From NCBI GenBank assembly GCA_035480495.1, contig DATIHP010000045.1:1-41255 (forward strand): a DNA stretch of 41,255 nucleotides, written 5' to 3'. The position numbers and the translations under genes were made by a program. Numbering within the stretch: position 1 is the stretch's first letter; every line of letters begins with the position of its first letter. Positions 1 to 41,255 of the stretch are shown here, piece after piece. This DNA comes from Candidatus Saccharimonadales bacterium (lineage in GTDB: Bacteria > Patescibacteriota > Saccharimonadia > Saccharimonadales > DATIHP01). Below the pieces are notes generated by a model. It was not told where the DNA came from, did not search any database, and saw nothing but the letters and a program-made list of their open reading frames with translations.

Positions 1-472
1 CCGTCAACGCAAGCAAGGTGTCTTCGCGTTTTTCCACGTCCTTTAATGAACGGGCTGCAAGCACAAACCCTTTGCCTCCATAGTCGTTGTAGTACAGCAC
101 TACCGTGGCCAGGCGTACGTCCGTTTGCGGTTGCCAAGTAAAACGATCTTCCTTGTGCGCCTTGGCATAATCGAAAATACCGTGCGGTGGAGTTGGAATG
201 CCGCCATTCAAGAAGCCTGAACCGGTAATGATACCGCCCTTCTCATCATATATGACAAAAAATGTCGGGCTGTATCTTGCATCACTGACATCACCTGTAA
301 AATCTGTGGGGTTGGATCCTCTGCTAAGTTTATCCGCTATATTTTCAACTGTCTGGACTTGCGGATCGTTTGCCCCGGAACGCAAGACGAACTGCCCCGC
401 ACCGTAAATGGTCCCGAATATGACCACTAAGATAAATGATCCTATCAGCCAGCACGCAAGATTCCGTTTCAT
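1..472 (-). CDS. hypothetical membrane-anchored protein; only the N-terminal 157 codons are in the window and the 3' end runs off the left edge
   Basis: Manual translation of the minus strand from ATG at 472-470 gives MKRNLACWLIGSFILVVIFGTIYGAG... It stays open to position 1. A GGAGG lies immediately upstream and an N-terminal hydrophobic anchor is present. It is absent from the ORF track because it is truncated by the window edge. Confidence 0.5.
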   Translation of the reverse strand, partial: MKRNLACWLIGSFILVVIFGTIYGAGQFVLRSGANDPQVQTVENIADKLSRGSNPTDFTGDVSDARYSPTFFVIYDEKGGIITGSGFLNGGIPTPPHGIFDYAKAHKEDRFTWQPQTDVRLATVVLYYNDYGGKGFVLAARSLKDVEKREDTLLALT

Positions 473-620
473 TCCTCCAGTATACCAACAACCCAAAGTT
501 TTTCAGGAAGAGCACCAAATTCATATGCAGTCATGTTTCAAATTGTCAGAATTGTCTGGTTTCAGGAAGAGCAGCCAGCCAAAATGTATTCCATTTTGCC
601 TGCGCGATAAGAAACCCGAA

Positions 621-650
621 CCTCTAGGGCCCCACCTCAGTGGGGAGAGG
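621..650 (-). terminator. candidate intrinsic terminator after the 709-aa surface protein gene
   Basis: Minus-strand hairpin CCUCU-CCCCAC-UGAG-GUGGGG-(CCCU)-AGAGG begins 19 nt after the stop at 669. It is followed by the U-rich tail UUCGGGUUUCUUAU. Confidence 0.45.
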
Positions 651-668
651 TTGGGGTGTCTCGATTAT

Positions 669-2798
669 CTAGTAATAGTACCAAGACGAAATACCGGTCG
701 AATTGGTGACGTCTTTGACTTTGATAGGGTCGCCGCCGTCTAAGCTGATGGCATAGTCCGCCGTTTCCTGGTCCGTTTTTACCCGATACACAAGCACGCT
801 GTCATTGAGCCATCGGACCGGATACGTGATACCGCTCTGGCTGCGCAGCGTGGTGTCGGTCTTGGTAGCTAGGTCGTAGATAAGTATGACGCCTTTGCCG
901 TCACGTTTATCAACCCAGGCGCTGTGTTTGCCATCCGGACTATCGATGTATATGCGCGAAGTCTGATTGACTGGAGCATTGTTCAGTTTTATCGGCGCTT
1001 TGTCCCCCAGATGATAGTCGTACCATTGCTGCTGGACGGACAGCGTCATGTGGTCATAGGCGGTCCTGAAGATATTCCAGACCTCCTGGCCGAAGACTGT
1101 CTGGGCCGAACTGCCATCCGCATTAATCTTATAGAAGTTGGTCGGCGTCGTCTGGTAGGCGCTGGACGGCGCGTAATAAATGGCTCCTTGCGCTGAGGTC
1201 ACATCATTGAAGTAATTAGCACTGGCCAGTTCTTTGCTGGAGCCGTCTTTGAAATCATAGCTGACAAGCCGGTAGCGTTTGGGGCTGTCTGCGCTGGCAC
1301 CGGCCGCAATCTGCACATAAACCAGCCGGTCACCAGCCCAATCGACAATCTGTATCCGTTCCGAGGTTGCGACAGCGGTCGTGGTATTATCCGTGGTGTT
1401 GATAAGCACCAGGTTGCTCAGCAAGAAACCGTCGCCGTTATGTTGGTTCCCCCGGTTAGAGACATAAGCGACGACCTCCTCCGATGGGTGCGGCACCAGT
1501 ACCATGTTGCTTTCCTGTTCGCTGCCACTGCCTGCTAGTACTAGTTTCTCGTCTTTGCCATCTATATAGACGCTGTAAATATCGTATTTACCAGAGCGTT
1601 TCGAGACAAAGAGCTGCTTGCGGGCTGGCACCAGTCTCACGACATGGTCGCCTTTATCGGCTGGATCAATCATGACTTGTTCGCTGCGGTAATTATCGGC
1701 TTGGACGGTAATCTGAATCTTCTGTTCATCCGGCTTATCGATAGTCAGCTTGATTGCACCCTTATCGTCTGCTGAGGCATCGGCGCCGTTGCCGGTGGCC
1801 AAGGCTTTAGCGATGGGTTTTTTGGATAGGTAATCCGTAATGGTAAACGTATATTGGCTGCCGGTCGGCTTCAGTTCGAAATCACCGAGCGGATTGCTGC
1901 CAAGCCCAAGCGTTATGGTCTTGGAAACCGGTGCGAAGGCGCGTTTTTCAACCAGTAATGTCTGGGGGCCCAGCTTAATATTCTTGAGACTGGCAGTGCC
2001 GCTGGCGTCGGTAACGACACTGACGCTACCGATTTGCACATGGACGTTTTTGAGCGGTTGGCCTGTACTTTCATCTACCACGCTCAATGAGCTGCTGGCA
2101 TGGACGCCGGCTGTATTCAGAACGAAATAACGTGACGTCGGAACCAAGACCGCGGTGATTATGCCAACCAATAAGGCAAGTAGCAGACCCCAGCGCACGA
2201 CCGGTCTGGCAAAGAATGACCTGATTGCGCCAGCAATGTGCTTCTTGGGCTTCGGTTCTTCTTCAGCGGGCTGGTCAGAATCGCGGATGGCGTCCTCTAC
2301 CTCTAGCAATTCATCACCTTCGCCGGCCACGATATCGTCTACAGCCTTGTCCGTCTCCGGATCGGTAACATTTGATACAGCGGCCAGTGCTGGGTCTCCT
2401 TCTATCGGTTTGCCATCATCCGGTATCATTTCGTCCCCTGCTTGGTCTTGGGATCCCAGCCCTGCTATGGCTTCGTCTAGCTTTTCAGCTACGATGGTAG
2501 GTGAATCGCTGTGTTCGGTAATCGTAATCTGCTTGACGGCTGCCGGGGCTTTGGCAGGCGTGGCAACCGGTGGCGCATCAGCATTCTGGGGCTGTGCATC
2601 CGGTAGTTCGGGCGCTGATGGCAAGGCATTTTCGGCGGGTGGTTCTGCCGATGATGACGGAGAAACTTGAATATTTTTGGGAGCTGAAGCAGGTTGTCCA
2701 GCAGGACTATCAGGAATGGTGGGGTCCATCATCTGCTTGACCTTTTGTTCAATGTCTTCGCTGCGCGGATTTAAGTCCTCGGTGCGTTCTTGTTTCAA
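669..2798 (-). CDS. large single-pass surface protein: acidic/Pro-Ala-rich N-terminal region, one TM helix, Ig-like/carboxypeptidase-regulatory-like repeats, C-terminal TolB/PD40-like beta-propeller region
   Basis: 709-aa ORF with a TTG start and AAGGA 12 nt upstream. It has a low-complexity N-terminus (PSAPELPDAQPQNADAPP...) and a TM segment (WGLLLALLVGIITAVLV). The C-terminus is beta-rich with repeated 'YVS../S.DG' strand patterns typical of propeller blades. The domain calls rest on sequence character only. Confidence 0.6.
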   Translation of the reverse strand: MKQERTEDLNPRSEDIEQKVKQMMDPTIPDSPAGQPASAPKNIQVSPSSSAEPPAENALPSAPELPDAQPQNADAPPVATPAKAPAAVKQITITEHSDSPTIVAEKLDEAIAGLGSQDQAGDEMIPDDGKPIEGDPALAAVSNVTDPETDKAVDDIVAGEGDELLEVEDAIRDSDQPAEEEPKPKKHIAGAIRSFFARPVVRWGLLLALLVGIITAVLVPTSRYFVLNTAGVHASSSLSVVDESTGQPLKNVHVQIGSVSVVTDASGTASLKNIKLGPQTLLVEKRAFAPVSKTITLGLGSNPLGDFELKPTGSQYTFTITDYLSKKPIAKALATGNGADASADDKGAIKLTIDKPDEQKIQITVQADNYRSEQVMIDPADKGDHVVRLVPARKQLFVSKRSGKYDIYSVYIDGKDEKLVLAGSGSEQESNMVLVPHPSEEVVAYVSNRGNQHNGDGFLLSNLVLINTTDNTTTAVATSERIQIVDWAGDRLVYVQIAAGASADSPKRYRLVSYDFKDGSSKELASANYFNDVTSAQGAIYYAPSSAYQTTPTNFYKINADGSSAQTVFGQEVWNIFRTAYDHMTLSVQQQWYDYHLGDKAPIKLNNAPVNQTSRIYIDSPDGKHSAWVDKRDGKGVILIYDLATKTDTTLRSQSGITYPVRWLNDSVLVYRVKTDQETADYAISLDGGDPIKVKDVTNSTGISSWYYY

Positions 2799-2865
2799 AA
2801 TATTGCTTGTCCTTACTCAGGGAGAAGTGTAGCAAATACACCGGTCAAACGCCAGGAACACGCCG

Positions 2866-3030
2866 GAGCCTACTCATAGTCTTTCTTCGGTATTCGAGGG
2901 CGGGTTACTGGCGTGGGATGGCGGTTTTCTGGTGACAAAGGGTAACTATAAGTTACCTTGCGAAGCCAAAAACCGCCAGATTGCGCCTGAAAGCTGCCCG
3001 CAGAACGGAGTTAAGGCTATGAGTAGGCTC
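2866..3030. repeat. 165-nt imperfect palindrome / extended rod-like hairpin between two minus-strand genes
   Basis: A perfect 14-bp inverted repeat, gagcctactcatag (2866-2879) / ctatgagtaggctc (3017-3030), encloses nested complementary segments. These are ggcggttttctgg (2920-2932) with ccaaaaaccgcc (2966-2977), gcggg with cccgc, and an apical hairpin ggtaact-ata-agttacc (2941-2957). Confidence 0.7.
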
Positions 3031-3489
3031 TTACCGGTGGCGCCTGCCGGATTTGTTCTTGACACGGTTTTTCTTCTTCTTCGGCCTTATGCGTGCCGGC
3101 GGTACAGGGTCGGTAGCTTCCTCAAAAGTCGGAATCTGTTCGTTTGGCTTCGGCCTTGCCAGCTTGGCCAGCAGCAGCAATCCGACTATCACCATAACCG
3201 CCACTACCATGAATCCTATCAACGGATTTGTATGCGCAGGCTGGATAGGAGTATCTATGGTAGTAGTGTTGGGAATAGTGGTCTGGCTGCCGAGCACGTG
3301 CAAGGAGTTGACCTTTGGGAATGCCTGGGGGTTGATACCAGGTTGATTAAAGGAGTTGGCGCTGTTGGTAGCCGTAGTAGGCTGTAGATTGGCCGAATTC
3401 GGTTGCAAGCCGCCCCCGACATTGTTCTGGGGGTTACCAGTAGTCGGTTGAAAGTCTGTAGCAACACTGCTGATTGATTGGTTTTCCAT
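3031..3489 (-). CDS. hypothetical single-pass membrane protein (Q/N/T/P-rich N-terminal region, TM helix, strongly basic C-terminal tail)
   Basis: 152-aa ORF with TM segment LIGFMVVAVMVIVGLLLLAKL followed by the tail KKKKNRVKNKSGRRHR. I recognise no family. Confidence 0.5.
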   Translation of the reverse strand: MENQSISSVATDFQPTTGNPQNNVGGGLQPNSANLQPTTATNSANSFNQPGINPQAFPKVNSLHVLGSQTTIPNTTTIDTPIQPAHTNPLIGFMVVAVMVIVGLLLLAKLARPKPNEQIPTFEEATDPVPPARIRPKKKKNRVKNKSGRRHR

Positions 3490-3560
3490 AAATACTTCTG
3501 CTTATTATACCGGAAGCCAGGATATAAACCTGGTACAAAACTTCCTACCACACAAACTGC

Positions 3561-3589
3561 TTGACAACATGTAAACATAGGCGTATTTT
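3561..3589 (+). promoter_or_regulatory. sigma70-like promoter (TTGACA-17 nt-TATTTT) placing the transcription start on the A of an ATG
   Basis: TTGACA lies at 3561-3566, followed by a 17-nt spacer and TATTTT at 3584-3589. Exactly 6 nt separate the -10 element from ATG 3596. The same geometry occurs at 10246-10282. Confidence 0.6.
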
Positions 3590-3595
3590 CAGCTT

Positions 3596-3676
3596 ATGGT
3601 TATAAACTCAAAAACAAATACATGCGCACGTACCGTCATCATGGCGGTTGGGGAGTCGCGTGTTTTTGTTGAGTAA
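3596..3676 (+). CDS. leaderless 26-codon micro-ORF (MVINSKTNTCARTVIMAVGESRVFVE), a candidate leader peptide or small protein; paralog of 10280..10351
   Basis: Hand translation was index-checked against the overlapping track ORF 3589..3921. It aligns codon-for-codon with the second micro-ORF (MV..., T7, R/K12, I15, V23). Confidence 0.45.
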   Translation: MVINSKTNTCARTVIMAVGESRVFVE

Positions 3677-3709
3677 ATAACCAAAACAAAACTAACAAAA
3701 GCAAACGAA

Positions 3710-3738
3710 CCTCCCCGAACTAAACGGGGAGGTTTTTT
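3710..3738 (+). terminator. intrinsic terminator hairpin CCUCCCCG-AACUAAA-CGGGGAGG plus U6
   Basis: An 8-bp GC-rich stem (3710-3717 / 3725-3732) is followed by tttttt (3733-3738). A near-identical hairpin lies at 10389-10411. Confidence 0.7.
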
Positions 3739-3753
3739 AAAAGGAAAACTAAA

Positions 3754-4134
3754 ATGGGTACTACTGCCAAACAGCTGGAGCAAAGAGTCCAAAGGGTGCA
3801 TTCGGCCCCGCGATTCGACAGGGCTGCACTTGCGGAATGGGAAGCTATAACGCAAGAGCAGGATACGGAAGTTTCTTTGGAGCGGCTTGCTTTTGAGTCG
3901 CTTTCGAGAAAACTTGACCAAGACCTCCCTGATCTCGTGTCTGGTCCTGAAGAGGAAACCAAGGATGAGGCCGCTCAGGTCATTGCTACTGGCGAATCTG
4001 AAGCAGTTGAAGTTGACCTTACTAGCCTTAGCGGCGAGGCTTTGCTTGAATTTGATTTTTCCGAAAGGATTGCCAGAATCAACGCTGGTCTTCTGTCTTT
4101 AGGAATCAGTGACAATTTAGCTCAGGCGAGTTGA
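3754..4134 (+). CDS. hypothetical acidic soluble protein (126 aa)
   Basis: ORF with ATG start and AAGGAAAA upstream. It has protein-like acidic helical composition and no recognisable family. It overlaps the convergent 3' end of the S51 peptidase gene by 18 nt. Confidence 0.4.
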   Translation: MGTTAKQLEQRVQRVHSAPRFDRAALAEWEAITQEQDTEVSLERLAFESLSRKLDQDLPDLVSGPEEETKDEAAQVIATGESEAVEVDLTSLSGEALLEFDFSERIARINAGLLSLGISDNLAQAS

Positions 4135-4734
4135 GTTACCATTCATCGTTAAAGCTTGATTATCATTCAGATATAAAACGCGGTCGTCCCCTTCATACAG
4201 CTTTTTCATGTGATTTATATATTCCACGAATCCAGGGTTATCAGCATGAGGAGCTACTATCCTATCGGTCAGACCCAGTCCTTCCCAGATAAGCTGGTCC
4301 GCTATCTCAGGCTCATCAGCGACTTCAGCTCCTTGCAATGTCAGCCCGGCTACGATTGCTCCCGCGCTTTCGCCGCAGTAAACGATGCCATTTTCTGCCA
4401 AATCCTTGATAATCCTATCAAAACCGCTGCGGCGCATTTCTGAGCGCAGCATGAAGGTATTGCCGCCGGCCGCCCAGATGGCGTCATAGGTTTTGAGCAC
4501 ATCGCGTAAGCGGTCTTTATCATCATGTTCGCGCAGGTCGGTCACGTCCGGATGTAAGCCGGCTTGCTCTAGATTGACAACTGTTTCATCAAGGCTCTGC
4601 GCCCTTTCGTCAGGAAGTTTGTAATCCTTGGCGTTAGGGATGATGGTAATCCTGACTTGCTCAGGCGGCTTATTGAGTAATCCAAGCAGTTCACCTGGTG
4701 TCGGCACCCCATAAGAGCTTAAATACAGCTTCAT
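4117..4734 (-). CDS. peptidase S51 family protein (dipeptidase E-like)
   Basis: 205 aa. It carries the family-typical AAGGNTF motif and a nucleophile-elbow-like CGESAGA, and has the size and layout of peptidase E. Confidence 0.7.
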   Translation of the reverse strand: MKLYLSSYGVPTPGELLGLLNKPPEQVRITIIPNAKDYKLPDERAQSLDETVVNLEQAGLHPDVTDLREHDDKDRLRDVLKTYDAIWAAGGNTFMLRSEMRRSGFDRIIKDLAENGIVYCGESAGAIVAGLTLQGAEVADEPEIADQLIWEGLGLTDRIVAPHADNPGFVEYINHMKKLYEGDDRVLYLNDNQALTMNGNSTRLS

Positions 4735-4786
4735 ACCGCTTATATTACACGTATCTCACACCTAAGTGCCAGGTGTAAACGATAGG

Positions 4787-5566
4787 TTAGACGCTGCGCT
4801 TGTAGCGGTTGGTAGCTAATGGCACGAATACTATCAAAATGCCGATAGCCCAGAGCGCAATTTTCCAAACGGCGCCGTTGCCGGGGATGCCAAGCGCCAG
4901 TTCCCGGGCGGCGGTCACCACATGCGTCACCGGCTGGTTGTTAGCAAAGGCTTGCAGCCAACCCGGCATATTTTGGGTTGGTACGAACACGGCACTGGCG
5001 AAGGTCAGCGGGAAGACCATCAAAAAGCCGGCCAGCTGGGCGGTTTCCGTATCACCGGAAGCCATACCTATGACCGCCGCTATCCAACTGAAGGCGAAAC
5101 CATATAGCAACAGCACCCCTATCATGCCAACAGCGTTAAGCGCACCGTGCTGGAAACGGAAGCCCATCAGCGATCCCACGCCAATCATGATACCGATTAC
5201 TACCAGATTACGTATAGTGTCTGACAGAGTCCGGCCGGCCATCACGGCGGCACGGCTCATTGGCAAACTACGGAAGCGGTCCACGATACCCCGGCTCATG
5301 TCGTCAGCCAGCCCTATACCGGTCTGGATGGCGCCGAACATGACCACTTGGGCCAATAATCCCGGCAATAAGAAATTTATGTACTTGCCTCCTGGCACCG
5401 CGCCGATTCTAACCGCGCCTCCAAAGACATAATTGAACAGCACCAGAAACATGATGGGTTGGATTGATGAGAAGACCAGCAAGCGCGGTAGGCGGACATA
5501 GCGCAGAAGGTTGCGCTTGGTAATGGTCCAGGTATCGCTTATCTCAGAAGCAATTGCTTTAAACAT
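4787..5566 (-). CDS. ABC-2 type exporter permease (DrrB-like)
   Basis: 259 aa with about 6 TM segments. An 8-nt overlap couples it to the upstream ATPase gene, the typical ABC-2 arrangement. Confidence 0.8.
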   Translation of the reverse strand: MFKAIASEISDTWTITKRNLLRYVRLPRLLVFSSIQPIMFLVLFNYVFGGAVRIGAVPGGKYINFLLPGLLAQVVMFGAIQTGIGLADDMSRGIVDRFRSLPMSRAAVMAGRTLSDTIRNLVVIGIMIGVGSLMGFRFQHGALNAVGMIGVLLLYGFAFSWIAAVIGMASGDTETAQLAGFLMVFPLTFASAVFVPTQNMPGWLQAFANNQPVTHVVTAARELALGIPGNGAVWKIALWAIGILIVFVPLATNRYKRSV

Positions 5567-6545
5567 TGCCCTTCTCCTTCCGGTGGCGTTTTTGGGCCGG
5601 TTCTGCTACTTCAGCTTTCTTGCCGGTCAAGGTCAGGAATACGTCATCCAAAGAGGGGCGATGCAGACTGAGCGATGCCGGATTTATCTTGGCGCTGTCC
5701 AGTGCACGTACGACATCGGTCAGCACGGCCGAGCCGTCTTTGACCGGCAGATTGATGGACAGTGTGTCATCATTGAAAGCCGGTGTCCCTATTGTAGATA
5801 CCGCCGCCATGGCCTTATCCTTATCCTTCAGGTCGCTTAGCTGGAATTCTATGACATCGCCGCCCAGACGCCGTTTCAGTTGATCACTGGTGCCTTCCGC
5901 GATGACTTTGCCTCGGTCAATGACCGCAATCTTATCTGCCAGCTCATCAGCCTCTTCCAGATACTGTGTCGTCAGCAGGATACTTGTGCCCTCCGCGACC
6001 AGTTCACGGATGATGCTCCATAGCTCCAGCCGGGTGCGCGGATCAAGCCCGGTCGTCGGCTCGTCCAGGAACAACACCTTGGGGTGTCCGACCAAGCTTG
6101 CACCCAGGTCCAAGCGCCGGCGCATACCTCCGGAATATGTCTTGACCGGACGGCCTGCGGCATCGGCAAGATTAAGACGCTCCAGCAAATCCTCAGTGCG
6201 TTTTTTAATCTCAGCTTTCGGCAGATGGTACAGGTTGCCTACCATCGTGATATTTTCACGCCCCGTGAGGAATTCATCCACGGCGGCGAACTGGCCGGCC
6301 AAGCCGATAAGCCGGCGGACTTTCACCGGATTTTCGGTCACATCCACATCCAAGACCTTGGCCGTACCGCGGGTAGGTTCGGTCAGGGTGCTTAAGATTC
6401 TGACAAGCGTGGTTTTGCCGGCGCCGTTCGGGCCTAGCAAGCCGAATATCTTGCCTTCCTCCGCCCGCAGCGATACACCATCCAAGGCTTTTACATCACC
6501 GAAATACTTGGCAGTATCAGTCACATCAAAGGCAAACTTGCTCAT
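5559..6545 (-). CDS. ABC transporter ATP-binding protein (DrrA/daunorubicin-resistance type)
   Basis: Walker A GPNGAGKTT, signature YSGGMRRRLDL, Walker B LFLDEPTTGLD, and a C-terminal DrrA-like extension. Confidence 0.9.
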   Translation of the reverse strand: MSKFAFDVTDTAKYFGDVKALDGVSLRAEEGKIFGLLGPNGAGKTTLVRILSTLTEPTRGTAKVLDVDVTENPVKVRRLIGLAGQFAAVDEFLTGRENITMVGNLYHLPKAEIKKRTEDLLERLNLADAAGRPVKTYSGGMRRRLDLGASLVGHPKVLFLDEPTTGLDPRTRLELWSIIRELVAEGTSILLTTQYLEEADELADKIAVIDRGKVIAEGTSDQLKRRLGGDVIEFQLSDLKDKDKAMAAVSTIGTPAFNDDTLSINLPVKDGSAVLTDVVRALDSAKINPASLSLHRPSLDDVFLTLTGKKAEVAEPAQKRHRKEKGNV

Positions 6546-6584
6546 TGCTTATAATTTACGCCTCAATACTTAACACGTCAAGTA

Positions 6585-7223
6585 TCAATCTTCGCCATGT
6601 AACAGATGGCTGCAATTGGGGTCTGTACTCCACTGGCTCCGGTTGCCCGCTCTCAGGAACATCAGCGCCACATAGTCCTGCGTGGCTTCATCAACATCTG
6701 GAATGTAGGCTCCTTTCAAATCATCGCGGCCAATCTTGACAACAAAAGCATCCCAGGTACTTTGCAAGAACTGGTATTTACCAAAGTGCCTGCCGCTATC
6801 GTCGACTCTCGTAGGATCACTTGTACTCTCATAGTACCCAATGCAGTCCAAATACGCTTTTTCATTAGCAGTCGGACCGTCGTCTGGTGCAGACTGAGGT
6901 GCGGCTTCGGCAGGCGGAGCGGAATCTGTTATTGGCAGCGGTTGCGCCTCTGTCGCTGGGGACGGCGGAGACGAAACAGTTGTAGTAGTTGTTTCAGCGG
7001 GCAAAGTAACGGTAACAGCCGGCAGTTCTGGAATAGTAATCGTTGGAAAAGGAAATTCGGGTAGTAGTACGGGGTCCGCAAAAGCCTGAGCGTAGACTTT
7101 TTCTGGTGGCGGATGGCTGTGGTAGCTATCAGCTTTAACGGCTAAACCGCCTACACCCAAGGTCAAGACAGCGAGGCTGGCTTTTAACGCGTTGCGGTAC
7201 TCGGGGGACTCGCCCATAGGCAA
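6585..7223 (-). CDS. secreted protein with Pro/Thr-rich linker and C-terminal transglycosylase-like (Rpf-like) domain
   Basis: It has an N-terminal signal/anchor and a PPAEAAPQSAP linker. The segment CIGYYESTSDP...GKYQFLQSTW matches the C..ES...G.(Y/F)Q....TW pattern of transglycosylase-like/Rpf domains. GGAGG lies 7 nt upstream of the ATG. Confidence 0.6.
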   Translation of the reverse strand: MPMGESPEYRNALKASLAVLTLGVGGLAVKADSYHSHPPPEKVYAQAFADPVLLPEFPFPTITIPELPAVTVTLPAETTTTTVSSPPSPATEAQPLPITDSAPPAEAAPQSAPDDGPTANEKAYLDCIGYYESTSDPTRVDDSGRHFGKYQFLQSTWDAFVVKIGRDDLKGAYIPDVDEATQDYVALMFLRAGNRSQWSTDPNCSHLLHGED

Positions 7224-7417
7224 TCCTCCAATTAGATTGGTATTTATACCTGCTTATAGTGTTTGCTAACAGAATTCTATGGTGTCTTGATGTGTCAGAC
7301 GCTTTTAATGGAGCTAGTAAGCACTAATGTACACAGATATGCCGGACCAGCATGCCTGGATTTGCCTGGGTGGTCAGTAAATTTTTTCACACTTATTTAA
7401 GCCAAAAGCTAAGACTC

Positions 7418-8398
7418 TCATAAGACTACCCTTATACGCCCAAAGTTTTTACCATTGAGATCCTTCAGCGCAATATTTTCCCATGTAAATTTTGCTTTTT
7501 CAAGCTGATTTGGCGAAAGAATACCCTGGCGAAAACTGTCATTTCTTGTATTCAATACTCCAACACCGGTCCAGAATTTCGCTATTGAGTCCTTGGTTGA
7601 GCCGACTGCTAGGAATACTCCTGAGGGTAATGGTTGGGTAAAGGCTAGGATTTTATCAGGCCTAAACGTATAACCCGCTTCCCGTTTGGTCAGTGAGATA
7701 TATGCATCATGGAGCAGAGTATTCTTCTCCATCCAAAGAGAGTCTGCGCGCTGTTGTGAATTCGGTTTTGCGTTCAGTTCAATCATTGCCGCGCGTTCCT
7801 TACTGACAACCGGTAGGCCTCCGGGTAGTTTTAGGGCAAACTTTTCTACGTCTTGCTCCAGTTTTTGATAAAACGCTTCGGGCGATTCAAACTGTTCATC
7901 GACGCCGGTTATGGTCATTTTGAAATTTTTTGGTTGATATTGCTTTAGGAAACTTAAAAGGTTCCGGTAGCTTGACTTGTAGGTCTCAACCTCAGTTAGG
8001 CTAATATTGTCCAGTTTTGGAAGTATCAGATCGTCTACGAACGAATCAAACCAAACTCCCGGTTCGTGAATCTCACAAATCGGCGCAAGCCATTTGGTGT
8101 AGTACATGAGTGCAAAGAGTTCCGCCCAGTCAACTTCTGGTGTTTCCTCAAGGCGCCAAAGTTTATAAGCTCCGTGCGTGAACATGACATTAATAGGTTT
8201 ACTCTGCTCAACGTTTGTACGTATTGCCTCTCTAATATGTGCAATGAGTTCGGGGTTAGCGGAATACTTACGGAATTTTTTGGACAACAGGATTTTTGAA
8301 ATCGCTTCAATAAGCTCTTCATTGTTTGCAGGCTTCTCTAAGCCAAGCGGCACATTGAGTTCTTTGAGTTTGGTCTGGATGTATTCTTGTGCGGTCAT
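7418..8398 (-). CDS. uncharacterised 326-aa protein, paralog 1 of a duplicated family in this locus
   Basis: It aligns over its full length with 9092..10072. Shared motifs are MTAQEYI, SKKFRK, KLW, PE[VI]DWAELF, EPG, LKQY, GSTK..AKFW and GKNF.RIR. There is no TM segment and I cannot assign a family confidently. Confidence 0.75.
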   Translation of the reverse strand: MTAQEYIQTKLKELNVPLGLEKPANNEELIEAISKILLSKKFRKYSANPELIAHIREAIRTNVEQSKPINVMFTHGAYKLWRLEETPEVDWAELFALMYYTKWLAPICEIHEPGVWFDSFVDDLILPKLDNISLTEVETYKSSYRNLLSFLKQYQPKNFKMTITGVDEQFESPEAFYQKLEQDVEKFALKLPGGLPVVSKERAAMIELNAKPNSQQRADSLWMEKNTLLHDAYISLTKREAGYTFRPDKILAFTQPLPSGVFLAVGSTKDSIAKFWTGVGVLNTRNDSFRQGILSPNQLEKAKFTWENIALKDLNGKNFGRIRVVL

Positions 8399-8476
8399 GA
8401 TTTTGGAGATGCGGGGCAGACATGAACCTGCCGTATGTAGCTTTGCAAGCTACCACCTATTCTCGGTCACCGCATC
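8399..8476 (-). promoter_or_regulatory. structured 5' leader, riboswitch-like three-way junction, copy 1
   Basis: Minus-strand RNA elements are:
- P1: GAUGCGG (8476-8470) / CCGCAUC (8414-8408)
- J1/2: UGACCGAGAAUAGGUGG
- P2: UAGCUU-GCA-AAGCUA
- J2/3: CAUAC
- P3: GGCAG-GUUCAUGU-CUGCC
Only UCCAAAAUC (9 nt, no SD) separates P1 from the AUG. The leader is part of a 100-nt block (8378-8477) identical to 10052-10151. Confidence 0.6.
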
Positions 8477-8482
8477 AGTATC

Positions 8483-8491
8483 ATTTTAACA
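8483..8491 (-). promoter_or_regulatory. extended -10 promoter TGTTAAAAT for leader copy 1
   Basis: The minus-strand TGnTAAAAT ends 6 nt upstream of the first P1 nucleotide. The homologous position in copy 2 is TGTTACAAT. Confidence 0.5.
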
Positions 8492-8516
8492 GAGATGGCT
8501 GGCTTAAATGAAAATG

Positions 8517-9095
8517 TTAGGTACTTATTCTTTCTTTGCCGAACGTGGGTCGATATATGCAGAACAGCATCACCACACAAGATAAAACTATGTAAGCTTG
8601 GAATATGACGCTCGACCTCAACCCGTCATGAACAATAGCCAAAGTTGCGGCTATACCTTCAAGCCAGTACATTAAAGGCGCTTCAGATTTTGGCAACTTC
8701 CAAGTTTTAAGCACTGCCGGTATATATGCGACTGCATCTGCCAGTATGGCAAAAGCTAATGCCCAAATGCCACTTCCTGTTACCTGCCAAGCCAGAATGC
8801 CAAGTACAGCAATAATTGCACAGCTGATATCAAGCCTGCTGGTGCCACCGATTCCTCTCTTTATTGATAAAAGCGCCAAGAGAAGGCTTCTTCCAAAGAA
8901 AAGTAGCGAAAGTAGTAAGACTCCCAGACCGGCGTGTGCCGCTATTGTCCCCACAAGATTAGCCACCGAAACTATGAAAAGTACTACACGCGTTGTCCGG
9001 TGCGGACGAGTCGTGCCTTTCAGGATGCTTAGCACATAATCTGTGGTTCCAACGACGGATAGGGTTGTGGCTATTCCCAGTAAAGCCGGTTTCAC
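8517..9095 (-). CDS. 7-TM membrane protein with 3+1+3 internal repeat (SWEET/PQ-loop/PnuC-like transporter candidate)
   Basis: 192 aa with a GTG start overlapping the upstream stop (GTGA at 9092-9095). I predict about seven hydrophobic helices. Two similar loop motifs follow helix 1 and helix 5 (SILKGTTRP and AVLKTWKLPKSE). Confidence 0.55.
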   Translation of the reverse strand: MKPALLGIATTLSVVGTTDYVLSILKGTTRPHRTTRVVLFIVSVANLVGTIAAHAGLGVLLLSLLFFGRSLLLALLSIKRGIGGTSRLDISCAIIAVLGILAWQVTGSGIWALAFAILADAVAYIPAVLKTWKLPKSEAPLMYWLEGIAATLAIVHDGLRSSVIFQAYIVLSCVVMLFCIYRPTFGKERIST

Positions 9096-10072
9096 GACGA
9101 TATTTCTTTCAAAATCCTAATTCTCTTAAAATTTTTACCTTCAAGGCCCGGGACATGGGTCTTTTGCCAATCAAATTGAGCTGTTTCCAGCTGTTTGGGT
9201 GTCAGGACAAGTTCGTTATAACTATCGCCGGCATGTTCAAGAGCTCCTACCGCGACCCAAAATTTTGCATATGACTTCTTGGTACTGCCTGTGGCGATAC
9301 AGCCTGGATAATAGGTTGGACACGAGGGAATCATTGAGGGGTCATTTATATATCTTTCCATGGTTTTGGTCCGTTCTATGCTCTGATGTATAAGCTCGGC
9401 CTTTTCGCGCCACAATGGGTCGTCCGTTTGCCCGGGTTTTAACCGCACATTAAGTTCCGTCGCTTCCCTTTGATGTTCGTCCAGTTCGGGAAGTTTGCCT
9501 CCTAGTTCTTTCGACACTTTTGCCTTGGCTTGCTCAAGTTCTGCCAGATATTCTGATATATCGCCATATTCATCGCCGTATCTTTTGTATGATACCGCAA
9601 CGTTTTCTGGCAGGTACTGTTTGAGCCAATTCAGCATAGCCACGAAAGAATCCGAGTATTTGTCCGTTTCCTGCTTGGGCAAGTTATTCATGTTTTCAAG
9701 GACAACATCTTCTGAGTAATACTCCAGCCTTGCCCCCGGCTCATAAACACTCGCGATTGATTTCATCCAGCGCAGTAGGTATGTCGTGACGAACAGCTCA
9801 GCCCAATCAATCTCCGGCGCCTCATCAAAATGCCACAGTTTATTGCCGCCAAAGATTACATTGACGACAATCGGCTTATTGTCTTTGACGGAAAGTTGTA
9901 TGGCCTTTTTAGTGATTGTTATCACGTTGTCGTCGGCTTTGAGTTTACGGAACTTCTTGGACATGACTTTAGCAAAGATGGCTTCTTCAATGGGCGTACT
10001 ACTAACATCAGTCAGTTCCGTGGACTCTTTGAGCGCCTGGAGTGTTGAGATGATGTATTCTTGTGCGGTCAT
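9092..10072 (-). CDS. uncharacterised 326-aa protein, paralog 2 of the duplicated family
   Basis: It has the same length and shared motifs as 7418..8398. Its first 7 codons and its leader are nucleotide-identical to paralog 1, and the rest is strongly diverged. Confidence 0.75.
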   Translation of the reverse strand: MTAQEYIISTLQALKESTELTDVSSTPIEEAIFAKVMSKKFRKLKADDNVITITKKAIQLSVKDNKPIVVNVIFGGNKLWHFDEAPEIDWAELFVTTYLLRWMKSIASVYEPGARLEYYSEDVVLENMNNLPKQETDKYSDSFVAMLNWLKQYLPENVAVSYKRYGDEYGDISEYLAELEQAKAKVSKELGGKLPELDEHQREATELNVRLKPGQTDDPLWREKAELIHQSIERTKTMERYINDPSMIPSCPTYYPGCIATGSTKKSYAKFWVAVGALEHAGDSYNELVLTPKQLETAQFDWQKTHVPGLEGKNFKRIRILKEISS

Positions 10073-10150
10073 GATTTTGGAGATGCGGGGCAGACATGAA
10101 CCTGCCGTATGTAGCTTTGCAAGCTACCACCTATTCTCGGTCACCGCATC
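10073..10150 (-). promoter_or_regulatory. structured 5' leader, riboswitch-like three-way junction, copy 2
   Basis: Nucleotide-identical to 8399-8476 at a constant offset of +1674. P1 strands lie at 10144-10150 and 10082-10088. Confidence 0.6.
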
Positions 10151-10156
10151 AAGATT

Positions 10157-10165
10157 ATTGTAACA
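10157..10165 (-). promoter_or_regulatory. extended -10 promoter TGTTACAAT for leader copy 2
   Basis: Minus-strand TGTTACAAT ends 6 nt upstream of P1, the same spacing as copy 1. Confidence 0.5.
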
Positions 10166-10245
10166 GCACGGCCAAGCTTGGCAGCTTCAAAATATCTCAT
10201 ACATGATTTAATTTAGGACCATGAGAACTTACGGAAATTTATTTG

Positions 10246-10273
10246 TTGACAGGCTTTTTGGCGGGTGTATGCT
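10246..10273 (+). promoter_or_regulatory. sigma70-like promoter (TTGACA-16 nt-TATGCT) placing the transcription start on the A of an ATG
   Basis: TTGACA lies at 10246-10251 and TATGCT at 10268-10273. Exactly 6 nt separate the -10 element from ATG 10280, the same geometry as 3561-3598. Confidence 0.6.
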
Positions 10274-10279
10274 ACCTGC

Positions 10280-10351
10280 ATGGTTACTATTAAACCCACG
10301 GCACAAGCCGTGAAGCTCACGATTATCGTGGCCCGCACGGGGAGTGTTTAG
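10280..10351 (+). CDS. leaderless 23-codon micro-ORF (MVTIKPTAQAVKLTIIVARTGSV), paralog of 3596..3676
   Basis: Hand translation was index-checked against track ORF 10323..10601. It begins ATGGTTA like the first micro-ORF. Confidence 0.45.
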   Translation: MVTIKPTAQAVKLTIIVARTGSV

Positions 10352-10388
10352 GTTTGTAGCCAATAAATAATAAAAAGACAAACCCAAA

Positions 10389-10415
10389 CCTCCCCGCCAT
10401 AAACGGGGAGGTTTT
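10389..10415 (+). terminator. intrinsic terminator hairpin CCUCCCCG-CCAUAAA-CGGGGAGG plus U4; its 3' arm doubles as the SD for the TTG start at 10420
   Basis: The 8-bp stem is identical to that of 3710-3732. GGAGG ends at 10411, 8 nt before TTG 10420. Confidence 0.7.
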
Positions 10416-10419
10416 AATT

Positions 10420-10692
10420 TTGTCGAAAGGATTCAAAAAAATGGAACGACCAACATTAACTGCACAAGCAGGAGCTGAGGCTGCTGGACAACGGCAAGAA
10501 GGTGCTTTACGGCATATGGCAGAGGCTGCCGTACATTTTGCTGCAGAATTGGGAACGGCATTGCTCACTCCATATTCACATGCAGCAGAAGCTTCCGTCA
10601 CACATGCTCAGCCAGATCGGCGTGCTGGAGACAAAGTAAACCCAATGCTAGTGGATGTGTCTCCTTGGGTCAGTACCGAACACCGGACTTAG
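10420..10692 (+). CDS. hypothetical Ala-rich small protein (90 aa from TTG 10420, or 83 aa from ATG 10441)
   Basis: ORF with GGAGG at ideal spacing for the TTG start. It ends 6 nt before the convergent aspS stop. I recognise no family. Confidence 0.35.
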   Translation: MSKGFKKMERPTLTAQAGAEAAGQRQEGALRHMAEAAVHFAAELGTALLTPYSHAAEASVTHAQPDRRAGDKVNPMLVDVSPWVSTEHRT

Positions 10693-10697
10693 GATGC

Positions 10698-12008
10698 TTA
10701 GGGCGCCAGCCGGTTGATATCCCGCGGGAACAGAGTGGCTTCTTTGACGTTATTCAGATTCAGTAATTTCTCAACCGTGCGCTCCAACCCCCAGCCGAAG
10801 CCGCCATGCGGCGGTAAGCCGTATTTGAACGCCTGCAGGTAATATTTGAAACCCGGATGCTCAGGGTCGCCCTTGGCTAATTCTTTGAGTTGTTTTACTA
10901 AGACCTCGTAACGGTGTTCGCGCATGGGTACGGTAGCTATTTCTACGCCGCGGAAAAGCAGGTCGGAGCGGTCGGCGACCTTTGGATTTTTCTCGTTGAC
11001 TTTGTGGTAGAACTTCATGCTGCTGACCGGCCACTCCGTGACATATACGGCCTCACTACCGAGGTTTTTCTTGGCATAATCGCATATCCACTTTTCCTCA
11101 TCGGGCCGCAAGTCTTCCTCGCCGACAGTTTTGGTGCCGGTGGCTTTGGAGTACAGTTCGTGTATCTGGGCCATAGTCAAAGATGGTATCGGTTCCGCCA
11201 GAACAGGTTTTTGAGCATTCCACATCTTAAGTTCAGGTCCGCAGTCCTTCCAGACCTTTTCTACGATATGGCGCAGCAGGCCGCCTGTGAAATCACGCAG
11301 TTCCTCAAAGGTCACGAAGCCCATTTCCGCATCGATGGTAATGTACTCCGTCATGTGGCGCGTGGTGGCGCTTGGTTCGGCGCGGTATGTCGGATTGGTC
11401 TCAAAGACACGCTCAAAGACGCCTACCATCATCTGCTTATAAAACTGGGCGCTCTGCGCCAGCGTGGCTTCTTTGCCAAAATAATCCAGCTTGAATACCT
11501 CGGCGCCGCCTTCAGTAGCTCCGGACAGCAGTTTGGGTGTGTTCATCTCCGTGAAACCGTTCTGGATAAAATACTCGCGCGCCGCTTCCAGGACCTTGGC
11601 TTGGATACGGAAAATAGCCGTCTCCTGTAGGTTGCGCAAACCGATGACCCGGTTATCGAACAGTGTGTCCAGGTTGTCCGGTTTGTGGCTGAGAGGCTTG
11701 TCAATCTCAACGGGCGGCTCCTCGGTCACCGGCACCAGGACCTCAATGTGCGGTTCGCGCAGTTCAGCACCGCCCGGCGCGCGCTCCTCCTTGAATACCT
11801 TGCCCTTTACTTTCAGGACCGTACCGATATGCAGACCGCGCAGTTTTTCCACCTCTTTTTTGTCTTCCACCACCATCTGGACCAAACCGCCGCGGTCACG
11901 GATGTTTATGAAGTTCAGCCCACCCAGCAGCCGCTTCTTATGCAGCCAACCCTGGATTTCCGCCTCTTTGCCGATGTGTTTAGCAATATCTGTGCTTAAA
12001 ACTCTCAT
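10698..12008 (-). CDS. aspS: aspartate--tRNA ligase, archaeal/eukaryotic type (class IIb; possibly non-discriminating)
   Basis: 436 aa with an N-terminal OB-fold anticodon-binding domain. Motifs are GATEGGAEVF...LAQSAQFYKQ, RAEPSATTRHMTEY and GLPPHGGFGWGLER. The size and the ATEGG motif fit type-2 AspRS rather than AsnRS. Confidence 0.9.
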   Translation of the reverse strand: MRVLSTDIAKHIGKEAEIQGWLHKKRLLGGLNFINIRDRGGLVQMVVEDKKEVEKLRGLHIGTVLKVKGKVFKEERAPGGAELREPHIEVLVPVTEEPPVEIDKPLSHKPDNLDTLFDNRVIGLRNLQETAIFRIQAKVLEAAREYFIQNGFTEMNTPKLLSGATEGGAEVFKLDYFGKEATLAQSAQFYKQMMVGVFERVFETNPTYRAEPSATTRHMTEYITIDAEMGFVTFEELRDFTGGLLRHIVEKVWKDCGPELKMWNAQKPVLAEPIPSLTMAQIHELYSKATGTKTVGEEDLRPDEEKWICDYAKKNLGSEAVYVTEWPVSSMKFYHKVNEKNPKVADRSDLLFRGVEIATVPMREHRYEVLVKQLKELAKGDPEHPGFKYYLQAFKYGLPPHGGFGWGLERTVEKLLNLNNVKEATLFPRDINRLAP

Positions 12009-12054
12009 CAGAGAGATTATAGGGTAACTTCCCTATTTTGATAAGGGGAGCGGC

Positions 12055-13122
12055 TCACATTTCGACCGTTTCGTCGATGTGCTCTTCCGGGATAGAGACA
12101 GGTGCTTCTTGGTCGTGGTGTTCGGTATGTTCTTTGGTAGCAGCACGACTGGCTACGGCGCGTAAGTCATCGTATTGGTCAAATTCATCGATGATGGGCG
12201 AGCCGATGATAGCTTCCAATACGTCTTCGATTGTAATAGTGCCGACGTACTCCTCAAAACTGTTCACCACCACGAATAACTGCCGGTGCGTACGTAGGAT
12301 TGCCTGCAAGGCATCCTGAAGTGATTGGTCCTCATGTATATAGGAAACCTCGGGTTTCATGAGGGATTGCACCGAGCCGCTGTGCTTGGCATGGACCAGG
12401 TCGCGTAGATAGAGCGTGCCGATGATATTATCGCGTTTGTTCTCATACACCGGAAACCGTGAATGGCCGGAGGCGTACAGTTCATCCATGAGTATCGGAC
12501 CTAGGGGCTCGGTGGCCGATACTACCTTGACCGCCCTACGCGGCACCATGTGCTGCGCTATGGTCTCATCACCGAATTGCAGCGCGTGCAGTGCGATTTC
12601 CAGCTCGGTTTTCTCGATACGGTTATCCGGCTGGACCTGCTGCCTTTCCAACAAATCGACCAAGTCACGACGATCGTATAGGCCGGTGTGGACCTGTATG
12701 GGTCGATGGCGATGGATAAAACGGACCGTCCAGTCAATCAAAGGATGCAGAACTCCGACGACTTTGGCAAGCAACGGAGCGCACCAGCCGGCCAGTCTCC
12801 TGCCGACCAAGCTCACCCGCGCTGCCGGAATAAACACAAATCCCACCCAGACCAGGATGATGCTGGCAGTAAGGGCGAACCACAGCGGCGCCGTCCTGGT
12901 GACCACGACGAAGAACCCGGCACTGGTTACGCCTATCAGGAACCAAAGCACTGCCCGCAGGCTGTGCCCGTATCCGACCGCCTTAAGCATTGCCGTGGCC
13001 AACTTATCTCCCTGGCGGGCGTCTCGCTTGAGTTCCTTTATGGGGACACGCGAGTAGGTCCGTTGCAAGCTCACTGTCAAAAGAGCAAGTAACGCTAGCG
13101 TGACCGTAAGGATTGTCTGCAT
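12055..13122 (-). CDS. CNNM/DUF21-type membrane protein with CBS-pair domain (HlyC/CorC family, lacking the C-terminal CorC_HlyC domain)
   Basis: 355 aa with about 4 N-terminal TM helices followed by a typical CBS-pair region (VPRRAVKVV...SRFPVYE...IIGTLYLRDL...VNSFEEYVGTITIEDVLEAIIG). Confidence 0.8.
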   Translation of the reverse strand: MQTILTVTLALLALLTVSLQRTYSRVPIKELKRDARQGDKLATAMLKAVGYGHSLRAVLWFLIGVTSAGFFVVVTRTAPLWFALTASIILVWVGFVFIPAARVSLVGRRLAGWCAPLLAKVVGVLHPLIDWTVRFIHRHRPIQVHTGLYDRRDLVDLLERQQVQPDNRIEKTELEIALHALQFGDETIAQHMVPRRAVKVVSATEPLGPILMDELYASGHSRFPVYENKRDNIIGTLYLRDLVHAKHSGSVQSLMKPEVSYIHEDQSLQDALQAILRTHRQLFVVVNSFEEYVGTITIEDVLEAIIGSPIIDEFDQYDDLRAVASRAATKEHTEHHDQEAPVSIPEEHIDETVEM

Positions 13123-13823
13123 GTTTCCATGGTACTATATATAGCGATAAATATGGGAAGCATGTGAGCAACAGATTCTTTATTACGGTACTGGTGGTCA
13201 TTGCGGTAGTGGTTGGCGCGTTTGCGTTTGCGAAGCACAGCAGCAACTCAAAACATAATTCCGCGAACGCCGGCGCTCCCACTAATCATACTGACGGCAG
13301 TACCAAGAGCGGCGTGGTCCTTATTGAATATGGTGATTACCAATGCTCTGCCTGCTATCAGTACGAACCGTTGGTCAAAGCAGTCCGTGAGAAATATAAA
13401 GACCAGATTATTGTACAGTTTCGCAACTTTCCCATTACTTCCAAGCACCCGAATGCCTTTGCGGCTGCCCGAGCCGCCGAAGCATCCGCGAAGCAGAATA
13501 AATTCTGGGAAATGCATGACAAGTTATATGAGACCCAAGATCCAGGCGGGCAAACAGGCTGGGTAGCAAGTAGTAATCCAGCCGTCTTCTTTGTCAGCTT
13601 TGCGGAAGGCCTTGGGCTGGACAAGACCAAGTTTCAATCAGATATGAATAGCTCAGCGGTGAATAATCTTATTCTCGCTGATATGGCCGCTGGCCAGAAG
13701 GTTCCCGTTGAAGGAACGCCTACCTTCGTTCTTGACGGCAAAAAAGTGGAGCAAAACCCCCGCAATATTGAAGGGTTCAATAAATTAATCGACGATGCTA
13801 TCGCTGCCCATCAAAAACAATAG
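13113..13823 (+). CDS. DsbA-family thiol:disulfide oxidoreductase, membrane-anchored
   Basis: It has an N-terminal TM helix, the CxxC active site (YQCSACYQYEP) and a thioredoxin-fold pattern with GTPTFVLDG. The true start may be the in-frame GTG at 13164, which would avoid overlapping the divergent gene. Confidence 0.8.
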   Translation: MSACFHGTIYSDKYGKHVSNRFFITVLVVIAVVVGAFAFAKHSSNSKHNSANAGAPTNHTDGSTKSGVVLIEYGDYQCSACYQYEPLVKAVREKYKDQIIVQFRNFPITSKHPNAFAAARAAEASAKQNKFWEMHDKLYETQDPGGQTGWVASSNPAVFFVSFAEGLGLDKTKFQSDMNSSAVNNLILADMAAGQKVPVEGTPTFVLDGKKVEQNPRNIEGFNKLIDDAIAAHQKQ

Positions 13824-13838
13824 TTTTTAGAAATAAAA

Positions 13839-13864
13839 GCTGCTCTCCTGATGGGAAGAGCAGC
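13839..13864 (-). terminator. intrinsic terminator (minus-strand orientation; may also serve dsbA-like gene bidirectionally)
   Basis: An 8-bp stem gctgctct/agagcagc is present. On the minus strand it is followed by UUUUAUUUCU. On the plus strand the tail is not U-rich. Confidence 0.55.
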
Positions 13865-14251
13865 GATTGGTCCGCCCCAGGGGCGGATTCGGATTTACTC
13901 CGAAAAGGAGCGATGAGAAACCTGCGCCGGAGGCCCCGTGCGCTTTGGCATGGGCCGTGCGGAGGTGTCTCATTACTTTAGTAATTTAGAAATTGCTGCC
14001 ATTTAGGCCGCCGCACTTTTACTTCCACGTTAACACCTTTATTTTGTATTATTTTTATTTTAACCGGCATATCGGCCGTTACCCTCCCGCAAACACCAAG
14101 ACCCCTCACAGGTCCCTGTCTTTACTTTTTTTATTTGAAAGTTTTTGTCTTTCGTTACTACAGGCCGCGGCCCGCAAACTACGAAGTGGCTTTATTCTGA
14201 CATAAGCACTTTAGGCTTGTCAAGCGAATTAATGACCGGCCATAGCACCTG

Positions 14252-15826
14252 TTAACTGCGGTGTTTCCTGATGACTTCTAAAACAACCACGCCGACAATG
14301 CCAAAGCTACCTAGCAGCGGCCATTCACCAACGCGTGTGTAGATGGTTTTGGCCGACAGCGAGTGGAAGCTGAAATCTATGAAGCGCGTATCGGAACCGG
14401 CTGGCCGCACTATGTAGCGCCCATCATTGTCTAGCACGAACGCCGGTGCGCCGCGGGTGGACTGTATGAATAGCCGATTGTTGGCAATAGCGTGGAAACG
14501 GGCCATCAGGATGGATTGCCTGAAGTAAGATTTGGACCCATTAAAGTCCACCAATGAAGCACTGTTGGTCAGCACGGTGGCGCCGTCGCGCGTTAGCTTC
14601 TGATAAATCGGCCGCCCCAAGATGCCAGAGCAGGCTACCGGGCCGACAATGAATTGTGGTGTGCGGTAAATGGCAGGCGGGTCGCCCTTGTAAACCCGTC
14701 TATATTCCTCAAAACGGTCGACTATATGCTGCTGACCCGTTAGCTGGTAAAAGCTTGTAAAAATATAGGGTAGATATTCGCCGGTCGGGATAAGCAGTTG
14801 CTTAGTATTATGATGTACAACCTGCCCCCGATAATCACGGAATTCCAACGTGCCGTACCACTTTTGCGTACGGCCACGGTCCACATCAACACTTATTCCT
14901 CCTATTGCGAGCCGTTGGGTAACGAATGTATCACTAAAAACAGTGGCTCCCGGGTCGAACGCTTCCGAGTATTCGGGCAGAACAATCAGGTCTTTCTTGT
15001 CTGCCGACCGGTTGCGGATGGGTGTATCGGCTCGGTAATCACTGGCCAAATCAATGCTGCGCTGCAGCACGCTGGCCGGATGTGGCGGGGCTTTACTATC
15101 AGTGCGGTTCTGCCGATTTGTCACCAACACCACCAGCAGGCTTAAAACCAACGTACTAGCCAGTACGAAAGCAAATGGATTGTATTTCCTTCTGAACAAG
15201 GCTCGCCCTAAAGCTAGGGTTAACAGCACTGTTAGAAAACTTAAGCCATACATTCCGATCAGACGGCTGAGATAGGCTAACGGCGTGTTCATAAGTCCCA
15301 ACCCAAAGCTGCCAAAATTCCAATAATCACCGATAGTAGCGCCACGACCATAAAGAAAAAGCGAGAAACCGATGCTGCGCAGCCATTCGCATAACACCCA
15401 GGCGGCTGGCAATAGCAGCCATGTGAACGGTACTGGCCGTGCCGCCAGCGGACGCAGCCGATATACTACGTAGCCAAGCGGCAACATACACAGCGTCAGA
15501 ATCACTGTCATGAGGAGCCAACTGAAGATCTGGGCGAACAATGCCATACCAGGGCCGGCGCCGATGAGACTACTGACATTGGTGTCTAGGAACCAACTCA
15601 AGACAACGGCGTGGAAGGGTAGGAAAAACCAGACCGCTAACCATAGTCCCTGGTACCAGTTAGTTTTGGGCTGTGAAGCATAATAGAACCATGGCAGCAA
15701 GGCAATGGACAGTAGCCAACCGGGCCAACCGGCTGCGAAGACAAGTCCTGCCACAGTGCCACTGAACAAAATACTGTAACTCGGAAACCGAGTGATTAGG
15801 TGGGGCACAGGCTGGTGCACATTCAT
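14252..15826 (-). CDS. lnt: apolipoprotein N-acyltransferase-like protein (polytopic N-terminus + CN-hydrolase domain)
   Basis: 524 aa with about 7 N-terminal TM helices. The C-terminal nitrilase-superfamily pattern has candidate E/K/C triad contexts LIVLPEYS, KQLLIPTGEYLPY and VACSGIL. A terminal TM helix is present. Confidence 0.6.
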   Translation of the reverse strand: MNVHQPVPHLITRFPSYSILFSGTVAGLVFAAGWPGWLLSIALLPWFYYASQPKTNWYQGLWLAVWFFLPFHAVVLSWFLDTNVSSLIGAGPGMALFAQIFSWLLMTVILTLCMLPLGYVVYRLRPLAARPVPFTWLLLPAAWVLCEWLRSIGFSLFLYGRGATIGDYWNFGSFGLGLMNTPLAYLSRLIGMYGLSFLTVLLTLALGRALFRRKYNPFAFVLASTLVLSLLVVLVTNRQNRTDSKAPPHPASVLQRSIDLASDYRADTPIRNRSADKKDLIVLPEYSEAFDPGATVFSDTFVTQRLAIGGISVDVDRGRTQKWYGTLEFRDYRGQVVHHNTKQLLIPTGEYLPYIFTSFYQLTGQQHIVDRFEEYRRVYKGDPPAIYRTPQFIVGPVACSGILGRPIYQKLTRDGATVLTNSASLVDFNGSKSYFRQSILMARFHAIANNRLFIQSTRGAPAFVLDNDGRYIVRPAGSDTRFIDFSFHSLSAKTIYTRVGEWPLLGSFGIVGVVVLEVIRKHRS

Positions 15827-15853
15827 CGTACAATTCGTGTAAAGCCTGCTAAT

Positions 15854-16939
15854 CTACTCTTGTGCAAATTCTTCGGCGTGGTAGATGCGGCCGTCCGGCG
15901 TTTTATAGGCACCGGAACCGACATAGATGTACCGGCTCTCTAATATGTTCCTTAAATGACCAGGGCTGTTGATATAGGCATCAAACAAATCATTTGAGTT
16001 ACCGGCGTCGCCAACATTCTCGCCTACTAGAATCCAGCCGCCACATTCACGGTCGACATCATCCGCCAGCGATGGGTCATGGTACAGGGTAGTTGAACCG
16101 GCCATCGCCTGCGCTTGGGCGTAGGCGACATTATTCAGACAATTCTGTCGAGTAAGGGCTGGCAGGCCGTTAAGACCCCGGACGTAGTTTGTCTTATTGA
16201 CCTGGTCATCAGCTGTGGCGGTATCAATGGTGGAGCCATTGGAAGCCGGTAGCGCGTCAGCCTTGGGACTCACTTTAGTCGCAACGTGTTGTATGAGCGA
16301 CGGGCTGTGGGCCTGACTGAGTTTGGGAATAGTAATGCGGGTCAGTTTAGAACGCGTTGTCGAGGTTGTGGCTTTTAGCTGGCAAATCGATTGTATTTTA
16401 GACTGCATCTGAGCAAGCTTAGTATCTTTGGTGCCGCCGGTATAGACAGTCCAGCCATAGTTCACCCCTTTGTCGGCCAGGATGTAGGTCTCTAGACTAT
16501 TGAGATCCACTTTCGCGTTAGCAGGCGACTTTTTAGCAACCGTCGAAAGATTCAGATTAACCAGTGCCGTGTGTAGCGCAGCGAGATCGGTCTGGCTTAT
16601 TTTGCCCACGGTTACGACGCCTAGGGAATTACCGTTGTCGCATTGCAGGCTACCATCGCCCAACACCAGATAAGATGCGCTGTATGTCGTATAGGTTATC
16701 GGCCCGGTCTTTGTGCTGCGGGTGAGTTTGCTTGGCGACTCTCGTTTATAAGCCGCTACAATGCTACTCGCATCCGTCGGATAGTCAGATACAGCAAAGC
16801 TTCTATAAAGCATAATCACGCCAACTACCGCAAACAAGATTACAAAAATAAGCGCTTTGGAGTCATGTCCCAGCCATTTCGCCAGACGGCCACGTTTAAT
16901 TGCAGAACGCTTAGCGGTCTGTCGTTTTTTTTGAGCCAT
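15854..16939 (-). CDS. membrane-anchored CAP/SCP (PR-1-like) domain protein
   Basis: It has an N-terminal basic region plus a TM helix. The C-terminal CAP pattern reads YVRGLNGLPAL...AQAQAMA...HD...GENVG...SPGHLRNIL...YVGSG. Confidence 0.75.
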   Translation of the reverse strand: MAQKKRQTAKRSAIKRGRLAKWLGHDSKALIFVILFAVVGVIMLYRSFAVSDYPTDASSIVAAYKRESPSKLTRSTKTGPITYTTYSASYLVLGDGSLQCDNGNSLGVVTVGKISQTDLAALHTALVNLNLSTVAKKSPANAKVDLNSLETYILADKGVNYGWTVYTGGTKDTKLAQMQSKIQSICQLKATTSTTRSKLTRITIPKLSQAHSPSLIQHVATKVSPKADALPASNGSTIDTATADDQVNKTNYVRGLNGLPALTRQNCLNNVAYAQAQAMAGSTTLYHDPSLADDVDRECGGWILVGENVGDAGNSNDLFDAYINSPGHLRNILESRYIYVGSGAYKTPDGRIYHAEEFAQE

Positions 16940-17010
16940 TTTGTATTCCCCTTAAGAAAAGTTAATCTTACTGCTCATAATAAGTCTTCTAAACTAATTT
17001 TGCAAAACGT

Positions 17011-18054
17011 TCAGCCAGCTGAAACCTGAACAACATTGCCGCTTGTCGAGGTAGGATTGGGTGCCATGGTTACGAAACCACATACACTGTTAGCGGCCGT
17101 TAAATCGATGCCGAATTGGTTTGTAAATTTATCTTTAATTGTTGCTTGGGCGGCAGGGGTGGCTTCAGGTCCGTTGAAGTTCCAGTAGGCAGAGAGGTTG
17201 CCGAAGTTGCGGCGTTGTCCGTCGTGCAACACAAAACCTTCGGCGCCACTGACACCGGTAGTACAGATTCCATCAGTAGCTACCCAGAGTACATCAATTT
17301 TCTTATTGCCGCTCTGCAGACCATTTTCTGTTCCCAGCACACTACCTGCAAAGTCCTGACGTTGGCCATTATGGCCACTTGCCAACCCAGAAAAGTACAC
17401 ATCGTCACCAGCTTTCAGTTGGTCGGCTGGAATCGTCATGGCTTCATGTGCAGCTAGTACGGCATCTATACTATTGCCCTCAAAAGCCCCGATAACCATA
17501 TCCTTACCTGCCGCATTGTCGGTTACCAACGCGCTCACGTAACCGAGAAAGTTCGATCCGCTTAAGGCATTGTCACGATACCCTTTATATAGACCGTGCA
17601 AAGTAGAACGTCCTGAACCGTCGGTGTTAGCTTGTCTTATATCAGCGTCAAAACAGTGCTCAGCTCCGTTAAAACCGATGGCCTTGCCCGCCGAATCGCT
17701 GATTATGCCGGCAGAACAACTTGAGGGTGTAAGTGTAGCCGTTTCGCGGGCCATGCTTTGGGCTGCTTCGGGAGTAACCGGTACCGGCACAAATCGCTCA
17801 AAGCGACCGGTTGTTTCACTACCACTAGCCTTTGGCTGGTTGGGTGTTGCGGTTGCGACGGGGCGATTGCCCTTGCCAGACCTCAAATTATCGATCGCAG
17901 CGTAACCACCGGCTGCTACAGCAAGCAGTCCGACGGCCACACCTGCAGCTATTACCCGTTTAGAACGACGTTGAGTACGGTCGGGGGAAAGTGGTTGTGA
18001 TTCGGAGTTATCTGTTTTCATATCTGTTTTTAAGGGACATGCTAATAATAGCAT
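17011..18054 (-). CDS. membrane-anchored secreted protein, trypsin-like (S1) serine protease-like
   Basis: It has an N-terminal TM anchor. Triad-like contexts are GAEHCF (His), GKDMVIG (Asp) and CTTGVSGAEGF (compare GDSGG). The motifs are divergent, so catalytic competence is uncertain. Confidence 0.4.
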   Translation of the reverse strand: MLLLACPLKTDMKTDNSESQPLSPDRTQRRSKRVIAAGVAVGLLAVAAGGYAAIDNLRSGKGNRPVATATPNQPKASGSETTGRFERFVPVPVTPEAAQSMARETATLTPSSCSAGIISDSAGKAIGFNGAEHCFDADIRQANTDGSGRSTLHGLYKGYRDNALSGSNFLGYVSALVTDNAAGKDMVIGAFEGNSIDAVLAAHEAMTIPADQLKAGDDVYFSGLASGHNGQRQDFAGSVLGTENGLQSGNKKIDVLWVATDGICTTGVSGAEGFVLHDGQRRNFGNLSAYWNFNGPEATPAAQATIKDKFTNQFGIDLTAANSVCGFVTMAPNPTSTSGNVVQVSAG

Positions 18055-18181
18055 AAATTTGCCAATTTGTAAACCATTATTATAGCGTCAAGGGATATCG
18101 CCAATTAGTGAGTGTGAATAGCCGCAATCATCGCATATAATACAAGCCAAAGCGTAAGCATTAAGAATGATGAAATAAACC

Positions 18182-19555
18182 ATGAGTAAGAAAAAGAAGT
18201 TTACCATACGCGACGCTGCTGAAGCACCGGCGATAGCCCTCGACAAAGCCATTACTTCCAGCGGCGAATTCACCAAGAAGTTATCCGGTAACAAGATGGT
18301 ACGCAGGACTGAAAATTACTGGAATAACCTGGGCCCGGGTTTGACTACCGGCGCCTCAGACGACGACCCTTCCGGTATCGCCACCTATTCCCAGACCGGT
18401 GCACAATACGGCTTCGGGCTGTTGTGGTTGTCGGTCGCTACCTTTCCGCTCATGTCCTTCGTCCAGGAGATGTGCGCGCGTATCGGATTGGTGACAGGGC
18501 GTGGTCTGGCCGGAAATATCCGGCTGCACTTCCCGCGCCGGTTGTTGATACTGTGCGCTATGCTGCTATTTGCGGCCAACGCGTTCAATATCGGCGCCGA
18601 CCTTGGAGCCATGGCTAAAGGTCTGCAGCTGTTACACCCGCAATTCAGCTTTGTCTCGCTTATCATCGGCTTTACCGTTCTTTGTCTAGCTATGCAGATT
18701 TTTATGAATTATGGGCGTTATGCGCGTTATCTTAAGTGGATGGCCTTGGTTCTTCTGGCCTACGTAGCTTCGGCATTGTTAGCCCATCTGGACTGGAACA
18801 TAGTCATCCATCATGCGTTCGTACCCTCCGTCAGATTTGAAAAGACCCAGCTTCTACTCATCTGTGCCATACTTGGCACTACCATATCGCCATACCTGTT
18901 CTTTTGGCAGACTTCCCAGGAAATAGAAGAGGAGATATTAGCCGGTAAGAAATCCGTCAGGGCACGCAGTGGTTCTAATTCCAAAGAAATCCGGGCCATG
19001 CGCATAGATGTCTGGTCGGGTATGCTGCTATCGAACATCGTCATGTTCTTTATCATTGCCGCATGCGGAGCGATTCTGTTCCCGCACGGTATCACCACCA
19101 TCACCTCAGCTTCCCAGGCGGCTGAAGCACTCCGGCCATTCGCAGGCAATGCGACATACCTGCTGTTCGCAATCGGTATCATAGGTACCGGCTTGCTCGC
19201 CATTCCCGTATTGGCTGGTTCGTCATCATATGCGCTAAGCGAAGCGTTCCGCTGGAAAGAAGGCTTGTACCGGCCCCTTAGGCAGGCCCATGCTTTTTAT
19301 GGTGTCATCATCCTGTCCATGTTGGTCGGACTAGGTATCAATTTCATCGGCATAGACCCGATCAAGGCCTTGATTTACTCAGCGGTCGCTAATGGCATCG
19401 TGGCGCCGGTGGTGTTGTGCTTCGTGGTGGCTATGAGCAGTAATAAGAAGATAATGGGCCGCTGGGTAAACCGCAAACCGGTCACGTGGATCGGGTGGTT
19501 CGTAACCGCAGCTATGGCCATGGCCGGTGTGGCTGCTATTGTTTCCCTGCTTTAG
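18182..19555 (+). CDS. NRAMP-family divalent metal cation transporter
   Basis: 457 aa with about 11 TM helices and the signature GPGLTTGASDDDPSGIATYSQTGAQYGFGLLW. Confidence 0.8.
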   Translation: MSKKKKFTIRDAAEAPAIALDKAITSSGEFTKKLSGNKMVRRTENYWNNLGPGLTTGASDDDPSGIATYSQTGAQYGFGLLWLSVATFPLMSFVQEMCARIGLVTGRGLAGNIRLHFPRRLLILCAMLLFAANAFNIGADLGAMAKGLQLLHPQFSFVSLIIGFTVLCLAMQIFMNYGRYARYLKWMALVLLAYVASALLAHLDWNIVIHHAFVPSVRFEKTQLLLICAILGTTISPYLFFWQTSQEIEEEILAGKKSVRARSGSNSKEIRAMRIDVWSGMLLSNIVMFFIIAACGAILFPHGITTITSASQAAEALRPFAGNATYLLFAIGIIGTGLLAIPVLAGSSSYALSEAFRWKEGLYRPLRQAHAFYGVIILSMLVGLGINFIGIDPIKALIYSAVANGIVAPVVLCFVVAMSSNKKIMGRWVNRKPVTWIGWFVTAAMAMAGVAAIVSLL

Positions 19556-19977
19556 CGTTGGCGTCTGCGGTGCGCTGCTTGAATTTTTGTGTGTAATTTG
19601 TGCAGGCTCTGGGGCGGGTTGTCTTTGTACATTTCATGTATGCGCTTGAACTCATCATCAAGCTCGGCAAGTTCGTCATCTGTCAGGTCTTCCAAATCGA
19701 CAAACTTATCACTGGCCGTACTGGCGCGTATCAACTCGTCCAGTTTCAGCTGCATGGCTTTGCCATCGCGGTTCTGCGTATTCTGAATTAGGAAGACCAT
19801 CAAAAACGTTACGATAGTCGTGCCGGTATTGATGACCAACTGCCAGGTATTGGAGAAATGAAACAGCGGACCGGTGATGGCCCAGACAGCCACGATAGTG
19901 AATGCCAACAGGAAGGCGCCAGCCGAACCGGTCAGGACAGATATCTTATTGGCAATCTTACGGAATAGGTCACGCAT
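19552..19977 (-). CDS. low-affinity iron permease (Fet4-like) family protein
   Basis: 141 aa. The characteristic block is NTWQLVINTGTTIVTFLMVFLIQNTQNRDGKAMQLKLDELIRA. Confidence 0.8.
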   Translation of the reverse strand: MRDLFRKIANKISVLTGSAGAFLLAFTIVAVWAITGPLFHFSNTWQLVINTGTTIVTFLMVFLIQNTQNRDGKAMQLKLDELIRASTASDKFVDLEDLTDDELAELDDEFKRIHEMYKDNPPQSLHKLHTKIQAAHRRRQR

Positions 19978-20050
19978 GATGTCTTGTTAGGATTTTACCG
20001 CTTATGTTAATTATTGTAGAATAGCACATATTAGGAACCGTAAAATATAA

Positions 20051-21748
20051 ATGCATACCTCAGTATTCGGTGAACTAAGCCTTATCATAGCTATTGCCAG
20101 CGGCATGGCGCTTATCATGCGCCTGCTCCGGCAGCCGCTTATCATCGGTCATATCCTGACCGGTATATTGGTGGGTCCGGTCGTGTTGCACCTGGTCAAA
20201 TCCGCCGATACGATTGAGATATTTTCCAATATCGGCATTGCCCTTCTGCTGTTTATCATCGGCCTGGGTCTGAATCCGCGGGTTATCCGGGAAATCGGTA
20301 AGGTAGCCGCCATCGCGGGTATGTTGCAGGTCGGTATCAGCCTGGGGTTAGGCTATGGCGCCGGTGTCATCCTGGGGTTGGGACGCACCGAAGCACTGTT
20401 CTTAGGTGTCGCCTTGTCATTTTCCAGCACGATTATCATCCTGAAACTGCTCAGCGATAAAAAAGAGCAGACGCGGCTCTATGGCAAGGTCGTCGTCGGT
20501 CTGCTGCTGGTGCAGGATATCCTGGCTACCACTGCCCTGGTATTTGTGACCGCCCATAGCGCACAGTCCGGCTTCTCAGCTCATCAGTTGCTGGTTTTAT
20601 TCATCAAAGGCTGGGCGCTTGGCGGTGCTTTGCTGTTTATCGGCAATGTCATCCTGCCGCGTATGCATCGTCTGATTGCCAGCAGCCAGGAATTCCTATT
20701 CCTGTTTGCCATTGGCTGGGGTTTTGGCAGTGCGGCCCTGTTTGAACGCGCCGGCTTCAGCCTGGAAATCGGTGCGCTGCTGGCTGGCGTCGCTTTGTCC
20801 GGTCTGCCGTATACCCAGGAAATCAGTGCCCGGCTCAGGCCTTTGCGCGACTTCTTCATCATCGTATTCTTCATATCGCTGGGCACCCGCTTGGCGTTCG
20901 GTAACCTGGCCGTGCTGATACCTATCGTCGTCATGAGCAGTTTCATAGTCATCGTGCTCAAACCGCTCATCGTGATGCTTATCATGGGTTTCATGGGTTA
21001 CACCAAACGGACCAGTTTCAAGGCGGCTATCGCTATGGGCCAGGTCAGTGAATTCTCGCTGGTATTCGTCATCTTAGGTAACCGCTCCGGCTTGGTATCC
21101 GACAATCTGGTAAGCATCGTGACTATGGTGGCGCTCGTTTCCATCGCGGCCTCGACTTATATGATTATCTACGCCGACAAATTATTCTTGGGTATCGAAG
21201 AACATCTGGAGATGTTTGAACATGGCAAGCCGCAGTTGGAGCGTGAGTCGCGGCTACATTATGATTTAGTATTGTTCGGCTATTTACGCGGCGGCCATGA
21301 GTTCCTGAAACTGTTCCGCAGTCTGGGCAAACGCTATGTGGTCGTCGATTATGATCCAGAAGTAATCGACACGCTGGAGCATCAGAAGGCCAATTACCTC
21401 TACGGCGACGCGACGGACATAGAACTGCTCGAGGAAGTCGGTCTGGAGCATAGTAAGCTCATTGTCTCAGCCATGAGCGACCATGATACCAATGTCTTTC
21501 TCGTCAAACTGGCTGAGGGTATCAACCCCGGAGCCGTTGTCATCTGTTATGCCGAAAACGCCGTCCAGGCGGAGGAATTGTACAGGCTGGGCGCCAGTTA
21601 TGTGATGGTATCCCACTACATCGGTAGTGAAAAAATCAGTTCGTTCATCCGGCGCAGCGGCCTGAAGAAAAGTGAGTTCAAGAAATACCGCGAAAAGCAC
21701 CTGGCTTATCTCCAGACACATTTTCAGTCTGCGGTCGTAGTCGAATAA
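20051..21748 (+). CDS. cation:proton antiporter (CPA2, Kef-type) with C-terminal RCK/TrkA-N domain
   Basis: 565 aa with about 12 TM helices of Na+/H+-exchanger type. The soluble C-terminal domain has a VLFGYLRGG Rossmann-like start. An extended -10 TGTAGAAT lies upstream. Confidence 0.8.
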   Translation: MHTSVFGELSLIIAIASGMALIMRLLRQPLIIGHILTGILVGPVVLHLVKSADTIEIFSNIGIALLLFIIGLGLNPRVIREIGKVAAIAGMLQVGISLGLGYGAGVILGLGRTEALFLGVALSFSSTIIILKLLSDKKEQTRLYGKVVVGLLLVQDILATTALVFVTAHSAQSGFSAHQLLVLFIKGWALGGALLFIGNVILPRMHRLIASSQEFLFLFAIGWGFGSAALFERAGFSLEIGALLAGVALSGLPYTQEISARLRPLRDFFIIVFFISLGTRLAFGNLAVLIPIVVMSSFIVIVLKPLIVMLIMGFMGYTKRTSFKAAIAMGQVSEFSLVFVILGNRSGLVSDNLVSIVTMVALVSIAASTYMIIYADKLFLGIEEHLEMFEHGKPQLERESRLHYDLVLFGYLRGGHEFLKLFRSLGKRYVVVDYDPEVIDTLEHQKANYLYGDATDIELLEEVGLEHSKLIVSAMSDHDTNVFLVKLAEGINPGAVVICYAENAVQAEELYRLGASYVMVSHYIGSEKISSFIRRSGLKKSEFKKYREKHLAYLQTHFQSAVVVE

Positions 21749-22326
21749 AGCTTATGTCTTTTTATATATCTTTGTACTGCTGGGGGCAAGCCGTCAGCAG
21801 CTTTGTCCCGCTTGAGCAGCAGACGGATAGTTGAGGAGGTTACCTCTTCATAGGCAGGGTGAATGATTTCATATCTGAAGCGCAGGTTGCGGGTCTTTTC
21901 CAGGGTGTGAAGTGTCGCCGTGAGGTCGGACATATCCCGGAGTCGCGCAGCAATCATAAGTTCGGCCACATTCACCATGGCGCCTACATGCGGCCAGCTG
22001 GCGATATGGCTTATGACGTCCGCACCGAATAGCAGCACTAACTGATAGCCCGCAAAACGGGCCTGCAATTTCGGCAATGTCTCATGCACCGTGAAACGGG
22101 CCTGTTCCAAGGCAATTATGCCATAGCGGCCTTCATGGGCAATCGCCAAACGTACCATAGCGCGGCGGTGTTCAAGCGCCCGCACACCTTGTTTGCGGCG
22201 CGGCCGGGGCTCGGGCAAGAACATGACTTTCTCTAAGCCCGCATCTAAGGCCGCCTGTGCGAAGGCGATATGGCCGTCATGAATCGGGTCGAAGGTTCCG
22301 GCAAATATACCTATTTTTTTGGTCAT
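21724..22326 (-). CDS. nadD: nicotinate-nucleotide adenylyltransferase
   Basis: GIFAGTFDPIHDGHI matches the (H/T)xGH nucleotidyltransferase motif, and a C-terminal SSTIR motif is present. I place the start at ATG 22326, which overlaps the upstream gene's TGA (ATGA). The track ORF extends to 22353. Confidence 0.85.
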   Translation of the reverse strand: MTKKIGIFAGTFDPIHDGHIAFAQAALDAGLEKVMFLPEPRPRRKQGVRALEHRRAMVRLAIAHEGRYGIIALEQARFTVHETLPKLQARFAGYQLVLLFGADVISHIASWPHVGAMVNVAELMIAARLRDMSDLTATLHTLEKTRNLRFRYEIIHPAYEEVTSSTIRLLLKRDKAADGLPPAVQRYIKRHKLYSTTTAD

Positions 22327-23792
22327 GCTGCTTTTAGTATACCTACCGCCCATGAGCCAGCTTTAGATTTTTCCCTTTTTGGCGGCTTACTTTCATGCAG
22401 TACTTTTCCGTCACAGATGTCTACTTCATATTTACAGTGTGGGCAGCGCCAACTTTTTTCTTTGACTACATCTTTTTTATTGACAGTTTCACGGCATTTT
22501 ATGCAGCGGATTTTTCCCGATTTGGAATCAGTTTCATCGTTTAATCGGTCGCTTGATTGTTCATCTGTATTTTCCTGGCCGTCTTTATTTTTTTCCTCCT
22601 GGAGGGCCCCGGGACAGGACGAAGATTTGGCAGTTTTTTCAGCATTGTGAAGAGCGGCGTCGGCTAATTCATAATTTCCTGATGCACGATGCGTACGAGC
22701 CTGTTGTATGTGGCCAGCTGCTGTTGGACCAAATACATTTGGATTAATTGACTTGTCGTCTACTGCGTTTCGCACCCCTGCTTTTTCTGATAATTTACCT
22801 AAGCGCTTGGTAGCATCCGTTGGTGTTTTAAATGTATGCCTTTCGCTAATCAGTTGGCGCCTGATATCTTCGACCATAGATTTAAGACCCGCTTGGCGCT
22901 GCCTCCAAAATTCTCTATGTTTTACATAGTCTTGCTGAGGTTTATCTTCTCCAAAAAATGTTCCCTCCGGCTCATCAAACCAAGCCACTGGGTCAACCAC
23001 ACCATTCGGCATTAATTTTTTAGGTATTAACAGGGGGGAATCTAGTATTTGAGTAGTTGACATGTTATCAAAATTTTTACCTAGTTTCTTGGCTATATAT
23101 TTGACTGCTTTTATGTCATGCCTCTCGGCTCCTGGACGCTTAACCCCTGCTACAAATGCAGATTCCAACTTTACACTGTCTTCTTGCGCCGTTGTCGCCT
23201 GCATAGCACAAGACATTGTGTCTACAAAAAAGTCTTCTTCAATCAATTCTTCTTGGGTCATATTATCCGGGACAAGTGAAAAGACGACAAAATAGTTATC
23301 CTCTAGCAGGCCCATCTCCTGGGCAATATCTTGACGATATTTATTGCGAGCCTCTGCTTGCAAGCGTTCACGCATTTGCCAGGTACGGCCAACGAAACGC
23401 AAGCTATTGCCATTTACTGAATCCAGGCTCTGGCCATGCTGTCCAAGACCGTTTTGCCCGTCTGCACGCAAGTCAACTTCCGTGATTGAGCCAGCCTTAA
23501 AACTACGCTCTATGTAATCTGCCTCAATGTTTTGATCTACCATATTTATGCCGTTCGCATCGCCAGCAGCGGCTAAGCGGATTCCTTCTAAGAGGTTATG
23601 GGAAATGCCTGGATGTTGGTCACTTTTTTTTGGCAATTCACCCGCCACTGCTAAAGAACCGTTAGCTCTCATGAGTCGTTTGGCGCGTTGTTGTGCCAGC
23701 TGGTCTTCGGGCATCGTGGGCATAACAATCACATCAGTTGCCATCCGTTCTGCGGTTGGTAATCGTTCGGCTATCGCGGCTGCTCCGGCCAT
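22323..23792 (-). CDS. orphan ~489-aa soluble protein with C-terminal CxxC...CxxC zinc ribbon and Lys-rich tail
   Basis: The track ORF runs to 23909 with a GTG start. ATG 23792 has GAGGG 7 nt upstream, and the 39-codon extension is Cys-rich, non-protein-like and overlaps a strong hairpin. The zinc ribbon is IRCIKCRET...WRCPHCKYE. I recognise no family. Confidence 0.6.
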   Translation of the reverse strand: MAGAAAIAERLPTAERMATDVIVMPTMPEDQLAQQRAKRLMRANGSLAVAGELPKKSDQHPGISHNLLEGIRLAAAGDANGINMVDQNIEADYIERSFKAGSITEVDLRADGQNGLGQHGQSLDSVNGNSLRFVGRTWQMRERLQAEARNKYRQDIAQEMGLLEDNYFVVFSLVPDNMTQEELIEEDFFVDTMSCAMQATTAQEDSVKLESAFVAGVKRPGAERHDIKAVKYIAKKLGKNFDNMSTTQILDSPLLIPKKLMPNGVVDPVAWFDEPEGTFFGEDKPQQDYVKHREFWRQRQAGLKSMVEDIRRQLISERHTFKTPTDATKRLGKLSEKAGVRNAVDDKSINPNVFGPTAAGHIQQARTHRASGNYELADAALHNAEKTAKSSSCPGALQEEKNKDGQENTDEQSSDRLNDETDSKSGKIRCIKCRETVNKKDVVKEKSWRCPHCKYEVDICDGKVLHESKPPKREKSKAGSWAVGILKAA

Positions 23793-23799
23793 ATTAAAA

Positions 23800-23820
23800 C
23801 CCTCGCTCGGTGAGCAAGGG
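23800..23820 (-). promoter_or_regulatory. terminator-like hairpin whose 3' arm contains the SD of the downstream orphan gene
   Basis: Minus-strand CCCUUGCUC-ACC-GAGCGAGGG forms a 9-bp stem. It is followed by UUUUAAU and then AUG 23792. Confidence 0.5.
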
Positions 23821-23992
23821 CTATGAATCAAATTCAACGCTCCTGCTCGGGAGACTTTATGTATGTTGTATCGGGCTTTAACCGTTGCGGCACAGCATAG
23901 GAATTTCACCTATTTCCAACAATTTTTATTAATAAAGAACCTGTGAGTAGTAGTGTAACACGGCCCATAGACGCTATATGTAGTATTTTTGT

Positions 23993-24373
23993 CTAATTTT
24001 GGAACCATTGGCGGGCGGTAGCTTCGTCAGCTTTCATCGCCACCAGCAGCTCGTCAACCGAATCAAATGTCTGGTTAGGGCGATGGTATTTCCGGATATC
24101 GAGCTTCAGCTCAAGCCCGTAATAATCCTTGTCCTCAATATCTAGCAGCCAAGCTTCGATGCGGCGCCCGCGGTCGCCGACAGTCGTCGGCGTACCGATA
24201 AATATGAGCGCCGGATGATGGCTGTAGACACCCATATTTGCAAAGCCGTAATATACCCCGTCCTTCAACGAGGTTTTAGTAGTAAGGTTGGCCGTCGGGT
24301 AGCCTAGTTTACGGCCGTTGCCGGCAAAGCGGGTTATTGTTCCTGTAAGGCTGGCAGGTAAGCTGACTGGCAT
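23993..24373 (-). CDS. monofunctional riboflavin kinase
   Basis: 126 aa matching the C-terminal RFK half of RibF: GNGRKLGYPTANL, DGVYYG, FIGTPTT, IEAWLLD...DYYG, and R...TFDSVDELLVAMKAD. No FAD-synthetase domain is present. Confidence 0.8.
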   Translation of the reverse strand: MPVSLPASLTGTITRFAGNGRKLGYPTANLTTKTSLKDGVYYGFANMGVYSHHPALIFIGTPTTVGDRGRRIEAWLLDIEDKDYYGLELKLDIRKYHRPNQTFDSVDELLVAMKADEATARQWFQN

Positions 24374-24377
24374 ATGG

Positions 24378-25175
24378 TTAGCGGACCGTGAACAATAATA
24401 AAAGGAGGAGTCCCAGAGCTATCCGGTAGTAGGCAAAAACGTGAAGCCCATGCTTGCCCAGATACCCCAGCATGAACCGGATGGCGGCAAGGCCGCTGAT
24501 AAGGGCGGTGGCGATACCGATGACAAAGACTGCTTGGTCCTGTTTGGCAGCATGTAGCACTCCGCCTTCGGTAAAGACTTTCAAGACCGCGCCGGCGGTA
24601 ATCGGTATACCGAGCAGGAAGGAGAACCGGGTAGCAGCCAAGCGGTCCAAGCCTGTGAACAGGCCGGCGGTGATGGTGCTGCCGGAACGTGATACCCCAG
24701 GTACTACGGCGATAGCTTGGGCGAAACCCATCGTCAAGGCCTGCGACGTTTTGATGCCGTCAAGTTGGGTGTGCTTCTGGCGCCGTTGATAATAATGTTC
24801 AGCCAATAGCATGACAGCTCCGAACAATAGCATGGTGACGCCAACCAGACGCACGGAGCGGAACTGCGATTCGGCTTTGCTCTCCAGCAAAAAGCCAATG
24901 ATGGCGGCCGGGATGGTCGCTGCTATCAATAGATACGCCAGCTTGGTATGTTCACTCTTCTTAAATAAGGCGGCGGCATAAACCCATAAGTCCTTCCAGA
25001 AATAGGCGATAAGCGCCACCAAGGTCCCGAAGTGCAACGCGACATCGAACGATAGGCCTGTTTCGAACACCCCTAGGGCATGATGCGCCAGTATCAGGTG
25101 TCCTGAGCTGGAAATCGGCAGAAACTCCGTCAACCCCTGGATGAGACCTAAGATAATGGCTTGGATAATACTCAC
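24378..25175 (-). CDS. uppP: undecaprenyl-diphosphate phosphatase
   Basis: 265 aa. It has the hallmark N-terminus IQGLTEFLPISSSGHLIL, a later PGVSRSG motif, and about 8 TM helices. Confidence 0.95.
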   Translation of the reverse strand: MSIIQAIILGLIQGLTEFLPISSSGHLILAHHALGVFETGLSFDVALHFGTLVALIAYFWKDLWVYAAALFKKSEHTKLAYLLIAATIPAAIIGFLLESKAESQFRSVRLVGVTMLLFGAVMLLAEHYYQRRQKHTQLDGIKTSQALTMGFAQAIAVVPGVSRSGSTITAGLFTGLDRLAATRFSFLLGIPITAGAVLKVFTEGGVLHAAKQDQAVFVIGIATALISGLAAIRFMLGYLGKHGLHVFAYYRIALGLLLLLLFTVR

Positions 25176-25191
25176 GGGTATCTAGTATAAC

Positions 25192-25989
25192 CTAGCGCTG
25201 GTAAATGTCGCGCTTCTGAAATACGACGGCTGACACGACCAGTAATATGGCTATTATGCCGACCATGACAATGACATTACTTCCTTTGAGCCCATACAAG
25301 GCAATGCCCGGGTTGTTGTAGTAGTGGAACAATGAAAGTTTCTCGGGCCTGGCGAGCCAGGAAACGCTGCCAGCGAACGAAGTTATCATATAAAAACTGA
25401 ATGTAAGCAGGCCGGCTACACTGCCGGCCAGACCTTTTTTGCCGGTTATCGCCCCAAACATGAAGCCTATGCTGCCGCAAGCTACGGTGAGCAGCCACAC
25501 GCCGACGACGGCCTGGAACAGACGTACCAGATTCATGTGTTCATGAATTAACGCGGTACCTAGCATCACACCTGCTATGGCACTGGCACAGATGACGAAA
25601 CTTATGAACAAACCGGCCAGGAATTTTTCCAATAGCAGTTGCAAACGGGAGATTGGTTGGGTCAGCAGGGTCTGTAGCGTACCTTCGCTCTCATCGCCCG
25701 CAATTAAGCCGGTGAACAATACTATTCCCATTATCAGCGTCAGCAACGGGATACGCAGTGCGAAAACCTCCTGCGACACATAACCGCCGACTGTCTTGAG
25801 CTCGTTCAGGTTGCCGACTAATCCCTGGAATGATTTAGGTAAGTTCTTCAGGAGTTCATCAAAGCCGCCGCCTGAGAATGAGTGGTAAAAGGCCATCATG
25901 AGTAGCGCCATGCCGATTACACCGATACTCCAAAACAGCATCATCCAACGCTTCTCATAGATTGTTTTGGTGAACACGGAACTAAACAT
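25192..25989 (-). CDS. ABC-2 family transporter permease
   Basis: 265 aa with about 6 TM helices. Its start overlaps the stop of the upstream ATPase gene (GATGTTTAG). Confidence 0.75.
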   Translation of the reverse strand: MFSSVFTKTIYEKRWMMLFWSIGVIGMALLMMAFYHSFSGGGFDELLKNLPKSFQGLVGNLNELKTVGGYVSQEVFALRIPLLTLIMGIVLFTGLIAGDESEGTLQTLLTQPISRLQLLLEKFLAGLFISFVICASAIAGVMLGTALIHEHMNLVRLFQAVVGVWLLTVACGSIGFMFGAITGKKGLAGSVAGLLTFSFYMITSFAGSVSWLARPEKLSLFHYYNNPGIALYGLKGSNVIVMVGIIAILLVVSAVVFQKRDIYQR

Positions 25990-26881
25990 CCGCTTCCTCC
26001 TGATAATATTTCATGAATGCCGTTTCCAGGTCAGTCTCAGTGATGGTCACATCCAGAACCTTATGGCGTCCCAGCAGTGCTAACAACGGATTTATATCTC
26101 CGCGCATGGTGAGTGTTACGCTTTTGGTCTCACGCGTCTGTATCTTGACTGACGGCAGTCTGCTGATTGCTGTCACTAATTTCGCGTCGTCGGTTGCGAC
26201 GTGGATGTGCTTACTGGTGGAGTCGGACAGCTCATTGATGGTCTTCACCGCAATCAGCTCGCCTTCCCGGATAAAAGCTATCTGGTCGCACTAAACCTGC
26301 ACTTCGGGCAGGGTATGCGACGATATGAACGCCGTCCTGCCTTTGCGCTGATGTTCGGAAATGATGTTATTGAACTCAGCCTGGATGAGTGGATCCAGCC
26401 CGGTGGTCGGTTCGTCAAAAATCAGTAGTTCTGGCTCGTGCATCAACGCGGAAATCAGGCCGACTTTTTGGCGGTTGCCCCGGGACAAGGCCTTGAATTT
26501 CTTGTTTAGGTCGCAGGACAGCCGCTGGGCCAGTTCAGTCACATATTTTTTATTCAACCCTCCTGTGCGTAGATGGGCAAAGTATTCCAATTGTTGCCAG
26601 CCTGTCAGGTCATTATCCAGTGCGAAGTCACCCGCCAAAAAACCGGTACGCTGGCGGATGGCCACCCCATCCTTCTGGGCATCCATTCCAAAGATGCTGA
26701 CCGTGCCGCTCGTTGGCCGTATAAGGTCGACGAGCATACTGATGGTAGTCGTCTTGCCTGCGCCGTTAGGCCCAAGGAATCCGAAGATAGTGCCTTCCGG
26801 GATCTTCAACGATACGTCGCTCACGCCGCGGCTGGAACCATAGTTCTTCGTCAGCCGGTCCAACTCAATCAGGGTAGCCAT
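25982..26881 (-). pseudogene. ABC transporter ATP-binding gene interrupted by a single in-frame TAG at 26291-26293, otherwise intact
   Basis: The N-terminal part (26291..26881) has Walker A GPNGAGKTT, signature LSRGNRQKV, Walker B LLIFDEPTTGLD and H-loop SSHTL. Reading through the TAG in the same frame continues ...PEVQV*CDQIAFIREGELIA..., the expected post-H-loop sequence, down to the stop at 25982. The total is 900 nt, so the frame is preserved. Confidence 0.7.
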
Positions 26882-26890
26882 CGGTCTTAA

Positions 26891-27343
26891 TTATACCCTG
26901 GCCTTGAGTTGGCTCAGACGCGGTATGAAACTTTGGGCGGCACCTTCCAGGCCTAATACCCTGAGCGCCCCGATAAGTACGTAAAGTTCATCCAGTTCAT
27001 GGTTCTTGAGCGCCGGCTGCTGTTCGGCTTGTTTGAACCGGAACTCTACTTTCTCTACCAACCATTTTTCGTCGCCGGGCTTAATTTCATTAGTTGGCAG
27101 CTTTGGACTGTCTTCAGCCTGGACCACTTCCAGCGAACGGGCCGAATGGTCGCGTTTTTGGACGTGTCCGCGTTTGATAAGGTTATTGACATGCAGGGCT
27201 ACCGTCGCAACGGATGAATAATTGAGCCCTGCCATGATTTCGCGGTAACTGGGGCTATAGCCATGCTCGGCAATGAAAGCTTCGATATAAGCGAGCAGTT
27301 CGCGTTGTTTTTTTGTTGGCCGAGTGGTTTGTTGTTCAGGCAT
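26891..27343 (-). CDS. LexA-type winged-helix DNA-binding protein lacking the S24 peptidase domain
   Basis: From ATG 27343, KKQRELLAYIEAFIAEHGYSPSYREIMAGLNYSSVATVALHVNNLIKRGHV matches the LexA N-terminal domain pattern. The C-terminal ~70 aa are helical with no Ser/Lys dyad region. The track ORF extends to 27463 and overlaps the GtrA-like gene. Confidence 0.65.
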   Translation of the reverse strand: MPEQQTTRPTKKQRELLAYIEAFIAEHGYSPSYREIMAGLNYSSVATVALHVNNLIKRGHVQKRDHSARSLEVVQAEDSPKLPTNEIKPGDEKWLVEKVEFRFKQAEQQPALKNHELDELYVLIGALRVLGLEGAAQSFIPRLSQLKARV

Positions 27344-27770
27344 GGTGCCGAATCCGTTTATGATGTCCTTGTCCACGGAACACCCAGGCTTTGTACCACA
27401 TGTAGTTCCAGACGGTAAAGAAACCGGCGGCGATAAATTGGCCGATTGCGACCACCACGCCAATGTGCCTCAAGCCTGCAAGAATTAAATAATTCAACAG
27501 AAAGGCATTCAGTGCCGTATAGATTATGTAGCGTTGGGTGGCTGTTATCAACGTGGCCGGGCGATTGGTTTTAAAGGCCCAGTAGCGCTCAATGATAAAA
27601 TTCAGGGTTATGCCTACGGCATTACCAATGAAATTAGCCCAAAACAGCGGCATTTTATCGGCTAGAAGGACAATGATGATGTAACCGCTCCAAAACCAAA
27701 CGCCGCCTCCAATCATGTATTCGCCAAATCGGGTCAGTTCTCTGCGTCGGCTTTTTTTGAGCTTTTTCAT
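27336..27770 (-). CDS. GtrA-family membrane protein
   Basis: 144 aa with 4 TM helices and the typical GNAVGITLNFIIERYWAFK motif. Confidence 0.8.
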   Translation of the reverse strand: MKKLKKSRRRELTRFGEYMIGGGVWFWSGYIIIVLLADKMPLFWANFIGNAVGITLNFIIERYWAFKTNRPATLITATQRYIIYTALNAFLLNYLILAGLRHIGVVVAIGQFIAAGFFTVWNYMWYKAWVFRGQGHHKRIRHHA

Positions 27771-27833
27771 AGTGCTTACGTTCTCACCAAGTATACCAGT
27801 TCCCTTGATGAGAAGTGTTACAATTAACTCCAG

Positions 27834-29255
27834 ATGAAAAACAATGCGACTTTGGCTTATTCGTTTCTGTTAATAATTGGTGATTTTTTGGCCGTGCTCG
27901 CTGCTTTCAGTCTAGCTTATATTTTGCGCGTTAAGTTTGATACCCGTCCACTTATACAACAGATCCCAGCCTTCACGTACTTTTTTGCCTTGGCTGCCGT
28001 TTTACCATTGTGGATTTTGGTACACGCCTTTATAGGCCTCTATAACCAGGACATCTATGAAAGACGGTTTGCAGAACTCGGGCGTTTATTCGTCGGTTCT
28101 ATCTTGGGCATGCTGGTGGTCATCGGCTATGAGTTTGTCGCCCAAAAAGGTTTGTTCCCGGCCCGTTTGGTAGCCGTTTACGGATTTGCGCTGGGGTTTG
28201 GCTTCTTGGTACTGTTTCGGACTTTTGCGCAGATGATACGTCGTTCGCTGTACAGCGTTGGCGTTGGCATCAGCAATGTCCTGGTCATCGGTGACACCAA
28301 GGCCACGGATGAAATTGTCGAAGCCATCTGGAATACCGCTAAGACCGGGCAATTGGTCTTAGCTGTCGTGGGCGGGAAAGTTGATGGTTTCAAATCGTAT
28401 GAGTCGTTTGAGGACGCCATCAACCGCTTGCGCCGGCCTATCCATAGCATCATCCAGACGGAATTGTACCGGGACCAGGACAAGAATAACGCCATCTTGC
28501 GCTATGCCCAGGAAAATCATGTGTCGTACCGGTTCGTGCCAGGTAATACCGACCTATTCGTCGGCAACATCGCGGTGGAGCTTTTCGGCGGTCTTCCAAT
28601 GATAGCCGTACATCAGACGGCCTTGACCGGTTGGGGCCGCATCGCCAAACGATTGTTCGATTTAATGTTCAGTGTCATTTTGTTGTTGCTGCTCAGCCCT
28701 TTCATGCTTATCATCGCTATTTTGGTCAAGTTGTTGTCGCCGCGCGGCCCGGTTTTCTTGCGCCAGACGCGCTTGACGCGCCATAACCGTGAATTCAAAG
28801 TGTTCAAGTTCCGTACGCACAAACCCTCTATCAACGGTCTGAGCGACCAGGCCGCCTTTGCCAAACTTGGCAAGCCTGAGCTGTATGCCCGCTACAAAGC
28901 CAACGGTTACGTCCTGCAGAACGATCCGCGTATCACACCGTTCGGCCGTTTCCTCAGACGGACCAGCCTGGATGAACTGCCTCAGTTATTCAATGTACTG
29001 AGCGGCGATATCAGTCTGGTAGGTCCGCGGGCGCTCATCGCCAGTGAACTGAATACCTATGACAAGAAACATGCTATCTTGAGCGTCAAATCCGGTATGA
29101 CCGGCCTGGCCCAGATATCGGGACGGCGGGACATTAGCTTTGATGAGCGGCGTACGTTGGACGTCTATTATGTCCAGAACTGGAGCTTCTGGAATGATAT
29201 CGTCATCCTGCTCAAGACGCTCAAAGCGGTATTCGGTGGAATCGGGGCGAAGTGA
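27834..29255 (+). CDS. polyprenyl-phosphate glycosyl-1-phosphate transferase (WbaP/EpsB-like priming sugar transferase)
   Basis: 473 aa with N-terminal TM helices. The C-terminal Bac_transf block reads KRLFDLMFSVILLLLLSPFMLI...PVFLRQTR...FKVFKFRT...DPRITPFGRFLRRTSLDELPQLFNVLSGDISLVGPRA. Confidence 0.9.
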   Translation: MKNNATLAYSFLLIIGDFLAVLAAFSLAYILRVKFDTRPLIQQIPAFTYFFALAAVLPLWILVHAFIGLYNQDIYERRFAELGRLFVGSILGMLVVIGYEFVAQKGLFPARLVAVYGFALGFGFLVLFRTFAQMIRRSLYSVGVGISNVLVIGDTKATDEIVEAIWNTAKTGQLVLAVVGGKVDGFKSYESFEDAINRLRRPIHSIIQTELYRDQDKNNAILRYAQENHVSYRFVPGNTDLFVGNIAVELFGGLPMIAVHQTALTGWGRIAKRLFDLMFSVILLLLLSPFMLIIAILVKLLSPRGPVFLRQTRLTRHNREFKVFKFRTHKPSINGLSDQAAFAKLGKPELYARYKANGYVLQNDPRITPFGRFLRRTSLDELPQLFNVLSGDISLVGPRALIASELNTYDKKHAILSVKSGMTGLAQISGRRDISFDERRTLDVYYVQNWSFWNDIVILLKTLKAVFGGIGAK

Positions 29256-30343
29256 AAGTTGCCATCGTACATGACTGGCTAATCGGCGGCGGCGCCGAAC
29301 GCGTAGTGTATGAACTGCACCAGTTGTTTCCGGATGCGCCTATTTATACTTCCTACGCGACCGATGAGTGGCGCGATAAGTTGGACGGCAAGGTAGTGAC
29401 CGGCTACCTGCAGCACTTCCCGCGTCTGCGTAAATACCTGCCGGTGCTGCGTGCCCATTGGTTTTCTCATCTCAATCTTGACAGCTACGATCTCATTATT
29501 AGCAGCTCGGGTGCTGAAGCCAAAGGTGTGTGCGTCAAGAAGCCGGCAGTCCACATCAACTATTGCCACGCCCCCACTCATTATTACTGGGACCGTTATG
29601 ACGATTATCTAAAGAGCCCCGGTTTCCCATTGGGACTCAACTGGTTAGGCAGGTTTGGGCTCAAGCTTTTAGTTGGTCCTATGCGGCGGTGGGATTATAA
29701 GGCCGCCCAGCGGCCGGATTTTATGATTGCCAACTCAACTCACACTAAGGCTAAGATCAAACAATACTACGGACGTGATTCAGTCGTAATCCATCCGCCG
29801 GTCGACACCGCACGTTTTGCTCATACCACTAATCAGCAACGGGCGGGATTCGTAACCGCCGGTCGGCAGACCCCATATAAACGCATCGATTTGGCGGTCG
29901 CAGCCTGCACGGAGCTTAGTTTGCCGCTTACCGTTATCGGCGATGGGCCGGACCACCATAAACTTGTTACCATGGCCGGACCGACCATTAGATTTATCAC
30001 TGATGCGTCGGACGGACAGGTCGCTGAGCATTTGGCAGCAGCCAAGGCGTTTGTTTTCCCGGGCGTCGATGATTTCGGCATAACGGCCGTAGAGGCGCTG
30101 GCTGCCGGCACGCCTGTTATAGCTTATAAGGGCGGCGGAGCATTAGATTATGTGACGGAGGGCAAAACCGGTATGTTTTTTGACGAACAGTCCGCTGAAT
30201 GCTTGGCTAGTTGCCTAAAAAACTTCAAATCGTCAGCTTTTGATTCTGGTATTATCAAACAGCAAGCCGAAATGTTTTCCGTACATAATTTCCCTATGAA
30301 TATAGAGCATTTTATTAAAAGCTTAGGAGATTTTCATGGATAA
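29252..30343 (+). CDS. glycosyltransferase family 4 (GT-B fold)
   Basis: 363 aa. The C-terminal E-x7-E-type region is FGITAVEALAAGTPVIAYKGGGALDYVTEGKTGMFF. A 4-nt overlap couples it to the upstream gene. Confidence 0.8.
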   Translation: MKVAIVHDWLIGGGAERVVYELHQLFPDAPIYTSYATDEWRDKLDGKVVTGYLQHFPRLRKYLPVLRAHWFSHLNLDSYDLIISSSGAEAKGVCVKKPAVHINYCHAPTHYYWDRYDDYLKSPGFPLGLNWLGRFGLKLLVGPMRRWDYKAAQRPDFMIANSTHTKAKIKQYYGRDSVVIHPPVDTARFAHTTNQQRAGFVTAGRQTPYKRIDLAVAACTELSLPLTVIGDGPDHHKLVTMAGPTIRFITDASDGQVAEHLAAAKAFVFPGVDDFGITAVEALAAGTPVIAYKGGGALDYVTEGKTGMFFDEQSAECLASCLKNFKSSAFDSGIIKQQAEMFSVHNFPMNIEHFIKSLGDFHG

Positions 30344-31682
30344 CTTAGGGGAAATTTTTAAGTCATACGACATCCGTGGCAAAGTCGGTAGTCAGCTTAA
30401 TCCCGCAGTTGTTAAAGCAATCGCTCGCGTTTTTGCTGATTGGCTTCCTACCGAAGGTCCGATAGTAGTCGGCCATGATATGCGTGCCGATTCTAGAACG
30501 CTCGCTGATGAACTTATCCAAGGACTGGTTGAACAAGGCAGAGACGTCTGGGATATAGGCCTCGCGACCAGTGATATGGTTTATTTTTCTCCCGGTAAGT
30601 TCGATTTAGCTGGAGGCGCCATGATTACCGCCAGTCATAATCCAGGTGAGTATAACGGCATAAAGTTTTGCCGGGAAAAAGCGTTGCCGGTAGGCTTGGA
30701 ATCCGGGCTTGATGAAATCCGCGACCGTTTTTTGGCCGATAAGGTTTCAGCCAAAGCCAGCACGCCGGGTAAGGCAATCAAAAAAGAGGTGCTTTCGGAT
30801 TGGATAAGCCATGTCATGAGCTTTATCGACCCGGCTAAGATCAAGCCTTTTAGGATAGGTATTGACGCGGGCAACGGGATGGGCGGGCTGACTGCTCCTT
30901 TATTTGCCGCAAAATTACCTATAGACGTAACTCCTCTATATTTTGAGCTTGACGGGACCTTCCCGAACCATGAGGCAAATCCCATGAAAGTGGAGACGCT
31001 GTCTGATTTATCCACTCTCATCAAAAATCAGAAACTTGATTTCGGGATTGCTTTTGACGGTGACGCTGACCGCATGGCGTTGGTTGACGAAAAAGGCCAG
31101 CCGGTCACTGGCAGCATGACGTGTGCTTTATTAAGCAAATATGTACTGGAAAAATATCCCGGCTCAACTATAGTGCACGATCTACGTATGAGTCGTTCGA
31201 CCGTAGACTTAATCCACAAGCTTGGCGGAGCGACCAACCGTACCAAGGTAGGCAATACTATAATCAAAGAGGCAGCCCGTAAGTATGACGCGGCATTTGG
31301 TGGCGAAATCACCGGGCACTTTATGTTCAAGGATAATTATTTCGTTGATTCAGGGTTATTAGCTGCGGCCATAGCCATTGAAGTTCTATCAGAAGCTGAT
31401 TTCACGCTTTCCGAATTTGTTGGTACTTACGACACCTATGTTCATACTCCCGAAATCAATCTGCATGCTGACGATTCAAAAGCCGCACTTGAAACAATCG
31501 CCAGTACCTTTAGCGATGGGGAAATAGACTGGCTAGACGGTTTAACAGTGCAGTATGAAGACGCATGGTTTAATGTGCGGCCTAGCAATACAGAGCCAGT
31601 AATGCGCTTTAATATTGAGGCAAAAACAAAGGAACAGTTAGATGAGCTTGTGACAAAAGTTCGTGGACTTATCAAACAATAG
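30336..31682 (+). CDS. phosphomannomutase/phosphoglucomutase
   Basis: 448 aa with the phosphoserine loop TASHNPGEYNGIK and the metal-binding loop FDGDADRM. Confidence 0.9.
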   Translation: MDNLGEIFKSYDIRGKVGSQLNPAVVKAIARVFADWLPTEGPIVVGHDMRADSRTLADELIQGLVEQGRDVWDIGLATSDMVYFSPGKFDLAGGAMITASHNPGEYNGIKFCREKALPVGLESGLDEIRDRFLADKVSAKASTPGKAIKKEVLSDWISHVMSFIDPAKIKPFRIGIDAGNGMGGLTAPLFAAKLPIDVTPLYFELDGTFPNHEANPMKVETLSDLSTLIKNQKLDFGIAFDGDADRMALVDEKGQPVTGSMTCALLSKYVLEKYPGSTIVHDLRMSRSTVDLIHKLGGATNRTKVGNTIIKEAARKYDAAFGGEITGHFMFKDNYFVDSGLLAAAIAIEVLSEADFTLSEFVGTYDTYVHTPEINLHADDSKAALETIASTFSDGEIDWLDGLTVQYEDAWFNVRPSNTEPVMRFNIEAKTKEQLDELVTKVRGLIKQ

Positions 31683-31697
31683 ACTTTCTGTTGCCTA

Positions 31698-32150
31698 TTA
31701 TTTTTTGTGCCCAAGTGCCTGGTTGATACGCGTGGACGAATCACGTTTCTCAACTTCGTGACTTCCAATCCCAAAAACCGTTTTTATGTTGCAGTCAACG
31801 CATGATTGTGTCTCGTTTTCTGGCAGTGCGTGCTTATTTGGGTCCCTATCGCCTCCATTGGCAAAAATTAGTTCATCGTTCGGATATAGTGCTCTGATTT
31901 TTCTCAAAGTTAATGCCTGCCCGAAATCTTTATCAACCGATAAAACCACCTCGTCAACGAGACGGAGTGAACGTACTAAACGCATGCGGTTTTGCTCATC
32001 TAGAATAACTTTACCCTTTTTTAGAACTTGTGCCTTGTCGTTGTTAACGACAACTATCAAATAGTCGCCAAGCCCCTTTGCCGCCTCAATCATATCTAAA
32101 TGCCCGCCATGCAAAGGATTGAAATAGCCGCTAACTATCACTCGTTTCAT
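31698..32150 (-). CDS. cytidylyl/adenylyl-transferase family protein (TagD / RfaE domain II-like)
   Basis: 150 aa. VSGYFNPLHGGHLDMI is an HxGH nucleotidyltransferase motif, and the size matches glycerol-3-P cytidylyltransferase-like enzymes. Confidence 0.7.
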   Translation of the reverse strand: MKRVIVSGYFNPLHGGHLDMIEAAKGLGDYLIVVVNNDKAQVLKKGKVILDEQNRMRLVRSLRLVDEVVLSVDKDFGQALTLRKIRALYPNDELIFANGGDRDPNKHALPENETQSCVDCNIKTVFGIGSHEVEKRDSSTRINQALGHKK

Positions 32151-32207
32151 CGTCTATACCTTATCATAAATTATCTGACATTTTGTTCGCCACCACATAG
32201 AAATTGA

Positions 32208-33765
<1,558 letters not shown>

Positions 33766-33766
<1 letters not shown>

Positions 33767-34617
33767 TGGATGATTCGAAGATATTTATCGTAGGGGCGAA
33801 GGGGCAGCTTGGCTTGGCCCTGCAGGCCCAATATCCGGGTGCCCAGAACGCCGATATTGACGAACTTGATATCACGGACAAAAAATCAGTCGAACGGTTC
33901 GATTGGTCAGGGATTGAAGTTATCTTAAATGCTGCGGCATATACCAATGTCGACGGTGCCGAGACAGCTGAAGGCCGGGTAAGCGCTTGGGCCGTGAACG
34001 CCGATGCGGTGGCCAATCTTGTGGCCGTCTCAGCTCAACACGATATGACCATCATCCATATCTCGACCGATTATGTGTTTGACGGCACGCGTACCCCCCA
34101 CACTGAAGACGAACCATTCAGTCCCCTGTCTGTCTATGGCGCTTCTAAAGCCGCCGGCGATCTCATCATCTCACTTGCTCCCAAATTCTATATATTACGC
34201 ACTTCCTGGGTCATCGGCGAGGGCAAGAACTTTGTCCGCACCATGTTGGAACTTGGCCAAAAAGGCGTGTCGCCTTCCGTGGTTGCCGACCAAATCGGAC
34301 GGCTGACCTTCACCAGTGAACTGGTCCGTGCAATTGACCATCTTCTTACATCCCAGACAGCGCCAGGCACATACAATGTCAGCAATGAGGGCACTCCAGC
34401 CAGCTGGGCGGATATTACGCGAGAAATATTCAAGGACGCCGGTTTTAACCTGGCAGTAACGGACACGACGACTGCTGAATATTACTCCGGCAAGACAGGT
34501 ATCGCACCGCGCCCCCTCCAGAGCACGCTTGACCTTGCCAAACTGCACGCGGCCGGCTTTGAAAGTCGCGATTGGAAAGATGACTTAGCGGAATACGTAA
34601 AAAAGGAGCTGAAATGA
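33766..34617 (+). CDS. rfbD: dTDP-4-dehydrorhamnose reductase
   Basis: 283 aa with [27 protein letters not shown] and YGASKAAGD. Confidence 0.9.
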
Positions 34618-35477
34618 AGGGCATTATTCTAGCCGGTGGATCCGGAACACGTCTCTATCCTATAACTAAGGGTATATCCAAGCAGCTCATGCCCATTTAT
34701 GACAAGCCCATGATTTATTATCCGCTCAGCACGCTTATGATGGCCGGCATCCGCGACATCCTGGTCATCACGACGTCGCACGAGCACGAGTCATTCCAAC
34801 GCTTGCTGGGTGACGGGTCAGATTGGGGCATCAAGCTCTCATATGCGACCCAGCCATCGCCTGACGGGCTCGCCCAGGCCTTCATAATCGGTGAGGAGTT
34901 CGTCGGCAGCGACAAGGTCGCACTGGTTCTTGGCGACAACATTTTTTATGGCCATGATTTTGGCGAGAGCCTCAAAGCCTGCACCGAGCGGGAGGGCGGG
35001 ACCATCTTTGCGTACCAGGTCGCTGACCCGGAGCGGTATGGCGTGGTAGAGTTCAACAAGAACATGCAAGCCGTATCGGTGGAAGAAAAACCTGAACATC
35101 CAAAGTCTAATTACGCCATCGTGGGACTGTATTTTTATGACAATGGCGTCGTTGATATCGCTAAGAGCATCGCACCGAGCGACCGTGGCGAGCTGGAGAT
35201 TACGGCTGTCAACGATGAGTACTTGAAACAAGGGAAGCTGAAAGTAGAGACTATGGGCCGCGGTTCGGCCTGGTTGGATACCGGCACGTTTGAATCCATG
35301 AATGATGCCAGCGAGTATATCCGGGTCATAGAGAAACGCACCGGACTCAAAATCGGCTGCCCGGAGGAAGTTGCTTACCATGAGGGCTTCATAGATGCCG
35401 GTCAGTTAGAGAAATTGGCCCAAGGTCTCGTCAAATCCGGTTATGGCAAATATTTAATGAATATCCTGCCTAAATAA
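34614..35477 (+). CDS. rfbA: glucose-1-phosphate thymidylyltransferase
   Basis: 287 aa starting [18 protein letters not shown], with [11 protein letters not shown] and LGDNIFYG. Confidence 0.95.
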
Positions 35478-35905
35478 TGAGTAGAGTTAAGGGTTTGGTT
35501 AGCTACCTATATAAGCATCATCTAATCCGTTATCTGTTTGTTGGCGGAACGACCTTTATTATTGATGAAGGATTGCTCATATTACTGCACGGGGGTATGC
35601 ACTTCGCGGTTGCAGTCGCAACCTTTTTTGCTTACGTAGCAGCTTTTGTCTACAATTTTACGCTTAACCGATGGTGGACCTTCAGCGCGGCGGAGGCGGA
35701 AAGCTTGCGCAGACATATTGTTCCCTATTCTGTCTTGTTCGCGTTCAATCTGGTCTTTACCGTCATAGCGGTCAGTCTGCTCAGTCATGTAATGAATTAT
35801 GCACTCGCCAAACCGTTGGTAGTTATCGTACAGACTACCTGGAACTACTACATCTATAAGAATGTCATATTCGTAAAATCTGGGACGGTACCCCCGCTCG
35901 AATAG
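35477..35905 (+). CDS. GtrA-family membrane protein
   Basis: 142 aa with 4 TM helices, containing IRYLFVGGTTFIIDEG and NFTLNRWWTF. Confidence 0.8.
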   Translation: MSRVKGLVSYLYKHHLIRYLFVGGTTFIIDEGLLILLHGGMHFAVAVATFFAYVAAFVYNFTLNRWWTFSAAEAESLRRHIVPYSVLFAFNLVFTVIAVSLLSHVMNYALAKPLVVIVQTTWNYYIYKNVIFVKSGTVPPLE

Positions 35906-35910
35906 ATCGT

Positions 35911-36783
35911 TTAACGCGGATGTGAACTAGTGAATTCTTTGATGTAACCCAGGATGTCCGCCGTAGTTTCCCAACCCAGTTCATCGCGGGCTTTCGTAGG
36001 CGAATCTCCAGATTCACTACGGCCAGAATAAACGTCAGTGTATTCAATCGGCCCGCCAAAGGCCTCGGCAATTTCTATTATTGAGTAGGCTTTGGTGTTA
36101 TTCAGAGCATAGCCGTCGCCCCGGCCTTTTTCTCCCACCAGAATGATTCCACGGGCTAGGTCTTTCACATAAGTAAAGTTACGTTTCTGCGTACCCGGTT
36201 TTGTGACCGTAAACGGCTTTCCTTCCAGGTATAGTCGTTCAAACTTACCAATAACTGTTCCATATTTGTCCGAGTTGTTTTCCCGCGGGCCGAAGGCATT
36301 ATAAAAATAGCAGATGGCGTAATTTAGACCGTACCACTCACCATAATCATTAATCAGGTCAACATTCACGGCTTTAGTGAATGAGTAAGGGTTTTGGTGG
36401 CGGCCATTACCTTCTATAGCAAACTTGGTACTGGACGCGGCATATACTAGCTTGCCGACTTTGCGGGTTCGGCAAAACTCCACGACAGCGAACGTGCCGA
36501 CAATATTCATGTCATAGACTTCTGCTACGTCTTCAAACGACGGCGCGATACGTGCGTATTCCCCAAGGTGATAGACGATATCCGGTGTTTCAGGTACCAG
36601 CTTATCTATATCTTTGGTGTGCCCTGTGCGATATTCGGCACCTGCAACCTGATTTTCCTTGCTGCCGGTAAAGTAATTATCAAGGGATATGACCTGGTTG
36701 CCGGCGTCAGCTACCAGCATCTCAATTACATGTGAGCCGACGTGCCCTGCTCCGCCGGTAACTAAGATAATCTTTTTGGCCAT
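35911..36783 (-). CDS. NAD-dependent sugar-nucleotide epimerase/dehydratase (SDR family)
   Basis: 290 aa with VTGGAGHVGSH and YSFTK (YxxxK). Confidence 0.8.
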   Translation of the reverse strand: MAKKIILVTGGAGHVGSHVIEMLVADAGNQVISLDNYFTGSKENQVAGAEYRTGHTKDIDKLVPETPDIVYHLGEYARIAPSFEDVAEVYDMNIVGTFAVVEFCRTRKVGKLVYAASSTKFAIEGNGRHQNPYSFTKAVNVDLINDYGEWYGLNYAICYFYNAFGPRENNSDKYGTVIGKFERLYLEGKPFTVTKPGTQKRNFTYVKDLARGIILVGEKGRGDGYALNNTKAYSIIEIAEAFGGPIEYTDVYSGRSESGDSPTKARDELGWETTADILGYIKEFTSSHPR

Positions 36784-36785
36784 GA

Positions 36786-38105
36786 TTACTTCTTTACAGT
36801 CTTCCGGCCGATGCTTTCATAATGGAAATCTTGTTCCTTCATGGTCGCAAGGTCATAGATATTGCGGCCGTCAAAGATTACCGGCGCCTTTAGCAACTTC
36901 TTCATGCGTTCAAAATCCGGTGCAAAGAACTCCCGCCAGTTTGTGGCGATGACCAGGGCGTCAGCATCTTTCAGCGCGTCATATTCACCCTCCACGAAAC
37001 GCAGCCGCTCATTATCGCCCATGATACGTTTCACATTTTCATTGGCCTGCGGGTCAAACGCTACTACGTTCGCGCCGTTTTCCGTCAAAGTCTGTATCAT
37101 AGCCAAGGCTGGGGATTCACGTACATCGTCAGTACTGTCCTTGAACGCCAAACCCCATAGTGCGAAGGTACGGCCGTTTATATCATCTTTATAGTATTTC
37201 AAGACTTTTTGCGGGATAACTTGCTTCTGCCTGTCGTTCGCATCCATTACCGCATCTAAGATTCCAAAATTATAGTCGTGTTCCAGTGCTATTTGGCTTA
37301 ACGCCAAGACATCCTTCGGGAAACAGCTTCCACCGTAACCTGGCCCAGGGTAGAGGAACTGGTCGCCTATACGGCTGTCCGTACCAATCCCTTTGCGTAC
37401 CATGTTTATGTCCGCGCCTACCCGTTCGCATAAGCCGGATATCTGGTTCATGAAGCTTATCTTGGTAGCCAGGAATGCGTTGGCGGCGTATTTTATCATC
37501 TCTGCCGATGGTTCGTCTGTCATAATCAAGCGGTCAAAACCTTTTCTTACAAATGGCGCGTAGAGTTGCCTCATCACTTCTTGTGCCTGGGTCGATGACG
37601 AGCCTATCACCACCCGCTCAGGCTTCATGAAGTCCAAGATGGCCTGACCCTCGCGTAAGAATTCCGGGTTGGATACCACATCAAACTTTACTTTGGCATT
37701 CTTGGCTATGCGCTGGCGGACTTTTTCGGCCGTGCCGACCGGTACGGTACTTTTATCCACGATTACGGTATATGCCTGTAACAATTTTCCCAGTTCATCG
37801 GCTACGCCCAACACATATGATAAATCTGCCGAGCCGTCGCTCCCTGACGGCGTTGGTAACGCCAGGAATATGGCCGAGGCGTCCACCGTATCTTTCAGTT
37901 TGGTCGTGAAATGTAGGCGGCCTTCTTTGATGTTGCGCTTGAACAGGTCCTCCAGGCCGGGTTCGTAGATGGGCACTTTGCCGCTTTGCATCTGCTTGAC
38001 CTTCTGTTGGTCAATATCAACGCAGGTGACGTCATTTCCCATTTCCGCAAAACACGTACCTGTTACCAGGCCCACGTAGCCTGTCCCAACGATTGTTATC
38101 CTCAT
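36786..38105 (-). CDS. ugd: UDP-glucose 6-dehydrogenase
   Basis: The start is set at ATG 38105 (MRITIVGTGYVGLVTG). The catalytic GGSCFPKD and the C-terminal UDP-binding domain are present. The track ORF extends 12 codons further. Confidence 0.9.
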   Translation of the reverse strand: MRITIVGTGYVGLVTGTCFAEMGNDVTCVDIDQQKVKQMQSGKVPIYEPGLEDLFKRNIKEGRLHFTTKLKDTVDASAIFLALPTPSGSDGSADLSYVLGVADELGKLLQAYTVIVDKSTVPVGTAEKVRQRIAKNAKVKFDVVSNPEFLREGQAILDFMKPERVVIGSSSTQAQEVMRQLYAPFVRKGFDRLIMTDEPSAEMIKYAANAFLATKISFMNQISGLCERVGADINMVRKGIGTDSRIGDQFLYPGPGYGGSCFPKDVLALSQIALEHDYNFGILDAVMDANDRQKQVIPQKVLKYYKDDINGRTFALWGLAFKDSTDDVRESPALAMIQTLTENGANVVAFDPQANENVKRIMGDNERLRFVEGEYDALKDADALVIATNWREFFAPDFERMKKLLKAPVIFDGRNIYDLATMKEQDFHYESIGRKTVKK

Positions 38106-38198
38106 TGCCACTATTCTAGGGGAGATTGTGCAATCATTCAAATTGACTGCCGGCAGGCGACTATCTATACTTACGGGGTTATCGAGTAAGAAGGGACT

Positions 38199-38930
38199 AT
38201 GGCGAAAACTAAGAAACTATCTATTGTTATCCCCTGCTTCAATGAAAAGAATACCATTGAGAAAATCCTGGCAGAAGTTGATGAGGTGAACCTTGGCACC
38301 ACCCAAAAAGAAATCATAATCATTGACGACTGTTCCAGCGACGGTACGCGGGATATACTAATCCGTCTCGCGGCAAAAGATAAGACCATAAAACTGCTGT
38401 TCCAAGACCACAACCAAGGTAAGGGGGCCGCTCTGAAGCGAGGCATCCTAGAGACTACCGGAGATGTTGTGGTAGTTCAGGATGCTGATTTGGAATATGA
38501 TCCGCAGGATTATAAACGGCTGTTATACCCGATTGAACGCGGACCGGCCGATGTAGTATATGGCTCGCGTTTTATTGGCGGCGAACCCCACCGCATCATT
38601 TATTTCCGCCACCAGATAGCCAATAAGTTCCTGACGTTCCTTTCCAACCTTTTTACGGGTCTCAACCTGACTGATATGGAAACATGTTACAAGATGATGC
38701 GCGGCGATCTGGCACGGAAGCTTGCCAAAGACCTGAAGGCTGCCCGTTTTGGGTTTGAACCGGAAATTACCGCACGCGTCGCTAAGAGTAAATCTGCCGT
38801 TTATGAAATCGGTATTTCATATTACGGTCGGAGCAAGGAAGAAGGTAAGAAAATTGGCTTTGTCGATGGCCTCAAGGCAATCTGGGAAATTATGTATTTC
38901 AATCTGACTATACCGAAAAATAAGATATAG
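38199..38930 (+). CDS. GT2 polyprenol-phosphate glycosyltransferase (GtrB/DPM1-like)
   Basis: 243 aa with LSIVIPCFNE, IIIIDDCSSDGT and VVVQDADLEYDP. Confidence 0.85.
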   Translation: MAKTKKLSIVIPCFNEKNTIEKILAEVDEVNLGTTQKEIIIIDDCSSDGTRDILIRLAAKDKTIKLLFQDHNQGKGAALKRGILETTGDVVVVQDADLEYDPQDYKRLLYPIERGPADVVYGSRFIGGEPHRIIYFRHQIANKFLTFLSNLFTGLNLTDMETCYKMMRGDLARKLAKDLKAARFGFEPEITARVAKSKSAVYEIGISYYGRSKEEGKKIGFVDGLKAIWEIMYFNLTIPKNKI

Positions 38931-38931
38931 G

Positions 38932-41190
38932 TTATTTTTTAGATATCAATTTATAGCCGAACGCTTGGCCTAGGATTATAAGTATTCCTACGGCAAAAAC
39001 GGCGTAGCCGATTTCTATATGCGGCGGTGCATATCTAAAGACTACGCTTGATTTTCCTGCGGGGACGTCAACGGTTTGAAATATCCCATTATCAGATTTT
39101 ACCGGCTGTTTCTGTTGGTTAATGGTTGCTGACCAGCCGGGCATGGATAATTCCCGTCGTAATATGACGGCTTGTTTATTACAATTGGCGTCAACCTTAT
39201 CCCAGCTTGTGTAAATAAGTTGGCAGCCGGCAGAATTATCAAAATACGGTTTTGTATCAGGCAGCCTGAATATGTCTACGGTCGCACTACTAAACGCAGC
39301 GTTGAGTCCCAGGCCGTTTTTAACTTCATCGCTTACTTGGTTGTGGTTCGCGACTAAGTATCTGCCCCCGACGTTTTCAAACTCGTTTATGTTCTTGCTG
39401 AATTCCTCAAGCGATGATGGGCCTGCCGGATCAACCCTTGAGTTACCAGTGAAGACAAGGGCGGTTGCATTATTATCAAGTTTCGCGGGGATATATTCAG
39501 CCCATTTCTTGGGCAGAGGCAGGTCATTGATATTGACTGACGCGATGCCGAAATATGATCCATAATTGGGCGAGATGGGCCCTAATGTATAAAAACGGTC
39601 AAGGCCGATATTCTGTTGCAGATAATTGACAGGCCTGTAGTCATTTTTTATCTTGGGCAGCGACAGATAAGGAATCGAGAACATAAGTAGCGAATCAGCT
39701 GTTAGCAATAGCAAGGCCCCCGCCAATCTCAGTTTTGGCTTTAGGAAACATAGGATAATGAAGCCGGCACTTGAAAGAGCCCAACTAACGGATAATGCAG
39801 CCCACAACCTGTGCGAGGGAAAAGCTGACAGTTGGTGGAGCAGGCTCCTTGAGTAAACAGCAAGCCCAATCGTAGCCAGTGATGCGAGAATCGTCAGTGC
39901 TATAACCTTTTTTCTAGATATAGTGAGCTTAACGAATGCCTCCACGCCAAAGACCGCCAGTACTATGACAGCAAAATCCAAAACTGGCATTGAATAGCGG
40001 TAGAAAGCTACCTGGCTCATCCCCGGAATCGCATTCACCAATAAGACAATAGGCTTAAAACCGTAATTCTTGAGGATGACCACCAGTGAGAAAATGGCAA
40101 GATAGAGTTTCATACTGCGGGGCCTTTTGGAAAATAGACCGAAGCTGCCAACAAACAAAAGAGGCATTGCCAGGTATCCGCCCACGTTCGACCAAAAGAT
40201 AAGCAGCGTCTGTGTTTTGCCCGCATCAATAGCACCGAATATCGGGCCGTATATATAGGGCATGAATAGAGCCGGAAGAGTCTTGAGAGGCAGTGCAAAA
40301 TTAGCATACGCGCTGCTTTTATGGCCGCCGACGATAGTTTCGGGTAGATAGCCGAGAAATGCAACCAGTATGGGAGCGGCAAGCATCACACCGACAGCGC
40401 TGCCGATTAACAATTTAGTTATGTACTTTTTCCTGGCTTTTTTATCGATATGAAAGAGTCTGACGGCGCCCCATCCATAGGCAAAAATGGCATTGATGAA
40501 TGCCGTTTCCGGAAAGCCGGCATACAAAGACAGCCCAAGTGCTAGCGCAATCAGTATCCAGCCGCCTCTTTTTTTATTTTCCGCTTGTGTAAATGCACAT
40601 TCAATTCCCAGCAGCAACATCGGCAGAAAAGCTACCGGGTTGAAGGCGGCGTTGGTCAGCCACACGAAAGTGCTGCTCAGAGCGAATAAGATTCCTCCGA
40701 CGACCGCTATTGAAAACCTGGCTTTCATTTTTCTGAAGAAGAGATAAGCCGTTATACCGGCGGTCAGTTGAAGAAGAAAATGAAAGATAATGAACCCGTT
40801 ATAAAAGTGCATCAGAAGAACGGGCGGAAAAAATGCCGCGGATTGCATACCGGCCGCCAATGGCATCCCGGCACCTTCGTAATGATTCCAATAAGGTGCT
40901 TCTCCTGATAGCCAGCTTTCGGCGGCTCTATGCCCCAGCGCCTGCGATGTAAAGCCGTCATTCGGATCGATGGTGTTCTGGCCGCTCAAGATACCCGGTT
41001 CCAAGCTGCTTGCCACGCCCGCTCTCTGAAGTATCGGGTTCTGGCTCCTATGTATCGCGAATGGTATTAAATACACCGCTGCTAAGACAAAAAATATAAT
41101 CAGAAAGGCTTTGGTGTGTTGGGATGAAATCAAATTTCGCAATTTCCCAGCACTGATAAACCTGTCATTACTCTTACCCTTATTGCTCAT
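38932..41190 (-). CDS. large polytopic GT-C-like membrane protein (YfhO-like)
   Basis: 752 aa with more than 12 N-terminal TM helices, a roughly 230-aa extracytoplasmic C-terminal region and a final TM helix. This architecture, together with adjacency to GtrB-like and GtrA-like genes, fits the YfhO/GtrC role. The assignment rests on topology and context, not motifs. Confidence 0.5.
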   Translation of the reverse strand: MSNKGKSNDRFISAGKLRNLISSQHTKAFLIIFFVLAAVYLIPFAIHRSQNPILQRAGVASSLEPGILSGQNTIDPNDGFTSQALGHRAAESWLSGEAPYWNHYEGAGMPLAAGMQSAAFFPPVLLMHFYNGFIIFHFLLQLTAGITAYLFFRKMKARFSIAVVGGILFALSSTFVWLTNAAFNPVAFLPMLLLGIECAFTQAENKKRGGWILIALALGLSLYAGFPETAFINAIFAYGWGAVRLFHIDKKARKKYITKLLIGSAVGVMLAAPILVAFLGYLPETIVGGHKSSAYANFALPLKTLPALFMPYIYGPIFGAIDAGKTQTLLIFWSNVGGYLAMPLLFVGSFGLFSKRPRSMKLYLAIFSLVVILKNYGFKPIVLLVNAIPGMSQVAFYRYSMPVLDFAVIVLAVFGVEAFVKLTISRKKVIALTILASLATIGLAVYSRSLLHQLSAFPSHRLWAALSVSWALSSAGFIILCFLKPKLRLAGALLLLTADSLLMFSIPYLSLPKIKNDYRPVNYLQQNIGLDRFYTLGPISPNYGSYFGIASVNINDLPLPKKWAEYIPAKLDNNATALVFTGNSRVDPAGPSSLEEFSKNINEFENVGGRYLVANHNQVSDEVKNGLGLNAAFSSATVDIFRLPDTKPYFDNSAGCQLIYTSWDKVDANCNKQAVILRRELSMPGWSATINQQKQPVKSDNGIFQTVDVPAGKSSVVFRYAPPHIEIGYAVFAVGILIILGQAFGYKLISKK

Positions 41191-41255
41191 GACTGTTTGT
41201 ATTTATACCATAGGTGCTTGAATGTCTCACAGTGGGGTCTCAACTTTTAACAACA

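Follow-up and report, generated by a model that had tools for sequence, protein, structure and literature searches.

The window analysed here, the whole 41,255-nt stretch of contig DATIHP010000045.1 (GCA_035480495.1) from a Candidatus Saccharimonadales bacterium of the CPR, contains two units, at 3561-3756 and 10246-10443, each of which probably serves a small protein gene as its 5' leader and attenuates transcription through a leaderless leader peptide. The original prediction had proposed a translation-coupled attenuator, and this reading is favoured by conservation of the leader ORF, by a G-motif kept at the RNA level, by an anti-terminator, by the placement of the leader stop codon and by the downstream gene. 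Each control element occupies roughly 180 bases and runs in the order TTGACA, 16-17 nt, TAnnnT, 6 nt, ATGGTTA, an ORF of 23-26 codons, an A/C-rich spacer and a terminator. The features of copy A, followed by those of copy B, are:

3561 to 3589, plus strand: copy A promoter, with -35 TTGACA at 3561-3566, a 17-nt spacer and -10 TATTTT at 3584-3589
3596 to 3676, plus strand: copy A leader ORF, 26 codons plus TAA, MVINSKTNTCARTVIMAVGESRVFVE, its ATG 6 nt after the -10 box
3597 to 3603, plus strand: copy A P1 5' strand, UGGUUAU, pairing with AUAACCA at 3677-3683
3650 to 3674, plus strand: copy A anti-terminator 5' strand (segment 2), GGGGAG at 3650-3655, then UCG and UGUUUUUGUU..AGU
3691 to 3716, plus strand: copy A anti-terminator 3' strand (segment 3), ACU-AACAAAAGCA..CGA..CUCCCC, in the A/C-rich spacer
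3708 to 3738, plus strand: copy A intrinsic terminator, AACCUCCCCG, a 7-nt loop, CGGGGAGGUU and a U run
3741 to 4134, plus strand: copy A putatively regulated gene, with SD AAGGAA at 3741-3746 and ATG at 3754, encoding the 126-aa hypothetical protein VLE74_02070
10246 to 10273, plus strand: copy B promoter, TTGACA, a 16-nt spacer and TATGCT, with 6 nt then to the ATG
10280 to 10351, plus strand: copy B leader ORF, 23 codons plus TAG, MVTIKPTAQAVKLTIIVARTGSV
10339 to 10357, plus strand: copy B anti-terminator 5' strand, GGGGAG-U-GUUU-A-GGUUUGU, containing the leader stop UAG at 10349-10351
10356 to 10362, plus strand: copy B P1 3' strand, GUAGCCA, pairing with UGGUUAC at 10281-10287
10378 to 10395, plus strand: copy B anti-terminator 3' strand, ACAAACC-C-AAAC-CUCCCC
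10386 to 10421, plus strand: copy B intrinsic terminator, AAACCUCCCCG, a 7-nt loop, CGGGGAGGUUU and UAAUUUU
10426 to 10692, plus strand: copy B putatively regulated gene, with SD AAAGGA at 10426-10431 and ATG at 10441, encoding 83 aa

The coordinates first given for the TTGACA-17-TATTTT-6-ATG arrangement and 26-codon ORF of copy A were confirmed, as was the claim that copy B, with its 23-codon ORF at 10280, has the same promoter-to-ATG geometry and the same ATGGTTA opening. The copy A promoter matches 10 of 12 consensus positions. A search of the window for TTGACA-N16-18-TANNNT-N5-8-ATGGTTA returns these two sites alone (shuffle expectation 0.00), the hairpin CCTCCCCG-N7-CGGGGAGG occurs in it only at 3710-3732 and 10389-10411 (shuffle expectation 0.01), and a CM search of the window with filters off recovers A and B and no third copy. 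Both units had been described as plus-strand islands within minus-strand gene runs. The neighbouring long genes are indeed on the minus strand, but neither unit stands alone, each serving as leader to a small ORF downstream.

The same geometry, TTGAC(A/G/T), 16-17 nt, TAnnnT, 6-7 nt and ATG, is constant in 11 of 11 members of the family described below. Only 6-7 nt separate the -10 hexamer from the A of the ATG in every member, which leaves no space for an SD, and transcription of copy A is predicted from the spacing to the -10 box to start at the ATG itself (3596). Several housekeeping genes in the window, such as those for AspRS at 12008 and an ABC ATPase at 6545, likewise lack an SD and carry a -10 box 7-8 nt ahead of their start codons. 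Copy B also has an antisense promoter-like match at 10350-10322.

The family comprises 11 distinct members, the two window copies plus nine more in Saccharimonadia-like contigs. Part of the sample came from exact-hairpin searching, so the apparent conservation of the hairpin is biased. Exact-hairpin matches, 43 from a genome scan and 40 from a metagenome scan, contributed only the members L024, L044 and L051, the remainder being generic terminators in other phyla. Three exact matches in viral contigs are all ordinary terminators, and a CM match in L018 covers a terminator only; none of these was accepted into the family. Gathering and permissive scans of the element against Rfam 15 gave no match at the gathering threshold, the best sub-threshold scores being 24.3 bits for ncr1575 (gathering 60) and 19.7 bits for Phe_leader (gathering 55).

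Counted from the 5' ATG, frame 1 stays open across 21-27 codons in all 11 members, with stops at 0 of 192 codons as against 21 of 370 in frames 2 and 3 (P about 1e-5 overall, and 2e-3 with the hypervariable middle only). Every indel upstream of the hydrophobic block is a multiple of 3, and the distance from the ATG to a GGCN anchor, at 42, 48, 51 or 54 nt, is always in phase, including the member with a 9-nt deletion, L102. The leader stop is kept across members as TAG, TGA or TAA. Both the ORF and its reading frame are conserved in 11 of 11 members. The homology that had been drawn between the micro-ORFs of A and B holds for the N-terminus, for a short cluster of hydrophobic residues and for the frame being open, but the similarity of the peptides is weak. 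Across the family, the peptides show a recurring N-terminus, MVTFK or MTTK, plus a hydrophobic cluster, in a sequence conserved only loosely, and the middle of the peptide is poorly conserved even in close relatives (L049 vs L103). Their longest hydrophobic patch is 3-6 residues, and none contains a membrane helix. The Ile/Val/Met/Leu cluster amounts to 2-4 codons at the boundary of the proposed switch and is reduced to "LV" in L102. No run of codons for one amino acid is found in the leaders of the 11 members, an absence that argues against a classical amino-acid-specific attenuator, although not against a putative general stalling sensor.

Superimposed on the open frame is a constraint on the RNA. 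The GGGGAG at 3650-3655 of copy A is read GTT GGG GAG, whereas that at 10339-10344 of copy B is read ACG GGG AGT, and the distance from the anchor to this G-motif varies among members (4, 7 or 9 nt), so the motif, found in two frames, is preserved as RNA. The earlier suggestion that it is conserved as RNA, made from its different frames in the two copies, is therefore borne out across the family. Synonymous changes are almost absent from the conserved leader codons when close relatives are compared, 0 of 8 between copy B and L049, as against 26 of 56 in the downstream gene; RNA-level constraint on the conserved leader blocks is therefore no weaker than peptide-level constraint.

The pairing in which the G-motif takes part is longer than had been recognised. 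GGGGAG does pair with the CUCCCC 5' arm of the terminator, as originally proposed, but this is the outer part of an anti-terminator that joins G-motif..GUUUGU to ACAAAC..CUCCCC and that, for segment 2-3, is the MFE structure of each of the nine members folded, at -15 to -26 kcal/mol with z of -2.3 to -6.1. The hairpin reaches -24.7 kcal/mol (z -5.3) in copy A, where segment 2 shares sequence with the last part of the leader ORF and segment 3 ends in the terminator 5' arm, and -23.3 kcal/mol (z -6.1) in copy B. In 9 of 9 members tabulated, the anti-terminator 5' strand contains the stop codon of the leader. The A/C-rich spacer, once compared to a rut site, is better explained as the 3' strand of this anti-terminator, and the rut reading was dropped. 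Compensatory changes are seen in L049 (UUUUGU:ACAAAA), in L101 (GUUUGG:CCAAAC and GAGUCC:GGACUC, with a changed terminator), in L102 (GGGAG:CUCCC, with a shortened terminator) and in copy A, with its different inner helix. In a MAFFT alignment not fitted to structure, 82% of anti-terminator cells pair, as against 38-57% when the strands are slid, and the covariation score is 0.096 as against at most 0.046 slid, with 25 of 500 shuffles reaching the observed score. Double changes occur in the raw alignment at two anti-terminator pairs only, so that covariation among these 11 sequences, while above the slid controls, is modest; it is weakened by misalignment of A, L101 and L024, the statistics coming from alignments not fitted to structure.

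The terminator itself has a G+C-rich stem of 10-11 bp and a 7-nt loop, with a U tract in 10 of 11 members (weak in L101). Its stem is identical in the two window copies, as first noted, and in 8 of the 11 members. The stem barely varies because its 5' arm pairs twice, once in the anti-terminator and once in the terminator.

A third pairing involves the extreme 5' end. AUGGUUA at the predicted start of the RNA is complementary to UAACCA or UAGCCA about 80 nt downstream, and the resulting helix, P1, is 7 bp in copy A (equalled by 2.3% of shuffled targets). Folding models lead us to propose that P1 of copy A closes a 5' domain that is a candidate anti-anti-terminator and would sequester the start codon. 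The full-length MFE of copy A is -55.7 kcal/mol (z -8.0), and the fold of copy B has a z of -4.9. P1 is good (6-7 bp) in six members, weakened in three and poor in two, and the 5' domain has a hypervariable interior, predicted to fold as a rod in A and as a multi-branched structure in B; an alifold consensus of the 11 retains only the terminator and the P3 hairpin, the latter lost through the 9-nt deletion in L102. A domain closed by P1, whose 3' half overlaps the anti-terminator, has the standard layout of a riboswitch expression platform, and one could suppose a riboregulator independent of translation (a riboswitch, protein-binding leader or thermosensor) in which this domain is the sensor, the ORF is incidental, and a ligand or protein stabilising the domain would withhold segment 2 from the anti-terminator. 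That leader blocks are conserved as nucleotides, synonymous changes being few, would fit such a device, as would the 5' AUG, which when sequestered would disfavour leaderless initiation once the RNA had folded. The members offer no conserved aptamer core with covarying stems, however; folds differ between them, no junction or loop is conserved in the hypervariable interior, P3 can be removed, P1 is poor in several members, and Rfam has no match. An RNA-only model also leaves unexplained the openness of frame 1, the in-phase indels and the substitution of one stop for another, and we regard the riboregulator as distinctly unlikely.

For the attenuator that we favour, three mutually exclusive pairings may be envisaged: a 1:2 pairing that forms the 5' domain, joining UGGUUA and other leader-ORF sequence to the G/U-rich stretch that surrounds and follows the leader stop; the 2:3 pairing of G-motif..GUUUGU with the A/C-rich spacer and terminator 5' arm (ACAAAC..AAAC-CUCCCC), which forms the long anti-terminator; and the 3:4 pairing of the intrinsic terminator. 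The sigma-70-type promoter would place the first base of the RNA no more than one nucleotide from the A of the AUG, and with such a start the leader ORF of 21-27 codons has to be translated without an SD. A ribosome at the end of the ORF or at its stop would sit on segment 2, so that the terminator could form, yielding an RNA of about 140 nt with the gene OFF. A ribosome held within approximately the first 15-17 codons, the Ile/Val/Met cluster included, would instead cover segment 1 and free segment 2, which would capture the terminator 5' arm before the 3' arm has been transcribed, allowing read-through and turning the small protein ON. The attenuator would respond either to translation slowing at branched-chain or Met codons or to general translation stress. 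With no ribosome, the early-forming 5' domain should favour termination again, a less certain step.

Simulations of nascent RNA are consistent with most of this scheme. With the P-site anywhere from codon 1 to codon 13-17, 10 of the 11 members form the anti-terminator (L098 is patchier), and for the last 6-10 codons it is lost and the terminator 5' arm is free; the switch point coincides with the I/V/M cluster. Equilibrium folding with the whole terminator included does not discriminate, as the terminator is favoured at almost every ribosome position, and anti-termination would therefore have to be kinetic. In 7 of 11 members, ribosome-free nascent RNA at equilibrium favours the anti-terminator as well, which makes doubtful the step by which absence of translation would mean OFF.

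What lies beyond the terminator bears on whether the unit regulates anything. In 11 of 11 members, an SD and the ATG of a small ORF are found about 20 nt past the U run, and no separate promoter was found between terminator and ORF when the window copies were scanned and the other members inspected by eye. The downstream ORFs of the two window copies are unrelated to each other. VLE74_02070, downstream of copy A, is an acidic orphan that matches only itself among 5.8 billion proteins. The 83-aa protein downstream of copy B belongs to a small family with the motifs HEG..GHVV..PYS..DRR..GDKVNP..HRT, and the HMM for this family does not detect the downstream ORFs of A, L051 or L101. Differences between the copy B gene and its L049 orthologue number 14/21/45 by codon position, and the gene is under purifying selection. 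The leader is present upstream of both 83-aa-family proteins whose loci were fetched from a profile search. No downstream protein matches a Pfam, NCBIfam or PADLOC family, and an AF2 model of the downstream protein, a single long helix with pLDDT 63, was too poor for a fold search.

These genes also bear on an unlikely alternative, that the unit is a stand-alone gene whose downstream ORF is expressed by leakage only or is not functionally linked. Its product would be either a terminated trans-acting sRNA of about 140 nt, working perhaps through the invariant CCUCCCC or GGGGAG sequences, or a leaderless mRNA that encodes a functional peptide of 21-27 aa. In favour of this, the unit brings a strong promoter and terminator of its own, folds stably (z -8.0 and -4.9), has an invariant stem sequence resembling SD/anti-SD, and encodes a peptide with a recurring N-terminus and hydrophobic cluster; attenuator-derived sRNAs and functional leader peptides also have a precedent in rnTrpL/peTrpL. 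The invariable SD and small ORF after the U run with no intervening promoter seen, and the leader borne by both fetched small-protein relatives, speak against it: given this linkage, a downstream gene under purifying selection depends on read-through. The extended anti-terminator, moreover, has no role in a simple sRNA, and the poor conservation of the peptide middle does not suit a functional peptide. An sRNA or peptide role could accompany the attenuator as an additional function. A reading of the leader peptide as an SHP-like pheromone found no support: there is no membrane helix, and a Pfam scan of the flanking genes, including both divergently transcribed upstream genes, detected no regulator-type domain.

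The distribution of the element is patchy. The closest relatives by AspRS (83-86% identity; L090-L096, and L097) are without it at the syntenic site, while more distant relatives do carry it. A selfish cassette of the toxin-antitoxin kind, type I or type III-like, would explain this pattern. The order of RNA, terminator and protein resembles that of type III loci; hok-type mRNAs have a 5'-3' fold-back, which the pairing of the ends here resembles; and the antisense promoter-like match in copy B might be counted in favour of a type I arrangement. That match has a -35 that, by direct reading, is not conserved in other members, however, the leader peptides have hydrophobic patches of only 3-6 residues with no membrane helix, the RNA is without tandem repeats, and the downstream proteins offer neither a match to a known family, PADLOC included, nor more than a low-confidence single helix as a model. 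We consider a toxin-antitoxin cassette very improbable.

Returning to the attenuator, its proposed mechanism is textbook, and what is new is the element family and its host lineage. We found no described attenuator or cis-regulatory RNA of this kind for Saccharibacteria or CPR in Rfam or in the literature on leaderless Saccharibacteria, and to our knowledge the design with a leaderless sensor has been characterised mainly in Corynebacterium. If confirmed, the element would mean that epibionts with reduced genomes use leaderless translation as an attenuator sensor, beyond its use for housekeeping genes. The work provides a searchable motif, a covariance model and a regulatory hypothesis for an uncharacterised small conserved protein family. 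The leaders and their ORFs of 21-27 codons are currently invisible in MAG annotation.

On our best reading, the closest analogue is the ilvBNC attenuator of Corynebacterium glutamicum (leader peptide IlvL, MTIIRLVVVTARRLP), whose leader, rich in Ile/Val, is translated without a ribosome-binding site from a TSS 1 nt from the start codon, with competing hairpins H1 (an anti-anti-terminator that covers the start region), H2 (anti-terminator) and H3 (terminator) and a short terminated transcript (PMC11857589). The elements described here would share the SD-less leader at a predicted TSS, the three competing hairpins and the short terminated transcript, and even the flavour of the peptide is similar (TII..V..TAR against LTIIVART). 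They differ in showing no detectable sequence or Rfam relationship, in having only 2-4 branched-chain/Met codons, deleted in one member, in apparently controlling monocistronic small-protein genes rather than amino-acid biosynthesis, and in their CPR host, almost invariant terminator stem and several copies per genome. Enterobacterial trp, his, thr, leu and phe leaders have an SD, runs of cognate codons and biosynthetic operons downstream. Common to these leaders and the proposed element would be the 1:2 / 2:3 / 3:4 logic, the masking of segment 2 by a ribosome terminating at the stop, and putative control codons just upstream of the switch boundary; the Phe_leader score of 19.7 bits against a gathering threshold of 55 reflects terminator-like resemblance only.

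Other leader systems resemble the element in part. Mycobacterial leaderless poly-Cys short ORFs, in which ribosome stalling controls a downstream gene (10.1101/834739), are likewise 5'-AUG short ORFs placed as first cistron, but that control is translational, with stalled ribosomes unmasking a downstream RBS and no terminator/anti-terminator pair, and it involves an obvious tract of Cys codons and genes of cysteine metabolism. The Listeria hflXr leader and E. coli toiL each use a short uORF to sense general stalling and gate downstream transcription (PMC6310831, PMC12121999). These uORFs also contain no amino-acid run, but they are SD-led and precede genes of known stress function, toiL acts via Rho rather than an intrinsic terminator, and nothing links the element here to antibiotics.

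In Sinorhizobium, the terminated attenuator RNA rnTrpL and the leader peptide peTrpL can have functions in trans (PMC6614838, PMC7298713), and they are a model for a putative dual-function reading of the present element. We consider it improbable, though worth stating, that a translation-status sensor specific to Saccharimonadia, a trans-acting leader of ~140 nt and His-rich small proteins of host interaction all operate jointly. If they did, the sensor could report, for instance, how well an epibiont unable to make its own amino acids is being provided with them by its host; the near-invariant CCUCCCC (anti-SD-like) and GGGGAGG (SD-like) of an abundant terminated leader would act on ribosomes or mRNAs; and the products of read-through would be a fast-evolving family used in host interaction.

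The sequence reads, in both copies, exactly as the original prediction described it: a TTGACA promoter is followed after 6 nt by the ATG of a short ORF. Each unit also precedes a small plus-strand ORF.

Units and small ORFs of the window
3561-3756, plus strand: copy A; TTGACA at 3561, 17-nt spacer, TATTTT, 6 nt, ATG at 3596; leader ORF of 26 codons
3754-4134, plus strand: small ORF after copy A (126 aa), with SD and ATG
10246-10443, plus strand: copy B; TTGACA at 10246, 16-nt spacer, TATGCT, 6 nt, ATGGTTA at 10280; leader ORF of 23 codons
10441-10692, plus strand: small ORF after copy B (83 aa), with SD and ATG

The promoter-to-ATGGTTA pattern has two matches in the window, copies A and B only (shuffle expectation 0.00), and the hairpin CCTCCCCG-N7-CGGGGAGG likewise occurs only at the two unit sites (expectation 0.01). 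A covariance model found no third copy in the window, and neither unit matched an Rfam family, whether scanned at gathering or at permissive thresholds. Scans of genome and metagenome collections for the exact hairpin returned mostly unrelated terminators, the real members being those on contigs L024, L044 and L051. Homologs of the small protein added L049, L102 and L103, and AspRS synteny added L098, L099 (identical to L100) and the divergent L101. This gives 11 distinct members, including the two window copies, all in Saccharimonadia-like contexts; the counts that follow come from these 11 sequences only, some of them ascertained through the exact hairpin. Distribution is patchy: in the nearest relatives by AspRS (83-86% identity), the syntenic site is without the element.

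The arrangement TTGAC(A/G/T), 16-17 nt, TAnnnT, 6-7 nt, ATG is constant across all 11 members, a geometry that places the predicted +1 at the A of the ATG, too close for an SD to fit. Several housekeeping genes of the window, peptidase S51 among them, likewise lack an SD and have a -10 box 7-8 nt ahead of the start codon, in many cases together with a -35 box.

Leaderless-like gene starts in the window
12008: AspRS
6545: ABC ATPase
32232, 26881, 25175 and 4734: further starts of this kind

This shared signature makes leaderless initiation plausible in the Saccharimonadales host, and by the same evidence leaderless mRNAs look common in this genome; a literature search found no report on leaderless mRNAs in Saccharibacteria. 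Within leader B lies an antisense promoter-like match (10350-10322, minus strand; TAAACA-17-GATAAT), whose -10 reads on the opposite strand as the conserved ATTATC (Ile-Ile) block. It is probably due to chance, because the other members do not keep its -35 part.

In every member, frame 1 stays open for 21-27 codons, counted from the 5' ATG. Up to the G-motif (GGGGAG or variants) it contains no stop in 192 codons, against 21 in 370 for the other two frames (P ~1e-5, or 2e-3 on the hypervariable middle alone, both values ignoring relatedness). The distance from the ATG to a conserved GGCN block is 42, 48, 51 or 54 nt, in phase every time, including a 9-nt deletion in L102; from that block to the G-motif it is 4, 7 or 9 nt, and frame is not kept. 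GGGGAG does lie in different frames in the two window copies, as first proposed (3650-3655 in A, 10339-10344 in B). The leader stop is kept as TAG, TGA or TAA, and at one and the same position the close relatives L049 and L103 differ, TAG versus TGA. Conservation of the peptide is weak: it begins with MVTFK or MTTK, varies in the middle, and then has a cluster of two to four I/V/M/L residues and A-(R/Q/H)-x-G. Synonymous changes are few in the conserved leader codons relative to the downstream gene (partly by direct reading). The frame statistics, the weak peptide conservation and the scarcity of synonymous changes together argue that the open frame matters and that the conserved blocks are constrained as RNA too; the evidence suggests that the peptide itself matters little. 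A riboregulator acting independently of translation is quite improbable, being disfavored by the ORF statistics and lacking a conserved aptamer core.

All folding energies are predictions. The full-length fold of each window transcript comprises a 5' domain plus the terminator (z -8.0 for A, -4.9 for B). In a predicted helix, P1, UGGUUA(C/U) at the 5' end pairs with (G/A)UA(A/G)CCA just past the leader stop; the helix has 6-7 bp in six of the members, is weaker in three more and is poor in the remaining two. Rather than being unstructured, the A/C-rich, G-poor "spacer" together with the terminator 5' arm is complementary to a G/U-rich stretch starting at the G-motif. In copy B, GGGGAG-U-GUUU-A-GGUUUGU pairs with ACAAACC-C-AAAC-CUCCCC. 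This anti-terminator hairpin is the MFE structure of its segment in all nine members folded (-15 to -26 kcal/mol, z -2.3 to -6.1). Compensatory differences occur in L049 (UUUUGU:ACAAAA), in L101 (GUUUGG:CCAAAC, and GAGUCC:GGACUC in agreement with its altered terminator arm) and in L102 (GGGAG:CUCCC, with the terminator one pair shorter), and the inner helix of copy A differs as well (UGUUUUUGUU:AACAAAAGCA). Counted on a MAFFT alignment not fitted to structure, 82% of cells pair, versus 38-57% with the partner slid, and the covariation score is 0.096 versus at most 0.046, a score reached by 25 of 500 shuffles; both sides changed in only two pairs. Covariation support is thus real but modest. 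Every base of the terminator 5' arm has two alternative partners, which accounts for the near-invariance of the terminator stem.

By direct reading, all nine B-type members keep UUGUC right behind the U run of the terminator, where it is complementary to a conserved GACAA of the linker; copy A is without it.

UUGUC/GACAA pair
10418-10424 with 10377-10382: copy B; same positions in L024, L044, L049, L051, L098, L099, L102 and L103

In read-through transcripts this pair could lengthen the terminator hairpin at its base. At L098:3121-3160 and L099:4608-4650 (both minus strand) the same terminator pair is mismatched, C.A and C.U for C-G, and the G-motifs are altered to CGGGG and CGGGAG; these two may be weakened or re-tuned switches.

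All tabulated leader stop codons fall within the anti-terminator 5' strand (segment 2). When nascent RNA ending at the 5' arm was folded with a 27-nt ribosome footprint blocked, the anti-terminator formed with the P-site at codons 1 to 13-17 in 10 of 11 members (L098 was patchier), the 5' arm was free over the last 6-10 codons plus the stop, and the switch boundary fell at the I/V/M cluster. Once the whole terminator is included, equilibrium folding favors it nearly everywhere, so anti-termination would have to be kinetic, as it is in classical attenuators. Ribosome-free equilibrium preference is mixed, the anti-terminator winning in seven of 11, and it is uncertain whether the switch would be off when translation is absent. 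The original prediction of a translation-coupled attenuator is the best supported, by the open frame (11/11), the anti-terminator MFE (9/9) and the stop positions, and a ribosome-dependent transcription attenuator with a leaderless leader ORF is the probable reading. A ribosome finishing the leader ORF would mask segment 2 and cause termination; one delayed in the first 15-17 codons would let the anti-terminator form, and transcription would run on into the small protein gene. The candidate signal is either the supply of Ile/Val/Met-tRNA or translation stress in general. That the unit is a stand-alone or dual-function gene for an sRNA or a peptide is unlikely: such a role could be an additional one, but it leaves unexplained both the anti-terminator and the strict linkage to the downstream ORF.

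The closest analogue of this proposed attenuator is that of C. glutamicum ilvBNC, which has three hairpins, the start region being covered by H1; its TSS and leader start codon are 1 nt apart, and the leader peptide is made without an RBS (PMC11857589). Mycobacterial poly-Cys sORFs are also leaderless sensors, but they act on translation (10.1101/834739), and the hflXr leader and toiL are general stalling-sensing uORFs in which a codon run is not required (PMC6310831, PMC12121999). The window element shares its mechanism class with these systems and a sequence relationship with none; it has no regulatory codon run and would control small proteins without assigned function, in a CPR lineage. 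A literature search found no report of such an attenuator in that lineage. We rate the mechanism class as known, and the sequence family and CPR host lineage as new.

Both small ORFs of the window start ~20 nt past the U run and are convergent with the next minus-strand gene, making each unit and its ORF a monocistronic plus-strand module. The two proteins are unrelated to one another, and neither has a family match in Pfam, NCBIfam or PADLOC. A toxin-antitoxin-like cassette is very improbable. The 126-aa product after copy A is a hypothetical protein of a Candidatus Saccharimonadales MAG, with only a self match among 5.8 billion proteins. The copy B ORF differs from its L049 orthologue at 14, 21 and 45 sites in codon positions 1, 2 and 3, with 26 synonymous-only codons, a codon-position pattern that marks it as a genuine gene maintained by purifying selection. 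Only 14 relatives (~80-100 aa) came out of a profile search through 1.84 billion representative proteins, sharing the motifs HEG..GHVV..PYS..DRR..GDKVNP..HRT; the leader was upstream in both of the two whose loci were fetched. The AF2 model of the small protein is one long helix, at low confidence. Membership of this family is not detectable for the ORFs after copy A, L051 and L101, and those of L044 and L098 make up a related subgroup. The main family is His-rich.

L044 (DATLEQ010000032.1) was deposited as a Candidatus Limnocylindrales (Chloroflexota) MAG. Its 440-aa AspRS is, by eye, very similar to that of Patescibacteria contig L024, with which it shares leader-small ORF-AspRS synteny; the contig is probably mis-binned. 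In the metagenome contig L051, the neighbor is not AspRS but a heavy-metal P-type ATPase, with the element and small ORF immediately downstream of it.

Neighbors in L051
1493-3496, minus strand: P-type ATPase
1281-1423, minus strand: adjoining interval with the element

The only Rfam match in the window is an AdoCbl-II riboswitch, and a B12 riboswitch controlling an unannotated Saccharimonadales protein may merit separate attention. The window also holds a direct repeat that takes in the 5' end of each of two paralogous genes and the sequence upstream of it.

Other features of the window
23857-23935, minus strand: AdoCbl-II (cobalamin) riboswitch aptamer, 47.9 bits versus gathering 36.5
22323-23792, minus strand: ~489-aa ORF, no Pfam match, the riboswitch just upstream
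21724-22353: cytidylyltransferase-like gene, after the ~489-aa ORF
8355-8492 and 10029-10166: 138-nt direct repeat, 90% identity
7418-8398 and 9092-10072, minus strand: paralogous 326-aa genes

The 45-nt upstream sequences of the paralogs are identical, and the copy B unit comes after the second repeat copy only.

Follow-up and report, generated by a model that had tools for sequence, protein, structure and literature searches.

A predicted tRNA-Cys-like RNA is linked to genes for PvcA/IsnA-fold proteins across the CPR bacteria

Two paralogous genes of a Candidatus Saccharimonadales bacterium, whose products are predicted to have the isonitrile-synthase fold of PvcA/IsnA, are each preceded by a degenerate, previously unannotated RNA that, judging from its sequence, is derived from tRNA-Cys. 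This tRNA-Cys-like element (TLS) is essentially the whole 5' UTR of each paralog. The recurrence of the RNA-gene pairing across CPR/Patescibacteria points to an undescribed RNA-protein partnership, and we tentatively favour, with a probability of roughly 40%, the reading that the TLS would be a tRNA-like RNA dedicated to its partner enzyme and co-transcribed with it.

The window, i.e. the whole stretch of DNA that was analysed, comprises 41,255 nt of contig DATIHP010000045.1 (GCA_035480495.1) and is numbered along the forward strand. Its relevant features are:

7418..8398, minus strand: paralog 1, ORF of 326 aa, from the more widespread clade of the predicted PvcA/IsnA-fold family
8404..8476, minus strand: predicted tRNA-Cys-like element copy 1, 73 nt, same as copy 2 (G1 = 8476; GCA 8446-8444; U73 = 8407; CCA 8406-8404; ATG at 8398)
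8483..8491, minus strand: extended -10 promoter of the downstream unit, TGtTAAAAT, ending 6 nt before G1
8517..9095, minus strand: membrane protein gene, 192 aa, seven helices, GTG start
9092..10072, minus strand: paralog 2, ORF of 326 aa, predicted PvcA/IsnA fold, CPR-wide family
10078..10150, minus strand: predicted tRNA-Cys-like element copy 2, 73 nt (G1 = 10150; U73 = 10081; CCA = 10080-10078; 5-nt spacer AAAUC; ATG at 10072)
10157..10165, minus strand: extended -10 promoter of the upstream unit, TGtTACAAT, ending 6 nt before G1
10386..10414, minus strand: strong terminator hairpin of the upstream gene, aspS
10698-12008: aspS, encoding a non-discriminating AspRS, upstream of the module

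The aspS terminator insulates the module from read-through. A preliminary description of this DNA had proposed that two minus-strand genes of 326 codons arose by an ancient duplication, and BLASTP agrees (36% identity over 325 aa, E = 5e-69). All motifs that it had listed (MTAQEYI, SKKFRK, KLW, PE[VI]DWAELF, EPG, LKQY, GSTK..AKFW and GKNF.RIR) were found, and so was the GTGA at 9092-9095 in which the start codon of the membrane protein gene and the stop codon of paralog 2 overlap. The sequence likewise supports its view of two transcription units, one per paralog, each of which has an extended -10 promoter and the identical 78-nt leader in front.

These leaders extend up to the ATG (8476-8399 and 10150-10073). 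The identity of the two upstream regions begins 1 nt before G1 and continues through codon 7, i.e. over about 100 nt with both flanks diverged, and a repeat finder reports a repeat of 138 nt with 90% identity across the two leader regions. Since the genes share just 36% protein identity, the stretch of about 100 nt is far beyond chance. The leader folds into four helices (-29.4 kcal/mol, z = -2.1) which leave the ATG region unpaired: an acceptor stem GAUGCGG/CCGCAUC, a D arm with a 3-bp stem and a 7-nt loop without GG, an anticodon-like arm with the loop UUGCAAA and a T-like arm with a 5-bp stem and an 8-nt loop. It thus presents a cloverleaf with a 7-bp acceptor stem, discriminator and CCA together with the Cys identity set (U73, G34-C35-A36). 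ARAGORN called no tRNA gene at either leader of the window, and neither leader matched any Rfam family, RF00005 included, at the gathering threshold or at E <= 10.

For comparison we used 82 copies of the gene, namely 80 GTDB loci and the window, the GTDB loci spanning only about 12 kb per genome. The TLS precedes the gene in 68 of the 82. In about 25 loci from CPR other than Saccharibacteria, ARAGORN calls a tRNA-Cys(gca) that ends 0-8 nt before the ATG, and the elements of Paceibacteria and Microgenomates still score as tRNA-Cys(GCA). The elements of these other CPR phyla (type B) are full cloverleafs which would be able to adopt the L-shape, and they align over their whole length with those of the Saccharibacteria type. 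The latter have lost the GG of the D loop, which reads GAGAAUA, and the canonical T loop, in place of which there is either a loop of 8 nt or, as in Nanosyncoccus (CAUAGCAA), one that bears no relation to it, and they retain the GAUG/CAUC top of the acceptor stem, U73, CCA and the G-C-A-A loop. Encoded CCA and U73 are found in all 45 Saccharibacteria-type copies.

All four helices are supported by covariation. In the Saccharibacteria type 97.3% of the alignment cells are paired and compensatory changes occur in 14 of the 21 pairs, while none of 500 shuffles was as good and slid controls reached 35-45% paired. In the acceptor stem pairs 1-4 hardly vary, if at all, and the same holds for U73 and C74, while pairs 5-7 covary; the acceptor end appears to be under selection for its sequence. 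Given this covariation and the recurrence of the TLS in other genomes, the leader is not merely a tract of local gene conversion.

In addition, metagenomes were scanned at the DNA level by element motif and the downstream gene was confirmed by tblastn. A family gene lies downstream of 93 motif matches, in nearly all of them with the ATG 79-88 nt from G1, and one further TLS on a cut contig visibly starts a family gene, so that all 94 intact testable copies are linked; no intact stand-alone TLS of the Saccharibacteria type occurs among these 94 metagenomic copies. Paralog 1 type genes account for 63 of the 93. Where paralogs stand in tandem (L031, L001), each gene retains its own promoter and TLS, and two copies within one genome share lineage-specific features, the RNA type tracking lineage rather than paralog clade. 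The arrangement varies in a few loci: in L084 a distant family member is followed, 34 nt downstream, by the TLS as a gene of its own in convergent orientation, from which it is possible that the TLS acts in trans; in L071 the family gene lies 8 nt behind an ordinary tRNA-Ala; and L005 and L026 contain an acquired insert of 190 nt with an SD. The unit of TLS and gene is ancient and CPR-wide.

Each unit is compact and consists of the extended -10, the 73-nt TLS, 5 nt and the ATG. The distance from the end of the -10 box to G1 is 6 nt in 56 of 68 elements and the TGn extension is present in 57 of 68. Among 46 ordinary tRNA genes of the same loci, a TAnnnT ending 6 nt before +1 was found in just one and the extended TGnTAnnnT at that spacing in none. 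This placement of the -10 box, exactly 6 nt ahead of G1, predicts that the first tRNA-like base is also the first to be transcribed. Between U73 and the ATG lie 1-3 nt in copies without CCA and 7-11 nt in those that encode it, and of 68 such spacers only one contains an SD.

Could the TLS simply be a real, structurally aberrant tRNA-Cys of Saccharibacteria which is co-transcribed with its neighbour gene? Indeed, the copies in the window carry U33, GCA, A37, U73 and CCA, ARAGORN calls no further tRNA-Cys either in the window or in the loci from Saccharibacteria, and mitochondrial tRNAs tolerate the loss of contacts between D and T loop. With about 12 kb covered per genome, however, the absence of another tRNA-Cys is uninformative, and L054 does have a separate canonical tRNA-Cys, the acceptor stem of which is unlike that of the TLS. 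Of 149 unique elements, moreover, more than half have C or G in place of U33; the GCA loop is kept in at least 113, but some loops read GGA (several Saccharibacteria including both L031 copies) or UGA (L024). Positions 32 and 38 show covariation of the Watson-Crick type. The family as a whole thus shows neither an invariant U33 nor an open 7-nt anticodon loop nor the G18G19/T54-Psi55-C56 elbow, although the window copies do have U33. We consider a genuine decoder very unlikely; by these sequence features the TLS is most probably not a decoder.

The preliminary description had also noted a weak resemblance of the proteins to PvcA/Dit1, and at the level of the fold this resemblance proved to be real. 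The AF2 model of paralog 2 (pLDDT 93.8) matches the PIsnA/PvcA structures 9dhm, 9dh4 and 3e59 in Foldseek with E values of 1e-9 to 8e-8 and TM 0.52-0.64 over about 330 columns, i.e. along the whole chain, suggesting that both paralogs have the PvcA/IsnA isonitrile-synthase fold. The segment YEPGARL aligns with YPPGARI of PIsnA, and in the core FGGNK, APExDWAE and YEPGARLEYYSED align with FPTKS, APDMAE and YPPGARIIICSDG. Identity to the PvcA/IsnA enzymes is only about 13%. With the Pfam profile PF05141 (gathering score 26.4 bits) paralog 2 obtains 16.9 bits (E = 0.0046) and paralog 1 no hit, so that both window proteins stay below the threshold; distant relatives in the wider family reach 18-29.5 bits, one of them (P0329) above it. 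Known isonitrile synthases use Tyr or Trp and ribulose 5-phosphate and usually have a PvcB/IsnB-type oxygenase as neighbour. The family studied here differs from PvcA/IsnA/Dit1 in that no such oxygenase, nor any other conserved neighbour of any kind, was found in 81 loci, in the basic motif SKKFRK, which is invariant across the family and has no conserved counterpart in the aligned segment of PIsnA, and in its coupling to a tRNA-like RNA. Paralog 1 has 896 homologs and paralog 2 has 354, all of the latter called hypothetical wherever the source gives a name.

The next Foldseek matches are the class Ic synthetases TyrRS and TrpRS (E about 1e-3, TM about 0.3). A class I aminoacyl-tRNA synthetase was rejected, the likeness being one of fold only: neither HIGH nor KMSKS is evident on inspection of the family alignments, and GSTK(K/R)S (residues 262-267) resembles KMSKS only loosely.

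If the TLS is a dedicated partner RNA, the following course of events can be envisaged. Transcription would start at G1, so that an RNase P step is not needed, and tRNA-type 3' processing would release the TLS and leave an mRNA with no leader or hardly any. The cut would likely be made by RNase Z after U73 in copies that lack an encoded CCA, and in Saccharibacteria it would likely fall after or near the encoded CCA. The TLS would then serve as a dedicated, non-decoding acceptor RNA of the Cys type, probably still charged by CysRS; the enzyme may recognise it, the TLS being the substrate or the carrier in a reaction of the amino acid esterified to it, and co-transcription would hold RNA and enzyme in step. 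Several observations argue against this model. Known PvcA/IsnA enzymes act on free amino acids and not on aminoacyl-tRNA, the similarity to class I synthetases is weak, GGA and UGA loops would weaken recognition by CysRS, and the gene behind tRNA-Ala in L071 hints that any tRNA may serve. Furthermore, a requirement in cis fits at least as well with the promoter and TLS kept by each tandem paralog and with the lack of stand-alone copies.

These last points lead to a tRNA-mimic operator, in which the TLS would stay on the mRNA and the protein would bind its own leader by the start codon and repress translation, as E. coli ThrRS does at the thrS operator. Such an operator would explain why both copies of a genome have lineage-specific features in common, as both must fit the same protein, and with only 1-11 nt between acceptor helix and ATG, binding of the protein would block the start codon. 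The encoded CCA, the invariant U73-C74 and the L-shape-competent cloverleaf of type B, however, exceed what an operator needs; the acceptor stem is no mimic of the housekeeping tRNA-Cys of the same genome; the RNA of L084 is a separate convergent gene; and where U73 and ATG are 1-3 nt apart an unprocessed mRNA would hardly be translatable even when derepressed. This explanation is credible but doubtful.

A purely mechanical role has also to be considered, namely that an old tRNA-Cys gene was co-opted as a 5'-terminal stabiliser of the mRNA and/or as a signal for leaderless processing with no functional tie to the protein. Stabilisers of this kind, which protect against 5' exonuclease, require a helix at the start of the mRNA, and the TLS helix does begin at the predicted +1; the missing SD, the ordinary tRNA-Ala at the same position in L071 and the SD-bearing inserts of L005 and L026 are in line with this. 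It would leave unexplained, however, why a GAUG-type element with a GCA loop was kept with one family across CPR phyla when 46 other tRNAs lack this design, why U73, CCA and G-C-A-A are conserved and why a separate TLS gene lies beside a distant homolog, and we regard it as unlikely.

The thrS operator of E. coli shares with the TLS units a tRNA-like 5' UTR by the start codon and a product with synthetase-related fold. The TLS, however, begins at the predicted +1 and forms the entire cloverleaf, acceptor stem, discriminator and CCA included, there is no SD between domains, the linked protein is not a synthetase and binding is only putative. Examples of tRNAs that are dedicated or non-proteinogenic and have a partner enzyme are pylT-pylS, the cell-wall tRNA-Gly/FemXAB system of S. 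aureus and the aminoacyl-tRNA-dependent cyclodipeptide synthases, which have in common with the TLS units an extra tRNA with degenerate D/T elbow, an adjacent enzyme of a fold weakly like class I synthetases, and the retention of synthetase identity elements with loss of decoding features; here, in contrast, the RNA is part of the mRNA, being its 5' UTR, the enzyme is PvcA-like and not GNAT or CDPS, and aminoacylation and transfer are putative. In the E. coli operons metY-nusA-infB and thrU-tyrU-glyT-thrT-tufB a tRNA likewise comes first in the unit and is freed by tRNA processing, but there the tRNAs are ordinary decoders that carry 5' leaders and the downstream genes have SD-led starts, whereas TLS units have a predicted start site at +1, an ATG 1-11 nt after U73, no SD, a non-decoding RNA and obligate linkage across phyla. 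The tRNA-like structures of TYMV and BMV are non-decoding mimics on mRNA that keep acceptor-end identity and CCA as well; they are 3'-terminal with a free CCA, whereas the TLS is 5'-terminal and cleavage is needed to expose it.

The preliminary description had interpreted the locus as a metabolite-responsive module, in which a riboswitch controls an enzyme and a transporter for salvage or uptake. Of this, the two paralogs in their own units, the conserved structured leader and the PvcA fold stand, while the riboswitch and the transporter linkage do not. The leader is indeed conserved and structured, a gene of transporter fold is translationally coupled in this genome, and the organism does use riboswitches, since Rfam detects an AdoCbl riboswitch elsewhere in the window. 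The element is tRNA-derived, however, with an acceptor stem and CCA, Rfam gives nothing even at E = 10, and no expression platform is apparent: no terminator lies between leader and ATG in the window and there is no SD to sequester. A metabolite riboswitch is thus extremely improbable. As just 7 of 81 loci have the membrane gene next to a family gene, and no other neighbour is conserved either, a salvage or uptake unit is without comparative support, and the membrane protein is an accessory neighbour outside the conserved module.

This 192-aa protein has only 42 homologs. Its AF2 model (pLDDT 86.7) has seven helices, and Foldseek bears out the transporter-like 3+1+3 arrangement that had been proposed for it, suggesting a fold of the PQ-loop/TOG type. 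The best matches are cystinosin (TMq 0.62-0.69), the KDEL receptor and SWEET, with TMq 0.55-0.69 overall and a best E of 8e-3. In contrast to these transporters it has no Pfam or NCBIfam hit, and the PQ-loop motif positions read P31-H32 and P135-K136 instead of P-Q.

The module consists of two genes for PvcA/IsnA-fold proteins (the family in what follows), a membrane protein gene and two copies of a 73-nt tRNA-Cys-like RNA (TLS; first base G1, discriminator U73). The elements are arranged as follows:

7418-8398, minus strand: open reading frame of paralog 1, 326 codons
8404-8476, minus strand: TLS copy 1
8491-8483, minus strand: extended -10 box TGtTAAAAT before the paralog 1 leader
8517-9095, minus strand: membrane protein open reading frame, 192 codons, between the paralogs
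9092-10072, minus strand: open reading frame of paralog 2, 326 codons
10078-10150, minus strand: TLS copy 2
10165-10157, minus strand: extended -10 box TGtTACAAT before the paralog 2 leader
10414-10386, minus strand: strong terminator of aspS (non-discriminating AspRS), 5' of the paralog 2 unit

The two paralogs share 36% identity from end to end (E = 5e-69), and every motif that the preliminary description had listed as shared was found in both 326-codon proteins. The GTG start of the 192-codon reading frame overlaps the TGA stop of paralog 2, and this unit has its own start because the strong terminator closes the upstream aspS gene. The two 78-nt leaders, described earlier as structured and identical, do match nucleotide for nucleotide, and other genomes carry the same element. 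The identical stretch of about 100 nt begins one base 5' of the leader and includes codon 7, with divergence on both sides.

ARAGORN found zero tRNAs in the window, searches of both leaders against Rfam at gathering thresholds and at E <= 10 gave neither a riboswitch nor a tRNA match, and Rfam 15 holds no model for the tRNA-Cys-like element. Its identity was settled by comparative data from other CPR loci. A profile of the family proteins retrieved 80 loci from GTDB species representatives, covering Saccharibacteria, Paceibacteria, Microgenomates (Levy-, Roizman- and Woykebacteria), Berkelbacteria and other CPR lineages, and when 160 nt upstream of each family gene were read, the TLS was seen almost everywhere. 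ARAGORN identifies it as tRNA-Cys(gca) in about 25 of the non-Saccharibacteria loci, with 0-8 nt between its end and the ATG, and the leader in the window aligns end to end with these elements. It has the acceptor stem GAUGCGG/CCGCAUC, followed by a 3-bp D stem, an anticodon-type arm with the loop UUGCAAA, a T-type arm, U73 and an encoded CCA; the 78-nt leader is a 73-nt TLS plus 5 nt. The metabolite riboswitch proposed initially is very improbable, given that the element is tRNA-derived and has no Rfam match even at the relaxed threshold.

Two types of TLS can be distinguished. Type B, found in Paceibacteria, Microgenomates and others, has retained both elbow motifs (G18G19 and GGTTCRANTCC) and encodes CCA in only 2 of 23 cases, whereas in type A, the form of the Saccharibacteria and thus of the window, the short D loop (GAGAAUA) lacks GG, the T loop is 8 nt long or unrelated, and CCA is encoded in 45/45. 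In the four-helix fold of type A 97.3% of the cells are paired and 14 of the 21 pairs show compensatory change; none of 500 shuffles was as good, and slid controls were 35–45% paired. In both types pairs 1-4 (GAUG/CAUC), U73 and C74 show little or no variation and pairs 5-7 covary, suggesting that the TLS retains features which could be read by CysRS or another acceptor-end enzyme.

The anticodon-type loop departs from that of ordinary tRNAs. G-C-A-A is kept, but over half of the 149 unique elements have C or G in place of U33, a base found in all decoding tRNAs. Positions 32 and 38 show Watson-Crick covariation, and several loops read GGA or UGA. In addition, one contig (L054) holds a canonical tRNA-Cys (2148-2222, minus strand; acceptor GGCUCGA, U33, U73) 4 kb from a GATGCGG-type element; the canonical tRNA-Cys and the TLS therefore coexist in one genome. 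From these sequence comparisons we conclude that the TLS is most probably an extra, non-decoding derivative of tRNA-Cys; that it is a genuine but aberrant decoding tRNA-Cys appears quite improbable.

The promoters show a fixed geometry. Exactly 6 nt separate the end of the -10 hexamer from G1 in 56 of 68 elements, and the TGn extension is present in 57 of 68, whereas ordinary tRNA genes of the same loci have a -10-like hexamer at that distance in 1/46 and its extended form in 0/46. G1 is thus the predicted start of transcription. A Shine-Dalgarno sequence 3' of the TLS was found in only one of the 68 elements. The gap between U73 and the ATG is 1-3 nt in most copies lacking CCA, and 7-11 nt (CCA plus 4-8 nt) in most copies encoding it. 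It is hard to see how an unprocessed RNA could be translated when 1-3 nt separate the ATG from a 7-bp helix, and it is mainly because of this short gap that we infer a tRNA-type 3' cleavage yielding a leaderless or near-leaderless mRNA.

Two Saccharibacteria loci (L005, 3659-3856; L026, 1809-2006) have an insert of about 190 nt between the TLS and the family gene. The two inserts are similar to each other and have no Rfam match, the family gene has a Shine-Dalgarno sequence, and a 268-nt spacing also occurs in two metagenomic matches. At another locus (L071) an ordinary tRNA-Ala(TGC) with G3-U70, A73 and CCA (5917-5992, plus strand) ends 8 nt before the ATG of the family gene and thus takes the place held elsewhere by the Cys-like element. 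This tRNA-Ala is a hint that the TLS might be a pure expression device, i.e. a 5' stabiliser or a processing signal, a reading which we consider unlikely.

When all open reading frames of the 80 loci and the window were clustered, no conserved neighbour of the family emerged. A conserved operon partner was therefore rejected, as the membrane protein occurs in 7 and AspRS in 5 of these 81 loci. The enzyme-plus-transporter module put forward in the preliminary description lacks comparative support for the same reason, and the membrane protein gene is not a conserved partner of the family. Second family copies at two loci (L001 and L031) have their own promoter and TLS each, even in tandem. That each gene copy has its own TLS would suit a cis-acting tRNA-mimic operator in the manner of thrS, which we regard as rather doubtful.

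When metagenome contigs were scanned for a 22-nt type A pattern, on DNA alone, 122 matches were obtained. A family gene follows 93 of them (tblastn), and its ATG nearly always lies 79-88 nt from G1; in L108, where the contig is cut 213 nt after G1, the start of the family gene is visible. Eight of the 122 were untestable as the contig ends within 200 nt, and the remaining matches are chance occurrences in GC-rich coding sequence or truncated 5'-half relics. The linkage of TLS and gene is obligate and is the only conserved context. Relics consisting of the promoter and the 5' half of the TLS were seen before unrelated genes on metagenome contigs (L099/L123, L122, L144), that of L099/L123 being followed by a Shine-Dalgarno sequence and a different open reading frame. 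Insertion of a mobile element at a tRNA gene was rejected, since there is neither an integrase nor other conserved cargo, and the TLS is intact and lies at a fixed distance from the ATG.

The type of RNA tracks the organismal lineage and not the paralog clade, as types A and B each occur with both clades. Lineage-specific oddities are common to the copies of a genome, both copies of L031 having for example a GGA-type (CGGAA) loop; the copies are therefore homogenised or co-evolving, and the 100% identity in the window is the extreme of this trend. Judged from the sequences, conversion or co-evolution within genomes is likely. A local gene-conversion tract alone was rejected as the explanation because the TLS is conserved across phyla.

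The families of paralog 2 and paralog 1 comprise 354 and 896 clusters, respectively (513 representative clusters at 50% identity), and every member with a source name is called 'hypothetical'. Pfam gave a sub-threshold match to PF05141 (DIT1_PvcA) on paralog 2 only, and NCBIfam, PADLOC and PHROGs gave zero matches for the three module proteins. An origin from a defence system or phage was rejected, as the family libraries returned only this sub-threshold PF05141 match. A sequence profile search of the PDB likewise gave only a weak match to PIsnA (E = 0.08). Its alignment pairs FGGNK...APEIDWAE...YEPGARLEYYSED with FPTKS...APDMAE...YPPGARIIICSDG, so that the likeness to the Y-x-P-G-A-R segment of PvcA/Dit1, noted in the preliminary description, is genuine. 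In the PDB, the AlphaFold2 model of a family protein (pLDDT 93.8, pTM 0.92) best matches two isonitrile synthases, PIsnA and PvcA, along the entire chain (E 1e-9 to 8e-8, TM about 0.6); many TyrRS/TrpRS structures come next (E about 1e-3, TM about 0.3).

Distant family members reach 29.5 bits with PF05141 and keep SKKFRK, GGYKLWR and PExDWAEFF. No leader was found at the distant homolog loci L081-L083 and L085-L089, one of which lies in a small biosynthetic-looking cluster with a methyltransferase, a hydrolase and an aminotransferase. L084, the only distant locus with a TLS, has it as a separate, convergent GATGCGG-type tRNA-Cys gene (5114-5188, minus strand) 34 nt past the stop of the homolog P0329 (4001-5080, plus strand), which is above the PF05141 threshold; its neighbours are a thioredoxin-reductase-like gene, two DsbA-like genes and Fur. 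In the window a DsbA-like, thioredoxin-like lipoprotein gene (13113-13823, plus strand) lies 3 kb from the module, and this common thiol-disulfide theme may be a coincidence. At L081 (1-300) the 3' half of a tRNA lies at the edge of the contig, 5' of a distant homolog that is GC-rich, and after it part of its T-arm and acceptor sequence is repeated.

The structure and conservation of the RNA, the promoter geometry, the linkage and the protein fold together point to an account in which start site, cleavage, charging and recognition of the RNA by the protein are proposed steps. One transcript per unit would start at G1, tRNA 3' processing would release a free TLS and a near-leaderless mRNA, the TLS would serve as a dedicated, non-decoding Cys-type acceptor RNA, and the PvcA-fold enzyme would recognise it and use it as substrate or carrier. 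This is the best supported account, to which we assign a probability of roughly 0.4. A more specific version is possible but tentative: a hitherto undescribed tRNA-dependent pathway of CPR/Patescibacteria in which the non-decoding TLS, made from its own +1, cut from the mRNA and charged by CysRS, would be the obligate aminoacyl carrier or substrate for a new family of PvcA/IsnA-fold enzymes performing alpha-amine or thiol-related chemistry on the tRNA-bound residue.

Known related arrangements include tRNAs co-transcribed with protein genes, tRNA-mimic leaders and dedicated non-proteinogenic tRNAs. Among the papers searched, none connects CPR bacteria with tRNA-like RNAs, with CysRS or with homologs of isonitrile synthases. 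If the TLS is the substrate of the enzyme, it would constitute a new tRNA-dependent system; the charged-TLS pathway, if true, would provide the first tRNA-dependent member of the isonitrile-synthase superfamily and a new class of bacterial tRNA-like RNAs missed by standard tRNA finders. For a family that public data divide into over 1,200 sequence clusters, the tie to a tRNA-Cys-derived RNA overlooked by annotation pipelines is a first functional handle. It also bears on tRNA gene annotation in CPR genomes, on the making and translation of CPR mRNAs without Shine-Dalgarno sequences, and on how far the isonitrile-synthase fold reaches in evolution and how it may be related to class I synthetase-like folds. 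Even mammal-associated Saccharibacteria lineages, among them Nanosyncoccus and rumen MAGs (L074-L080), have kept the family and its module.

The 192-aa membrane protein belongs to a small family of 42 proteins. Its model has seven helices (pLDDT 86.7) with cystinosin, the KDEL receptor and SWEET as best structure matches (TMq 0.55–0.69, E only 8e-3); the earlier reading as a 3+1+3 transporter is reasonable. A cystine carrier as top match of the model beside a Cys-type RNA is suggestive, although fold likeness cannot assign a substrate. Elsewhere in the window an AdoCbl-II (B12) riboswitch (RF01689; 23857-23935, minus strand; 47.9 bits, E = 1e-8) lies directly 5' of a 528-aa open reading frame (22323-23909) with a Cys-rich C-terminal tail, overlapping its annotated start.

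Follow-up and report, generated by a model that had tools for sequence, protein, structure and literature searches.

The window, that is the whole 41,255-nt stretch of contig DATIHP010000045.1 from a Candidatus Saccharimonadales bacterium, contains two related genes on the minus strand, each directly preceded by the same small RNA element with a likeness to tRNA-Cys. The features at the locus are listed below, with the RNA elements numbered from their first nucleotide, G1.

7418-8398, minus strand: paralog A, 326 aa, with a predicted PvcA/IsnA-type fold and a distant likeness to class Ic aminoacyl-tRNA synthetases (aaRS)
8378-8477, no strand assigned: first copy of the exact 100-nt repeat, which begins at position -1, includes the RNA and spacer, and ends with codon 7
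8399-8403, minus strand: spacer AAAUC of paralog A, from CCA to AUG, without a Shine-Dalgarno (SD) sequence; the counterpart in paralog B is 10073-10077
8404-8476, minus strand: tRNA-Cys-like RNA, copy 1 (G1 = 8476, C72 = 8408, U73 = 8407, CCA = 8406-8404)
8483-8491, minus strand: predicted extended -10 promoter TGTTAAAAT, copy 1; its hexamer TAAAAT (8488-8483) ends 6 nt before G1
9092-10072, minus strand: paralog B, 326 aa, member of a separate conserved subfamily, with 36% identity to A
10052-10151, no strand assigned: exact 100-nt repeat, copy 2, partner of 8378-8477
10078-10150, minus strand: second copy of the tRNA-Cys-like RNA, with the same sequence as the first and inside the 100-nt exact repeat
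10157-10165, minus strand: predicted extended -10 promoter TGTTACAAT, copy 2 (promoter scan: TACAAT with TG)
10386-10414, minus strand: intrinsic terminator (terminator scan) with a 13-bp stem and T-rich tail, downstream of aspS (10698-12008)

Two gene copies share an identical leader

The longest exact run in the pair, 8378-8477 = 10052-10151, extends over 100 nt at 100% identity with an offset of 1674, and a repeat search recovered the same pair as a 138-nt family of 90% identity (8355-8492 / 10029-10166). An exact repeat of this length within 41 kb cannot have arisen by chance. On the minus strand each copy comprises one base before G1, the 73-nt structured RNA, the 5-nt spacer AAAUC and codons 1-7 (MTAQEYI), and identity is lost abruptly at both flanks. 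A previous sequence-only reading of this DNA had correctly described the identical block over the leader and the first seven codons, followed by collapse, and had attributed it to strong constraint or gene conversion acting on the RNA. Gene conversion between the leaders of the two copies is plausible: the two leaders of a related genome (L081) match exactly over the promoter and on as far as the anticodon arm, but not in the T arm. The complete identity of the window copies would then result from gene conversion, or from concerted evolution of the two paralogs' leaders. B-type genes elsewhere (L081, L082) have the same leader upstream.

The terminator that follows aspS isolates the copy-2 unit as its own transcription unit. 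A functional link to the adjacent class II aaRS gene was considered and rejected: the gene encodes an ordinary non-discriminating AspRS (NF003483, 462 bits), the terminator lies in between, and this neighbor is not conserved beside the unit in other loci. The neighboring 192-aa membrane protein and 212-aa protein gave no family matches, and neither L001 nor L082 shows synteny for them. A defence system was likewise discarded, with no PADLOC matches. The sole riboswitch that Rfam reports in the window is an AdoCbl-II element at 23857-23935.

The leader RNA folds as a four-arm cloverleaf

The acceptor stem of the RNA has 7 bp (GAUGCGG/CCGCAUC) and is followed by U8, a D arm ACC(G)-AGAAU-(A)GGU, an anticodon arm GUAGC-UUGCAAA-GCUAC with GCA at the anticodon position, a variable region AUAC, and a T arm GGCAG-GUUCAUGU-CUGCC. 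The 3' end consists of the discriminator U73 and CCA, and then continues as AAAUC-AUG. The minimum free energy (MFE) structure of the 73-mer is this cloverleaf (-29.4 kcal/mol, z = -3.14), and none of 200 shuffled sequences folded equally well. The covariance model R1 scored each window copy at 98.4 bits (E 9e-22 for copy 1).

The fold was evaluated on 54 homologous leaders of the Saccharibacteria type. With the cloverleaf imposed, 97% of the cells were paired and 15 of the 20 base pairs exhibited double (compensatory) changes, values attained by none of 500 shuffles, and RNAalifold independently recovered the four helices of the cloverleaf. The fold is thus well supported by covariation. The three helices proposed by the sequence-only reading are real and covary, namely P1 (7 bp, GAUGCGG/CCGCAUC), P2 around GCA, and P3 (GGCAG/CUGCC). 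In contrast, the 17-nt segment "J1/2", which it had drawn as a single-stranded joiner, contains a 3-bp helix ACC/GGU that covaries, and the structure is thus a four-way cloverleaf and not a three-way junction. The proposal of a three-way-junction riboswitch of an unmatched class has accordingly given way to a four-arm cloverleaf derived from tRNA-Cys, with GCA, a discriminator U and CCA, which that reading had missed.

The core nucleotides U8, A14, G15, A21 and C48 are kept. So is a purine-purine mismatch at 13:22, as is typical of tRNA-Cys in bacteria. The acceptor end (GAUG...CAUCUCCA invariant), the D arm and the core are the most strongly conserved parts, and the T arm, on which RNase P and RNase Z mainly rely, is the least conserved. 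U73 does not vary; of the 54 Saccharibacteria-type leaders 46 have GCA and the other eight GAA or GGA, and all 18 leaders of a canonical type (see below) have GCA. U73, GCA and the core make up the identity set of tRNA-Cys. UCCA is invariant (54/54), and the neighboring tRNA genes of these lineages encode CCA (38/39), while in lineages whose tRNA genes are CCA-less the leader lacks CCA as well. That the leader follows the host's CCA-encoding convention is the one indirect support for the proposed cleavage at its 3' end.

Other tRNA features are missing. G18G19 is absent, the D region GAGAAUAGG having no GG loop, and an 8-nt T loop with the consensus nnUnRUGn stands in place of the 7-nt T-psi-C-R-A loop. 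At position 33, 25 of the 54 leaders have U, 23 have C and 6 have G, and positions 32 and 38 can pair in 50 of them (UA 27, CG 15, UG 8) and covary, which leaves a 5-nt loop.

A leaderless mini-ORF at A2-U3-G4 (AUG-CGG-UGA) was also considered and dismissed. Its "stop" at positions 8-10 becomes UGG wherever the D-stem pair 10:25 covaries, which suggests that the constraint is structural and not coding.

The element appears to descend from tRNA-Cys

Neither window copy was called by ARAGORN, and neither gave an Rfam match even at E<=10; the whole window was also run at gathering thresholds. No curated riboswitch aptamer in Rfam matched either copy. The sequence-only reading, which had asked for an Rfam scan, was right in so far as this conserved structured leader has no Rfam match in the window. 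Relatives of the element did reveal its affinity. At the equivalent position in 18-20 loci of other Patescibacteria, ARAGORN predicts a tRNA-Cys(GCA), and the Rfam tRNA model (RF00005, gathering score 29 bits) gave 41-58 bits in the 8 of these loci that were scanned with it. Saccharibacteria-type leaders (L001, L004, L013, L017, L055 and L079) fail the same tests. Between the canonical forms and the Saccharibacteria type there is a graded series, and even among the 18 canonical-type leaders the anticodon loop is CCGCAAG, with C33, in 16 and the normal CUGCAAA in two.

One Saccharibacteria locus, L001, has a separate canonical tRNA-Cys gene 1.3 kb downstream of the linked gene. Its acceptor strand, GGCGCCU, is completely different from the GAUGCGG of the leader. 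Within the short flanks of the further Saccharibacteria loci there is no second canonical tRNA-Cys, and coexistence was seen in L001 only. Judged from these comparisons, the element is a degenerate cloverleaf derived from tRNA-Cys and not a riboswitch, and it offers a natural series in which a tRNA gene sheds its decoding features while being retained for another role.

Transcription would start at the RNA itself

In 72 of 77 elements G1 is preceded at a distance of 6-7 nt by the end of a TGnTAnnnT motif, with TG present in 63 of them, and the promoter scan of copy 2 also found a -35-like CTGCCA at 10184-10179 with a 16-nt spacer. A -10 box at this distance implies that transcription starts at the RNA itself, and a start at G1 leaves no 5' leader, so RNase P would be unneeded. 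The RNA is thus, as read from the predicted promoter, the first 73 nt of the enzyme mRNA. The start at P1 from the extended -10 elements TGTTAAAAT and TGTTACAAT, as proposed by the sequence-only reading, is borne out by this conserved spacing.

In 71 loci, 2-18 nt separate the end of the acceptor stem from the AUG, most often 10-11 nt when UCCA is counted. That reading had found no SD but only "UCCAAAAUC" before the start codon; SD is indeed absent, and the stretch in question is made up of discriminator, CCA and spacer. An SD precedes only 9 of the 33 ORFs in the window, several ORFs show a -10 box at a distance of 7 nt from the ATG, and many genes of this genome look leaderless. The AUG is unpaired in the MFE fold of the transcript. 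A translational ON/OFF switch had been suggested in which the 5' strand of P1 pairs with codons 2-3, but comparison between loci lends this no support: the pairing is complete in only 11 of 71 loci, and on average 4.28 of 6 positions are paired, as compared to 4.25 +/- 0.03 in controls that combine the leader of one locus with the coding sequence of another.

RNA and gene are linked across Patescibacteria

In 74 of 80 genome loci selected by protein homology the element lies just upstream (2-18 nt) of the homologous gene. The reverse approach, a DNA-first metagenome scan, yielded 38 elements that do not run into a contig end; 36 of these have the gene behind them, and the remaining two are truncated remnants. 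For this count only the 40 matches with the acceptor-stem prefix (GAT, normally GATG) were taken; the AAC variant of the search pattern matched many unrelated high-GC coding sequences. No free-standing copy of the element was seen in 581 kb, and every paralog (A, B and a third type) has its own leader. The pairing of RNA and gene is, by these sequence counts, conserved across Saccharibacteria and other Patescibacteria. Among its carriers are oral and rumen genomes of the Nanosyncoccus type, e.g. L032 and L047.

Searches of the literature on Saccharibacteria, Patescibacteria and CPR for tRNA-Cys or for RNAs that resemble tRNA returned nothing relevant, and we found no prior description of the pairing. 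The RNA is invisible to ARAGORN and Rfam, the two annotation tools applied, and would represent a new structured-RNA family and a candidate for submission to Rfam. Saccharibacteria and other Patescibacteria have tiny genomes, and that most of them keep the gene pair, often in 2-3 copies, suggests that it is probably important.

The encoded protein resembles isonitrile synthases

All 896 homologs of the protein are annotated as "hypothetical", and no Pfam domain reaches threshold. The AlphaFold2 model of paralog A (pLDDT 96.5) was compared to known structures with Foldseek. The best matches were PIsnA (9dhm/9dh4, E 1e-10) and PvcA (3e59, 1e-8), the PIsnA/PvcA group as a whole ranging from E 1e-10 to 1e-7 with TM 0.56-0.65 over ~330 columns. 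Next, and much weaker, came TyrRS (E 2e-4 to 1e-2, TM ~0.3), TrpRS and cyclodipeptide synthases. Paralog B matched DIT1_PvcA (PF05141) at E 0.0046 and 16.9 bits, versus a Pfam cut-off of 26.4, and paralog A gave no match to this model; weak sub-threshold matches were obtained for 57 of 121 family members (best 6.5e-6). K79, D90, E93 and P113-G114 align with residues of PIsnA at an overall identity of 13-16%. The modeled structure thus marks the protein as a remote relative of the PvcA/IsnA fold.

Within the family a basic motif K40-K41-F-R43-K44 is invariant, and H75-G76 and T268-K269-x-S271 are conserved. The latter two might be taken for the HIGH and KMSKS motifs of a cryptic aaRS, an identification that is unsubstantiated, the likeness to TyrRS being one of fold only; no aaRS model in Pfam or NCBIfam matched the protein. 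This idea was dropped because isonitrile synthases, the closest relatives by both structure and sequence, do not have these motifs. For the family of ~900 homologs, the linked RNA provides a functional lead: binding to, or chemistry on, a tRNA-Cys-like RNA.

Proposed role of the RNA and alternatives

The explanation that we favor, and to which we give an even chance of being right, is that the element is a non-decoding partner RNA derived from tRNA-Cys and fused head-to-tail to the gene of a PvcA/IsnA-fold enzyme, with tRNA-like maturation in which 3' cleavage frees a near-leaderless mRNA. As with the tRNAs of the host, RNase Z, or an endonuclease followed by trimming, would cleave the primary transcript where the tRNA-like part ends. 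This would release the tRNA-like RNA, ending in CCA, and an mRNA that is leaderless or has a 5-nt leader. The RNA would be a ligand of the co-encoded protein, most likely as an adaptor or substrate withheld from translation and possibly cysteinylated by CysRS, or else may serve the protein as an autoregulatory operator. The loss of features needed for decoding (G18G19, T-psi-C loop, conserved U33 and 7-nt anticodon loop) argues that the RNA is not a decoder. For an RNA acting purely in trans a single copy would suffice, and the fact that each paralog has its own leader favors a requirement in cis, while the loss of GCA in 8 of 54 leaders argues against an obligatory CysRS step. Weighing against the favored reading, the T arm is the least conserved part and its loop is non-canonical, and coexistence with a canonical tRNA-Cys was seen in one genome locus only. 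Two points on the protein weigh against it as well: known PvcA/IsnA enzymes use free amino acids as substrate, not tRNA, and the likeness to TyrRS is weak (TM ~0.3).

A more far-reaching version of the partner-RNA reading is possible, albeit doubtful. The pair would constitute an unrecognised tRNA-dependent system of Patescibacteria, almost universal in Saccharibacteria, in which a ribosome-excluded adaptor derived from tRNA-Cys is made 1:1 with PvcA/IsnA-fold enzymes (2-3 paralogs per genome) that charge its CCA end or modify or transfer its cargo, and release of the RNA also yields the leaderless mRNA. If this were true, one option would be chemistry on the alpha-amino group of tRNA-bound cysteine. 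The locus is also a candidate bacterial case of tRNA punctuation that generates a leaderless mRNA.

Several other explanations have to be weighed against the partner-RNA reading. That the element acts purely in cis, as a "t-element" like those with precedent in plant mitochondria (PMC1920247), we consider unlikely. An ancestral tRNA-Cys would have provided a promoter and a 3' cleavage site and, once another tRNA-Cys took over decoding, persisted only as the signal for a leaderless mRNA, unrelated to the function of the protein. This would fit the presence of an own copy at every paralog and the lack of free copies, the promoter at G1 and short SD-less spacers in a genome rich in leaderless-looking genes, and the stepwise decay of decoding features. 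However, a promoter 7 nt before the ATG, as at other genes here, would suffice to produce this mRNA with no RNA element at all; conservation peaks in the acceptor end, D arm and core and is lowest in the T arm, which RNase Z and RNase P use; U73 and GCA are kept; and the linkage, always to the one protein family, has lasted across lineages of Patescibacteria that diverged very deeply. Quite unlikely, too, is an autoregulatory operator of the E. coli thrS kind, in which the protein acts on genuine tRNA-Cys or Cys-tRNA and, when in excess, binds the mimic in its own leader and blocks processing or initiation. The position of the mimic directly at the start codon of each paralog, a fold related to the tRNA-binding class Ic aaRS and to cyclodipeptide synthases, the invariant K40-K41-F-R43-K44 motif, and leaders that are identical within a genome, as expected if both answer to one factor, are in line with such an operator. 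Yet the acceptor strand GAUGCGG is wholly unlike that of the canonical tRNA-Cys in L001, there is no SD and no sequestration of the AUG to compete with, and tRNA models continue to accept the element as genuine in many lineages.

Bacterial co-transcripts of tRNA and mRNA exist, e.g. tufB, and the element could on this precedent be an odd but bona fide decoding tRNA-Cys isoacceptor, co-transcribed by happenstance with the downstream gene. The cloverleaf, U73, GCA and CCA are all there, and canonical-looking versions occur in other Patescibacteria, two with the normal anticodon loop. We regard this as very improbable, as the window copies fail both ARAGORN and the Rfam tRNA model and have no G18G19, an 8-nt T loop, an unconserved U33 and a Watson-Crick pair at 32:38. 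Moreover, C33 is found in 16 of 18 "canonical" versions, GCA is lost in 8 of 54 leaders, L001 has its separate standard tRNA-Cys, and the element was never seen without the gene. Finally, the metabolite-sensing riboswitch with a translational ON/OFF platform, as first put forward for this leader, would be compatible with a conserved structured 5' RNA that lacks an Rfam match in the window, but is scarcely credible. The fold is fully accounted for by a tRNA cloverleaf homologous to tRNA-Cys, the supposed junction nucleotides are tRNA core positions, the alternative pairing shows no covariation, and the AUG is unpaired.

Comparison with known systems

Like bacterial tRNA-Cys (RF00005), the leader RNA has a four-arm cloverleaf, a 7-bp acceptor stem, U8/A14/G15/A21/C48, GCA, A37, U73 and CCA, and homologous elements of other Patescibacteria pass the tRNA model. 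It differs in lacking G18G19, in its 8-nt T loop without the T-psi-C consensus, in the paired 32:38, in scoring below the Rfam and ARAGORN thresholds, and in being always fused to one protein gene. Its acceptor end, GAUG/CAUC, is invariant and sets it apart from the canonical tRNA-Cys found in L001.

The leader of E. coli thrS carries a translational operator that mimics the anticodon arm only and competes with the SD. In both cases the gene encodes a protein of aaRS-related fold and has a tRNA look-alike in its leader, but here a whole tRNA including CCA is mimicked, there is no SD, and the acceptor stem is unlike that of genuine tRNA-Cys. On the protein side, the isonitrile synthases PvcA/IsnA/DIT1 (PF05141; PDB 3e59, 9dh4, 9dhm) are the best structural match, with TM ~0.6, whereas the identity is only 13-16% and the family scores below the Pfam threshold. 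We know of no PvcA/IsnA/DIT1 member linked to tRNA. The structural likeness to class Ic aaRS (TyrRS/TrpRS) is weak, with TM ~0.3 for TyrRS and no match to an aaRS family.

In Staphylococcus, non-proteogenic tRNA-Gly isoacceptors are used by FmhB/FemA/FemB, away from EF-Tu and the ribosome and reserved for a non-ribosomal enzyme (PMC7826273). A tRNA of this kind would be a paralog of a decoding tRNA, with diverged D and T loops, and would coexist with the standard isoacceptor; in the leader RNA the D and T loops have diverged, and a canonical tRNA-Cys alongside it was seen in L001 only. The staphylococcal genes are free-standing, with normal anticodon loops and a proven use (PMC7826273), whereas here the RNA is fused to an enzyme mRNA, the enzyme has a different fold, and charging and use of the RNA are putative. 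In plant mitochondria, tRNA-like structures at mRNA ends (t-elements, or tRNA-punctuation) serve as endonuclease signals (PMC1920247). In the same way, the tRNA-like fold described here abuts an mRNA end and would define the 5' end of that mRNA. In contrast to t-elements, it is bacterial, with a predicted promoter exactly at G1 and a strongly conserved acceptor and D arm, it has kept U73, GCA and CCA, and it is found exclusively with one protein family.

An exact leader repeat precedes two paralogous genes

The sequence-only reading had reported a perfect 100-nt identity covering a 5' leader and seven codons, and this was confirmed (8378-8477 = 10052-10151, offset 1674), with identity dropping sharply at both edges of the block. 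On the minus strand the block runs from one base before an RNA, through the RNA and a 5-nt spacer, to codons 1-7, which encode MTAQEYI in both genes. Outside this shared start paralogs A and B are just 36% identical.

Features of the two units in the window
7418-8398, minus: paralog A ORF, 326 aa
8404-8476, minus: tRNA-Cys-like RNA, copy 1
8491-8483, minus: extended -10 box of copy 1, TGTTAAAAT
9092-10072, minus: paralog B ORF, 326 aa
10078-10150, minus: tRNA-Cys-like RNA, copy 2
10165-10157, minus: extended -10 box of copy 2, TGTTACAAT; -35-like CTGCCA also present
10414-10386: strong terminator between the upstream aspS and the copy-2 unit

The terminator hairpin is bidirectional (AAACCUCCCCG...CGGGGAGGUUU), having T runs on each strand. 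In the window a gene for a 192-aa multi-pass membrane protein without a family match (8517-9095, minus) lies directly 5' of the paralog-A unit and overlaps the paralog B stop codon; the gene is also directly 5' of this unit in L081 (9596-10174), a relative of the window organism with shared synteny.

The leader folds as a tRNA cloverleaf

The RNA is a 73-mer, numbered 5' to 3' from G1 = 8476.

Anatomy of the RNA, minus strand
Acceptor 5' strand: GAUGCGG, then U8-G9
D arm: ACC(G)-AGAAU-(A)GGU, then G26
Anticodon arm: GUAGC-UUGCAAA-GCUAC, with GCA at positions 34-36 and A37
Variable region: AUAC
T arm: GGCAG-GUUCAUGU-CUGCC
Acceptor 3' strand: CCGCAUC
3' end: U73-CCA, then AAAUC-AUG

The three helices of the riboswitch originally proposed do exist, as the acceptor, anticodon and T arms of a cloverleaf; its supposed joiner J1/2 corresponds to the D arm, and UCCAAAAUC, noted in place of an SD, is the discriminator with CCA and spacer. 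U73 and GCA form the tRNA-Cys identity set. The single-sequence fold is the cloverleaf (-29.4 kcal/mol, z = -3.14), and neither the AUG nor the first codons pair when a 117-nt transcript is modelled.

Neither copy matched an Rfam family, even at E<=10, and ARAGORN found no tRNA in the whole window. An AdoCbl-II (cobalamin) riboswitch was detected at 23857-23935 (minus; 47.9 bits, gathering score 36.5), just upstream of a 489-aa ORF without a Pfam match (22323-23792). Next after that ORF comes a cytidylyltransferase-like gene (21724-22353).

Conservation of the fold and its link to one gene family

The window belongs to a Candidatus Saccharimonadales MAG. The protein has 896 homologs, every one annotated 'hypothetical'. 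Among 80 genome loci retrieved via the protein, 74 carry a homologous element directly 5' of the gene, with 2-18 nt from the acceptor end to the ATG. In the degenerate, Saccharibacteria-type leaders (n=54) 97% of cells in the cloverleaf alignment are paired, against only 32-44% in slid controls, compensatory changes occur in 15 of 20 pairs, and none of 500 shuffles matched the observed values; RNAalifold found the same four helices independently. A covariance model made from these leaders, which scores both window copies at 98.4 bits, was run on 581 kb and recovered gene-linked elements only, with the single exception of a canonical tRNA-Cys at L001, an 821-kb Saccharibacteria contig.

In the reverse direction, a D-arm DNA pattern searched against metagenome contigs gave 40 true elements, 35 of them followed by the gene at the usual distance. 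One complete element (L127) stands about 190 nt from its B-type gene, which lies downstream; contig ends cut off two more, and two are truncated 5' remnants (L129, 721-748, 28 nt; L157, minus, 131-174, 44 nt) that run into unrelated sequence with no family gene and look like deletion remnants. The RNA-gene link therefore holds both ways.

No recognisable element was seen at L030, L056, L059, L069 and L075; L030 retains a ...CACAUCUCAU-AUG remnant. The homolog at L028 (2801-2888; labelled Moraniibacteriota) has no tRNA-Cys-like leader, and a tRNA-Ser(GCU) gene lies about 110 nt upstream. The leader is also absent at L204 and L205, distant homologs in high-GC organisms (family-profile E 1e-65 to 1e-37), so the linkage seems confined to the Patescibacteria branch.

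Subfamily B is conserved independently, and its genes elsewhere (L081, L082) have this leader, as do those of a third paralog subfamily in metagenome loci L096, L103, L164 and L194 (about 335 aa, N-terminus MTAQ[DE]Y[LI]QS..Q.C..YVL[ST]D.DK). The two leaders of L081 are identical from promoter to anticodon arm, differ at six T-arm positions and have a CCCGCAAGG loop in common, versus CUUGCAAAG in the window. Leaders are therefore closer within a genome than to their orthologs, a pattern that we attribute to concerted evolution by gene conversion, which would explain the 100-nt identity.

Descent from tRNA-Cys and graded loss of decoding features

In 18-20 loci of other Patescibacteria (labelled Paceibacterota, Shapirobacteria, Levyibacteriota and others) ARAGORN calls the element at the same position tRNA-Cys(GCA), and eight scanned loci score 41-58 bits with RF00005; together these argue that the element is homologous to tRNA-Cys. 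Two of the 18 canonical-type, ARAGORN-positive leaders keep a normal CUGCAAA loop and 16 have CCGCAAG, with C33 for the near-universal U33; the D-loop GG is already gone in six. The Saccharibacteria type additionally has a shrunken D loop, an 8-nt T loop (nnUnRUGn), a mixed position 33 (U 25, C 23, G 6) and a covarying 32:38 pair (UA 27, CG 15, UG 8), and in 8 of 54 GCA is replaced by GAA or GGA with altered loop length. Core U8, A14, G15, A21 and C48, discriminator U73 and CCA are invariant. L001 has, besides its leader, a separate, fully canonical tRNA-Cys (5296-5369), which lies 1.3 kb downstream of the gene linked to that leader and has a different acceptor (GGCGCCU), a CUGCAAA loop and encoded CCA. 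From these comparisons we conclude that the window element is probably a non-decoding tRNA-like RNA derived from tRNA-Cys.

Promoter, transcript and 3' end

An extended -10 box (TGnTAnnnT) precedes 72 of 77 elements, its end 6-7 nt away from G1. This spacing should put the transcription start on G1 or A2 and leave no 5' leader, in line with the start at P1 predicted earlier. The absence of an SD was likewise upheld, at all loci. An SD precedes just 9 of the 33 long ORFs in the window, and at many genes a TATAAT-like -10 box ends 7-8 nt before the ATG (12008-12024, aspS; 32216-32231; 4735-4750; 38106-38121; 26882-26898), pointing to frequent use of leaderless mRNAs by the organism.

In Saccharibacteria-type loci 38 of 39 neighbouring tRNA genes encode CCA and all 54 leaders carry UCCA; in CCA-less lineages the leader also lacks CCA, and the ATG follows as near as one nucleotide after the discriminator. 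That the leader follows the host convention is indirect evidence for tRNA-type maturation of its 3' end; the mRNA left over would then have no leader or a very short one.

The RNA always begins with GAUG (window 8473-8476 and 10147-10150, minus; all related loci), and GAUG/CAUCUC is invariant, as are the pairs A2:U71 and U3:A70 across the 54 leaders. In leaderless genes the start codon is as far from the -10 box as the AUG within GAUG is here; a mini-ORF from that AUG (AUG-CGG-UGA in the window) is unlikely, since the stop is not conserved.

The protein has an isonitrile synthase-like fold

Pfam and NCBIfam gave no above-threshold match; weak DIT1_PvcA matches occurred in 57 of 121 family members, and a PDB profile search aligned K79, D90, E93 and P113-G114 with the isonitrile synthase PIsnA (E 0.04). 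The AlphaFold2 model is confident (pLDDT 96.5). Its nearest Foldseek matches are PIsnA and PvcA (E 1e-10 to 1e-7, TM about 0.6), followed by tyrosyl-/tryptophanyl-tRNA synthetases and cyclodipeptide synthases (E 2e-4 to 2e-2, TM about 0.3). This order assigns the modelled protein, as a distant member, to the PvcA/IsnA fold group, itself similar to the catalytic domain of class Ic aaRS and cyclodipeptide synthases. A basic motif, K40-K41-F-R43-K44, is invariant.

Possible mechanism and relation to known systems

Beyond the established tRNA-Cys-derived cloverleaf, with its promoter at G1, no SD and an unpaired AUG, and its exclusive linkage to one protein family of established fold, we propose that 3' maturation frees both a tRNA-like RNA ending in CCA and an mRNA almost without a leader, and that the RNA is the ligand of the encoded enzyme, either as a dedicated adaptor or substrate held out of translation or as an operator of that enzyme. 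To this combination we give a roughly even chance.

The main rival is a signal for processing in cis only, which would be analogous to plant mitochondrial t-elements (PMC1920247) and fits with every paralog keeping its own leader copy. However, a promoter adjoining the ATG would serve equally, and the T arm, which processing enzymes read, is the least conserved part, the acceptor end and D arm being the most conserved. Given the loss of decoding features, a tRNA that truly decodes is unlikely, and so is the riboswitch first proposed, set against a cloverleaf of tRNA-Cys descent.

The window element matches no family of Rfam 15, and our literature search on tRNA-like RNAs and tRNA-Cys in Saccharibacteria, Patescibacteria and CPR found nothing relevant. 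The element merits experimental follow-up. In its broad kind it belongs with the known tRNA-derived tRNA-like structures, and the proposed RNA kept from translation would resemble the non-proteogenic tRNA-Gly of Staphylococcus, which stays out of translation via D- and T-loop changes (PMC7826273); what sets the element apart is that it is fused to the gene of an enzyme with an isonitrile synthase fold, has its promoter right at G1, is widely conserved and has lost its decoding features step by step.

Follow-up and report, generated by a model that had tools for sequence, protein, structure and literature searches.

The window, that is, the whole stretch of 41,255 nt that was analysed, carries on its forward strand a module of about 135 nt, here called copy B. 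It begins with a promoter (10246-10273) composed of a -35 element TTGACA (10246-10251), a 16-nt spacer, and a -10 element TATGCT (10268-10273), with 10 of 12 consensus matches. A leaderless-looking open reading frame (ORF) of 23 codons (MVTIKPTAQAVKLTIIVARTGSV; 10280-10351) starts with AUG at 10280 and ends with UAG at 10349-10351. Behind it lies an intrinsic terminator, also designated 3:4 (10386-10419), in which AAACCUCCCCG, a 7-nt loop, and CGGGGAGGUUU (10386-10414) precede the U-tract UUUUAAUUUU. The gene that is presumably regulated follows at 10426-10692, with the Shine-Dalgarno (SD) sequence AAAGGA at 10426-10431, an ATG at 10441, a product of 83 aa, and a stop codon at 10690-10692. The combination of a promoter, a leaderless-looking 23-codon ORF, and three mutually exclusive predicted hairpins seems to form a compact on/off switch in this Saccharimonadales (CPR) genome.

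Copy A, a paralogue of the A type, occupies positions 3561-3738 of the same strand. It consists of TTGACA-17-TATTTT-6-ATG 3596, a 26-codon ORF (MVINSKTNTCARTVIMAVGESRVFVE), GGGGAG at 3650-3655, and a terminator at about 3707-3738, after which an SD-ATG at 3754 opens an orphan ORF of 126 aa. Both promoters and both terminators rank among the top-scoring sites in 20 kb, the terminator of copy B being top-scoring there. Its stem (10386-10396 with 10404-10414) comprises 11 bp, including seven G-C pairs, and is followed by UUUU; a scan of the window that allowed 3 mismatches found the exact stem at two sites only (expected 0.13). The original prediction gave the coordinates of the copy B promoter, ATG 10280, and the 23-codon ORF correctly, and its equation of the copy B layout with that of copy A holds on recheck. 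It also recognised the same stem in both copies, although with a length of 8 bp instead of 11 bp. Its further statements that the downstream ORFs of A and B are dissimilar (BLASTP returns no alignment at E<=100) and that the copies share an attenuator-like promoter, micro-ORF, and terminator unit, not the downstream gene, were borne out as well.

The two copies belong to a family of 13 members in Saccharimonadales/Patescibacteria assemblies, which falls into three subtypes (A, B, and C types) and includes 11 homologues from other assemblies. All members share TTGACA-16/18-TAnnnT, 6 nt (7 in one) and AUG, a 21-30-codon ORF with an Ile/Val patch, GGGGAG, a strong terminator, and then the SD-ATG of a small ORF. 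Members were found via the terminator pattern, the promoter pattern, homologues of the downstream protein, AspRS synteny, and nhmmer or covariance model (CM) searches. The terminator-pattern scan of genome contigs gave 71 loci, three of which contain the element (L031, L063, and L067, the last recognised later by CM search); the remaining loci have only generic terminator sequence in common. A scan of metagenome contigs for promoter+ATGGTTA+TARCCA gave 52 loci with two true members (L107 and L123), the other 50 being chance matches or ordinary leaderless genes. In viral contigs, the pattern GGGGAG...GTTTGTARCC retrieved only an unrelated phage coding region and no member. The module was absent from five of seven loci sampled by AspRS synteny, and the element is thus patchy in its distribution. 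A genome can carry the module twice or more, each time ahead of a different ORF, as in the window and in L123. The A-type homologues of copy A are located at L123:2503-2641(-) and L132:8574-8723(-).

None of the family members matches an Rfam family. When the whole window was searched against Rfam 15 at gathering thresholds, the only match was AdoCbl-II at 23857-23935, and no relevant family was obtained. At E<=10, the region 10000-10460 produced only sub-threshold matches far under the gathering scores, mostly on the terminator and flanks; among these, the weak leader matches (Phe_leader with E=4.6 and three others with E 1-10) likewise lie on the terminator and flanks. A scan of the window found no tRNA or tmRNA genes. 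T-box, 6S, and SRP readings were dropped by eye, given that there is neither a specifier/T-box sequence nor a matching Rfam model, and so was a type I toxin-antitoxin reading, as the peptide is not a membrane helix and has no matching Rfam model either.

Scoring of ten members by script and reading of the other three by eye places TTGAC(A/G/C)-16/18-TAnnnT in all 13 members, nine of which had been found without the promoter as a search criterion. The start codon is AUG throughout, and the -10 hexamer ends 6 nt upstream of it in 12 of 13 members and 7 nt upstream in L129. From this spacing we infer that AUG 10280 of copy B, 6 nt past the -10 element, coincides with the predicted +1. Two long genes within the window likewise look leaderless.

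The reading frame from the AUG is open up to GGGGAG in 12 of 12 members, whereas frame 2 is interrupted in 10 and frame 3 in 8 of them. The distance from AUG to GGCC amounts to 51, 54, or 57 nt, so that indels in this part stay in frame. All indels 5' of the Ala codon are multiples of 3, as in the 3-nt Ile insertion that distinguishes L132 from copy A, and those 3' of it measure 1-2 nt. Two consecutive Ile/Val codons stand at a fixed distance from GGGGAG in 11 of 12 members, L067 having VVV; in copy B, they encode Ile15-Ile16 (10322-10327). The last Ile/Val codon begins 12 or 14 nt before GGGGAG in 12 of 12 members (14 nt in copy B) and belongs to a short patch of 2-3 codons, from which Ile/Val would be the presumptive sensed amino acid. 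The stop codon lies 0-21 nt 3' of GGGGAG, within or just 3' of the antiterminator 5' strand across all three types. At the peptide level, MV(T/I)x(K) at the N-terminus and an (I/V)(I/V)xA motif are conserved, and the middle and C-terminus are variable, even frame-changing. Substitutions in the ORF show no codon periodicity, with 246, 240, and 264 differences at codon positions 1, 2, and 3, respectively, so that peptide identity is evidently not subject to the usual protein selection. A leader peptide would behave in this way, but so would a non-coding RNA. The Ile/Val patch can also partly form a small hairpin and might therefore be conserved as RNA.

The RNA of both copies folds more stably than shuffled sequences (z -5.1 for copy B and z -7.4 for copy A). 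In constrained and nascent folds of copy B, the 5' strand of an antiterminator, region 2 (10338-10357), is made up of C-GGGGAG (10338-10344), GUUU, and GGUUUGU (10351-10357), the last of which doubles as the 3' strand of helix P2. Its partner, region 3 (10378-10396), contains ACAAACC (10378-10384), AAAC, and CCUCCCCG, and its last 11 nt are the terminator 5' arm (10386-10396). Thus, GGGGAG and the next U-rich segment pair over 17-18 bp with an A-rich segment and the terminator 5' arm. The original prediction had already noted the complementarity between CGGGGAG and CUCCCCG (10390-10396), which extends to these 17-18 bp in all members. What it had called an A-rich spacer is in fact one strand of the conserved antiterminator. 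Among the attenuator parts, promoter, micro-ORF, and terminator had been identified, and the role of the spacer and the anti-antiterminator (P1/P2 and CUC:GGGG) had been missed. In plain MAFFT alignments, the spacer region is out of register and the antiterminator stays hidden; CM-based realignment is required to reveal it.

The isolated antiterminator hairpin has a folding energy of -24.0 kcal/mol (z -6.5) in copy B and -24.5 kcal/mol (z -5.9) in copy A, and ranges from -15.7 to -26.3 kcal/mol (z -3.0 to -6.7) in 12 of 12 members. In CM alignment A8, 88% of the antiterminator cells are paired, compared to 39-61% in slid controls, CM alignments being biased towards their model. The inner helix, which differs in sequence in L107, L124, copy A, L123b, L132, and L067, has three pairs that changed on both sides. 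The covariation score of the antiterminator was reached by one of 500 shuffles among these phylogenetically related sequences. The outer helix GGGGAG:CUCCCC and the CUC:GGGG helix are invariant among members and consequently have no covariation support. GGGGAG itself is found in two codon phases across members, indicating that it is conserved as RNA and not as peptide.

The same GGGGAG and U-rich segment are sequestered by a second fold, the 5' domain, which is closed by AUGGUUAC/GUAGCC. According to the minimum free energy (MFE) fold, its 5' strands (10281-10296) are UGGUUAC of P1 (10281-10287) and AAACC of P2 (10292-10296). The 3' strand of P1, GUAGCCA (10356-10362), closes the domain onto the AUG-proximal nucleotides. 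A third element, CUC of the Leu13 codon (10316-10318), or region 1, is predicted to pair with GGGG(AG), as seen in columns 39-42 and 63-66 of the RNAalifold consensus. In the model, this domain is the anti-antiterminator, with the 5' strands of P1, P2, and CUC:GGGG inside codons 1-13. In CM alignment A10, subject to the same bias, 92.7% of the cells of the 5' domain and terminator are paired, as opposed to 43-60% in slid controls. Eight pairs changed on both sides, which none of 500 shuffles reached; such changes affect four of the seven P1 pairs and four of the five P2 pairs. An example seen by eye is the compensatory change from G-C to A-U in P1 of L125 (GAUUAC/GUAGUC). The weakest helix is the third, CUC:GGGG, with 95% pairing and zero changes on both sides. 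The full-length MFE structure consists of 5' domain plus terminator in nine of ten members, L125 keeping the terminator and losing the closing P1 stem, and the terminator is present in all 13 members.

Taken as a model, the layout corresponds to the 1:2, 2:3, 3:4 scheme of trp/ilv-type attenuators, here with a leader peptide that is leaderless. Copy B probably acts as a ribosome-mediated attenuator of transcription, the leader peptide being made from a leaderless mRNA. The A of AUG 10280 would be the first nucleotide transcribed, and three folds would then compete. The first is the closed 5' domain (P1 UGGUUAC:GUAGCCA, P2 AAACC:GGUUU, and CUC:GGGG), which would hide GGGGAG and GGUUUGU. The second is the antiterminator, in which GGGGAG-GUUU-GGUUUGU would pair with ACAAACC-AAAC-CUCCCC over 17-18 bp, and the third is the terminator CCUCCCCG:CGGGGAGG with its U-tract. 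If no ribosome is present, the 5' domain would form first, allow the terminator to follow, and transcription would end at about 10415-10420. A ribosome that reaches the stop codon (10349-10351) would cover GGGGAG and GGUUUGU, again leading to termination. However, with a ribosome stalled on an Ile/Val codon (10322-10327) in the A site, the partner CUC would be covered and the leading edge would end just short of GGGGAG, as the last Ile codon begins 14 nt before it. The antiterminator could then capture the terminator 5' arm, and RNA polymerase would read into the 83-aa gene. Blocking the ORF in folds of the nascent RNA makes the antiterminator the MFE structure in ten of ten members, and likewise in L067. 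It is already the MFE winner in eight of ten members when the free nascent RNA is folded thermodynamically, so that the OFF default would rest on kinetics. P1 pairs nucleotides 2-8 beside the AUG and, once formed, would hinder leaderless initiation.

A three-state arrangement of anti-antiterminator, antiterminator, and terminator is equally typical of riboswitch expression platforms. The 5' domain (10281-10362) may thus be an aptamer for a metabolite, a protein, or a tRNA, whose binding would stabilise the domain, leave GGGGAG/GGUUUGU hidden, and so favour the terminator, with the ORF being incidental. The missing codon periodicity of the ORF and the enclosure of the 5' end by P1, as seen with many aptamers, agree with such a factor-binding leader. 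However, B-type members have little sequence or predicted fold in common inside the 5' domain, and this interior is unrelated from one type to the next (A, B, and C), whereas aptamers keep their junction and loop nucleotides. Nor does Rfam offer a matching family, even at E<=10. What is kept across the three types is the AUG at the predicted +1, the open frame, the in-frame indels, the distance between Ile/Val patch and GGGGAG, and the position of the stop codon, and an aptamer-based switch is considered unlikely.

Across the family, the downstream proteins have 65-126 aa. An SD-ATG ORF begins 15-35 nt past the terminator in the ten members scored by script and, by eye, in L123b and L132; in L067, the downstream start is ambiguous. 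No promoter of the downstream gene itself was found between terminator and SD. At all nine B-type loci, a separate SD (AAAGGA or GGAGG) stands 8-10 nt before the conserved ATG. A dN/dS of 0.18 between the 83-aa gene and its L124 orthologue argues that the gene is real, and the predicted B-type downstream protein is under purifying selection. The B-type family is small, with only nine members in 5.8 billion proteins. Neither the 83-aa (B) nor the 126-aa (A) protein has a match in Pfam/NCBIfam, and the AlphaFold model of the former is one long helix of low confidence (pLDDT 62). A protein search with the 126-aa ORF of copy A matched only itself, and the A-type downstream ORFs show no significant mutual similarity.

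These dissimilar A-type ORFs, the orphan status of that of copy A, the better conservation of the leader than of the sequence 3' of it, and the at least two copies per genome with different ORFs downstream would suit a stand-alone tiny gene or dual-function sRNA. Here, the 21-30-aa peptide and/or the RNA of about 135 nt would act in trans, and read-through would be incidental. A precedent is rnTrpL/peTrpL of Sinorhizobium, where an sRNA derived from an attenuator and its leader peptide act in trans (PMC6614838, PMC7298713). Nevertheless, a simple gene has no need of an antiterminator that is conserved, covaries, and breaks up the gene's terminator. The closely spaced SD-ATG ORF with no promoter in between, the selection on the B-type protein, and a peptide free of protein-like constraint also speak against this explanation, which appears quite unlikely as a replacement for attenuation, with which it could be compatible.

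Ribosome-mediated attenuation might also respond to a cue other than Ile/Val, such as a small molecule or ribosome-targeting antibiotic that arrests the nascent peptide, or general translation stress or the availability of 70S ribosomes on a leaderless ORF. This proposal draws on the same structural evidence as Ile/Val attenuation. MV(T/I)x(K) and (I/V)(I/V)xA are kept beyond the needs of a pure hungry-codon sensor, and the regulated genes are unconnected to amino-acid metabolism. Ile/Val-rich arrest peptides exist, e.g., ErmCL with IFVI. On the other hand, the P1/P2 nucleotides account for the conserved N-terminus, the middle and C-terminal parts of the peptide vary freely, even shifting frame, and no resistance-type gene lies downstream, which makes a different cue distinctly unlikely. 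The original prediction proposed dual transcriptional and translational control by a single hairpin that terminates and sequesters GGGGAGG (10405-10411) as the SD of a TTG 10420 ORF, and this sequence does end 8 nt 5' of the TTG, from which 90 codons are open; the idea is highly improbable, as only three of nine B-type homologues have the TTG in frame with no intervening stop, which is the chance rate, compared to nine of nine for the ATG, the 83-aa product of ATG 10441 has an identical counterpart in a public protein collection (P0001), AAAGGA and ATG 10441 both lie outside the hairpin, and copy A is entirely devoid of such a TTG.

Saccharibacteria/CPR bacteria have tiny genomes with few regulators, and very little has been described of their gene regulation. 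The cells are assumed to obtain all amino acids from their host; Saccharimonadales are not known to have amino-acid biosynthesis. As a tentative suggestion, the modules may form a small ribosome-directed regulon that is specific to Saccharimonadales and related Patescibacteria. Stalling of 70S ribosomes on leaderless Ile/Val micro-ORFs would report amino-acid supply and switch on at least two fast-evolving small proteins per genome for a starvation or host-interaction response, and the RNA of about 135 nt or the peptide may act in trans. If this conserved element is a leader-peptide attenuator, leaderless translation serves as a sensing device, an uncharacterised small-protein family is regulated by translation or amino-acid status, and a direct handle on the epibiont's perception of host supply becomes available. 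The three-state RNA switch is clean and compact, with natural sequence variants at hand. Two covariance models (R1 and R2) can be used to annotate elements that current pipelines and Rfam miss.

The attenuation mechanism itself is classic; no literature description of an attenuator of this kind was found for the phylum or upstream of comparable genes. The enterobacterial leaders (trpL, ilvL/ivbL, hisL, leuL, thrL, and pheL) follow the same 1:2/2:3/3:4 pairing logic, place their regulatory codons about 12-17 nt upstream of region 2, and have a stop codon that lets the terminating ribosome mask region 2. Unlike the module, they have an SD-dependent start within a 5' UTR, longer runs of cognate codons, and biosynthetic operons downstream, and the Rfam leader models do not match the module. 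The genes downstream of the module have no link to Ile/Val metabolism, charging, or transport; such a link is typical of the attenuator class, though not strictly defining.

By analogy, the closest known case appears to be ilvBNC/IlvL of Corynebacterium, whose attenuator in C. glutamicum was reportedly described by Morbach in 2000. The leaderless peptide IlvL (MTIIRLVVVTARRLP) of this operon is included in a three-hairpin model (PMC11857589), and the attenuator with leaderless IlvL is also covered by Narunsky 2023 (PMC10272879). In both systems, the leader ORF begins at or beside the transcription start, which is predicted for the module, and has no ribosome binding site (RBS). Both also have anti-antiterminator, antiterminator, and terminator hairpins, the first of which additionally occludes the leaderless start. 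Each short peptide contains an Ile/Val/Leu patch (...KLTIIVAR... in copy B and ...KLVVVTS... in L067), and this type of patch is the only similarity, sequence homology being undetectable. With about 135 nt, the module is shorter than the ilvBNC leader of about 290 nt. It precedes uncharacterised proteins of 65-126 aa instead of ilvB and other enzymes of branched-chain amino acid biosynthesis, and differs in its CPR host and in having at least two diverged copies per genome.

Leaderless sORFs are also known from polycysteine attenuators in Mycobacterium (bioRxiv 10.1101/834739), and 14 leader peptides of Deinococcus deserti are predicted to be leaderless (PMC4007540). The mycobacterial elements unmask the RBS of the next gene, i.e., act by translational attenuation, whereas the module relies on an intrinsic terminator. 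They also differ by their Cys codon tract and Cys-metabolism targets, and the D. deserti cases differ in preceding aminoacyl-tRNA synthetase or biosynthesis genes. As in the present proposal, a leaderless sORF with a 5'-AUG senses the supply of aminoacyl-tRNA, and several copies per genome could constitute a ribosome-directed regulon, or "ribulon".

Copy B, a module of promoter, leaderless-looking micro-ORF and terminator at about 10246–10445 (+), is very probably some form of terminator/antiterminator switch. Its best reading, considered moderately probable, is transcription attenuation mediated by ribosomes on a leader ORF that is itself leaderless. When checked against the window, the coordinates and sequences of the original prediction were all correct. 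The −35 element TTGACA at 10246 is separated by 16 nt from the −10 element TATGCT, ending at 10273 (+), and 6 nt lead to ATG 10280, which opens 23 codons (MVTIKPTAQAVKLTIIVARTGSV) with a stop at 10349–10351 (+). CGGGGAG lies at 10338–10344 (+), and the terminator stem, at 10386–10414 (+), precedes a U-tract and comprises 11 bp rather than the 8 bp first described. Copy A, the A-type paralogue at 3561–3738 (+), has the identical layout, as had been stated. The promoters and terminators of both copies were top-ranked in a 20-kb scan, a stem scan confined the terminator stem to these two sites, and folding of the two RNAs gave z of −5.1 and −7.4 against shuffles. No tRNA genes were found in the window. 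Its only Rfam match was a cobalamin riboswitch unrelated to copy B, namely an AdoCbl-II aptamer at 23857–23935 (−; 47.9 bits, gathering score 36.5) at the 5' end of a long minus-strand ORF (22323–23909).

By its protein names, the window belongs to a Candidatus Saccharimonadales MAG. The family has 13 members, gathered by independent routes. A terminator-pattern scan of genomes yielded loci L031, L063 and L067, the last recognised later by covariance model (CM) search, and a promoter-pattern scan of metagenomes yielded L107 and L123. Homologues of the downstream protein led to L124, L125 and L126, nhmmer to a second L123 copy (L123b), and AspRS synteny to L129 and L132. Nine members are B-type, three A-type (copy A, L123b and L132) and one C-type (L067). 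The B-type always adjoins the 3' end of a nondiscriminating AspRS gene; the element is nevertheless patchy, as the module is absent at five of seven loci picked by AspRS similarity alone. Common to the members are a promoter (TTGAC(A/G/C) or TTGCTT, a 16–18 nt spacer and TAnnnT), 6 nt from −10 to AUG (7 nt in L129), a leader ORF of 21–30 codons, GGGGAG (replaced by CGGGAG or GCGGGG in two) and a terminator CCUCCCC...GGGGAGG. A small ORF with SD and ATG follows the terminator in all but L067, as identified by script and in some cases by eye.

L123 carries an A-type module (2503–2641, −) and a B-type module (3783–3917, −) 1.1 kb apart on one contig, compared with 6.7 kb in the window. Both stand ahead of a small ORF of their own, and they are separated by a 213-aa gene encoded on the opposite strand. 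The presence of both types in L123 and in the window shows that two copies per genome are ancestral and not a recent duplication. L063 (DATLEQ010000032.1), titled Candidatus Limnocylindrales (Chloroflexota) in its record, has a B-type module in the same CBS-protein/AspRS synteny and an AspRS 68% identical to that of the window; this contig has probably been placed in the wrong bin or wrongly labelled. The C-type module (L067:4216–4366, −), from a MAG labelled Candidatus Paceibacterota, encodes the leader peptide MGKIILSVSISANLKSSKLVVVTSCEPAGI. Its antiterminator, GCGGGG:CCCCGC, engages the terminator arm in another register, and the candidates for the downstream ORF are one of 57 aa that starts at TTG and a shorter one that starts at ATG.

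What had been described as an A-rich spacer proved, by complementarity, to be one strand of an antiterminator: GGGGAG-U-GUUU-A-GGUUUGU (10339–10357) is near-perfectly complementary to ACAAACC-C-AAAC-CUCCCC (10378–10395). Counting the C10338–G10396 pair, the antiterminator of copy B has 18 bp, and 11 of its nucleotides double as the terminator 5' arm. It is the MFE structure of the ORF-occluded nascent transcript in ten of ten members, and also in L067; in isolation it reaches −15.7 to −26.3 kcal/mol (z −3.0 to −6.7; 12 of 12 members). The inner-helix sequence differs among members: GGUUUGU:ACAAACC in copy B, UGUUUG:CAAACA in L107, UUUUGU:ACAAAA in L124, GUUUUUGUU:AACAAAAGC in copy A, UUUGGCUUGA:UCAAGCCAAA in L123b, UGCUUU:AAAGCA in L132 and UUUGAGA:UCUCAAA in L067. 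In the CM-based alignment, 88% of antiterminator cells are paired, against 39–61% with slid partners; three pairs show two-sided changes, and one of 500 shuffles reached the same covariation score. The outer helix GGGGAG:CUCCCC is invariant, and covariation is therefore uninformative about it.

The full-length MFE structure combines a closed 5' domain with the terminator in nine of ten members; L125 keeps the terminator and lacks P1. This anti-antiterminator consists of the helices P1 (UGGUUAC:GUAGCCA) and P2 (AAACC:GGUUU), to which the consensus fold adds CUC:GGGG, and in the predicted folds it hides the antiterminator 5' strand. In the CM alignment, 92.7% of cells are paired in the fold of closed 5' domain and terminator (43–60% when slid), and eight pairs (four each in P1 and P2) show two-sided changes, reached by none of 500 shuffles, in an alignment fitted to the model and composed of related sequences. 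As modelled, the three folds are mutually exclusive and constitute the 1:2 / 2:3 / 3:4 layout of an attenuator. Binding of a ligand or factor by the 5' domain is an unlikely alternative; the main argument against it is that the three subtypes have in common not loop nucleotides but the AUG start, the reading frame, an Ile/Val patch and the placement of the stop codon.

The start codon is AUG, at the predicted +1, in all 13 members. Frame 0 is open up to GGGGAG in 12 of 12, while frame 2 is broken in ten and frame 3 in eight; the joint probability by shuffles is about 10^-4.4 assuming independent sequences, which the members are not. The AUG-to-GGCC distance in B-types is 51, 54 or 57 nt, L132 and copy A differ by a 3-nt Ile insertion, and past the Ala codon indels are of 1–2 nt. 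GGGGAG is read in two codon phases, as GE or GS, and is therefore conserved as RNA. Two consecutive Ile/Val codons stand at a fixed distance, the last beginning 12 or 14 nt ahead of GGGGAG, which is the last A-site stall position with GGGGAG outside the ribosome and its CUC partner covered. Against translation count the lack of codon periodicity in micro-ORF substitutions (246/240/264) and the partial ability of the Ile/Val patch to form a small hairpin. Weighing frame, indels and Ile/Val spacing against these, translation is rated likely on sequence grounds. Two long window genes of 328 and 439 codons (ATG 6545 and ATG 38105, both −) have TTGnnn-17-TAnnnT-7-ATG at their start and look leaderless, which suggests general use of leaderless mRNAs in this organism.

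Under ribosome-mediated attenuation, termination would occur without a ribosome and also with a ribosome at the stop codon; this codon lies 0–21 nt past GGGGAG, so that the antiterminator strand would be covered by a ribosome terminating there. A ribosome stalled on the Ile/Val codons would cause antitermination and read-through. That the micro-ORF is a stand-alone micro-gene or sRNA, which is compatible with attenuation, is slightly less probable than ligand binding, and a stall triggered by something besides Ile/Val supply is given a lower chance again.

The downstream gene of copy B has the SD AAAGGA at 10426–10431 and ATG 10441 (+). All nine B-type loci have an ATG with its own SD 18–35 nt past the terminator, and the TTG ending the U-tract is in frame at just three of them. 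TTG 10420 does sit 8 nt past GGGGAGG, but the SD AAAGGA is outside the hairpin, so a second role of the terminator arm as SD of the TTG 10420 ORF is rejected and SD sequestration is highly improbable. The original prediction stands in its sequence observations and, in part, in its interpretation. An 83-aa protein in a public collection is identical to the ATG-10441 product, and its dN/dS of 0.18 against L124 indicates a real protein. It has no match in Pfam or NCBIfam and just nine relatives among 5.8 billion proteins, and its AlphaFold model is one long helix of low confidence. Protein comparison confirmed that the downstream ORFs of copies A and B are unrelated; those of the A-type show no significant similarity among themselves, so that conservation is stronger in the leader than in the ORF behind it.

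Only 5 nt separate the end of the AspRS gene (10698–12008, −) from the stop codon of the 83-aa ORF. As no AspRS terminator lies in between and the 10386–10414 hairpin also scores as a minus-strand terminator (13 pairs, then GGGUUUGUCUUUUU), AspRS transcripts may continue across the small ORF in antisense as far as this hairpin, which would act as a bidirectional terminator. Near copy B, a 138-nt direct repeat, 90% identical (8355–8492 and 10029–10166), spans, in two paralogous genes of 326 aa (7418–8398 and 9092–10072, −) with a weak DIT1_PvcA match, the N-terminal codons together with about 95 nt of the 5' UTR. It is the leader of the operon previously called riboswitch-like, and Rfam at E ≤ 10 gave no match on it. 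Its promoter-like site (10184–10157, −) is about 60 nt from the copy B −35.

The closest system to copy B is the ilvBNC attenuator of Corynebacterium glutamicum. Its leader peptide IlvL (MTIIRLVVVTARRLP) starts 1 nt from the TSS without an RBS, and in a proposed three-hairpin model the first hairpin also occludes the leaderless start (PMC11857589, citing Morbach 2000 and Narunsky 2023). Leaderless leader peptides have been predicted in Deinococcus deserti (PMC4007540), and in mycobacteria leaderless polycysteine sORFs act as translational attenuators (bioRxiv 10.1101/834739). The LVVVT patch of L067 matches RLVVVTA of IlvL, but the family has no sequence homology to ilvBNC or other known systems and no Rfam model, and a full-text literature search turned up no publication that connects Saccharibacteria with attenuators. 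The element also differs in being far more compact, in its CPR host, in having several diverged copies per genome and in targeting small orphan proteins rather than amino-acid genes. The mechanism class is textbook. New are the phylum, the targets and the clean design with three states, and the element offers a testable entry point into CPR regulation.
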